Assembly: GCA_030753015.1 (NCBI GenBank)
Contig: JASMDC010000044.1
Span: forward strand, 1 to 29,941
Source: Candidatus Undinarchaeales archaeon
Lineage (GTDB): Archaea; SpSt-1190; JASMDC01
DNA: 29,941 nucleotides
Direction: 5' to 3'
In this document: positions 1 to 29,941 of the stretch, piece after piece
Layout of the letters: each line of letters begins with the position of its first letter
How positions within the stretch are numbered: the stretch's first letter is position 1
Made by a program: the position numbers and the translations under genes
The notes under the pieces: model-generated
Seen by the model: only the letters and a program-made list of their open reading frames with translations
Databases searched by the model: none
Told to the model about the DNA's origin: nothing

Positions 1-259
1 TTACTGAAATATTAATCAGAATTTAATACTATTTTAGTACTAAGTTTGGGGTCGCCTGTTTATTGTATGCATGTTCGCCCACCTTCGGCGGTATGCGATC
101 CATCACTTGGGTGAAAACACATGGGGTTTCTCGCTCGAACACGTTCGAAATATTCTATGAACCTGTCCGAGAAGTCTTTCGGCTCCATCCCCTCCCTCTT
201 AGAAGGGAACTTCCCGCCAAAACAAAAAAGAGTTAAAAGAGTGTGCCATCTGTCGTTCC

Positions 260-550
260 ATGGACGATGACCTTGAGGAGCGTGTGTACGCCCTCGAGCG
301 CGAGGTCAGGCTTCTCACCGAGCAGACCGAGACCATGCGCCGGGTCATCGGTCGCCTCGTCCCCATCCTCTCGGACAGCGTACGACAGCTTGCTGACATC
401 CAGCATGAGCTCAAACGCATCAAGGTCGTCCATGTGGGATCCGGTGATGAGACGCTCGAGGAGCGTGAGGCACGTTTGGCCGACGAGCGGGATACTGCGG
501 AGGAGGGGGACCACGACGTCCGCCACCCTCACCACATCAAGATGGGCTGA
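260..550 (+). CDS. hypothetical protein, 96 aa, predicted coiled coil
   Basis: Amphipathic heptads (LEERVYALEREVRLL). An AT-rich TATA-like TTAAAA lies about 25 nt upstream of the ATG. Codon usage is GC3-rich like the core genes. Confidence 0.7.
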   Translation: MDDDLEERVYALEREVRLLTEQTETMRRVIGRLVPILSDSVRQLADIQHELKRIKVVHVGSGDETLEEREARLADERDTAEEGDHDVRHPHHIKMG

Positions 551-666
551 GCCCGAGAAGGCTCATTCAATAGATCCGGGGGATTATTGCCGTCTTCTGG
601 TAGGATTTGGTATGTTTTTGTAATGTTTATATCATTATTTAAACATTACATTCCAATTATATTCAC

Positions 667-981
667 ATGACAGCTGACGTCCTAATCCAGTTCAAGCTCT
701 CGCCGGGGCTCGTGTCCATGATCGACGAGGTGCTCGCCTCCGGATTCTATGCCAACCGCACCGAGTTCCTCAGGGACGCTGTGCGCACGCGATTGGAGGC
801 GCTCCAGGACCACGGCCTCGCAAGGAAGTTACGAGCACGCGGGAGGCCGAGCACGACCATCGCGGTGGAGGACGTGTACACGGACCACGAGGACCTCTCC
901 CACCACGTCCACAAATGGAACGAGCACCGCAGCGTCATGGGCAGCAGTCCGTCGACGGGGCGAGGAGAGGACACGTTCTAA
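667..981 (+). CDS. ribbon-helix-helix (CopG/ParD-like) DNA-binding protein
   Basis: N-terminal pattern IQFKLSPGLVSMIDEVLASGFYANRTEFLRDAVR matches the archaeal RHH motif (beta strand, then IDxLVxxGxYxxRSExIRxAVR). AT-rich promoter region at 620-660. Confidence 0.8.
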   Translation: MTADVLIQFKLSPGLVSMIDEVLASGFYANRTEFLRDAVRTRLEALQDHGLARKLRARGRPSTTIAVEDVYTDHEDLSHHVHKWNEHRSVMGSSPSTGRGEDTF

Positions 982-2150
982 TCGGATGACGGAGAGGATC
1001 CCTCGTCCGGTCGTAGCCCCTGGCGCGTCGACCATGTGGGCCAAAGCCGGCCCCACGGGCCCTCGACGTGGACGGTAGCTTCCGTATGGGGACAGTACAG
1101 CTCGCACTCCATGCAGAGCACGCATTCATTACTCACCTCGAGGTCGTCCCCCACACGGGATACGGCACCCCAATCGCACACTGCACGGCAGATAGTGCAC
1201 CGGTCGACCCTATCGCAGCGGATGAACAGCCGGTAGAGGCCGAAGCGGCTCATGAGGGCGGTGAGCGCGCCCATGGGGCAGATGGTCGTGCAGAACCCTC
1301 GCCGTAATGCCAGCGCCAGGAGCACCACGACGACCGCGGCAGCCAGCGCCAGCCGAGGATCCGGAGTGAGGTAGAAGTAAGAGATGGGACAGAACGAACA
1401 GATCGCCATGTAGCCGAACACGACAATAGCCCACAGAGCGACGGCCAGGACCTCGTACCTGACGGTCAGGGGACGGGGCACTCCGCCCTTGGGCTGGTCG
1501 ACCGCAGCGTCCACCACGTCGACCAGCGTACCCAGGGGACATACCCATCCACAGAACGCTCGCGAGACCAACAGCGAGAAGCCGACAGTGAGCGCAACAA
1601 GGGCCGTCCATGCGCCCGTGAGATAGAACAACTGCATCGAGCCGAAGGGACAGTCAAGAGCATTCCACGCACCAGGGAGCCAAGCCGGAGCGGGTGCGCC
1701 TGTGTACGCCCACATGCCAGCAGGTCCTGCTGCGAGCCAGAGGAACAGGAGGAGGAAGGCTCCCTGCGACGCTCGTCGCCAGGTGAACCGTCGCGTCTTC
1801 AGTGGGACGACCAGTGCATCAAGAGGACATGTTGCAGTGCATTCCCTGCACGTCTCGCACGCTCCAGTATCCACCTTGACCACCCCGTCCACGGTGAGCG
1901 CGTCCTCGGGACAGGAAAGGAAGCAGGCCCGGCACGCCTTCGTGCACCGTTCCTCGTCCACTGTCAATTTACCTTCGTCAATGGCGATAGCGCCCTCGGG
2001 GCAGGCCTCGATGCAGTTCCAGCACTTGCTGCAGCGCTCGAGGTCCACCGCGATGCGCCAGTCACGTACGGACAGTGCTTCTTGTTCGCAGCGCTTGATG
2101 CAGTCACCGCACCCGTCGCACACGTCCCTGAGAATCACCGGGACGACCAT
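978..2150 (-). CDS. NapH/MauN-like membrane 4Fe-4S protein with an N-terminal polyferredoxin domain
   Basis: Four N-terminal CxxCxxCxxxC(P)-type motifs. TM segments with RAFCGWVCPLG and RGFCTTICPMG (NapH CxxxCP motifs). Two C-terminal ferredoxin motifs. Start is ATG 2150 or GTG 2153, with TATA-like TATAAG about 25 nt upstream. Confidence 0.88.
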   Translation of the reverse strand: MVVPVILRDVCDGCGDCIKRCEQEALSVRDWRIAVDLERCSKCWNCIEACPEGAIAIDEGKLTVDEERCTKACRACFLSCPEDALTVDGVVKVDTGACETCRECTATCPLDALVVPLKTRRFTWRRASQGAFLLLFLWLAAGPAGMWAYTGAPAPAWLPGAWNALDCPFGSMQLFYLTGAWTALVALTVGFSLLVSRAFCGWVCPLGTLVDVVDAAVDQPKGGVPRPLTVRYEVLAVALWAIVVFGYMAICSFCPISYFYLTPDPRLALAAAVVVVLLALALRRGFCTTICPMGALTALMSRFGLYRLFIRCDRVDRCTICRAVCDWGAVSRVGDDLEVSNECVLCMECELYCPHTEATVHVEGPWGRLWPTWSTRQGLRPDEGSSPSSD

Positions 2151-2182
2151 CACCGCCGCCTTTGCCGGGAATGCTTATATCA

Positions 2183-4057
2183 CTATGGGCGGCCCGGACA
2201 CGGCCCGCTTTGAGAGAGCCGGAGCAGTGCCCAGCCTGGGCCCATGGCGACCCTCTCGCCGCTGAGCAAAGGCCCGAGCGGTCCAACTTCGCCTGTGTCC
2301 ACGAGGTATACCGGTCGGGCCGAGCATACGAGAGAGGTGGCAGGGGAGAGATCTATCTCGTACCGGAGGTCCGAGGCGAGTATATGTTTCCGGTAGGAGA
2401 TGGCAGTACGCCCATCCCGCGCCATCACCACTTGGATGGCACGGGGGACTATGATGACCGCGTCCCTCTCGGTCCCGCGGATCGCCTGGGAGAGGGGGAG
2501 CTCTCCAGGACGTACGTCACCGAGTATGTGCTCAGACCCTGATTCGGAGATCACGAGCCCCATTAATTTGCCAGGCGTTCCGATCGCGTGTGAAGCCACT
2601 TCTTCTATATCGGCCGGGAGCAAGGGCGGACTGGAGAGGAGAGGGACCATCGCGCTCATCCCTCGCTCACGCTCTTCCACTAAGAACTTCAACCACGGTT
2701 CGTTAGATATTTCCAGGTACCGTGAATCCATCGGTGGTCTCCACAACAACGCGAGATTTGCGAACAGCATGAGCGCGCTGGCCACCATCACGACAACGAG
2801 GAACGCGAAGTACCGTTCGCCGCGCCGGGCACAGTTGATCCCATGGGCAGCGAGCAGAAGAACCGCGGGCATCAGCGGTTGCACATACCGGTTCTTGTTA
2901 ACACTCCAGTTCTCGTTGGCGGCCAGGAGGAGGAATGTCGGGAGGATCCAGAGAACGAGCAGGACGGCCTGTTCACGGTCCCGGCGACACAGGTCAGCGA
3001 GCCCGATCAGGGCAAGGGCGGACAGTACGGTACCCAGGGAACGGAGGATGAGCAAGGGGATGAACAGCGCCACGGGTGATGGGAATCCCGGTGTCCGGAC
3101 GATACGGTCGTGGAAAGGCCAGTTCAGCAATCCCATGAACATGAAGTCGCGTCCCAGGAATCGGTGGGTGAACATGTACTTGTCCCTGCCAAAGGTGAAC
3201 CGCATCGGATCGCACAGCTCCAGCTCCTTGTAGGCGGCAGGCTCGCAGAACAGGATGCAACCCTGGATGGGGTGGATGAACACGCTCCCGCATGCCTGCT
3301 GGTATACCAGCATCCACGGGAGGGCGGTCATGAGCCCACCGATGGAGAACAGCGCCAGCCGACGCCACCGATGAGGGCCTCGGCCGTACCGCCAGACGCA
3401 GGCGGGGAGCAGCAGCACCAATGGGTTGGACATCCCTGCTACGGCCCCCAGGGCGAGGCCTGCCGCAAGGGGTTCCCCCGAAGCTCGCCTGCGGTGGAGC
3501 ACGGCGAGGAGCACCGTCGCCCCGGCAAGTGTCACGACGTTGAGCACCTGGTCGGCGAAGAGGAGCACGCCTATCGGGTCCATGAACTCCTGCGGCGGTT
3601 GCACCGCCGAGTACAGGACCACGGCGTTCAGGCTCCCGAGCGCACCGAGCACAAGAGCGGACGGCGTCCCAGCACCCGCTCCCTCGGCAGCCACGAGGAG
3701 CGCCAGGAACACAACGCCGGAAGCGAGGGCGGCGACGAGGTAAATACCGTGCGTTGCCGTGAGCGAACCCGCAGCAGCGATCACGGTGGACGCTCCGATC
3801 TCGCGCGAGTGATGGTCATTCCCAAGGTCCATGCGTCGCTCGGGTGACGGTGGATCCTGATCGTTCGGGTCCAGGTCGATCAGCCGGCCGAGCATGCCTG
3901 CGGCGGCCTCTAGCGGTTCTGGCAATCGCTGAACGTACGAGAGCTTCACGTCCAGGGCCGCGACGTACATGGCGCCAATGACCACGAGCAGCGCCACCGC
4001 CGCCAGAGTGCGGGATGTTCCTTCCACGTCCTTGATGGATGCCTCCCATGACAACAC
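2183..4057 (-). CDS. multi-pass membrane protein, probable GT-C (ArnT/PMT-like) glycosyltransferase fold
   Basis: About 11 hydrophobic segments. LAAGLALGAVAG and NRYVQPLMPAVLLLAAHG resemble the GT-C RYxxPxxP motif. The start (GTG 4057) is uncertain. Confidence 0.6.
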   Translation of the reverse strand: MLSWEASIKDVEGTSRTLAAVALLVVIGAMYVAALDVKLSYVQRLPEPLEAAAGMLGRLIDLDPNDQDPPSPERRMDLGNDHHSREIGASTVIAAAGSLTATHGIYLVAALASGVVFLALLVAAEGAGAGTPSALVLGALGSLNAVVLYSAVQPPQEFMDPIGVLLFADQVLNVVTLAGATVLLAVLHRRRASGEPLAAGLALGAVAGMSNPLVLLLPACVWRYGRGPHRWRRLALFSIGGLMTALPWMLVYQQACGSVFIHPIQGCILFCEPAAYKELELCDPMRFTFGRDKYMFTHRFLGRDFMFMGLLNWPFHDRIVRTPGFPSPVALFIPLLILRSLGTVLSALALIGLADLCRRDREQAVLLVLWILPTFLLLAANENWSVNKNRYVQPLMPAVLLLAAHGINCARRGERYFAFLVVVMVASALMLFANLALLWRPPMDSRYLEISNEPWLKFLVEERERGMSAMVPLLSSPPLLPADIEEVASHAIGTPGKLMGLVISESGSEHILGDVRPGELPLSQAIRGTERDAVIIVPRAIQVVMARDGRTAISYRKHILASDLRYEIDLSPATSLVCSARPVYLVDTGEVGPLGPLLSGERVAMGPGWALLRLSQSGPCPGRP

Positions 4058-4088
4058 TTATATTTCTTCCAAGACCACTCTATAATTG
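4058..4088. promoter_or_regulatory. compact divergent promoter pair
   Basis: TTATATTT (4058-4065) lies about 25 nt before ATG 4089 on +. TATAATT (4081-4087) lies about 25 nt before GTG 4057 on -. Confidence 0.55.
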
Positions 4089-4700
4089 ATGGAACGGCCC
4101 TCCAGGCGGGCGGTCCTCGCTGCGCTCCCACGCGCCGCTCTCGCCGCTTTCATTTTATCGGTAGGGTTAGCTCGAGCGGCCCGCGTACGCCGTTCCCTCG
4201 GGCTCGCACTACCAGAGCGCATCATCCGCCCACCCGGCGCGCTCCCCGATAAGCAGTTCAAGGCAGCGTGCGTGCGGTGCACGAGATGCGTGGACGTCTG
4301 CCCCACAAAGGCTATCGAGAAGGTGGGCATGGAGGGCTGGCCCGAGGAGTATGGCACGCCCCGGCTCGTCACCAAGTGCCTCTTCTGGGACGGGTGCACG
4401 CAATGCGTGGACGCCTGCCCCACGGACGCCCTCAGCCCCTTCGATCCGGACAAGGTGCGCCTGGCAATGGCGGAAGTCATCGAGTCGACCTGCATCGTCC
4501 ATCTGCAGGAGAAACAGTGCTTTGTATGCCAGGAGTTCTGTCCCTTCGATGCCGTGAAGACCGTGATCGCACCGGACAATGAACCTCCCTACGACAAGGT
4601 GCCCCAGATCTCGGCCACCGAGTGCACAGGGTGCTTCTTCTGCCATGAGGTGTGCCCGACGGATCCCAAGTCCATCAAGATGAGCCCGGTGATGCCATGA
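4089..4700 (+). CDS. NapG/MauM-like ferredoxin-type protein (4 x 4Fe-4S) with Tat signal
   Basis: SRRAVL twin-arginine motif followed by a hydrophobic helix. IRPPGA..F...CVRCTRCVDVCP is the NapG/MauM signature. Four Cys clusters. Confidence 0.88.
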   Translation: MERPSRRAVLAALPRAALAAFILSVGLARAARVRRSLGLALPERIIRPPGALPDKQFKAACVRCTRCVDVCPTKAIEKVGMEGWPEEYGTPRLVTKCLFWDGCTQCVDACPTDALSPFDPDKVRLAMAEVIESTCIVHLQEKQCFVCQEFCPFDAVKTVIAPDNEPPYDKVPQISATECTGCFFCHEVCPTDPKSIKMSPVMP

Positions 4701-5647
4701 CCCGGGACGACGAGAACGATCGCCCCGAGAAGGCTGCGGAGGCCCTCGAGTCGCTCAGTGCACGAAAACTCTCCCGTCGCGCCATGGTGCGAGCGTTCCT
4801 CCTGGGTGGACTGGGTGCCCTGGGGGTTTGGCACATGAGCCGGCCGGGCGAACTGCCACTGGACGTCGTGCGACGCGCGACACGGGACATGCCGTCCTGC
4901 AAGGTAACGGCCGAAGGGGTTCGGGAGTGGACCTCGCAGGAAGAGCTTATCGCTGGGCTCAGGAAGGGGCTCGACGGGATAGGTGGTATCCGTTCTATCG
5001 TCCCCAACGGCTCGACGGTCTTCATCAAGCCCAACCTCGTCCGCCACGACAACCAGTTCGATCCTCGGGTGGTCCCGGCCCTGGTCCAGCTCATCGAGGA
5101 GGCGGGGGCCGAGCGCGTGTTCGTGGGGGACAACGCACCGGCGCCTACGCGCTACACGGCGGACAGTATCGGCCTTCTGCGCCATCTACGCCAGACCGAC
5201 GCCGAGTTCGTAGAGGTGGAGCGCGGTACGTTCTCCATGGTGGATATCCCACATGGTGTGGCCGTCAAGGAAGCCCCCATGCCCAACCAGATGCTCGATG
5301 CGGACGTGCTTGTGAACGTGGCGTTCTTCAAGAAGCACCCTCACTACAAGGTGAATTATAGCCTCGCCCTCAAGAACCTCATGGGACTGGTCAGGTTCCA
5401 GGACATCGTCCACCTCGTCCATCCCGTGCTCGAGGACGGTATCTCTGACCTCGTATCGACGTTGACGCCCCAGCTGAATATCGTCGATATGCTCGGGACG
5501 CCCGCAAAAACAGTCGTCATGGGCACCCACCCCGCCGTGGTCGACCGAGTGGCCATGGACCTCTATGGGGAGAAGGACATACCCATCTATCTCCAGCGCG
5601 CGTTCGCGCGTTTCTCCGAGGTGCTCGCAGAATGCGACGGATCGTGA
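4697..5647 (+). CDS. DUF362 domain protein with Tat signal
   Basis: ATGA overlap with the upstream stop. LSRRAMV...LLGGLGALG Tat peptide. VFIKPNLV, DADVLVNV..FKKH and SLALKNLMG are DUF362 motifs. Confidence 0.85.
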   Translation: MTRDDENDRPEKAAEALESLSARKLSRRAMVRAFLLGGLGALGVWHMSRPGELPLDVVRRATRDMPSCKVTAEGVREWTSQEELIAGLRKGLDGIGGIRSIVPNGSTVFIKPNLVRHDNQFDPRVVPALVQLIEEAGAERVFVGDNAPAPTRYTADSIGLLRHLRQTDAEFVEVERGTFSMVDIPHGVAVKEAPMPNQMLDADVLVNVAFFKKHPHYKVNYSLALKNLMGLVRFQDIVHLVHPVLEDGISDLVSTLTPQLNIVDMLGTPAKTVVMGTHPAVVDRVAMDLYGEKDIPIYLQRAFARFSEVLAECDGS

Positions 5648-7431
5648 ACGGACAGCCCGCCACTTTCCTGTTGCTCGCCATCCTCCTCGCGGGCTGTTCC
5701 TCTACACCTCAGCCCTCCGGAGCCGATCCCACGGCCACCGCCACAATCGTTCCCTCACCGACGTCACTCCCCTCCCCCCGAGCATGGAAATGCGAGGGGC
5801 TCAGCTCTGGCGTGGACCGCTCCATATGCCTCCTCGCCATGGCCAGGTCACGTGCCCACACGGGTGGCACGTGGGCCGTTAGCCTGTGCGAGGCGCTAAC
5901 CATCGAACCCTTCCGCAAGGAGTGCGTCGATCAGGTGCTCCCCGCCACCCCGCCCTGGAGCGCTCCCGTTCTCCAGCGGCTGTGCGCGCTCGACGAGTCC
6001 CGAGAGGGATGTACTGCGCTGGCAGAGGCCAGGGCGACCGGGGACCCGTCCCGATGCCCGTCCCTGGACACGCATATCGGCAGGGGTTGTGTGATGACCG
6101 TGGCAAGGGAACTGGCGATGGCGGGCGACCAGCGAGCGGGCGCAGCGTGCACCGTGTTCGAGGATCCCTTCTTCGTCGCCCGTTGCGCACGAGCCGCGGC
6201 TCGTGCCGCTGTACCGGACCACCCTGAACTGGCCCGGCAGGTCTGTGCCCCGGTCCTCGATGCAATCTTTCACTTCCACTGCATTCAAGGGGCCGCGCTG
6301 CTCGCAGGCTCGACCGACGCGGTACAAGCACTGTGCGACGACGTCAATTTCACAGTCTCGCACACCAGATGTCTCATAGACGCTCTCGCTCGCACGCGGC
6401 TGGCAATCCACACGAACGTGAGCATCCCCGTGTGCCGCTTGTCACCGGAGTGGGAGTCGAAGTGCACCGCTGACGTCGCCACCCGGGTAGCCGTCGAGGA
6501 CCACGACCCGGTCGCTGACCTGTGCGCCGGGCTGGAGGATGGCGCGGACTGCGCAGTGGCCGTCGTACGGGTCATCGGCCGCACCGACCTCGAGGCCGCC
6601 ACGGCCCTGTGCGACCGCTTCGCCACGGGGACCTTCGTCCATGACAACTGTATCGCTGCTGCTGTCTCATCGTCCCCCTGCACCGATCCCGCGTTATGCG
6701 CGGACGCGTGCGCTGGTGCATCCACGCCAGTCGAGCGTGACGGCTGCCTGCTCTCCATCATGGTCCGGGTCGAGCCGAACGCATGGCAGGACGTCTGCAA
6801 AAGGGCCGAATCGGAGGTGACACGGCAGGTGTGCACGGCGGCATCCGGAGTGGTGGCGGGCGATGATGGCGCGACCACCTGCGGCGGCCTCCCGGACCGA
6901 AGGGACCGGGAGGCGTGCTTCGGGATCATCGTACCGAACATCGCTCCCGACGGCCTCGCACTTCTGGCGGACGCTTGTGCTGCATTGGACCCTCCCTCCC
7001 CCGCGTGCCTAACGGCCATTGCCACCGAGAGAGCGCGCCGCCGCTTGCCCGAACCCGCCGCCCCCTGCCTCTCGCTCCAGGAGACCGCTGCCCGGGACTC
7101 CTGCCTCCTCGAATCGTTCGCCGAGACCATCGGTCACGATGTCACTGCAGCGCGTGCGATGTGCGATCTGTGCGGTGACGGACCGGAGCACGACATGTGC
7201 ATGGCCGCGGCCGTAGCTGCCGACCTAGCTCCCGAGGCCCTGCCCGTGGCCCTGGACGTCTGCGATGGCCTCGAGCTCTCGGAAGAAACGGACAGCTGCA
7301 GGTTCGGGGTGGCGCGCGCTCTTGCTGCCAACGATCCCGTGATGGCGGCCGAGGTGTGCGAGCACGTCATCAGTGTGTTCTGGCGGGACAAGTGCTCCAC
7401 GGTCGCCGCGGACCATCGAGAGAGTGACTGA
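5644..7431 (+). CDS. Cys-rich repeat lipoprotein (about 18 C-x8-12-C helical repeats)
   Basis: Lipobox LLAGC, then a P/T/S linker, then repeats such as ALCDRFATGTFVHDNCIAAAV and DVCDGLELSEETDSCRFGVA. Start is GTG 5644 (GTGA overlap) or ATG 5632. Confidence 0.8.
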   Translation: MNGQPATFLLLAILLAGCSSTPQPSGADPTATATIVPSPTSLPSPRAWKCEGLSSGVDRSICLLAMARSRAHTGGTWAVSLCEALTIEPFRKECVDQVLPATPPWSAPVLQRLCALDESREGCTALAEARATGDPSRCPSLDTHIGRGCVMTVARELAMAGDQRAGAACTVFEDPFFVARCARAAARAAVPDHPELARQVCAPVLDAIFHFHCIQGAALLAGSTDAVQALCDDVNFTVSHTRCLIDALARTRLAIHTNVSIPVCRLSPEWESKCTADVATRVAVEDHDPVADLCAGLEDGADCAVAVVRVIGRTDLEAATALCDRFATGTFVHDNCIAAAVSSSPCTDPALCADACAGASTPVERDGCLLSIMVRVEPNAWQDVCKRAESEVTRQVCTAASGVVAGDDGATTCGGLPDRRDREACFGIIVPNIAPDGLALLADACAALDPPSPACLTAIATERARRRLPEPAAPCLSLQETAARDSCLLESFAETIGHDVTAARAMCDLCGDGPEHDMCMAAAVAADLAPEALPVALDVCDGLELSEETDSCRFGVARALAANDPVMAAEVCEHVISVFWRDKCSTVAADHRESD

Positions 7432-7444
7432 GAATAAGAGTGGA

Positions 7445-7519
7445 TGGGGCCGCCCGGATTTGAACCGGGGTCGCGGGCTCCCAAAGCCCGAAGGATGGAC
7501 CAAACTACCCAACGGCCCC
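7445..7519 (-). tRNA. tRNA-Pro (anticodon TGG)
   Basis: GGGGCCG acceptor stem; anticodon arm CGGGC-TT-TGG-GA-GCCCG; T-arm CCCGG-TTCAAAT-CCGGG; discriminator A at 7445. CCA is not encoded in register. Confidence 0.97.
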
Positions 7520-7525
7520 AAAGAT

Positions 7526-7632
7526 TGGTAGCCCCGCCCGGAATCCCGCGCCCCGTCAAATCTGGCGGGACGGTTCGAACCAGGGTCAGCGGCTCCAAAG
7601 GCCGCCATGATTGGCCGCTACACCACGGGGCT
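7526..7632 (-). tRNA. tRNA-Gln (anticodon TTG) with a 31-nt intron at position 59/60 (7543-7573); CCA encoded
   Basis: AGCCCCG/CGGGGCT acceptor stem (A1-T72, typical of archaeal Gln). Anticodon arm GCGGC-CT-TTG-GA-GCCGC. T-stem CCTGG/CCGGG. The T-loop TTCGAA^T is interrupted by an insert that forms a BHB motif. Confidence 0.95.
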
Positions 7633-7654
7633 GGCGGAGGAGAGTAGGGTTGCT

Positions 7655-7662
7655 TATTTAAA
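7655..7662. promoter_or_regulatory. TATA box shared by the tRNA-Gln/Pro pair (-) and nfeD (+)
   Basis: TATTTAAA (TTTAAATA on -) lies 23 nt from the tRNA-Gln 5' end and 26 nt from ATG 7688. Confidence 0.65.
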
Positions 7663-7687
7663 GCTTGTTCCATTCATCCATCCGACC

Positions 7688-8353
7688 ATGGGAAGGATGC
7701 ATTTTGTACTTCTTTTGTGTATTCTGTTCGCCCCCGCCATTGCTGTGGACTGTTCTGTGCTCACCGGCCAGGACGCTTGCCGTGATGCGCGGTGCGTGTG
7801 GGTGAACAATACCTGCGCTACGTGCAACGACCTGACCGAGAGCGGGTGCACTCTCGCCAGTGACGCCTGCACGTGGGACAAGGGCGCATGCACGCCCCAA
7901 CCCCCCTTGGACGCCACCCTTACATGGGTGATCCTTGGAGCAGTGTTCCTGGTACTGGAGATCTTCACACCGGGGATCTTCTTCATCCTGTTCGGGGTGT
8001 CGTCGTTCATCGTGGCGGCAGCCGTGGGTATCGGCTTGATCAGCGGCACTGCCCTTGGCGTACAGACACTTGTATTCCTACTGACCTCTATCGTGCTCCT
8101 CGCTTTCGTGCGACCCATGTTCAACGTCGTCACTGTTGACACTGGCGAGCGCTTTGGTGTAGAGGCCTTCGTGGGGAAGGTGGGCACCGTCACCGAGGAT
8201 ATCGAGCCCGAGGGTGACAAGGGAAAGGTAAAGGTAACAGGAGAGGAGTGGCGGGCCGATGCCGACATGCCCCTGGAGAAGGGGACCAAGGTCGAAGTCA
8301 TCGAGCTGAAGTCCAACACCCTCATCGTGAAGGTATATGAAAAGGAGGAATGA
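7688..8353 (+). CDS. nfeD: NfeD-like (YbbJ-type) membrane protein with a signal peptide and an extra N-terminal Cys-rich domain
   Basis: WVILGAVFLVLEIFTPGIFF TM motif and C-terminal OB-fold VGKVGTVTE...GKVKVTGEEWRA. Lies directly upstream of an SPFH gene. Start is ATG 7688 or 7697. Confidence 0.88.
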   Translation: MGRMHFVLLLCILFAPAIAVDCSVLTGQDACRDARCVWVNNTCATCNDLTESGCTLASDACTWDKGACTPQPPLDATLTWVILGAVFLVLEIFTPGIFFILFGVSSFIVAAAVGIGLISGTALGVQTLVFLLTSIVLLAFVRPMFNVVTVDTGERFGVEAFVGKVGTVTEDIEPEGDKGKVKVTGEEWRADADMPLEKGTKVEVIELKSNTLIVKVYEKEE

Positions 8354-8356
8354 GAT

Positions 8357-9265
8357 ATGGTTGATCTATTGACCGCAATAGTGCTCTTAGTGATTATCGT
8401 TGCCATCATAGGCACGAAGGCCTTGAAGATCGTGAAACCCTACGAGAAGGCGCTCATCGAGCGGATGGGCCGGTACCAGTATACGGCCGGGTCCGGTCTG
8501 ACGACAATCATCCCCTTCGTAGACACGATCAAGAAGGTGGACATGCGTGAGACGGTCGTCGACGTTCCACCTCAGGACGTTATCACCAAGGACAACGTGG
8601 TGGTCACGGTCGATGCGGTAGTGTACTACCAGGTCACCGAACCCAAGGCAGTGGTGTACAACGTCGGGCAGTTCAACCTCGCCTGTACCAAGCTGGCACA
8701 GACCAACCTGAGGAACATCATCGGCGACCTCGAACTGGACCAGACGCTGACCAGTCGCGAGCGTATCAACACGAGCCTTCGCGCAATCCTGGACGAGGCC
8801 ACTGACAAGTGGGGCGTCAAGGTCAACCGCGTGGAGATCCAGAAGATCGACCCGCCCGCCGACGTCACCGAGGCCATGCACAAGCAGATGAAGGCCGAGC
8901 GAGAGAAGCGCGCTGCCATCCTCGAGGCCGACGGCCAGAAGCAGTCCCGCATCCTCGAGGCAGAGGGTCAGAAGGAAGCGCAGATCCGCCGGGCAGAAGG
9001 TGAGGCCGAGGCCATCAAGCAGGTGGCGCTCGCTGAGCGCGACAAGTTCATCTACGAGGCACAGGGTAAGGCACAGGCACTGGCAACGGTGTTCGCCGCT
9101 ATCAAGCAGGCGCAGGTGGACAAGGACATCCTCTCTATCCAGTACCTCGATACCCTGCGCACGGCCCTGGCAACGAACTCCAAGTTCGTCATCATGCCCC
9201 TGGAGTTCTCAGAGCTCCTCAAGGGCCTGAAGGGCATGGGCGGTACCGGCGAGCTGCTCAAGTAG
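8357..9265 (+). CDS. SPFH/band 7 stomatin-like protein (QmcA/YbbK type)
   Basis: N-terminal TM helix; motifs VDMRETVVDVPPQDVITKDNV, AQTNLRNIIG, WGVKVNRVEI and AEREKRAAILEADG. SD AGGAGG upstream. Confidence 0.95.
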   Translation: MVDLLTAIVLLVIIVAIIGTKALKIVKPYEKALIERMGRYQYTAGSGLTTIIPFVDTIKKVDMRETVVDVPPQDVITKDNVVVTVDAVVYYQVTEPKAVVYNVGQFNLACTKLAQTNLRNIIGDLELDQTLTSRERINTSLRAILDEATDKWGVKVNRVEIQKIDPPADVTEAMHKQMKAEREKRAAILEADGQKQSRILEAEGQKEAQIRRAEGEAEAIKQVALAERDKFIYEAQGKAQALATVFAAIKQAQVDKDILSIQYLDTLRTALATNSKFVIMPLEFSELLKGLKGMGGTGELLK

Positions 9266-9277
9266 AAATACGAGCAC

Positions 9278-9305
9278 GCCCCCTCCTCTTCTCGGGGGAG
9301 GGGGC
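9278..9305. terminator. GC-rich hairpin between convergent genes, possible bidirectional terminator
   Basis: GCCCCCTCCTCT-tctc-GGGGGAGGGGGC forms a 12-bp stem with two G-T pairs. Confidence 0.55.
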
Positions 9306-9347
9306 CAGTACTCATTCTCACTCCAGGATTCTTGATATGCTGGCTTT

Positions 9348-10102
9348 TCAGAGGAGTCCCTTGTCGTGGCTCTCATAATAGTCGACGAGCCCCGTGATGA
9401 GAGGGGACGTACGGATCGAGTGACCACGCTTCATTGCACACTTGAGGTCGCGGGCCATTACTGAGAGTTCGTTGTCCAGTACCGCCCGACCACCGAGGTC
9501 CTCCTCGAGGCGATGGTGGTGCTTGGCGGCCCCCCTCACGACCACATGCAGTCGACGTAGCTCCTCCACGTAGTTGCGATAGGGTACGAGGGCGGGAGTG
9601 TCGGCAAGACGAAGCCCCTCAGCGAGCGCATCGATGCCATCCGCGGCCGCGGGAAGGACCGACCTGTCCCCGTCCTTGATTGTCGTCACGAACGCGGAGA
9701 GGACCGTGTTCAAGATGGCCAGGAACTCTTCCTTGGTCTCCGGGATGCCCCGGTAGTAGAGGTGGGCTTGGAATATCCCGAAGCCCATGAAGAAAGGTGC
9801 GACCATACATACACCATCGAAGAGCTCTCCCCAGTCGATCCCTACCTCGCTCATCTCATCGAATTGTGCGAACAAGATGACCGGGCCGGTCAGTAGGATT
9901 AGCGCGGCCGCCGCGCCGACGGTCCCCCCATCGGCGAACACGTAGAAGTGCTCATGTAGAACTGCTGACTCAGACGGAGGTTAGATCTAATATCACTCCA
10001 TCGACCTTTCTCCTCGAGATCCATCAATCCCTCGGAGATGGTGATCGTGGCTCCACGAACGAGGGCGAACCTATGCTTCCCGATATACCCTTTATTCTTC
10101 AC
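9348..10102 (-). pseudogene. decayed third copy of the tandem six-TM membrane protein family
   Basis: The GTG 10102 start (SD GGGGAGGGG) gives VKNKGYIGKHRFALVRGATITISEG, homologous to the paralog N-termini. More than 200 codons are missing internally. A 14-nt imperfect tandem duplication (9939-9966) shifts the frame before FYVFADGG. The C-terminal half (LAEGLRLADTP..YRNYVEEL, GHSIRTSPL) is intact. Confidence 0.8.
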
Positions 10103-10139
10103 GGCCCCTCCCCCACACACTCGTCCAGTTCGACGTTCG

Positions 10140-11501
10140 TTAGTCCTCTTTCTCGATATGTGCCAGCATCGCCCTCAACTTGGGCGACACCCTGACGCTC
10201 TGCCCGCTCTCGAGGACGGTCTTCAGGTCCTTGGCCATGACGATCAGCTCGCGCTTCAGCTGGCGAGGATCCTCGAACTTTGGCTCCAGCTTGTAGTAGT
10301 GCTCGGCTGTGCGCTGAACGATGTCCTCCAGAAGGCAGAGGTTGTCCATGTACCCGTGATAGGCCATGAGCTCAGGATCCATGGCGATGCGCAGCCCGTC
10401 GGTGAGGTCGTCCAGGTCCGCACCGGCCTGCTCCAGTGCTGCACGGTCGTCTTCCTTTATCGCCTTGGCCATGTTTACGATGATCGTGTCCCGGAGGTGG
10501 GCGAACTGCATCAGGTTGGTGGGGGCCATTATGTAGTCCAGCTGTGCGTAGTAGGCCCCCAGTGCTATGAGCATGGGAGCTATCATGGACACGCGGTCCT
10601 GGACTGCCCCCCATTTCGAGGTCGACTCGGCGGTGAGGGGGATGAGCACTGCAGTCAGTAGGACGACCACCACGGCACCGAGCGCGCCACCATCAGCGAG
10701 CACGTAGAACTGCTTCCGGGCGTATTTGTACAGGAGCCATGATGCCAGAATACAGACCGCGATGATCGTGAGGCCGTTGTCGTGCACGGTGACGGGGATG
10801 AGGAGCCCGATCAGAGCGAGGATGTTCCATATGCCCCGATAGACTATGAAGAGGATGAACGAGAGTGTGAGCATCTCGGCGGGAGGGTCGTACACGGAGG
10901 GGACCGAGGCCTGGAGGACCCATCCCATGGCCAGGAACGCGACTACGTAGTACGCGCTCACGAGCCAGCCCAGCCAGCCCCCTGGCGCTCCCGTGCCCGT
11001 GCGCACCTCGATTGCGACGGCAAGGACGAGCAGGCTGAGCACAACGGCAGCTCCGCGGGTATCGAGCAGCGGTGTTTCCCGGGGCGTCACCTCGATCGGG
11101 TAGGTGACCACCTCCTCGGCCCGCTGATCGGCCGTGACATAATTGGGTCCGTCCTCGAACAGCTGCACACCTCGGTAGTAAAGGGATTTCTTTCCCTGGA
11201 AGGCGATGCGCAGCACGTGCTGACCCTCCCCACTCCCCTCGTGGCACGTGGCGGGCTCCTCCCTCCAGCCCCGGAAGTACCGTACCTCCTCCTCTGACCA
11301 GAGGAGCTTGTCCGGGAGCTTGTCGGAGGGGAACCAGAGCGTGATATCGCCGTAACGCTCCTCCACGTACGCCGTCCTCCCCCGGTAGCTTATGATGTTC
11401 CAGATCCAGCCGGACATATCGTCCTTGGGATTGTTGGTTACACTGACCTTTCCCGAAAGGAGGTCGAACGCGTCCTTCCCGATCCGTCCGTGTTCACGCA
11501 T
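10140..11501 (-). CDS. hypothetical membrane protein (soluble N-domain, about 6 TM, helical C-domain), paralog 2
   Basis: 453-aa ORF with SD GAGGAG. Shares LYxxGVQLFExGxNYxTA, FYxLxDGG, DLxDGLRIAxDP, YMDNL and RVSPxL with its neighbour. Confidence 0.85.
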   Translation of the reverse strand: MREHGRIGKDAFDLLSGKVSVTNNPKDDMSGWIWNIISYRGRTAYVEERYGDITLWFPSDKLPDKLLWSEEEVRYFRGWREEPATCHEGSGEGQHVLRIAFQGKKSLYYRGVQLFEDGPNYVTADQRAEEVVTYPIEVTPRETPLLDTRGAAVVLSLLVLAVAIEVRTGTGAPGGWLGWLVSAYYVVAFLAMGWVLQASVPSVYDPPAEMLTLSFILFIVYRGIWNILALIGLLIPVTVHDNGLTIIAVCILASWLLYKYARKQFYVLADGGALGAVVVVLLTAVLIPLTAESTSKWGAVQDRVSMIAPMLIALGAYYAQLDYIMAPTNLMQFAHLRDTIIVNMAKAIKEDDRAALEQAGADLDDLTDGLRIAMDPELMAYHGYMDNLCLLEDIVQRTAEHYYKLEPKFEDPRQLKRELIVMAKDLKTVLESGQSVRVSPKLRAMLAHIEKED

Positions 11502-11516
11502 GGTGCTTTCTCCTCG

Positions 11517-12929
11517 TCAGTCCGCTTCAGTGTCCGCGTGCTCCACAAGGCCCCGCAGGATCGGGGACACCCGGATGCACATGCCCTGCTCCATGGCGTA
11601 GCGCAGGTCGTGGGTCATGATCTGGATCTCGCGAGCGAGGTCGGCGGGATCGTCGAAGTCCCGCTCGAGCCGGTCGTACTGCTCGGCCGCGCCCTTCACG
11701 ACGTTCTCGAGCAGGCGGAGGTTGTCCATGTAATTACGGAACGCGGCCAGGTTGGGGTCCTTTGCGATGCGCAGGCCGTCGGCCAGGTCGTTGAGCTCCT
11801 CGCCCGCCTCCCGCAGCGCCTCCCGGTCGCCGCTGCTGACCGTCCGGTCCATGAGCGTCGCGATCTCGTCGCGGAGCCGGAAGAACTGTTTTTCCGTGTC
11901 GGGCGCCTTGCGGTAGTCCTTCCACTTGTAATAAGCGCCGACGACGATGATGAAGGGCGCGAGCATGGATATGGTGTTCAGCGCCTCGTGCCACCACTCG
12001 AGGTCCTCCTCGATGGCGACGTTCCAGATGAAGGCGAGTATCAGGACGAGCAGCGCTCCTGCGGAACCGCCGTCGGTGAGCATGTAGAAGCGCTTGCGGA
12101 TAATGCGGAACATGAGGAACGAGAGCACAATCGATGCTGCGATGAGCGAGAACCCGAAGTGCTCGATGGGCAATAGGAACTCCTTACTGAGCGCAGAGAA
12201 TATGTTCTCCACGCCCTTGAAACCTATATAGAGCACGAACGAGCAGGCGAGGATCTCGGCGGGGATGTCGTAGTCGGTGGGGGTGCCTGCGATGAGCACG
12301 TAACCCATGGACACGAAGCACATCATGTACCACAAGGCCACCAGCACTTGTGTCCATCCGGGAAGCGCTCCCGCTCCTGCCTGGAGCTCGAGCCAGAGGG
12401 CGACAAGGGCGATCCCCAGTATCATGAGCGCGCCCCATGTCCCCACGAGCACCGCCTTCCGGGCCAGCACCTCGATAGTGTAGTGGTCCAGGTCCTCGGC
12501 GCGGGCATGGGCGGTGGCGTAGTTCTCCCCGTGCTCGAACAGCTGCACTCCTGTGAAGTAGAGGGGCTTGCGGTCGGGGAACACGATGCGGAGAACGTCC
12601 TCGCCGTCCCCCTCCCCCTCCGAGCAAGCGGCGGTGCCATCCTCCTCCCCGCCGGTCCTCATCTTCCGTGGATCCCAGAGGCCCTCCAGACGGCCGGAGA
12701 GGTCACGCACTGCCTCCTCGCGCCATGCGACGTGGGCAGGCAATCGTTCGACCGGGGTCCAGACGGTCAGCTCGCCTTTGTACTCCTCGACGAACACCGT
12801 CTTCCGGTCCCACTCGATAGCGGTCCAGCCCCAGCTCTCTTGGTCCTCTCCTTCCCCCTCGGTCAGGGTGATGGAACCGTCGGGGACGATTGTGTACCGT
12901 TTCCGATTGATCTGACCCTGTTCATTCAC
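11517..12929 (-). CDS. hypothetical membrane protein (about 6 TM), paralog 1, 470 aa
   Basis: GTG 12929 overlaps the udp stop (GTGA). The N-terminus VNEQGQINRKRY aligns with paralog 2 MREHGRIGKDAF, and the motifs are the same. Confidence 0.85.
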   Translation of the reverse strand: MNEQGQINRKRYTIVPDGSITLTEGEGEDQESWGWTAIEWDRKTVFVEEYKGELTVWTPVERLPAHVAWREEAVRDLSGRLEGLWDPRKMRTGGEEDGTAACSEGEGDGEDVLRIVFPDRKPLYFTGVQLFEHGENYATAHARAEDLDHYTIEVLARKAVLVGTWGALMILGIALVALWLELQAGAGALPGWTQVLVALWYMMCFVSMGYVLIAGTPTDYDIPAEILACSFVLYIGFKGVENIFSALSKEFLLPIEHFGFSLIAASIVLSFLMFRIIRKRFYMLTDGGSAGALLVLILAFIWNVAIEEDLEWWHEALNTISMLAPFIIVVGAYYKWKDYRKAPDTEKQFFRLRDEIATLMDRTVSSGDREALREAGEELNDLADGLRIAKDPNLAAFRNYMDNLRLLENVVKGAAEQYDRLERDFDDPADLAREIQIMTHDLRYAMEQGMCIRVSPILRGLVEHADTEAD

Positions 12930-13762
12930 GTCCGAAGCCCCGGGTACCAGTACCTCTTCCCGCTCTTCTCCTTCTCGTCGTCCATCTCCTTGAGGATGCG
13001 CACGGCCTCCACGGCCACCTTCGCGCACTCCTTTTCGCCCGTGACCTTCAGTTCGTCGCGAGGACGGTTGGCGAACACGGTGCACACGCAGCCTGCACGC
13101 AGCCCGAAGAGGCTTGTGAGGGTGTAGAGCGCGGCGGCCTCCATCTCGAAGTTGAGCACGCGGGCCTTCTGGAGATCAACGACCAGGTTGTCCATCCAGC
13201 TCTGCCAGAACCCGTTGTACCCGGGCCTTCCCTGGCCGCAGTAGAAGGTGTTCGTGGACGCCGTGATCCCCACATGGTAGGGGATGTTCAGGCATTCTGC
13301 GGCCTGGATGAGGGCCAGTGTCACCTCGTACGACCCGACGGCGGGGTACTCTGGCCGCACGTAGTCCTTGCTCGTCCCCTCGAGACGGACCGCAGCCGAA
13401 GTGATGATCATGTCACCGATGTCGATGTCCTCCTGGATGGTCGCCGTGGAGCCCACGCGGATGAACGTGTCCACACCGACAGCTGCCAGTTCCTCGATGG
13501 CCACGCCCAGGGGGCTGGGGCCCAGACCCGACGATACGGTAGAGACGGGGATGCCCTTGAACTTGCCGGTGAAGGTGCGGTACTCGCGGTGGTAGGCCAC
13601 TTCACGCGCCTCGTCGAAGAGCTCGGCGATGACCGGTACCCGCCCGGGGTCCCCGGGAAAGAGTACGTACCGCGCGACGTCGCCCGGTTTGCACTGGATA
13701 TGATACTGGATGCCCTCCTCGGTCTGCGGCCGGGTGGCCTCCTTCATCTTGAGCGTGCCCAT
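12926..13762 (-). CDS. udp: uridine phosphorylase (NP-I family)
   Basis: Motifs QYHIQCKPGDVARYVLFPGDPGRV, HREYRTFTG, FIRVGST, FYCGQGR and NFEMEAA. Start ATG 13762 lies about 25 nt from TTTTATAAA (alternative start 13747). Confidence 0.92.
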   Translation of the reverse strand: MGTLKMKEATRPQTEEGIQYHIQCKPGDVARYVLFPGDPGRVPVIAELFDEAREVAYHREYRTFTGKFKGIPVSTVSSGLGPSPLGVAIEELAAVGVDTFIRVGSTATIQEDIDIGDMIITSAAVRLEGTSKDYVRPEYPAVGSYEVTLALIQAAECLNIPYHVGITASTNTFYCGQGRPGYNGFWQSWMDNLVVDLQKARVLNFEMEAAALYTLTSLFGLRAGCVCTVFANRPRDELKVTGEKECAKVAVEAVRILKEMDDEKEKSGKRYWYPGLRT

Positions 13763-13783
13763 ACGGCTGACAGGGCGTCCAAG

Positions 13784-13792
13784 TTTTATAAA
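13784..13792. promoter_or_regulatory. TATA box between divergent udp and smc
   Basis: Near-palindromic TTTTATAAA in the 65-bp intergenic gap. Confidence 0.6.
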
Positions 13793-13827
13793 GGATGGCG
13801 GCACCACTACCCTTTTAGGCCCCCTCC

Positions 13828-16800
13828 ATGCCACGTATCACGAACATCACTATGAAGGGCTTCAAATCCTTCGCGCGGAAGACGTCCGTGCAGTTCCCGG
13901 TGGACTTCAGTGTGGTCGTGGGGCGCAACGGTTCGGGGAAGTCGAACATCGTCGACGCCCTCTGCTTCGTTCTCGGGACCGCCCGCTCAAAGGTGATGCG
14001 GGTGAAGAACTCCGCCGAGCTCATCTTCAACGGGGGCAAGGACGGCAGGGCATCCGACAACGCGGAGGTGACGGTCACCTTCGACAACCAGGACGCCGGA
14101 TTCCGGATCGACAGCGATGCCGTGAAGGTCAGCCGGCTCGTGAAATCCAACGGCCAGGGTGTCTACCGGCTCAACGACAAGCGCGTCACCCGGCAGGAGA
14201 TCCTGGAGGCTCTCTCGCACGCCCGGATCAATCCCGATTCCTACAACATCGTGCTCCAGAACGACGTGACCCGGGTCATCGATATGAGCGCCCGGGAACG
14301 GCGCGGGTTCATCGACGACATCGCTGGCATCGCCTCCTACGAGGAGCGAAAGGTGAAGGCGTTGCGCGAACTGGATAGCGTCGAGCGCCGGATGGAGGAG
14401 ATCCAGATCAGGCTCACAGAGATGCGTCGCATCCTCGACGAGATGCGCGAGGAGCGGGACAAGGCCGTGAAGCTCCGCCAGCTCAAGGAGGAGAAAGGGC
14501 TGGTGGAGGCGACGCTGTGTCGCTCGCGTGTGAAGCTCGACGAAGAACGCATCACCCGCCAGCAGAAGCACATCGCCGAGCTCGAGGAGAAGCGGTCCAA
14601 GATCCTCTCCCTGCGCCAGGAGGAGGAGGGTACACTGTCCACGAAGCAGGCCAAGCTCTCCCAGGTCGAGAAGCGGCTCCATGATGAGGGCTACGGCGAC
14701 CAGGTCCGGCTGACCGAGAGGCGCGCCACCATCGACGGCGAGATCACACTCCTTAAAGAACGGCGCAAGGGCAAGGAGGAGGAGCTGTCGGCCAAGCAGC
14801 AGCGCCTCAAGGACCTCGTCCACGAGCTGGCCGAGAACACCAAGGGTCTCGGGCAGGCGAAGAAGGCGCTCATCGAGCTGGGGCTGCGGGAGAAGTCGCT
14901 TGCCGACGAGATCGAGCAGGTGGGAGGCCGCATCCGCAAGCACCGCAAGGACCATGACTCGGAGTGGGCCTCGCTTGAACAGGAGCGTGAAGTGCTCGAG
15001 CGCGAGGAGCGGGAGCTTTCCGCGCGCGAGACGACGCTCAGAGAAGAGCTTGCCAAGATCCGGGCGACCCTCGAGGGCAGCACCGGCAAGCGTGTGCGCC
15101 TCGACGACCTGCGCAAGAACAAGACAGGTCTCGAGAAGGAGGAGGTCGAGCTCACGACCGGTATCTCCACGAAGGGCGAGGAGGCAGCACGCCTCACCAG
15201 GGCACTGAGCGACACGAAGCACGCTCTTGAGAAGAAGGAGCAGCAGTACTCCCGCGTGCGAGACAAGCTCGAGCGGCAGGCACGTGTCAGCCCACCCGTA
15301 GAAGCGGTGCTCCGGGTCGGTATCTCCGGTGTCGTGGGCAGGGTCTACGACCTCATCGAGTTCTCCCCTGAGCACGCTGCTGCCATCATGGCCGCTGCCG
15401 GGGCGCGGATCAACGCCGTTGTCGTGGAACGCGACACGGTCGCCGTGGAATGTGTCCAGTTCCTCAAGAAGAAGCGCATCGGCAAGGCACGGTTCCTCCC
15501 AATGGACAAGCTCCGGTCGCCCCCCCATTCCAGAGAGGCGGAGGGTGTCGGGCGTGAAGCGATGGGGCTCCTGCGCGACCATGTCCGCTGCGAGCCACAC
15601 CTAGAGCCCATGCTCCGCTACGTGCTAGGGAACACGGTGCTCGTCGAGACCATCGAGGAGGCCCGCCGCCTCGGCTTCGGCCGGGCACGGATGGTGTCCC
15701 TTGACGGCGACGTGGCAGAGTCCTCCGGTGCGGTGATGGGGGGCCACAACAAGACGGAACGTATCACCGAGGACATCGGTGCGCTCCGCAGCGACATCGG
15801 GCGCATGAGCGGGAACGTCGCCAAGATGGAGCAGCACCGGGACGTGCTGGAGGAGGAGCTCATCCAGATGCGCCAACGGCGCGCCGAGGTGAAGATCAGC
15901 CTCGAGACCATCAGGGCAGACCTGAGCGACATGGAGGGAGTGGACGCCGCCACCCTCGAGAAGCGCGAGAGCGAGCTCGACAAGGAGCTCAGCTCCGTGA
16001 CAAAGGGCGTTGAGGTCCACCGCGAGAAGCTCGCCAATATTCAGAAGAAGGTCAGTGCCCGTAATACGGAGGTGGAGAACGAGGCGCTCGACAAGGAAGA
16101 GGCGCGTCTGACCGAGCTCCGGGATCAACTGCGACAAGTGGGCCAGGAGCGCGCCGTCAAGGAGCGGCAGAAGCGGCACGAGTTCGAGGCCAACATCCAG
16201 ATGTACAAGACGACCCTGCGCGAGGAGCAGAAGGCCACCGTCACGCTCAAGAGCGAGCTCGCTGCAGTTGACAAGGACCTTGCTGGCAAGGAAGGTGAGC
16301 TTGCGAAGGTCGCAGCTGAACTTACCGAGATGGACGAGAAGCTCCAGACCTTCATCGCCGAGCAAGAGGCTGTCCGGGGCGACATCCGTTCGTCCGAGAA
16401 GCGCATCGCAACGCTCGATCGTGAGTCGGACGGCCTGTCCATCACCCTGGAGAACGACAGCGAGAAGCTCGGGGAGATGGAGGGCGAACTCGGGGAGCTG
16501 AGGCGAGAGCTGGGGCAGTTCTCATTGTTCCTCTCCGACGACGAGGACCAGACGGTCACTCGTCTGGACGCCAGGTTCAAGTCCGTGGAGCGACGCATCG
16601 AGCGCCTGGGCGGTGTCTCCGAGTACATGCTAGAGCGGTACGAGGAGCGCGAGAAGGAGTACAACGGGAGCATCGAGCGCAAGACCCTCCTAGAGAAGGA
16701 GAAGGAGGTCATCCTCACCACCATGGCTGAGCTGGAGGCGAAGAAGAAGGAGGTGTTCATGGAGGCCTACGTCAAGGTCAAGGACCACTACTCTGCCGTT

Positions 16801-17211
16801 ATCGGCTCCATCGAGGGCTGGTCCGGCGACCTCTCCCTGGAGAACGAGGAGGAGCCATTAGAGGGCGGCCTCGTGCTCCATGCTCATCCCAAAGGCAAGC
16901 GCCTCATCCGCCTGGAGAGCATGTCCGGCGGCGAGAAGGTGCTCACGGCACTCTCCCTCCTCCTGGCGCTGCAGAAGTTCGACGGCGCTCCTTTCCTAGT
17001 GCTTGACGAGGTGGACGCCGCTCTGGACAAGGTCAACCTCGACCGATTCACCGAGCTGCTGCGGGAGACCGCCTCGAAATCACAGCTCATCGTCATATCT
17101 CACCACAACGAGTCGCTCATGCGCACGGCCGACCAACTCATCGGCGTCTCTGCCCGGCAGGGTCAGTCCATGCTCGTGGGGGTGAACCTCAATTCCTACT
17201 CAGTCGAGTGA
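13828..17211 (+). CDS. smc: chromosome segregation protein SMC
   Basis: GFKSF, Walker A GRNGSGKSN, Q-loop VLQND, long coiled coils, hinge (GVVGRVYDLI...VSLDGDVAESSGAVMGG), signature MSGGE, Walker B VLDEVDAALD and H-loop ISHH. Confidence 0.97.
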   Translation: MPRITNITMKGFKSFARKTSVQFPVDFSVVVGRNGSGKSNIVDALCFVLGTARSKVMRVKNSAELIFNGGKDGRASDNAEVTVTFDNQDAGFRIDSDAVKVSRLVKSNGQGVYRLNDKRVTRQEILEALSHARINPDSYNIVLQNDVTRVIDMSARERRGFIDDIAGIASYEERKVKALRELDSVERRMEEIQIRLTEMRRILDEMREERDKAVKLRQLKEEKGLVEATLCRSRVKLDEERITRQQKHIAELEEKRSKILSLRQEEEGTLSTKQAKLSQVEKRLHDEGYGDQVRLTERRATIDGEITLLKERRKGKEEELSAKQQRLKDLVHELAENTKGLGQAKKALIELGLREKSLADEIEQVGGRIRKHRKDHDSEWASLEQEREVLEREERELSARETTLREELAKIRATLEGSTGKRVRLDDLRKNKTGLEKEEVELTTGISTKGEEAARLTRALSDTKHALEKKEQQYSRVRDKLERQARVSPPVEAVLRVGISGVVGRVYDLIEFSPEHAAAIMAAAGARINAVVVERDTVAVECVQFLKKKRIGKARFLPMDKLRSPPHSREAEGVGREAMGLLRDHVRCEPHLEPMLRYVLGNTVLVETIEEARRLGFGRARMVSLDGDVAESSGAVMGGHNKTERITEDIGALRSDIGRMSGNVAKMEQHRDVLEEELIQMRQRRAEVKISLETIRADLSDMEGVDAATLEKRESELDKELSSVTKGVEVHREKLANIQKKVSARNTEVENEALDKEEARLTELRDQLRQVGQERAVKERQKRHEFEANIQMYKTTLREEQKATVTLKSELAAVDKDLAGKEGELAKVAAELTEMDEKLQTFIAEQEAVRGDIRSSEKRIATLDRESDGLSITLENDSEKLGEMEGELGELRRELGQFSLFLSDDEDQTVTRLDARFKSVERRIERLGGVSEYMLERYEEREKEYNGSIERKTLLEKEKEVILTTMAELEAKKKEVFMEAYVKVKDHYSAVIGSIEGWSGDLSLENEEEPLEGGLVLHAHPKGKRLIRLESMSGGEKVLTALSLLLALQKFDGAPFLVLDEVDAALDKVNLDRFTELLRETASKSQLIVISHHNESLMRTADQLIGVSARQGQSMLVGVNLNSYSVE

Positions 17212-18067
17212 CGACGTTGCCTGGCTGGAGGAGCGGGACCTGGGCTCCGACCTCACGCGGGCGGAGATCATGGAGCTGTTCGGATTCGATCCGTCCAAGC
17301 GCTACGTGGTGCGCCTGGCCGACCGGTGGTCCGACATCGCCTTCCTGCACGAGCAGGGAGTGGTGCAGCTGCGGGAGAAGGGCGAGCCCCAGGGGACATA
17401 CTATCTCTCCCCCGAGGACCTGCGGGTGCGCAACGAGCCCAAGCTCTATGGCGCGGTGTTCTCGTCCCTCTCGGACCAGTACCGAACCATCGCCAGCGCG
17501 TTCTCCATCGCCCAGCGGATCGCTGAGAGCCTGGGGCATGCCATCTCTCTCAAGGACTTCCTCAACCTTGTCACCCTCCTTGAAAAGGAGGTGACACTCA
17601 AGCAGGCGGCCGTGCACGTCCCCGGCCACGGGACGGTCACTGAGACCGAGCGGCGGACCATGTTCGCCGAGCTCAAGCGCCTGCGCTACCAGATCCTCGA
17701 GCGGATCTACGAGGTGCGGCACGCGAGGGAGGACTTCGACCACGCCATGGAGCGACTTGGTGAGGGCGACGACATCCACTTCGCTGCAGAGCTGCAGCGC
17801 ACGAACCTCATGCGCATGGAGCGTGCCGAGCGCGAGCTCGAGCAGTCCATCAAGGAGTACAACACGATGGACGAGACCCTCTTCACCCAGGAGGGGGCGT
17901 TCATCATGGACCCTGCCGGTGAGGACATCGTGGTCGAGGTGTACCGCATGCCCGAGAAGGTGCCGGAACAGAAGGACATGCCCCCGCCCAAGCCTGTGCA
18001 GAACACGCCTGTCCCGACCATGGAGCGCCACCGGCCCCTGTCGCTCGAAGCGCAGCCGCCGACATAG
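17192..18067 (+). CDS. hypothetical protein coupled to smc (possible winged helix plus coiled coil); start uncertain (ATT 17192 or ATG 17270)
   Basis: The frame is open from 17186 with host-like codons (DDVAWLEERDLGSDLTRAEI) before the first ATG. SD-like GGGGGTGA lies 6 nt before ATT 17192. No ScpA DPWxID motif. Confidence 0.8.
   Translation: MPTQSSDDVAWLEERDLGSDLTRAEIMELFGFDPSKRYVVRLADRWSDIAFLHEQGVVQLREKGEPQGTYYLSPEDLRVRNEPKLYGAVFSSLSDQYRTIASAFSIAQRIAESLGHAISLKDFLNLVTLLEKEVTLKQAAVHVPGHGTVTETERRTMFAELKRLRYQILERIYEVRHAREDFDHAMERLGEGDDIHFAAELQRTNLMRMERAERELEQSIKEYNTMDETLFTQEGAFIMDPAGEDIVVEVYRMPEKVPEQKDMPPPKPVQNTPVPTMERHRPLSLEAQPPT
18011..18061 (+). repeat. 51-bp direct repeat, copy 1 (3' end of the post-smc gene; attL-like)
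   Basis: GTCCCGACCATGGAGCGCCACCGGCCCCTGTCGCTCGAAGCGCAGCCGCCG is 48/51 identical to 19183-19233. Confidence 0.95.
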
Positions 18068-18105
18068 ACGGTCACCCTTGGCCTAAGCGTGGGTGCGGTT
18101 CCGGG

Positions 18106-18164
18106 TTTGTAATTTTATAAACAGAAAGATATAAATTACGCCCATCTGTATATATAATTACAAA
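18106..18164. promoter_or_regulatory. 20-bp imperfect inverted repeat over the HEPN-MNT promoter, probable operator
   Basis: TTTGTAATTTTATAAACAGA (18106-18125) and TCTGTATATATAATTACAAA (18145-18164) are complementary at 18/20 positions, with a 19-nt spacer. The repeat contains the TATA elements. Confidence 0.7.
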
Positions 18165-18173
18165 GCGATTGTC

Positions 18174-18524
18174 ATGAAAAGCGAGGATCATCTGCGGAAG
18201 GCCCGGAGGCTAGAAGCGTCAGCAGGGAAGCTCATCTCCTCGAGTGGTGATGACAGCGAACTCGCATGCGAGGGATTCTACGGTGCTGCGCAGCATTTCT
18301 TATCGCATGGTCTCGAACGGCGCCTCGGGCGTCACATCGACACTCATGAGGGCATGAGCAGGCTCTTGAGAAGGAACGACTTCAACGAGATCGCTGTGGC
18401 GTTCGATAGGCTCGACATCATCCGTCACGGCCAGTGGTACGGCAGAAAAGGGAACGGTGATGTTGCCAAGGGAGCTTCCGCCCTCGTATCCCGCATCAGG
18501 AGGTGGGCGGTTGAGGAAGGATGA
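18174..18524 (+). CDS. HEPN domain protein (putative toxin of a HEPN-MNT pair)
   Basis: Helical 116 aa: HLRKARRLEASA, ACEGFYGAAQH, THEG and RHGQWY (Rx4Y variant). Adjacent to an MNT gene. Confidence 0.8.
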   Translation: MKSEDHLRKARRLEASAGKLISSSGDDSELACEGFYGAAQHFLSHGLERRLGRHIDTHEGMSRLLRRNDFNEIAVAFDRLDIIRHGQWYGRKGNGDVAKGASALVSRIRRWAVEEG

Positions 18525-19110
18525 CAGGAAGGCCATCGACGAGTTCGTCGAGCGGGCCCGGACTCTGTCTGGCCTTGAGGCCATCATGCTCTTCGGTTCC
18601 CTCGCTAGGGGTGAAGAGGACAAGCGTTCAGATATAGATCTACTCGTTATCGTGAAGGTGGGTGCTCAGGAGGCCCTTGTTGAGCCCCTTATGGATATCG
18701 CTTCGAGCGTTGATACGCACCGTCCAGTGCGTCCTGTGATCACCGATCTCAGCGATTATGATCCGGACTTTCTTCAAAACGCGTTACGGGAGGGGATAGT
18801 GCTCTTCGGTAAGGTTGTGATCTCCCCGGACACCTTGGCTCTCATGCCGTACACTATCATCTCGTACTCACTGAAGGGTATGACAGCACGCGGGAAGGTG
18901 GCCATCCACCGGGCCGTCCATGGCTACCGTGTGGAGACCAGGAAAGGGGGACGGACGTACGTCAGCGAACGTTCCGGTCTCGTGGATAAAGATGCGGTCC
19001 ACAAGCTCGGGCGCGGCGTCATCGCCCTCCCTGTGGAGGAAGCACGGGGATTCACCCGGGTGCTCGAAGAACTGGGGGCATCGTACTCGATGAGAAAGGT
19101 GTGGTTGTAG
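18511..19110 (+). CDS. minimal nucleotidyltransferase (MNT) with a C-terminal Cas2/VapD/PaaX-like extension
   Basis: IMLFGSLARGEEDKRSDIDLLVI is the GS...DxD motif. TTG 18511 lies 5 nt after SD AGGAGGTG. About 85 extra C-terminal residues. Confidence 0.85.
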   Translation: MRKDDRKAIDEFVERARTLSGLEAIMLFGSLARGEEDKRSDIDLLVIVKVGAQEALVEPLMDIASSVDTHRPVRPVITDLSDYDPDFLQNALREGIVLFGKVVISPDTLALMPYTIISYSLKGMTARGKVAIHRAVHGYRVETRKGGRTYVSERSGLVDKDAVHKLGRGVIALPVEEARGFTRVLEELGASYSMRKVWL

Positions 19111-19117
19111 CTTTCAT

Positions 19118-19148
19118 TACAGATTCGTTAATCCCTTAATAATCTGTA
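19118..19148. repeat. inverted repeat downstream of the MNT gene
   Basis: TACAGATT-N15-AATCTGTA, perfect 8-bp arms with an inner TTAA/TTAA. Confidence 0.6.
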
Positions 19149-19182
19149 TTTCTAACTACATACTCCCACCATGATCTCAAGA

Positions 19183-19233
19183 GTCCCGACCATGGAGCGC
19201 CATCGGCCCCTTTCGCTGGAAGCGCAGCCGCCG
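19183..19233 (+). repeat. 51-bp direct repeat, copy 2 (attR-like)
   Basis: Same sequence as 18011-18061 with three third-position changes (CAC/CAT, CTG/CTT, CTC/CTG). Confidence 0.95.
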
Positions 19234-19291
19234 GCGTGTATAAGTGTTTTAAATCCGAGGGCCCAATACTACGACAGTGGTAGGGCAAGTT

Positions 19292-19510
19292 ATGCGCATG
19301 GGCAGGTCCTTACCTCTCCTGGCTCTCGTGCTGGCCCTCATCCTTTCCAGTACCACGGCCGTCGAGAGCTGCTCCGAGGGCGGTTACTGCCCCGAACGCA
19401 CGCTGACCTTCACAAAGCACGTCATCGCGGACAAGCTCGATCAACCGAACTCGGTGGCCTCGGCGGACCTGGACGGCGACGGCGTCCTGGACGGCGGCCA
19501 GCGCCAATAG
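19292..19510 (+). pseudogene. truncated secreted FG-GAP/VCBS-repeat protein (5' fragment)
   Basis: Signal peptide RSLPLLALVLALILSSTTA, then FTKHVIADKLDQPNSVASADLDGDGVLD. The ORF ends within the first repeat. Confidence 0.7.
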
Positions 19511-19879
19511 GTCCAGTCCTTGTGCACGGGCTGCGGCCAACACTTCACCGAACAGGACGCGCCCGACACCATTTCCCCGGAACGACGGGTCCACCGCCAG
19601 GTCGTGGACGTACACGCACTCGGGATCGGGCACGGGCATGTCCTGCAGAAAGTTGATGGGCGCCACCCAACCGGACCGCGCCGGATGGAACACGATGTAG
19701 CCTGCGACGACACCGCCCACATCTAGCACGTGGCATCCATCCTGATGCATGACAATCTTGTGGAGGAAGGCCTCGGCGCTCTCCAGGTAGCACGACGCGT
19801 AGCATTGGAACTGGATGGCCAATATCCTGGGTATGTCGGAGTGGGTCATGGGGCGCACGGTGCCGTTCTGCAGGTCCAC
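19481..19879 (-). pseudogene. GNAT-family N-acetyltransferase, 3'-truncated (ORF reads on to 19310 through the antisense of the FG-GAP fragment)
   Basis: VYVHDLAVDPSFRGNGVGRVL is acetyl-CoA motif A. The expected A..FW/Y...GF motif after ALAAVQDA is absent. Start is GTG 19879 (or TTG 19900). Confidence 0.7.
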
Positions 19880-19931
19880 GTACCAATACTCGACCGCCAA
19901 CCATAAAAGGCTAGCGGGCCCTCCGCTGACC

Positions 19932-22055
19932 GTGGCGAGCGTCGAGCTCCTGGCACCGGCCTCCGACCTGGATACGGTCGGTCTTGCTGTGGACGCCGGA
20001 GCGGACGCGGTCTACGTGGGTGCCCGACGGTTCAACGCTCGCCAACGCGCATCGCGGCTGGACATGCCCGGCCTTCGCCAGGCCATCGCCCTCTGCCACG
20101 ACGCGAACGTGCGTGTCCACATCCCAGTTAACACCTTAATCCGGGACACTGAGCTCGTAAAGGCCGTGGAGCTCTGCGGGGAGCTGTACACTGCCGGGGC
20201 CGACGCCCTCATCCTCCAGGACCTGGGGCTTGCGTCCTTGGCGAAGGAGACCGTCTCGGACGACTGTGAGCTGCATGCCTCCACCCAGTGCAACGTCCAG
20301 TCAACGACCACTGCTCTTGAGCTGGCCGGTCGCGGTTTCGCCCGCGCCATCCTTGCCCGGGAGCTGTCATTGGACGAGGTACGGACAATCGTTCGTGATG
20401 CAGCGCCCATGGGAATCGAACTGTTCGCCCATGGTGCTCTGTGCTTCTGCTATTCGGGGCTGTGCCAGATGTCCGGGTTCATCGGGAAGCGCTCGGGCAA
20501 CCGCGGGCTGTGCGCCCAGCCGTGCCGGTTCGACTACCGGATCGTAGGAGCGGAACGGTCACGGGGGCCCATGCCACTGTCCATGCGCGAACTGAGGACC
20601 ACTGGACAACTGGGGGATATCCTCGCCGCCGGGCCCCGTGCCCTGAAGATCGAGGGACGGAGCAGGAGCGGGGCTTATGTCCACACGGCGACACGTGTGT
20701 ACCGTCGTCTCATCGACCAGTATAGTGAAACAGGGTTGGCCCGTCCGACGGAGGACGAGCTACGGGAGCTTGAGGTCGTGTTCACCCGAGGATTCACCAA
20801 GGGCCGTCTCCTCGGCGACGGGAACCGCAAAGTGCTGGCTCCAGACCGCGGTATCAGCTGCGGGCTCCCGGTGGGTCATGTCGTGTCAGTGGACGAGCGG
20901 GCGGGGACGGCCACGGTCCGATTCGCACGCGAAGCACAGGCAGGCGATACGCTCGCTGTGCACGAGCCCAGGGGTCGCCTCCTGGTGCACCACATCGTAG
21001 GTCGGAAGGCGCGGGCGGGGGACGCGCAGCGCATTCCCCTCAGGGGCCGTCCGTCCGGTCTTGTGGGGAAGGAGGTGTTCGTGTCATCAACCCAGGGCAT
21101 CGACCAGGCCCTTGAGGACGCTCGGAAGCGTGCAAGGACGAACCTCCCTCGTGAGCCGTCCCTGGAGCGGGAGGGGCGACCGTTACCGCGTATCAAGCTC
21201 CCTGCAAAGAAACACGGCGCAGCCAAGGATGGACCACCTCTTCTCCGTGCCCATCTCCCATGGGGAGCGTCACCTGACGACCATCTGGCAGCGGGTGCCG
21301 ACCAGGTCATACTCCAGGTACCACCGCGGGCCGACGATACGCTTGATGCCTGGCTCTCGGACCGTGTCGTGCTGTGGTTCCCACCCTACATGGGCGATGC
21401 CCATCGCCTTCTGGTAGAGGGCGCCGTCGACGTATATCGCAAGGTCGTGGGCGGTTTCATGGCGGGTGACCTGGGCACACTTGCTCTGCTCTCCAAGCTC
21501 CTTGCGGACGAGCCCGAGAAGGTGCTCGGTGACCACTGGCTCAACGTCTTCAACGCCCACTCCCTCGCGAGCGTGGCCCGCTTCACTCCCAAGATCTGTC
21601 TCTCCCAGGAACTCACCTTGCACCAGGCAGGCTTCATCTCTTCCCGCAGGCCCCCAGCGGTCACTGAGCTCGAGATCGTTGCAGGCGGAAACCAGCAGGT
21701 GATGGCCACGGCCAACTGTGTGCTGGACGGGATCGTGGGGGACTGTATACATGACCAGGGGCATTGCCATCTGACCTTCGAGCTGGAGGACCGCACCGGC
21801 CACAGGTTCCCTGCGCACACGGACCCCTTCTGCCGCACGCATATCTTCAACGCCAATCCCCTGGTCGCCCATGACCGCATCGACGCCTTCCGTGACGCTG
21901 GCGTCGACGTCCTCCGGCTCGACCTGCGCGGGATGTGCCGAAAGGACGGTATCGATATCCTCACAGCATACCGTCAGGTGCTGGACGGCGATCAGGTCCC
22001 TCCACCTCGGCCCAATACCTTCACTCGAGGTCACCTGTTCAAGCCGGTGCATTAG
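19932..22055 (+). CDS. long U32-family protein (RlhA-like, putative Fe-S RNA hydroxylase)
   Basis: Motifs VELLAPA, GADAVYVG..FNAR, LHASTQ, ILARELS, HGALCFCYSGLCQMS, NRGLCAQPCR and LKIEGR, plus a second degenerate barrel. Start GTG 19932. Confidence 0.9.
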   Translation: MASVELLAPASDLDTVGLAVDAGADAVYVGARRFNARQRASRLDMPGLRQAIALCHDANVRVHIPVNTLIRDTELVKAVELCGELYTAGADALILQDLGLASLAKETVSDDCELHASTQCNVQSTTTALELAGRGFARAILARELSLDEVRTIVRDAAPMGIELFAHGALCFCYSGLCQMSGFIGKRSGNRGLCAQPCRFDYRIVGAERSRGPMPLSMRELRTTGQLGDILAAGPRALKIEGRSRSGAYVHTATRVYRRLIDQYSETGLARPTEDELRELEVVFTRGFTKGRLLGDGNRKVLAPDRGISCGLPVGHVVSVDERAGTATVRFAREAQAGDTLAVHEPRGRLLVHHIVGRKARAGDAQRIPLRGRPSGLVGKEVFVSSTQGIDQALEDARKRARTNLPREPSLEREGRPLPRIKLPAKKHGAAKDGPPLLRAHLPWGASPDDHLAAGADQVILQVPPRADDTLDAWLSDRVVLWFPPYMGDAHRLLVEGAVDVYRKVVGGFMAGDLGTLALLSKLLADEPEKVLGDHWLNVFNAHSLASVARFTPKICLSQELTLHQAGFISSRRPPAVTELEIVAGGNQQVMATANCVLDGIVGDCIHDQGHCHLTFELEDRTGHRFPAHTDPFCRTHIFNANPLVAHDRIDAFRDAGVDVLRLDLRGMCRKDGIDILTAYRQVLDGDQVPPPRPNTFTRGHLFKPVH

Positions 22056-22102
22056 GACCGGCAGGCCGAGCCTTTAAATAGGGTGATAGGGATAAGGTGT
22101 CC

Positions 22103-22411
22103 ATGGAGCATCCCGCCGTCTTCCACAAGCACTACGGCTCAGGCTACGGTCTGAACTGGGAAGATCTCGAGGAGGTGGTGCTCGACGCCCGTACAATGCA
22201 ACTGAAGCGTCTGCGGTTCACCAACGGTGTGGAGTGGGGCGGTGGCGCCTTCCGTGAGGGGGATACTTACGAGATGGGGAAGGCTCTGGGTGAGCTCACG
22301 CACTCGGCGGCCGATATGATGGTGCTCGCACGCATCCTTTCCCAGCGTATCGAGGCAATCGAGGACTTCCTTGCCCTCTGGGGGATAGACGGCGAACCAA
22401 AAGAGATTTAA
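22103..22411 (+). CDS. hypothetical protein
   Basis: TTTAAATA about 25 nt upstream and AAGGTG immediately upstream. Host-like codon usage. Start is 22097 or 22103. Confidence 0.7.
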   Translation: MEHPAVFHKHYGSGYGLNWEDLEEVVLDARTMQLKRLRFTNGVEWGGGAFREGDTYEMGKALGELTHSAADMMVLARILSQRIEAIEDFLALWGIDGEPKEI

Positions 22412-22467
22412 GGCGCGAGTACCTTGAAATTATGGTAAAAAAAGCTACCCGATAGGGGAGTGGGACC

Positions 22468-22626
22468 ATGGACGATGAACCAGTCGATTCAGGGTTGAGT
22501 AGCGAAGACGACGAGGCGAACATTACCACGTTCCAGCTCGAGGACATGGTCTGGGATATGGAAAAGGAGCGGCAGGAAAAGGCCAAGGAGGCCGCACCCG
22601 CCGAAGAAGAGGACGAATTCTTTTAA
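22468..22626 (+). CDS. small acidic protein, 52 aa (not in the ORF track)
   Basis: MDDEPVDSGLSSEDDEANITTFQLEDMVWDMEKERQEKAKEAAPAEEEDEFF*. SD-like GGGGAGTGG upstream. Fills the intergenic gap. Confidence 0.65.
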   Translation: MDDEPVDSGLSSEDDEANITTFQLEDMVWDMEKERQEKAKEAAPAEEEDEFF

Positions 22627-22691
22627 GGATCAAGTAAACTCCTGCGAGATCCATAGGAAGGGAAGGCGACGCATAGAGTTGATTCTATGTT

Positions 22692-23699
22692 TCAGCGGGC
22701 GATTAGGGCGTCGAGCTTCATGAGGAGCACCTCTACATCGTTCTCTTCCAGTTGAGGCTCCTTGCAGGTACCGAGTATCTCCTTGACGAACACCGTCACA
22801 TCCACGGCCTCGCCCTGGAGCGCACGGTGGTAGGCCGTGTTCATCTCCCTCTCGATGATGACAGCTGAATCGTGATGTGAAGCGACGAGGGAGAAGAGCA
22901 GCGTCTTGCGCGCTTCGACGTAGAAGGTCCGAACGCGCTCGGCCTTCCCGCCCACGAAGTATCCGTCATGGCGGGCCAGGATCGAGATGTCCCGTCCTTC
23001 TATATGGCCGAACTCGCCGAACAGGACCCAGATAAGCAGGAGGAAGAGCTTGCGCAGCACGCCCTCGCCCTCCATCCACGTCTCTGTGGTCTCGCATACC
23101 AACACTTCTTCCCTGTACCGGCGCATGATGGCCGCGGTCTCGCTCGTGGCAGCTGGTAGGTCGTCCACATCGCCGGGGATCTCCTCATACCCGAAGGCGA
23201 CCTCCTTCCCCTCGAACTCGCGCATGGAGTGCATGATGGCCGCCAGCACCAGGAAAAGCTTGGCGATGAACCAGATGAGCACCGCCCCCATCCCTCGCAG
23301 GAGGTAGAGGGGGAGGCGGACGAGCACGAAGATCACTCCCGCGTCCTGTGCGGTGAGCACCACGCACCGGAGCGCTCCCGCGGTGTTGTGAGGGACGAAC
23401 AGCTTCTTCTCCCCTGCATAGGCCACCGCTGACTTCACTGTCCCCAGCAGGAGGGGGATGACCACGAGGATGACCTGCTTGACCACGATATCGGCGGCGA
23501 TGATGGGGCGAAGGATTCGGGCACCAGGGACCATGATGATGAGCCCCCTCATCACGGCCTCGGCGGACACCCAGTAAGTGACGATGAACAGGAGGATCCA
23601 CAGTACCGCCAGCGTGAAGTTGAGCCTGCTCACCGGCGACGAGCGGATCTCGCGCTCCAGCGCCTGGGCGTAGAGCCGGACGAGTGTGTGGAGCTCCAT
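22692..23699 (-). CDS. hypothetical membrane protein (3-4 TM) downstream of pyrG
   Basis: 335-aa ORF starting 7 nt after the pyrG stop. Several hydrophobic segments. No recognisable family motif. Confidence 0.75.
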   Translation of the reverse strand: MELHTLVRLYAQALEREIRSSPVSRLNFTLAVLWILLFIVTYWVSAEAVMRGLIIMVPGARILRPIIAADIVVKQVILVVIPLLLGTVKSAVAYAGEKKLFVPHNTAGALRCVVLTAQDAGVIFVLVRLPLYLLRGMGAVLIWFIAKLFLVLAAIMHSMREFEGKEVAFGYEEIPGDVDDLPAATSETAAIMRRYREEVLVCETTETWMEGEGVLRKLFLLLIWVLFGEFGHIEGRDISILARHDGYFVGGKAERVRTFYVEARKTLLFSLVASHHDSAVIIEREMNTAYHRALQGEAVDVTVFVKEILGTCKEPQLEENDVEVLLMKLDALIAR

Positions 23700-23706
23700 G
23701 TACCCT

Positions 23707-25350
23707 TTATTCCGTGGCCTTCTTTCCTTTTAAGCGTGTGCGGGCTCGTTCGGCCGCAGCCTTCAGGAAACCGAGGAAGAGGGGCGCGGGACGCTCGAGC
23801 CTGGACTTGAATTCGGGGTGCGCCTGGGTCGCCACGAAGAAGGGATGGCCGGGCAGTTCTAAAAACTCCATGAGATTGCCGTCCGGCGAACGTCCGGAGA
23901 ACACCAGGCCTGCTTTCTCTAGCTGCTCCACGTACGCATGGTTCACCTCGTACCGGTGCCTGTGGCGCTCGTCAACGATCTCGGCACCGCCGTAGAGGGC
24001 CCGCACCTGGGTGCCGGGCGCCAACGTCGCCGGGTAGGTCCCCAGCCGCATGGTTCCTCCCATATCTTGGATCTCGCGCTGGTCCGGGAGCAGGTCGATG
24101 ACCGGGTGCGGTGTCTCTGCATCGTTCTCCGTAGAATTGGCACGCTCCAGACCACACACCGCGCGTGCGTACTCGGCAACCGCCAGCTGGAATCCGAAGC
24201 ACAGGCCGAGAAAGGGGATACCGTTCTCCCGGGCGTGGCCGATGGCCGCGATCTTTCCCTCGGTCCCCCGGGATCCGAAACCGCCCGGGACGATGATCCC
24301 GTCCGTACCTTCCAGAGCCACACTGTCCGCCATATCGGTGGTCTCCATCCATGCGAGGTCCAGGTCGACGCCCAGGTGAGCGGCGGCATGGATCATCGAC
24401 TCGTGGATGGAGAGATAGGAATCGCGCAAGCTTGTGTACTTCCCTGTCACAGCGACCTTCACCGTGAGCTTCCCCGGTGCCTTGATCGTCTTCACGTACT
24501 TCTTCCAGGGACCGTACAGGGGATTGGGTGAGAACGCCCCGAGCCGGTTGCACAGGGAGTTGGGGAGCCCCTCCTCCTCGAACACGAACGGGAGCTCGTA
24601 GATGGTGCCCACGTCCGGGTCCGAGATCACCGCATCCTCGGGGACGTTGCAAAAGAGGGCCACCTTCTTCTTGACCGATGAGTCCAGGGGCCTGCGCGAG
24701 CGACAGATGATGGCATCGGGCTGGATACCTGCCCCCATGAGCGTGTGGACGCTGTGCTGGACAGGCTTCGTCTTCTGCTCGCCTACGACCGACAGCTCCG
24801 GTGCCAGAGCCAGGAGCACGAATGCCACGTTCTCCCGTCCTTTCTCGCGCTGGAGCTGGCGCACGGCCTCTAGGAACGGCATGCTCTCGATGTCGCCCAC
24901 TGTGCCGCCCACCTCGATCAGGGTGATGTCGGCATCGTCACGTTCCGCGGTCTTGGAGATGCGCTCTTTGATCATGTCCGTGATATGAGGGATTATCTGG
25001 ACGGTCTTGCCCAAGTAGTCACCACGACGCTCCTTGGCGATGACCTCTCGATAGACCTTCCCGGTGGTAATGTTGTGGTCGCGGGTGAGGGTTATGTCCA
25101 GGAAACGCTCGTAGTTGCCCAGGTCCTGGTCGACCTCGCTCCCGTCGTCGAGCACGAACACCTCGCCGTGCTCGTAGGGCGAAAAGAGCCCCGCATCTAT
25201 GTTGATGTACGGATCGATCTTCAGTGCAGTGACACTGTACTGACGTGCTGCAAAGGTCCGGGCCAGCGATGAGGTGACCCCTCCCTTACCAAGACCGCTC
25301 ATCACCCCACCAAGAACGACGATGAACTTACGAACACGCTGAGGTGGCAT
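23707..25350 (-). CDS. pyrG: CTP synthase
   Basis: Motifs KFIVVLGGVMSGLGKG, KIDPYIN, HGEVFV, DLGNYERF, VPGGFGSRG, GLCFGFQ, ERHRHRYE and TQAHPEF. Start is ATG 25350 (or GTG 25359). Confidence 0.97.
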   Translation of the reverse strand: MPPQRVRKFIVVLGGVMSGLGKGGVTSSLARTFAARQYSVTALKIDPYINIDAGLFSPYEHGEVFVLDDGSEVDQDLGNYERFLDITLTRDHNITTGKVYREVIAKERRGDYLGKTVQIIPHITDMIKERISKTAERDDADITLIEVGGTVGDIESMPFLEAVRQLQREKGRENVAFVLLALAPELSVVGEQKTKPVQHSVHTLMGAGIQPDAIICRSRRPLDSSVKKKVALFCNVPEDAVISDPDVGTIYELPFVFEEEGLPNSLCNRLGAFSPNPLYGPWKKYVKTIKAPGKLTVKVAVTGKYTSLRDSYLSIHESMIHAAAHLGVDLDLAWMETTDMADSVALEGTDGIIVPGGFGSRGTEGKIAAIGHARENGIPFLGLCFGFQLAVAEYARAVCGLERANSTENDAETPHPVIDLLPDQREIQDMGGTMRLGTYPATLAPGTQVRALYGGAEIVDERHRHRYEVNHAYVEQLEKAGLVFSGRSPDGNLMEFLELPGHPFFVATQAHPEFKSRLERPAPLFLGFLKAAAERARTRLKGKKATE

Positions 25351-25512
25351 ATACGACACGATGGTGACAGGCTTAAATTTGTTGGCTTCACGTGCGAAAA
25401 CATCGTAAGATGCTGCATCAGGTGACGTAACCTAATAGTGATGAATTAATGATTTTAAGGAATGTTTAAAAAGGCCTTGTATCGCTTACTTCGGCTGAAA
25501 GGGGTACAGGGC

Positions 25513-26178
25513 GTGAAAATTTTCGCCTTAGCAGACATACACGGGGAGCTTGACAGGCTTGACCTGGTGTGCGAGCGAGCCAAGCGTGAGAAGCCCGACA
25601 TGATACTCGTGGCGGGTGATCTGACGCGGTTCGGTCCACGTGAGGACGCTGAGACAGTCATAAATCGTCTCTCGGCCACGAACGCCAAGGTCCTGGCCAT
25701 CCCAGGTAACGGGGATACGGAGGATGTCACAGGTTTCCTTGACGAGGCAGGTATCAACCTCGACAAGCAGAGCCACCGCCACGGCGACGTGGGACTTGTG
25801 GGTATGGGGATGCCCACGTCCATGGTGCTGGGGGGCATGCTGCTCACGCAGTACGCTACCCTGGACGACGCCATGGAGGAAGTGAAGGACTGCGATACGA
25901 CCATTTTTGTATCGCATATGCCACCCGCGGGAACTAAGACGGACATGATCTTTACGGAGGAGCACGTTGGCTCCAACTTCGTGAAGTCGTTCGCCGAGGA
26001 GAAGCAGCCCGAACTGCTCATCTGCGGGCACATCCACGAGAGCCGTGCCATCGACCATATCGGGAACACCCTCGTGGTGAACCCGGGAGCCGTGGCCGAA
26101 GGGTACATCGCCGAGATCGACCTGGATGGCGAGGACGGTATAGACGTCAGACTCCATCGTTTGGACGAAAAGGGATAA
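25513..26178 (+). CDS. calcineurin-like metallophosphoesterase
   Basis: Motifs ADIHG, AGDLT, PGNGD, SHMPP, CGHIHE and VNPG. Start GTG 25513. Confidence 0.93.
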   Translation: MKIFALADIHGELDRLDLVCERAKREKPDMILVAGDLTRFGPREDAETVINRLSATNAKVLAIPGNGDTEDVTGFLDEAGINLDKQSHRHGDVGLVGMGMPTSMVLGGMLLTQYATLDDAMEEVKDCDTTIFVSHMPPAGTKTDMIFTEEHVGSNFVKSFAEEKQPELLICGHIHESRAIDHIGNTLVVNPGAVAEGYIAEIDLDGEDGIDVRLHRLDEKG

Positions 26179-26412
26179 GGGAATCCGGGGTACGGCCCAT
26201 CGAGGGCGCCAGACCGTAAGCTGGAAAGCTGGCGCTCCTCCAGGGACATTCACTCGCCCTCTTCGGGAGCAGACATCTCCTGCTCTCTGGAGCGATTGTG
26301 CACGCTTGGCGGGCCCCCACGTGAGGAGGACTTCCTGTCATCCATAGCGCTTGACAACGTACTACAATCCCAGGAACATGGAGAGACTGCTACGAAGTTC
26401 CAGTTGGGGGCG

Positions 26413-26448
26413 GTCAGTGCCTCCCTCAGCGTGAGCGGGAGGCTTGAC
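26413..26448. terminator. strong hairpin just after the last gene of the por operon
   Basis: GTCA-GT-GCCTCCC...GGGAGGC-T-TGAC with inner CTCA/TGAG. Lies about 12 nt past the stop at 26460. Confidence 0.4.
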
Positions 26449-26459
26449 GCAGTGCGGAC

Positions 26460-26735
26460 CTAGGCTATGTATCTAAACTCTTCGTCGTCACTGACCTTCT
26501 TGCTCTTACCCTTCCTGGGAGCCTTCTTCAGAAGGCCGTCCAGTGCCTTGGAGAGCTTCTCTGTGTCCTCGCGTTCCAGCAGTGCCCGGATCACACACAC
26601 CCGCTTTCCCGGGGCATCCTGGAAGAAACAGAGGTGGATGCCACCCTGGCCGTCCTGAGAAAGGCACCAGCTGTCCACCCGCACCTCTGGTGCAGCGAGC
26701 TGGACCTTCTTGTCGCCGAGAGGACATCCACCCAT
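26460..26735 (-). CDS. small hypothetical protein, possibly DUF3467-like
   Basis: Follows porB with SD-like GGACGGTGA. Pattern of beta strands (IHLCFFQDAPG..VIRALL), then a helix (TEKLSKALDGLL), then a charged tail ending RYIA. Confidence 0.65.
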   Translation of the reverse strand: MGGCPLGDKKVQLAAPEVRVDSWCLSQDGQGGIHLCFFQDAPGKRVCVIRALLEREDTEKLSKALDGLLKKAPRKGKSKKVSDDEEFRYIA

Positions 26736-26757
26736 TTCATTCACCGTCCGTCCACAC

Positions 26758-27651
26758 TTAGAGCCCGGACTCTGCCAGCTTCACGAGCCGATCGTACCGC
26801 TTCTTCACCTGCTCCTCGATGAAGGTGATGTCCTTCTCATCGAGGTGCTTGAACCGGCCCTGCAGCTTCAGGTACTCGCGGATGTCCGCAGTGACCTTCT
26901 TCGGTCGCTGGATGACGTGCTTTCCGTCCTCGATCTCGAAGAGAGGGAACACGCCGGAGTTCACCGCCAGCTTGGCGATCTCTACGGTCTTGGCACCGTC
27001 GCTCCTCCAGCCCGTTGGGCAGGGGGCAAGGATGTGCACGAAGGTCGCGCCCTTGATCTCTATGCCCTTCTGGATCTTCTTGAAGAGGTCCCTGGGGTGG
27101 CTGATGGACGCAGTGGCCACGTACGGCGTTCCGTGGGCCGCGATGATGTGGGTCAGGTCCTTCTTCCACTCGGTCTTCCCCTTGGACTCCTTGCCCGCGG
27201 GGTGGGTTGAGGTGGAGGCACCGAAAGGCGTAGCGCTGGAGCGCTGGATGCCCGTGTTCATATATGCCTCGTTATCGTAGCACACGTACAGGACGTCGTG
27301 ATTGCGCTCGAACATACCGGAGATCGGACCGATCCCGATGTCGAAGGTCGAGCCGTCACCAGCGAAGGCGACGACGTTGATGTCCTTCTTGCGACCCTGG
27401 GCCTTGAGCGCGGCCTCAACGCCCGACGCGATGGCCGCGCTGTTCTCGAAGGCGCCGTGGATCCACGGGAGCCTCCAGGCGGTCTGAGGATATGGGGTCG
27501 AGACGACCTCCATACAACCGGTCGACTCAACGAGTACGGTGTTAGGTCCTGCGGCCTTGGTGATGAGCCTCATGGCAGTAGCGGCGCCGCAACCGGCGCA
27601 CGCCCGGTGACCAGGGGCGAAGTATTCCTCTTCAGGCATTCCGAATATCAT
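26758..27651 (-). CDS. porB: pyruvate:ferredoxin oxidoreductase beta subunit
   Basis: FAPGHRACAGCG, TGCMEV, TPP motif GDG...DNEAYMNTG, and PCPTGW. Confidence 0.93.
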   Translation of the reverse strand: MIFGMPEEEYFAPGHRACAGCGAATAMRLITKAAGPNTVLVESTGCMEVVSTPYPQTAWRLPWIHGAFENSAAIASGVEAALKAQGRKKDINVVAFAGDGSTFDIGIGPISGMFERNHDVLYVCYDNEAYMNTGIQRSSATPFGASTSTHPAGKESKGKTEWKKDLTHIIAAHGTPYVATASISHPRDLFKKIQKGIEIKGATFVHILAPCPTGWRSDGAKTVEIAKLAVNSGVFPLFEIEDGKHVIQRPKKVTADIREYLKLQGRFKHLDEKDITFIEEQVKKRYDRLVKLAESGL

Positions 27652-27663
27652 CTATCACACCTC

Positions 27664-28815
27664 CTAGTACATCCACTCGATCTTCTTGCCCTTGCCGCTC
27701 TTGAGCATCTCGTATATGCTCTCGACATGCTCGTAGCGGATGTCGCGGCCACCAAGGCCGACGATGAAGTTCCGCAGATCGGGCTTGTGGTCTGAATCGT
27801 AATGGGCCGAGCGAACCTCGGTGAAGAGCACGCCCTCGAACCCGACGGAGATGGCCTTGTCCAGCACGGCCAGGCCCTTGAGGTCCTTCGTTGCCTCGAG
27901 CAACTGCTCCTTGGGGAAGGGCCGGTAAACGATCATCTTGATCAAACCGACCTTCTCACCCTTTTCACGGAGCTTGTCCACGATTACCTTGAGGGTTCCG
28001 CATTCGGAGCCGATGCCCAGGAAGGCGAACTCGGCGTCGTCCATGCGGTAGAGCTCGAGGAAGTCGTAGGCCCTGCCGAATTTGTCGGCAAAGTCCTTGA
28101 AGGCCTGGGTGATGACCGGGAAGGAGTTCATCATGGCCTCGTTCTGCTCGTTCCGCAACTCCATATAGTGGGTGGGGAATGCGATCGGTCCCTGGGTCAC
28201 TGGCCTGGCCGGGTCCACGTAGGCGTGGAGCGGCTTGTAGGGTGGGAGGTACGCGTCCACGGTCTTCTGGTCGGGGACGTCCACTGGCTCGAACACGTGC
28301 GACAGGGTGAATCCGTCCAAGCACACGAGCGCAGGAGTGAGGACCTTGTGGTCCTCGGCCACCTTGTACGCGAGCAGGGTCAGGTCCAGGCACTCCTGGG
28401 CTGTCTCGCAGTGGAACTGGAGCCATCCGATGTCACGGGCGCTCATAGAATCCTGGTGGTCGTTCCAGATGCTGATGGGCGCCGACAGTGCCCGGTTGGC
28501 CACGTTCATCACGCAGGGGAGGCGCATGCCTGATGCCACGAAGAGCATCTCGTTCATGAGGGCGAGCCCCTGGGAGGCGGTGGATGAGTAGGTGCGCGAG
28601 CCGGCAGCGGCCGCTCCGACCAGCGCCGAGATGGCACCGAACTCAGATTCCACGCGGATGTACTCGGTCTTCAGATCCCCGTCAGCCACCATCTCGGAAA
28701 TGCGTTCCACGATGTGGGTCTGGGGAGTGATGGGGTAAGCAGCCACCACATCAGGCTTGATTAGCTTCACAGCTTCTGATGCAGCGTGGGAAGCCTCCAT
28801 TACCGATCTTACCAT
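27664..28815 (-). CDS. porA: pyruvate:ferredoxin oxidoreductase alpha subunit
   Basis: Motifs AYPITPQT, VESEFGA, TASQGL, NRALSAPISIWNDH and GLGGRD. Confidence 0.93.
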   Translation of the reverse strand: MVRSVMEASHAASEAVKLIKPDVVAAYPITPQTHIVERISEMVADGDLKTEYIRVESEFGAISALVGAAAAGSRTYSSTASQGLALMNEMLFVASGMRLPCVMNVANRALSAPISIWNDHQDSMSARDIGWLQFHCETAQECLDLTLLAYKVAEDHKVLTPALVCLDGFTLSHVFEPVDVPDQKTVDAYLPPYKPLHAYVDPARPVTQGPIAFPTHYMELRNEQNEAMMNSFPVITQAFKDFADKFGRAYDFLELYRMDDAEFAFLGIGSECGTLKVIVDKLREKGEKVGLIKMIVYRPFPKEQLLEATKDLKGLAVLDKAISVGFEGVLFTEVRSAHYDSDHKPDLRNFIVGLGGRDIRYEHVESIYEMLKSGKGKKIEWMY

Positions 28816-29079
28816 CTACTTCTCCTCCATGATCATCTTGATGCAGGTCACCGGACACTCGTTGGCGCAGATGCCGCACCCCTTGCAGTAGTCGAGGTCA
28901 ATGGTCGCCTTTTTGTCCTTGATGTCGACCGATCCCTCGGGGCAGTACACCCAGCAGTTACCGCATCCGGTGCACTTCTCGATATCGATGATGGGGCGGA
29001 TGGCCCGCCAGGCACCGGTCTTGTACTTGATGGTGGAACCGGGCTCCGTGATAGTTGCAGCAAGTGTCAGCTCGACCAT
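28816..29079 (-). CDS. porD: pyruvate:ferredoxin oxidoreductase delta (ferredoxin) subunit
   Basis: PGST..YKTGAWR..RP, CTGCGNCWVYCP and YCKGCGICANECP. ATG 29079 follows an SD-like GAGGATGTG. Confidence 0.93.
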   Translation of the reverse strand: MVELTLAATITEPGSTIKYKTGAWRAIRPIIDIEKCTGCGNCWVYCPEGSVDIKDKKATIDLDYCKGCGICANECPVTCIKMIMEEK

Positions 29080-29080
29080 A

Positions 29081-29626
29081 TCACATCCTCTCCTTTGCCT
29101 CGTCGAACACGCGCTCGACGAGCTGCTTGTTCTTCTCGCCGATCTTACCTCCGAAGAACTCGGGGATGGCCTCGACGAGAGCGCCCTTGCTGACCTCTCC
29201 GGTGAATGCGGCGAAGGCACCGAGCATGGCGGTGTTGACGATGTCCCGACCAAGGACGTCGAAGGCGGCCTTTGTCGCGTTCACCGTGCGCACCTTGAAA
29301 TCATCGAGCCCGAAGTCACTGGGATCGCGCTCGGTGTTGATGATGATCATACCACCCTTCTTGAGCCCGGCAGTGGCGTCGATGACCTCCAAGAGAGTGG
29401 GATCAAGGACGACGACAATGTCAGGATCATAGACCTGGGTTCGTGTGCGGATGAACTCATCCTTGTCGATTCGCACGAAAGCCTGGACGGGTGCGCCACG
29501 CCTTTCTACACCGAACATCGGGAAGGACTGGGTGAAGCCCCCGTCCGAGAATCCGGCGACAGCGAGAATCTGAGCGGCCGTGACCGCGCCCTGGCCTCCG
29601 CGACCGTGGAAGCGAATTTCCTGCAT
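29081..29626 (-). CDS. porG: pyruvate:ferredoxin oxidoreductase gamma subunit
   Basis: Motifs EIRFHGRGGQGAVTA, FPMFGVERRGAPV and IVNTAMLGA. SD AGGTG and TATA ATTTATAT upstream. Confidence 0.93.
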   Translation of the reverse strand: MQEIRFHGRGGQGAVTAAQILAVAGFSDGGFTQSFPMFGVERRGAPVQAFVRIDKDEFIRTRTQVYDPDIVVVLDPTLLEVIDATAGLKKGGMIIINTERDPSDFGLDDFKVRTVNATKAAFDVLGRDIVNTAMLGAFAAFTGEVSKGALVEAIPEFFGGKIGEKNKQLVERVFDEAKERM

Positions 29627-29907
29627 ATAAGCACCTGTTACGGCGTCAAGGGGATTGGATATATAAATCTGCCGGAGTCGCCCGACACAGTTTTATTTTA
29701 TAGATGTGTCTAGTAATAATTACAGGAGCCCCTTCAAGGTCCGCTCAGAACTCACCATCCTCCTTCCAAGGAAGCTCCCCAATTCATTGGGGGGAGGAAT
29801 TGGAGAGTAGTACGTCGTGATACGTTCGCTGTGAACCCTCCATGAACTGAGTACCGGCACGCCGCCCCCCAAAGCGATAAAAGACCAGAAAAGCATAACA
29901 TACGATC

Positions 29908-29941
29908 ATGGAGCAAACGCTCGTCGTCAAGCTCGACACCA
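29908..29941 (+). CDS. 5' end of a CDS running off the window, possibly IS200/IS605 TnpB
   Basis: MEQTLVVKLDT resembles TnpB N-termini (MxxTxxxKL). An IS605-like hairpin lies upstream. Only 11 codons are visible. Confidence 0.35.
   Translation, partial: MEQTLVVKLDT

What the first reader, a model, noticed from the sequence alone, without database searches (positions are those of the whole stretch)
7543..7573. Non-canonical T-loop (59/60) intron with a complete BHB motif in tRNA-Gln(TTG)
Seen on the minus strand: CCTGG-[TTCG]-AA^C-CGTCCCG-ccagatttga-CGGGGCG-[CGGG]-AT^T-CCGGG. The T-stem is the outer helix, TTCG/CGGG is the 4-bp central helix (two G-U pairs), AAC and ATT are the 3-nt bulges, and a 7-bp intron helix closes it. 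Cutting after the second bulge base on each side removes 31 nt and restores the T-loop TTCGAAT. Established: most archaeal introns lie at 37/38, and non-canonical positions are known mainly from Thermoproteales and some DPANN. Inference: this host, whose gene set (SMC, porGDAB) does not look like Thermoproteales, splices T-loop introns. Standard pipelines may miss or mis-call this tRNA.
Basis: partly seen in the sequence, partly recalled or inferred. Interest (0 to 1): 0.75.

Follow-up and report, generated by a model that had tools for sequence, protein, structure and literature searches.

The report
T-loop intron in archaeal tRNA-Gln gene
This is a real archaeal glutamine tRNA gene interrupted in its T-loop by a 31-base intron with a textbook splicing motif, a known kind of intron that is unusually common in this marine archaeon.

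Summary
On the minus strand, 7632..7526 encodes tRNA-Gln(UUG). It is interrupted at 59/60 by a 31-nt intron (7573..7543) closed by a strict hBHBh' motif: 5-bp T-stem, 4-bp helix, two 3-nt bulges, 7-bp intron helix. Removing those 31 nt in silico gives a clean tRNA-Gln. ARAGORN and the Rfam tRNA model both miss the unspliced gene.

It is the only Gln(UUG) gene found in a 98.9%-complete genome. It is 107/107 identical in a congeneric genome whose flanks are about 78-95% identical.

The same genome has 59/60 introns in Leu(CAA), Leu(CAG) and Ser(UGA), and probably Leu(UAA). In the congener these keep their helices through pair-preserving changes.

The genome has one single-unit EndA with a basic loop matching the Nanoarchaeum alpha subunit (the published "L3" loop), and it has RtcB. 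The nearest named record is a "Candidatus Undinarchaeota" MAG.

Introns at 59/60 are already published, for example in ARMAN-2. This is therefore a new member of a known kind. No spliced RNA could be shown.

The parts
7655..7662 (-). TATA-like box TTTAAATA, centred about 26 nt upstream of tRNA position 1
   Evidence: Read. The block around it is identical in the congener G001, while the bases between it and the tRNA differ. Its promoter function is inferred.
7574..7632 (-). Exon 1 of tRNA-Gln(UUG): positions 1-59, ending TTCGAA of the T-loop
   Evidence: The Rfam tRNA model matches only this part (7561-7625, model 8-63, 18.7 bits against a cut-off of 29).
7543..7573 (-). 31-nt intron at 59/60. 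It holds the third base of bulge 1, the 7-bp hairpin with a 10-nt loop, the H' strand CGGG, and two bases of bulge 2.
   Evidence: It is 31/31 identical in G001.
7576..7584 (-). Exon-supplied half of the BHB: T-stem 5' strand (7584..7580, outer helix h) and T54-G57 (7579..7576, 5' strand of the central 4-bp helix)
7526..7542 (-). Exon 2: T60, T-stem 3' strand, acceptor 3' strand, discriminator A (7529) and encoded CCA (7528..7526)
7445..7519 (-). tRNA-Pro(UGG), 6 nt downstream of the Gln CCA. It is probably co-transcribed.
   Evidence: ARAGORN and Rfam at 52.9 bits. The anticodon-stem pair C31-G39 becomes G31.U39 in G001. One RNA-library contig spans 7428-7578.

Best explanation
The gene at 7632..7526 (minus strand) is the organism's only tRNA-Gln(UUG) gene. 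It carries a 31-nt protein-spliced archaeal intron between T-loop positions 59 and 60.

Likely pathway (inferred):
1. Transcription starts from the TATA-like box at 7662..7655, probably together with the downstream tRNA-Pro.
2. In the precursor, the T-stem acts as the outer helix. T54-G57 pair with CGGG near the intron's 3' end to form the 4-bp central helix. A58-A59 plus the first intron base form one 3-nt bulge. The last two intron bases plus T60 form the other.
3. The single-unit splicing endonuclease EndA (contig C31, 193 aa) cuts after the second base of each bulge.
4. RtcB (contig C23) joins the exons, restoring TTCGAAT, and circularises the intron.

Position 59/60 lies between the 6th and 7th base of a 7-nt loop closed by a 5-bp stem. 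That is the same geometry as the canonical 37/38 site in the anticodon arm. The enzyme therefore sees the same motif, and the tRNA itself supplies half of it.

Shown here: the motif, the restored tRNA, the lack of a second gene copy, conservation, sister introns, and the presence of EndA and RtcB.
Inferred: transcription, cleavage and ligation.
For: - Exact hBHBh' geometry, and a clean tRNA-Gln only after removing 7573..7543.
- Shuffled introns rarely give the motif: 17 of 200,000 for the full motif.
- It is the only Gln(UUG) found. ARAGORN and Rfam over the genome find Gln(CUG) on C52 and no other UUG copy. The C36 call is a false positive.
- In the congener G001 the 107-nt precursor is 100% identical, while 100-column blocks outside the tRNAs are 78-95% identical. 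By my arithmetic, at 85% neutral identity 31 unchanged bases have p of about 0.007.
- Four more 59/60 cases occur in the same genome: Leu(CAA) 23 nt, Ser(UGA) 32 nt, Leu(CAG) 33 nt, and probably Leu(UAA) 39 nt. All five are present in G001.
- Pairing is kept through change between the two genomes. In the Leu(CAA) intron helix, A-U becomes G-C on both sides. G.U becomes A-U in Ser(UGA) and Leu(CAG).
- The Leu(CAA) local MFE is exactly the 3-4-3 BHB.
- EndA (PF01974 and PF02778) and RtcB (586 bits) are present.
- The pattern GGTTCRAA...YGRRNNTCC matches 7 times in G000 and 7 in G001, against 1 control match each.
Against: - No spliced junction or circular intron was seen. The only RNA-library evidence is one 151-nt contig (depth 2) that carries the intron unspliced. 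It could be precursor RNA or contaminating DNA.
- The precursor is no more stable than shuffles (z = -0.69).
- The central helix has two G.U pairs, and thermodynamic folding forms only its inner two pairs.
- The Gln intron itself shows no covariation, because the only close relative is identical.
- The genome is a MAG with 5% estimated contamination.
Confidence: 0.9

Rival explanations
1. It is an inactivated tRNA-Gln pseudogene, disrupted by a 31-bp insertion that only happens to look like a BHB.
For: No spliced RNA was seen. ARAGORN and Rfam do not call it a tRNA.
Against: No other Gln(UUG) gene exists in a 98.9%-complete genome. Exons and insert are 100% identical in a congener whose flanks have diverged by 5-22%. 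The TATA block is conserved. The full motif arises in 17 of 200,000 shuffles. Three to four other tRNAs, all the only gene found for their anticodon, are built the same way.
Confidence: 0.04
2. The insert is removed or tolerated by a route other than EndA and RtcB. For example, the enlarged T-loop could be kept in the mature tRNA, or processing could be by another nuclease.
For: Nothing direct. The central helix is weak, with two G.U pairs.
Against: The geometry is exactly what archaeal EndA needs. ARMAN-2 EndA has been shown in vitro to cut a 59/60 intron (PMC3239211, passages). EndA and RtcB are both encoded. An extra 31 nt in the T-loop would break the conserved T-loop/D-loop contact (established tRNA knowledge).
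Confidence: 0.04
3. It is an assembly or binning artefact: a chimeric contig or a foreign gene in the bin.
For: It is a MAG with 117 contigs and 5% contamination.
Against: The same arrangement, with the same neighbours, is found in a second genome of the genus. Ten runs hold all of the sampled words and an eleventh holds 0.98. One contig covers 7200-7900 with no differences, although some of these runs may be the source of the assembly.
Confidence: 0.02

Closest known systems
[quoted passage not shown] Fujishima et al. 2011, PMC3239211 (passages read).
   Same: The position is the same (59/60), the host is DPANN-labelled, and a BHB is used at the exon-intron boundary. ARMAN-2 Pro(GGG) is described as strict hBHBh'. 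Cleavage of a 59/60 intron by EndA was shown in vitro.
   Different: The tRNAs differ: Gln, Leu and Ser here. ARMAN-2 Cys has a relaxed hBH motif, whereas four of the five here are strict or nearly so. The ARMAN-2 enzyme is the three-unit epsilon2 type. Here a single 193-aa unit is the only EndA found.
Non-canonical tRNA introns of Thermoproteales and other Crenarchaeota (reviews PMC4090602 and PMC4033280, passages)
   Same: They are BHB-bounded introns at non-canonical sites, and 59/60 is listed among the known positions. The site is 'transplantable' because the enzyme reads the motif and not the tRNA body.
   Different: Those hosts have heterotetrameric (alpha-beta)2 EndA with the Crenarchaea-specific loop. 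They often have several introns per gene, and families of introns with similar sequence. Here each gene has one intron, the intron sequences are mostly unlike each other, and no beta subunit was found.
alpha4-type EndA carrying the 'L3' (Nanoarchaea/ARMAN-2-specific) loop, reported in several DPANN lineages and Hadesarchaea. Kaneta et al. 2018, PMC5829648 (passages).
   Same: It is a single-unit EndA. A basic insertion between the RVYE motif and the conserved EH aligns without gaps to the N. equitans alpha subunit (3iey_A), and M. jannaschii 1a79 has a 6-residue gap there. It is associated with more disrupted tRNA genes.
   Different: The oligomeric state and substrate range of this protein are untested. 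The same loop is present in class relatives in which I found no T-loop intron, so the loop alone does not explain the expansion.
Canonical 37/38 archaeal tRNA intron
   Same: The motif and register are the same: a 5-bp stem as outer helix, the first four loop bases as the central helix strand, and a cut between the 6th and 7th loop base.
   Different: It sits in the T-arm instead of the anticodon arm.

Membership tests
Archaeal protein-spliced tRNA intron with strict hBHBh' motif | Two 3-nt bulges on opposite strands separated by a 4-bp helix | tested here: met
   AAC and ATT bulges flank TTCG/CGGG (two G.U pairs)..
Archaeal protein-spliced tRNA intron with strict hBHBh' motif | Flanking helices h and h' on both sides of the bulges | tested here: met
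   h is the 5-bp T-stem. h' is 7 bp (6 Watson-Crick pairs and 1 G.U)..
Archaeal protein-spliced tRNA intron with strict hBHBh' motif | Excision at the bulges restores a canonical cloverleaf tRNA | tested here: met
   ARAGORN calls tRNA-Gln(ttg), 76 nt, only after removal of 7573..7543.
Archaeal protein-spliced tRNA intron with strict hBHBh' motif | The host encodes the splicing endonuclease and an RNA ligase | tested here: met
   EndA at 100.8 bits to PF01974. RtcB at 586 bits to PF01139.
Archaeal protein-spliced tRNA intron with strict hBHBh' motif | The spliced product and excised intron exist as RNA | tested here: inconclusive
   Only Logan contigs were available. One RNA-library contig (7428-7578, depth 2) carries the intron, and no joints were seen.
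Non-canonical intron class at position 59/60 | The intron lies between T-loop nucleotides 59 and 60 | tested here: met
   Exon 1 ends TTCGAA and exon 2 starts with T followed by the T-stem 3' strand. A shift of one base changes the mature sequence.
alpha4-type EndA with L3 loop | A single polypeptide with one N-terminal and one catalytic C-terminal EndA domain | tested here: met
   193 aa. PF02778 covers residues 19-82 and PF01974 covers 93-185. The best solved match is M. jannaschii 1a79.
alpha4-type EndA with L3 loop | No second (beta or structural) subunit gene | tested here: met
   Only the one locus is hit by PF01974, PF02778, NF007085, NF007086 and by phmmer of EndA against all six-frame ORFs of 60 aa or more. 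Caveat: a very divergent beta subunit could escape, and the genome is a draft.
alpha4-type EndA with L3 loop | A basic insertion in the C-terminal domain like that of the N. equitans alpha subunit | tested here: met
   The segment is gapless against 3iey_A, and 1a79 has a 6-residue gap against it. It is conserved in 9 of 10 related EndAs aligned, the exception being a Hadarchaeota-labelled one.
alpha4-type EndA with L3 loop | Homotetramer with broadened substrate range | not testable with these tools
   This needs purified protein.

The most novel reading that the evidence does not exclude
Position 59/60 may be a recurrent, recently active intron-gain site in DPANN-labelled archaea, and this genus may have undergone a burst of gains: 4-5 of about 45 tRNA genes.

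The site would be favoured because the T-arm is a geometric twin of the anticodon arm. In addition, TTCGAA is its own reverse complement, so a second copy of the T-loop placed downstream can pair with the first.

One case looks like a fossil of such an origin. The Leu(UAA) 'intron' on contig C44 begins with a decayed copy of the tRNA's own 3' end (T-stem 3' strand, acceptor 3' strand and discriminator). It ends with CGAA plus 2 nt, just before the true 3' end. This is what a duplication of the gene's 3' third would leave, for example after integration and excision at a tRNA att site.

If this is right, T-loop introns could arise from tRNA 3'-end duplications that EndA then happens to be able to remove.
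Probability: 0.2. Interest if true: 0.55.

Novelty: new member of a known kind. Interest (0 to 1): 0.3.

Why it matters
For annotation, at least four tRNAs of this organism are invisible to ARAGORN and to the Rfam tRNA model: Gln-UUG, Leu-CAA, Leu-CAG and Ser-UGA. The genome would therefore look unable to read CAA, UUG, CUG and UCA/UCG-type codons.

For biology, it adds a marine lineage with a large genome (3.6-3.9 Mb), labelled Undinarchaeota, to the hosts of T-loop introns. It pairs strict-motif 59/60 introns with a single-unit, L3-loop EndA.

Comparison with relatives gives clean presence/absence contrasts at orthologous loci (this genus against its class; G031 against G041/G042). These could be used to study how archaeal tRNA introns are gained or lost.

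It does not change the known mechanism.

Tried and rejected
- RNA evidence. One search for runs and one lay of two RNA and two DNA runs gave no joint across the intron. RNA run X18 covers only 7702-7900. RNA run X19 has one 151-nt contig, 7428-7578, with the intron in place. The data are contigs only, so splicing is neither supported nor refuted.
- Whole-precursor stability against shuffles is not significant.
- The ARAGORN -i genome scan gave many implausible calls with introns of hundreds to thousands of nt. These include a second 'Gln(ttg)' on C36, rejected, and an 'Ile(gat)' in the window at 17462-17635. I did not accept the latter, because a good Ile(GAU) lies on C27.
- My strict-geometry BHB scan recovered only 1 of the 7 anticodon-loop introns (C22). 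It missed Leu(CAG) and Leu(UAA), so it under-counts relaxed motifs. Those two came from a pattern search.
- Ala(UGC) was not found by any route. I did not look further. From recalled knowledge, it often lies in the rRNA operon, which MAGs tend to lack.
- Census in the class. The 25 pattern matches in the 15 other genomes are at control level (27 for the reversed pattern). Of the 24 with loci, none gave a tRNA after splicing except an alternative reading of an intact tRNA-Pro (L101). The pattern requires GG before the T-loop and TCC after the intron, so other T-stems would be missed.
- Loci L021, L026 and L027 gave no uninterrupted Gln gene and no 59/60 intron. ARAGORN -i calls a 37/38-type intron in L023 and L026. 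These were left unresolved.
- Literature. A search for Undinarchaeota + tRNA + intron found 8 papers, 5 of them listed, and none is on this subject by title or abstract start. The 2026 Asgard tRNA-intron preprint has no hit for '59 60', T-loop, DPANN or hotspot. I could not run tRNAscan-SE or SPLITS.

Full report
**What is there.**

Read on the minus strand, 7632..7526 is a tRNA-Gln(UUG) gene. It has a 7-bp acceptor stem, D-arm, anticodon loop CTTTGGA, a 4-nt variable region and T-stem CCTGG/CCGGG. Its T-loop is split after TTCGAA by 31 nt (7573..7543), and the final T of the loop (7542) follows.

T54-G57 (TTCG) pair with CGGG (7548..7545) as T.G, T.G, C-G, G-C. AAC and ATT are the two 3-nt bulges. 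CGTCCCG/CGGGGCG is a 7-bp helix (one G.U) closing a 10-nt loop. The order along the strand is h-H-B-h'-loop-h'-H'-B-h, the same as in a canonical 37/38 precursor.

A script that removed exactly 7573..7543 from window.fa gave a sequence that ARAGORN calls tRNA-Gln(ttg): 76 nt with encoded CCA and a T-loop of TTCGAAT. The unspliced 107 nt gave nothing.

The standard scans miss the gene. ARAGORN on the window finds only the neighbouring tRNA-Pro. Rfam at gathering threshold does likewise. A whole-genome Rfam tRNA search gives only a partial, sub-threshold match (7561-7625, model 8-63, 18.7 bits against 29).

**More than chance.**

With the exons fixed, 200,000 shuffles of the intron gave a minimal BHB in 744 cases and the full 7-bp version in 17.

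Against this, the whole precursor is no more stable than dinucleotide shuffles (z = -0.69). Free folding forms the T-stem, the intron hairpin and only the two inner pairs of the central helix. The enforced BHB is 1 kcal/mol above the local MFE. This shortfall is not surprising, given that two of the four central pairs are G.U and the structure carries two bulges.

**Is it the working gene?**

The window is contig C56 of a 3.85-Mb, 117-contig genome with 60% G+C, 98.9% complete and 5% contaminated.
- ARAGORN and Rfam find Gln(CUG) on C52 and no other Gln(UUG).
- BLAST of the precursor against the genome hits only itself, Gln(CUG) and a tRNA-Glu.
- ARAGORN's intron mode proposes a Gln(ttg) on C36. 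It has a mismatched 1-72 pair, a rudimentary D-arm and a 68-nt 'intron' in the anticodon stem. It lies antisense inside a 2102-aa ORF. I reject it.

In the one congeneric genome (G001), the 107-nt precursor is 100% identical. Surrounding 100-column blocks are 78-95% identical. The TATA-like block TTTAAATA (7662..7655, about 26 nt upstream of position 1) is conserved, while the bases between it and the tRNA are not.

tRNA-Pro(UGG) follows 6 nt after the Gln CCA. Between the two genomes it shows a pair-preserving double change, C31-G39 to G31.U39.

**Sister introns in the same genome.**

I scanned the genome for BHB geometries, spliced each candidate in silico and ran ARAGORN on the result.
- The strict scan gave 28,409 candidates and 7 tRNA calls across the junction. 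Two were new genes, Gln(UUG) and Leu(CAA). The other five were alternative readings of intact Arg, His (two) and Thr genes, and a doubtful SeC call.
- The relaxed scan gave 148,136 candidates and 19 calls. It added Ser(UGA) and Ile(GAU).
- A pattern search (GGTTCRAA, 13-43 nt, YGRRNNTCC) added Leu(CAG) and Leu(UAA).

| tRNA | Contig and intron coordinates | Length | Position | Motif |
|---|---|---|---|---|
| Gln(UUG) | C56 7543-7573 (-) | 31 nt | 59/60 | strict 3-4-3 |
| Leu(CAA) | C23 79500-79522 (-) | 23 nt | 59/60 | strict; the free MFE is exactly the BHB |
| Ser(UGA) | C49 26955-26986 (+) | 32 nt | 59/60 | strict |
| Leu(CAG) | C49 31913-31945 (+) | 33 nt | 59/60 | near-strict; one-base slip next to the 5' bulge |
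| Leu(UAA) | C44 12903-12941 (+) | 39 nt | 59/60 (probable) | relaxed; internal loop in place of a clean 5' bulge |
| Ile(GAU) | C27 59824-59855 (-) | 32 nt | anticodon stem, about 30/31 by my count | found by the relaxed scan |

In all five T-loop cases the tRNA supplies the outer helix (T-stem), the 5' strand of the central helix (T54-R57) and two bulge bases (58, 59).

Leu(UAA) needs a note. ARAGORN and Rfam call it unspliced, but with the lowest Rfam score of the 40 tRNAs over the cut-off (37.9 bits). The spliced reading has a perfect T-arm, a perfect acceptor stem and CCA.

Overall tally:
- I count about 45 tRNA genes.
- About 7 of them have anticodon-loop introns.
- Only Ala(UGC) is still missing.

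**Comparative support.**

G001 has all five 59/60 introns at the same sites. Where the sequences differ, pairing is kept:
- Leu(CAA) intron helix: A-U becomes G-C, changed on both sides.
- Ser(UGA): G.U becomes A-U.
- Leu(CAG): G.U becomes A-U.
- Leu(UAA) inner hairpin: two one-sided changes.
- The H' strands are unchanged.

That is only two genomes, so it is modest evidence, but every change goes the right way.

**Distribution.**

The class holds 17 genomes. The 15 outside this genus are 0.6-1.2 Mb.
- Gln(UUG) is uninterrupted in 9 of those 15. Two more gave only Gln(CUG).
- Leu(CAA) is uninterrupted in the 4 where it was found.
- The T-loop-intron pattern matches 7 times in G000 and 7 in G001, with 1 control match each. 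In the other 15 genomes it matches 25 times against 27 control matches. None of the 24 loci examined gave a real intron.

The expansion therefore appears specific to this genus within its class.

Elsewhere, an unrelated small genome (G031) has a 33-nt 59/60 intron in Gln(UUG) with a different sequence. Its two congeners (G041, G042) have the same 5' exon, 100% identical, at the syntenic locus without the intron. G049 has a 20-nt 59/60 intron in Gln(CUG). Of the 25 loci from G031's relatives, 13 hold an uninterrupted Gln(UUG), 9 an uninterrupted Gln(CUG), 2 the 59/60-interrupted genes just named, and 1 nothing. The site is thus used repeatedly and sporadically.

**The enzymes.**

One EndA gene is found (C31, 193 aa from a GTG start, with the N-terminal and catalytic domains). 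No second hit comes from PF01974, PF02778, two NCBIfam beta-subunit models, or phmmer against all ORFs of 60 aa or more.

The best solved relative is the M. jannaschii homotetramer (1a79). Compared with it, this protein has six extra residues in a basic stretch between the RVYE motif and the conserved EH. That stretch aligns without gaps to the N. equitans alpha subunit (3iey_A) and, with one gap, to the ARMAN-2 enzyme.

This corresponds to the 'L3' loop that Kaneta et al. 2018 report in alpha4-type EndAs of several DPANN lineages and associate with more disrupted tRNA genes (PMC5829648, passages). The same loop is present in 9 of 10 related EndAs aligned, including class relatives without T-loop introns. 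It is therefore a lineage trait and not the cause of the expansion.

RtcB is present.

**Host.**

The nearest named record (95% EndA identity) is a MAG titled 'Candidatus Undinarchaeota archaeon'. The next are labelled Undinarchaeota, Altiarchaeota, unnamed archaea, Micrarchaeum and Hadarchaeota. The DNA occurs in marine, seawater and hydrothermal-vent metagenomes from 12 studies.

Neighbouring genes are ordinary: NfeD and SPFH, a phosphorylase, SMC, a U32 peptidase, CTP synthase and POR subunits. Several ORFs have no Pfam match.

**What is known.**

- 59/60 is listed among known non-canonical positions (PMC4090602, passages).
- ARMAN-2 has 59/60 introns in tRNA-Cys and tRNA-Pro, and its EndA cuts one in vitro (PMC3239211, passages).
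- The literature ties non-canonical introns to (alpha-beta)2 and epsilon2 enzymes or to specific loops (PMC6379350 and PMC5829648, passages).
- tRNAscan-SE 2.0 searches such introns by default (PMC8450103, passages).
- I found no paper on tRNA introns in Undinarchaeota.

**Verdict.**

This is a real, well-formed T-loop intron in an essential tRNA gene. It is one of four or five in this genus and is most likely removed by a single-unit L3-loop EndA and RtcB. It is a new member of a known kind, useful for annotation and as comparative material on intron gain, but not a new mechanism. Splicing itself remains to be shown.

Noticed in passing
G000 contig C44:12832-12958 (locus L121); G001 C18 (L119): tRNA-Leu(UAA) is called intact by ARAGORN and Rfam (lowest score, 37.9 bits). 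Removing 12903-12941 gives a perfect T-arm, acceptor stem and CCA. The 39-nt 'intron' starts with a decayed copy of the tRNA's own 3' end; in G001, a 4-mer and a 9-mer are identical to exon 2. It ends CGAA plus 2 nt before the true 3' end. It looks like a duplication of the gene's 3' third.
   Followed up: partly
G000 C23:79500-79522, C49:26955-26986, C49:31913-31945: Leu(CAA), Ser(UGA) and Leu(CAG) each carry a 59/60 intron of 23, 32 and 33 nt. They are missed by plain ARAGORN and by the Rfam tRNA model at its cut-off. Leu(CAG) is followed 4-5 nt later by tRNA-Val(CAC).
   Followed up: yes
G000 C27:59781-59887: tRNA-Ile(GAU) has a 32-nt intron in the 5' strand of the anticodon stem (about 30/31). 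ARAGORN -i mis-called it Thr(cgt). Its hairpin core (CGGGG-4 nt-CCCCCG) resembles that of the Ser(UGA) intron.
   Followed up: partly
G000 C22:36877-36978: An intron-containing tRNA with anticodon TAT (Ile-UAU) is present, and only two CAT tRNAs were seen. This suggests AUA is read by Ile(UAU) and not by a modified CAU tRNA.
   Followed up: no
G000 C61:13761-13793 (locus L046): An orphan T-arm plus acceptor 3' strand (a tRNA 3'-half look-alike) with a T-run after it and no matching 5' half nearby. It could be an att-site remnant or a split-gene half.
   Followed up: no
whole genome G000 and G001 against their class: This genus has 3.6-3.9-Mb genomes at 60% G+C. The other 15 genomes of its class are 0.6-1.2 Mb. 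The nearest named records are labelled Undinarchaeota. The size contrast is striking for a DPANN-labelled lineage. Contamination is estimated at 5%.
   Followed up: no
L062 (G031) against L063/L064 (G042/G041): An orthologous, syntenic tRNA-Gln(UUG) locus has a 33-nt 59/60 intron in one species and none in two congeners. The 5' exon is identical in all three. G049 has a 20-nt 59/60 intron in Gln(CUG) (L077).
   Followed up: partly
window 7445-7519 (-): tRNA-Pro(UGG) shows a pair-preserving double change in its anticodon stem between G000 and G001 (C31-G39 against G31.U39). It does not encode CCA, while the adjacent tRNA-Gln does.
   Followed up: partly
G000 C36:28958-35263 (+): An open frame of 2102 aa, extremely rich in cysteine with repeated C-x-x-C-like spacing and an acidic E-rich stretch. 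It was seen while rejecting a false tRNA call.
   Followed up: no
L001:1962-3131 (-), next to EndA on G000 C31: A 389-aa ORF beside EndA with a C-terminal CxxC...CxxC cluster. It looks like a transposon-associated TnpB/OrfB-type protein. It was not scanned against any family library.
   Followed up: no
window 2183-4054, 5632-7428, 10140-11498, 11517-13082: Four long ORFs (452-623 aa) have no Pfam match at E of 1e-5 or better.
   Followed up: no

Follow-up and report, generated by a model that had tools for sequence, protein, structure and literature searches.

Here we report that, within a 29,941-nt stretch of a Candidatus Undinarchaeales contig (hereafter the window), the 3′ end of a protein-coding gene downstream of smc, which we call gene X, occurs twice, as 51-nt direct repeats on either side of a compact insert that the closest available relative lacks. 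The insert between the repeats spans 1121 bp, and its cargo consists of a gene for a HEPN-fold protein followed by a gene for an MNT-type nucleotidyltransferase. The locus forms a clean footprint: sister genomes carry the filled and the empty allele, the duplicated gene end is of att length, the stop has been replaced and no enzyme is present. The reading that we favor, giving it slightly less than an even chance, is an att-flanked, integrase-free islet left by conservative site-specific recombination and carrying a probable HEPN/MNT toxin–antitoxin pair.

One direct-repeat family of 51 nt was returned by the repeat finder, with copies at 18011–18061 and 19183–19233 on the forward strand, start-to-start distance 1172 nt, as the initial annotation had described; by script count the copies match at 48 of 51 positions (94% identity), and the chance expectation over the whole window is about 6e-16 such repeat pairs. 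In the frame of the 265-aa open reading frame at 17270–18067, both copies translate as VPTMERHRPLSLEAQPP, and all three mismatches between them (CAC/CAT, CTG/CTT, CTC/CTG) proved to be synonymous third-position changes, again as first noted. The repeat boundaries are sharp on both sides, and similarity does not decay past them. Between the copies lie, in order, a 44-nt G+C-rich stretch, a 68-nt A+T-rich stretch, open reading frames of 116 and 199 aa, and a 72-nt A+T-rich hairpin spacer. The initial description of this interval as only AT-rich spacers and a gene pair is right about the presence of both but overlooked the G+C-rich arm (18062–18105, forward strand, GC 0.64), for which no similarity to the relative's locus or to the rest of the window was found.

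Gene X (17270–18067, forward strand) encodes 265 aa from its first ATG and ends in EAQPPT-stop. It follows smc (13828–17211, forward strand), whose 1127-aa product matches Pfam SMC_N (1.1e-57) and SMC_hinge (2.3e-31). In the relatives, orthologs of gene X start at an ATG 26–27 codons earlier, where the window has ATT, and in the closest relative the gene overlaps smc. Searches of Pfam, NCBIfam, PHROGs and PDB sequences returned no match for gene X, and its position after smc alone is what suggests a kleisin (ScpA-like) role. The label "smc operon" given to this locus therefore holds as a statement of position, with gene X adjoining smc but belonging to no recognizable family.

A genome scan with SMC returned six loci, only one of which, L001, is close (94% amino acid identity in SMC, against 27–30% for the other five). 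L001 comes from a Candidatus Undinarchaeota metagenome-assembled genome (MAG) and is the closest available relative, at about 89% nucleotide identity; its gene X differs from that of the window by 62 synonymous and 12 nonsynonymous codons out of 266. Here a single 51-nt copy (14187–14237) joins the homolog of the window sequence up to 18010 directly to the homolog of 19234–19283, an arrangement that, judged by sequence continuity, is the empty site. Relative to this single copy, repeat copy 1 carries 2 mismatches in 51 and copy 2 carries 3, and copy 2 runs on into the homolog of the L001 downstream sequence. At 19234–19245 (forward strand), where L001 reads GCG TGA TAA, the window reads GCG TGT ATA A, a single 1-nt gap in the BLAST alignment, and the one extra T destroys the stop that follows the ancestral last codon. 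Gene X terminates in PPA-stop both in L001 and in a 291-aa homolog (P0001, 96% identical), whereas the working copy in the window ends in PPT-stop by way of insert sequence, the first six bases of the G+C-rich arm, ACA TAG, supplying the final threonine codon and the stop. By sequence comparison, then, copy 2, attR-like and now noncoding, is the ancestral gene end, and copy 1, attL-like, is the working end, closed by the insert's codon and stop. Both the insertion into a host gene's 3′ end and the replacement end proposed in the initial annotation are borne out by this comparison.

Because only one close genome was compared, the polarity of the event rests on L001 and on the C-terminus of P0001. 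If the cassette were instead ancestral, the L001 and P0001 organisms would have lost it by recombination between the 51-nt repeats, leaving the empty site as a scar-free deletion; direct repeats of this length would permit so precise a deletion, and only two relatives bear on the question. We consider this distinctly unlikely. Third positions differ between the window and L001 at 69 of 266 codons, and had copy 2 been noncoding since that split, it should carry about 6–7 changes distributed among all three codon positions, whereas it has only two private substitutions, both at third positions; insertion would therefore have come later than most of the split. In addition, two independent relatives end in PPA-stop, and the GC3 of the cassette genes has not ameliorated.

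That GC3 is 0.667 and 0.685 in the two cassette genes, compared with 0.857 in smc, 0.895 in gene X and 0.752 in the U32 gene, or 0.67–0.69 against a host range of 0.75–0.90, and overall GC falls to 0.50–0.58 across the insert from 0.60–0.67 in its flanks. The cargo is thus foreign in composition. A search of plasmids with the 1223-nt DNA of the cassette locus gave no match.

An origin in assembly also has to be weighed, as the contig probably comes from a MAG, like its nearest relative, and for the HEPN-fold protein the one close homolog lies on a contig of 1244 bp, evidence that assemblers fragment the sequence near this element. Yet the copies differ at three positions, so that they offer no k-mer overlap and a k-mer artefact appears unlikely from the sequence; moreover, the contig departs from the L001 alignment and returns to it at the same locus, exactly in register, and gene X has a proper stop. 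An artefact or chimeric join in the metagenome-assembled contig is, in our estimation, extremely improbable.

The repeat differences themselves carry some information about where the copies came from. Taking L001 as the outgroup assigns two of the three changes to copy 2 alone, the copy that no longer codes; this favors pre-existing orthologous differences over decay after insertion, by about 9 to 1 as a rough and not decisive estimate. The probability that random changes are all synonymous is 0.021 for three and 0.075 for two. The proposal that both copies had been under coding selection, so that the cassette came from a related genome, draws on these three sites and is weakly supported. The low GC3 of the cargo is unlike the chromosome of a close relative.

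These same numbers bear on a further origin, in which transposition or the repair of a break duplicated 51 bp of target sequence and the copies, identical at birth, then diverged. A direct duplication does flank the insert, and its two inner flanks have in common a 19-nt repeat and hairpins, which might be element ends. Against this, the junctions are without terminal inverted repeats, there is no transposase, the two changes in the noncoding copy would both have had to be synonymous by chance (P ~0.075), and the insert supplies an in-frame codon and stop at once. A duplication of 51 bp is also far larger than the target duplications known for IS elements or casposons. We regard this origin as very unlikely; the lack of inverted repeats and transposase, together with the 51-nt nonidentical duplication, led us to reject an IS element or transposon as the identity of the cassette.

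The insert contains only its two genes and encodes no integrase of its own, and none of the 86 open reading frames of at least 110 aa in the window (86 of 86 searched) belongs to an integrase, transposase or resolvase family, in agreement with the initial annotation's integrase-free cassette. No cognate integrase-bearing element using the same att site was seen in the 30-kb window or across the 23 kb of the L001 locus, no obvious pair of inverted arms that could bind a recombinase stands out in the 51-nt core, and no inverted repeat linking the two junctions was found.

Homologous, or homology-facilitated illegitimate, import from a relative is a serious rival, though a somewhat unlikely one, and accords with the lack of a recombinase in cassette and window. 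Here a donor would have carried the cassette directly downstream of its own gene X, with the left side anchored by gene X homology and the right formed by an illegitimate joint 51 bp before the resident stop; in a variant, a small circle with a 51-bp gene X fragment would have entered by a single host-mediated, Campbell-type crossover. An integrase would be unnecessary and the repeat a by-product. Such import fits the three differences, which are all synonymous and occur at an orthologue-like density (3 of 17 third positions versus 69 of 266 between the window and L001), as well as the host-like GC (0.64) of the 44 nt after copy 1, as might be expected of donor intergenic DNA. The transition at the end of copy 1 is abrupt for orthologous DNA, however: ACATAG matches the ancestral GCGTGA at only two of six positions, directly after 51 nt that match at 48. 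Sliding-window divergence from L001, an analysis of low power with one relative, reveals no unusual tract upstream of copy 1, a 51-bp tract is short for a homologous crossover, and the GC3 of the cargo is unlike that of the host clade.

The first cargo gene (18174–18524, forward strand) encodes a 116-aa protein that itself has no Pfam, NCBIfam, PADLOC or PDB sequence match. It has 70 remote relatives, and weak matches to PF05168 were obtained for 7 of 40 aligned family members (best 1.7e-4). Its AlphaFold2 model (pLDDT 91.7) consists of five helices, and the top five Foldseek matches in the PDB are all HEPN proteins, including 2hsb, 1ufb, 2q00 and 1wol, with 2hsb at TMq 0.79 and probability 1.00, though there were 0 matches at E<=0.001. 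Where an Rx4-6H motif would lie, the protein of the window reads R53-HIDT-H58, but residue 53 is variable among the 40 aligned sequences, whereas H58, R84, Y89 and G90 do not vary, H54 hardly varies and HxDxH is kept; HEPN-T subgroups in which the R or the H is replaced have been listed previously (PMC3710099). The HEPN label of the initial annotation thus stands at the level of the modeled fold but not at that of Pfam or NCBIfam detection or of a conserved Rx4-6H arginine, and the protein is a putative toxin by predicted fold only. A 92% identical homolog (P0002) was found, and there was no match to the protein among plasmids.

The second gene (18511–19110, forward strand) starts at a TTG preceded by GGAGGTG, with its first 14 nt lying inside the HEPN gene, a start that agrees with homologs of 199 aa. 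Assignment of its product, the putative antitoxin, as an MNT-type nucleotidyltransferase was upheld by profile and structure: it matches Pfam PF18765 (1.8e-11) and PF01909 (3.5e-9), the family profile matches solved MntA/MNT antitoxins (5yep_A, 6.8e-10; 8xeh_E, 8.7e-7), and the predicted model (pLDDT 89.8) retrieves 8xeo_B (2.6e-5) and 7bxo_E (3.7e-5) with Foldseek, while the NCBIfam MntA model scores 38.9 bits, under its cut-off of 60. Residues G29, S30, D41 and D43, the GS...DxD signature of the Pol-beta superfamily, do not vary across 35 sequences. The protein also bears an additional alpha/beta domain at its C-terminus (residues ~113–198) that has no PDB sequence match, with Foldseek matches spanning the nucleotidyltransferase half only; its modeled beta-alpha-beta-beta...alpha-beta order looks ferredoxin-like. 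A homolog (P0003) is 95% identical, tblastn against plasmids returned 13 records matching the N-terminal half only (33–37%), mostly Thermus nucleotidyltransferases adjoining HEPN genes, and phages gave no match. The pair probably works as a HEPN/MNT (type VII-like) toxin–antitoxin module.

Both flanks of the gene pair carry palindromic sequence. On the left, an A+T-rich palindrome with TATA-like runs (18106–18164; arms 18106–18125 and 18145–18164, 18 of 20 complementary) folds as DNA at −10.7 kcal/mol (z −4.24; equaled by none of 200 shuffles) and is likely the cassette promoter/operator. On the right, 19118–19160 combines a hairpin at 19118–19148 (z −4.04; 1 of 200 shuffles as good) with a 19-nt direct repeat of the 5′ flank, in which 19142–19160 matches 18144–18162 at 16 of 19 positions; so good a match arose in 1 of 2000 and 3 of 2000 shuffles. 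The motif ACAGA-N19-TCTGT occurs in the window at these two flanks only (18121–18149 and 19119–19147); taken alone it is not significant, because once a single mismatch is permitted, two or more occurrences turn up in 16 of 100 shuffles as well. One chance-level match to it was seen in locus L002. A Xer/dif module was considered for these sequences and rejected, since their ACAGA-N19-TCTGT palindromes, with 20-nt outer arms on the left only, do not follow the 11-6-11 layout of archaeal dif sites, two 11-bp inverted arms around a 6-bp spacer (PMC2958812). Comparing the flanks with the window and the six loci by short-word BLAST returned nothing meaningful, a scan for bacterial-type promoters and terminators stayed at chance level, and Rfam found nothing at E<=1 in 17950–19300, its only match in the window being tRNA-Pro at 7445–7519.

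In the favored reading of site-specific recombination, a 51-bp core on a circular element (attP) would have recombined with its functionally identical counterpart, the 3′ end of gene X (attB), giving copy 1 as attL and copy 2 as attR. The three repeat differences fit a single crossover, but four of the eight possible patterns would do so, and they also fit mutation after duplication in situ. attL would leave gene X intact because the element arm gives one codon and a stop, and attR would be the orphaned original end, in which decay would have begun with the 1-nt insertion in the stop. The recombinase may have acted in trans from another element or have been lost with the rest of a larger island, and the remaining unit would be an archaeal counterpart of a bacterial cis-mobilizable element. 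Within the cargo, the HEPN gene would be translationally coupled to the MNT gene, and MNT would neutralize its HEPN partner, perhaps by adding nucleotides to the invariant tyrosine; the palindrome at the promoter would serve as an autoregulatory operator, and the pair would penalize loss of the islet.

Toxin–antitoxin pairs, and MNT-HEPN pairs especially, are known to come and go among closely related strains, including by strain-specific insertion of MNT-HEPN into otherwise syntenic operons (PMC2701414). Because the terms "direct repeats" and "integrase" each occur zero times in the main text of that study, the entry route of such bare two-gene units is not addressed there, and the cassette described here is a rare clue to how toxin–antitoxin-like gene pairs travel. 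A bolder and doubtful extension is that archaeal pairs of the HEPN/MNT type travel as minimal, recombinase-free cassettes with a portable att site that mimics and replaces a gene's 3′ end, borrowed integrases inserting and excising them and the 19-nt repeat and hairpin serving as a handle for the enzyme or for the MNT C-terminal-domain protein; if true, this would offer a concrete mechanism for the long-noted, unexplained mobility of toxin–antitoxin modules. The same design in further copies, if found, would define a class of hitch-hiking archaeal cassettes. The cassette also shows that genes flow into a DPANN-type archaeon whose genome is very small.

Among known systems, bacterial cis-mobilizable elements (CIMEs) resemble the cassette in that they target a protein gene at its 3′ end and restore the coding sequence. 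The Streptococcus thermophilus elements sit at the end of fda. A CIME is an element that keeps attL and attR but has lost its integration genes (PMC6323972), and like bacterial CIMEs such as those beside ICESt3 of S. thermophilus, the cassette is flanked by attL- and attR-like copies and has no integration or transfer genes. It differs from them in its archaeal host, its 1.17-kb size, its two-gene content and the lack of a cognate integrase element seen at or near the site. Archaeal tyrosine-integrase elements (SSV-type, pNOB8-type and cryptic) share with it an att-length repeat, a 3′ target in a protein gene and an empty site checked in a relative: att sites of crenarchaeal integrated elements measure 29–69 bp (median 45), while in thaumarchaea 14 of 68 such elements lie in the 3′-distal parts of protein genes (PMC6563490). 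Such elements are defined by their integrase, however, and the smallest in that survey, at 2.6 kb, still encodes one (PMC6563490), whereas the cassette has none. The dif modules of Acinetobacter plasmids are likewise small and recombinase-free, some with toxin–antitoxin genes, and a host recombinase acts at their flanking sites, but they are bounded by 28-bp Xer sites and the cassette by a 51-nt gene end.

As for the cargo, the cassette resembles HEPN-MNT (type VII, HepT/MntA) modules in that MNT adjoins a HEPN-fold protein, the genes overlap and a promoter palindrome is present, and MNT is reported to bind a palindromic promoter (PMC4621449). Whereas MNT is "almost always" 5′ of HEPN (PMC3710099), the same usual order being given in PMC4621449, in the cassette HEPN precedes MNT. 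It departs from usual HEPN-MNT modules also in a HEPN protein that Pfam does not recognize, in whose family HxDxH, R84 and Y89 are kept in place of a conserved Rx4-6H, and in an MNT with an extra domain of ~90 aa absent from solved MNTs. The cassette thereby adds to the known modules a HEPN-T-like family missed by profile libraries, paired in reverse order with an extra-domain MNT.

A repeat finder recovered a single 51-nt direct-repeat family at 18011-18061 (copy 1, attL-like) and 19183-19233 (copy 2, attR-like), with 94% identity and a spacing of 1172 nt; the chance expectation for such repeat pairs in the whole window is ~6e-16, and a script matched 48 of the 51 nucleotides. Copy 1 forms the 17 codons just before the final sense codon of gene X, the 265-aa ORF 3' of smc (17270-18067) whose C-terminus reads ...VPTMERHRPLSLEAQPP-T-stop, and copy 2 encodes the identical 17 residues in the same register. 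All three mismatches between the copies (CAC/CAT, CTG/CTT and CTC/CTG) are synonymous third-position differences, and we consider an assembly artefact unlikely as the source of the duplication. The initial annotation had therefore described the repeat accurately in its length, spacing, shared peptide and mismatches, to which we add exact gene starts. Its account of the intervening DNA as A+T-rich spacers and a gene pair was incomplete: the insert begins at copy 1 with 44 G+C-rich nucleotides that had gone unmentioned, followed by 68 A+T-rich nucleotides, two overlapping ORFs and a 72-nt A+T-rich spacer before copy 2.

A genome scan with the SMC protein encoded just upstream returned six loci, one of them close: L001, from a Candidatus Undinarchaeota MAG (SMC 94% identical). 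The other five, at 27-30% SMC identity, were uninformative. By BLASTN, window 10146-18061 aligns to L001 6319-14237 at 89% identity and window 19183-19283 aligns to L001 14187-14286, and because both segments converge on the same stretch, L001 carries one copy of the 51 nt. Aligned with the repeat, this single copy has the homologue of copy 1's upstream sequence on its left and that of copy 2's downstream sequence on its right, so that an empty site, sought as a check on the insertion, is present in a relative with both flanks continuous. Gene X of L001 ends ...EAQPPA, GCG TGA TAA, and the only gene X protein relative in a 5.8-billion-protein set (96% identical; 1 hit among 777 candidates) likewise ends ...PPA, while copy 2 in the window is followed by GCG TGT ATA A, the L001 sequence plus one extra T. 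Copy 2 is therefore the ancestral end of gene X, now cut off from the gene, its stop already disrupted, and copy 1 is the working end, completed by an insert-derived ACA TAG. At the other end of gene X, the ATG start of L001 and of the protein relative is ATT in the window (17192-17270), and the 26 codons upstream of ATG 17270 are still in frame and conserved; possible explanations are a start at the ATT, a start at the internal ATG 17270 and a sequencing error.

With L001 as outgroup, the mismatches could be polarised: at repeat positions 21 and 30, copy 1 and L001 share C and G, respectively, where copy 2 has T, and at position 36 copy 2 and L001 share G where copy 1 has C. The two changes private to copy 2 are both at third positions. 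Of the 266 third positions of gene X, 69 differ between the window and L001 (codon differences: 62 synonymous, 12 non-synonymous), and ~6-7 changes over all codon positions would be expected had copy 2 been non-coding since the split from L001. From these counts the insertion looks younger than most of the window/L001 split, and an ancestral cassette later lost from L001 is unlikely, as two private changes in copy 2 are too few for the time since that split. Random single changes in the repeat segment are synonymous in 27% of cases, giving all-synonymous probabilities of 0.075 for two of two changes and 0.021 for three of three. This argument, built on three sites, lends mild support to the earlier proposal that both copies had been under coding selection, and tips the balance slightly towards differences dating from when both sequences were coding, in which case the core would have been imported from a related gene X. 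The pattern is also consistent with a single crossover between repeat positions 30 and 36; a crossover somewhere would, by our count, account for half of the possible patterns.

The cargo itself appears foreign to the host, as had been proposed: GC is 0.60-0.67 in the flanks but only 0.50-0.58 within the insert, and GC3 is lower in the HEPN-fold (0.667) and MNT (0.685) genes than in smc (0.857), gene X (0.895) or the U32 gene (0.752). Because its GC3 is low, the composition argues against the cassette genes having come from a close relative's core genome.

The first cargo gene (18174-18524, plus strand) encodes a 116-aa putative toxin without matches in Pfam (even at E 10), NCBIfam, PADLOC, PHROGs or PDB sequences. 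A word-based search found a lone relative (92% identical; 1 of 15 candidates) and an exhaustive HMMER search found 70 at E<=0.001, including 28 at E<=1e-10. When 38 near full-length members of the 70 were aligned with the lone relative and the window protein (n=40), H58, R84, Y89 and G90 were invariant and H54 nearly so; R53, the residue that lets the window protein read literally as Rx4H, was not conserved. Seven of the 40 have weak Pfam HEPN matches (best 1.7e-4). The AlphaFold model (pLDDT 91.7) has five helices, and its best PDB structure matches, none of which reaches E 0.001, are all HEPN: 2hsb (TMq 0.79), then 1ufb, 2q00, 1wol and sacsin 3o10. In the classification of PMC3710099, 2hsb belongs to HEPN-T (PF05168) and 2q00 to its PaREP1 branch, HEPN-T subgroups exist without the R or with the H replaced, and a conserved C-terminal tyrosine is proposed as the nucleotidylation site. 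On the basis of the aligned residues, the weak Pfam matches, the modelled fold and these groupings, we file the protein as HEPN-fold and HEPN-T-like, a putative nuclease. The 92% identical relative is reported on a 1244-bp contig, close in length to the repeat-bounded unit, which measures 1223 bp with both copies included; an assembler that broke at the repeats flanking a polymorphic insertion would yield such a contig.

The MNT gene (18511-19110, plus strand), encoding the putative antitoxin, starts at TTG 18511, six bases 3' of GGAGGTG, consistent with its 199-aa homologues (46 hits among 1183 candidates), 34 of which were aligned with the window protein. Residues 1-100 are a Pol-beta-type nucleotidyltransferase (NTase), the family profile matches solved MntA/MNT antitoxins (16 PDB sequences at E<=0.01), and in Foldseek the model has 11 hits at E<=0.001, with only MNT or minimal NTases among the top ten. 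The pairing of HEPN-fold and MNT proteins is thus upheld, by structural matches for the former and by domain and profile matches for the latter. A separate, confidently modelled alpha/beta domain at residues ~113-198 (window 18811-19107) is kept in all family members of ~190-200 aa; sequence and structure searches (PDB sequences, Foldseek) found no relative of it, and the order of its strands and helices in the model resembles that of a ferredoxin-like fold carrying an inserted beta-hairpin. The genes overlap by 14 nt, HEPN then MNT, the opposite of the order in the usual MNT-HEPN modules as described in PMC3710099 and PMC4621449. One source assigns a 95% identical MNT relative to a "Methanopyri archaeon" MAG; Methanopyri and Candidatus Undinarchaeota are different kingdom-level lineages in NCBI taxonomy, a discrepancy that points either to a faulty label or to very recent transfer across distant archaea.

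The 5' flank of the pair contains a palindrome (arms of 20 nt at 18106-18125 and 18145-18164, 90% complementary, fold z -4.24) that overlies TATA-like runs and is naturally read as a putative promoter/operator; the Shewanella MNT binds a promoter containing palindromes (PMC4621449). The 3' flank has a smaller hairpin (19118-19148, fold z -4.04). A direct repeat links the flanks (18144-18162 and 19142-19160, 16 of 19 nt), a match equalled in 1 and in 3 of 2000 shuffles, and ACAGA-N19-TCTGT, not significant by itself, occurs at equal spacing in both; the 3' copy may serve as a second operator, as a terminator or as a recombinase site. Elsewhere in the window, a second A+T-rich promoter region (593-981) with a perfect-looking palindrome, TGTAATGTTTA...TAAACATTACA, precedes the gene for a 104-aa ribbon-helix-helix protein (PF17723, 2.9e-6), so palindromic A+T-rich promoters are normal in this host genome.

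The description of the element as integrase-free was confirmed for all 86 window ORFs of at least 110 aa (64 + 6 + 16), none of which matched an integrase, transposase or resolvase in Pfam; the rest of the window encodes core metabolism and housekeeping (pyruvate:ferredoxin oxidoreductase, CTP synthase, SMC, phosphorylase, U32 peptidase). The repeat finder detected no terminal inverted repeats at the insert junctions, and a transposon-like target duplication of 51 nt is unlikely.

Two other differences from L001 were observed. Downstream of gene X, L001 (14280-20870) encodes a secreted multidomain protein of 2196 aa (Laminin_G_3, FG-GAP, pentaxin and FGE-sulfatase domains), of which the window has a 77-aa N-terminal stub only (19277-19510), its junction falling in a repeated GACGGCGACGG-type (DxDGDG) motif. 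The same ~6.6-kb deletion trims the 3' end of the convergent GNAT gene (19310-19900), whose Pfam match runs to the end of the 116-position profile in L001 but stops at position 101 in the window; lying 250 bp from the cassette, it appears to be a separate event. Because the old gene X stop is broken, a 161-codon frame (19171-19656) opening at an ATG in the insert's right end runs through copy 2 and the stub gene and overlaps the GNAT gene in antisense; it had no family match and is probably not a gene. The second difference, ~840 bp in the window (9306-10145) versus ~36 bp in L001 (6283-6319), lies between a G+C-rich hairpin 3' of the Band_7 gene and the next gene's end and holds a minus-strand 197-aa ORF (9348-9941) without a Pfam match at E<=1e-4; direct repeats of at least 12 nt were not found at its flanks.

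The locus records the recent entry of a divergent HEPN/MNT-type pair into the end of a gene; the footprint is att-like, and no recombinase accompanies it. Its anatomy is that of attL and attR, and because these occur without an integrase, as in the bacterial cis-mobilizable elements (CIMEs) that keep attL and attR and have lost their integration genes (PMC6323972), we tentatively favour an att-flanked islet, which would be either mobilised in trans or the remnant of a larger island. The main rival would dispense with an integrase, the DNA having entered from a relative by a combination of homologous and illegitimate recombination, or a small circle having integrated through one host-mediated crossover. 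Similarity is lost abruptly right after the core (two of six bases), which argues somewhat against orthologous donor DNA, and we regard this rival as less likely but serious. The insert resembles the archaeal integrated elements surveyed in PMC6563490 in its 3'-distal protein-gene target and restored reading frame (14 of 68 thaumarchaeal elements there target the 3'-distal part of a protein gene), and its 51-nt core is of typical length, att cores in crenarchaea spanning 29-69 bp. It differs from them in that the surveyed elements are defined by an integrase, which even the smallest (2.6 kb) retains. Strain-specific MNT-HEPN insertion and att-flanked, integrase-less elements are each already known separately; what is new is their combination in one 1.2-kb archaeal unit, a useful handle on the movement of toxin-antitoxin pairs.
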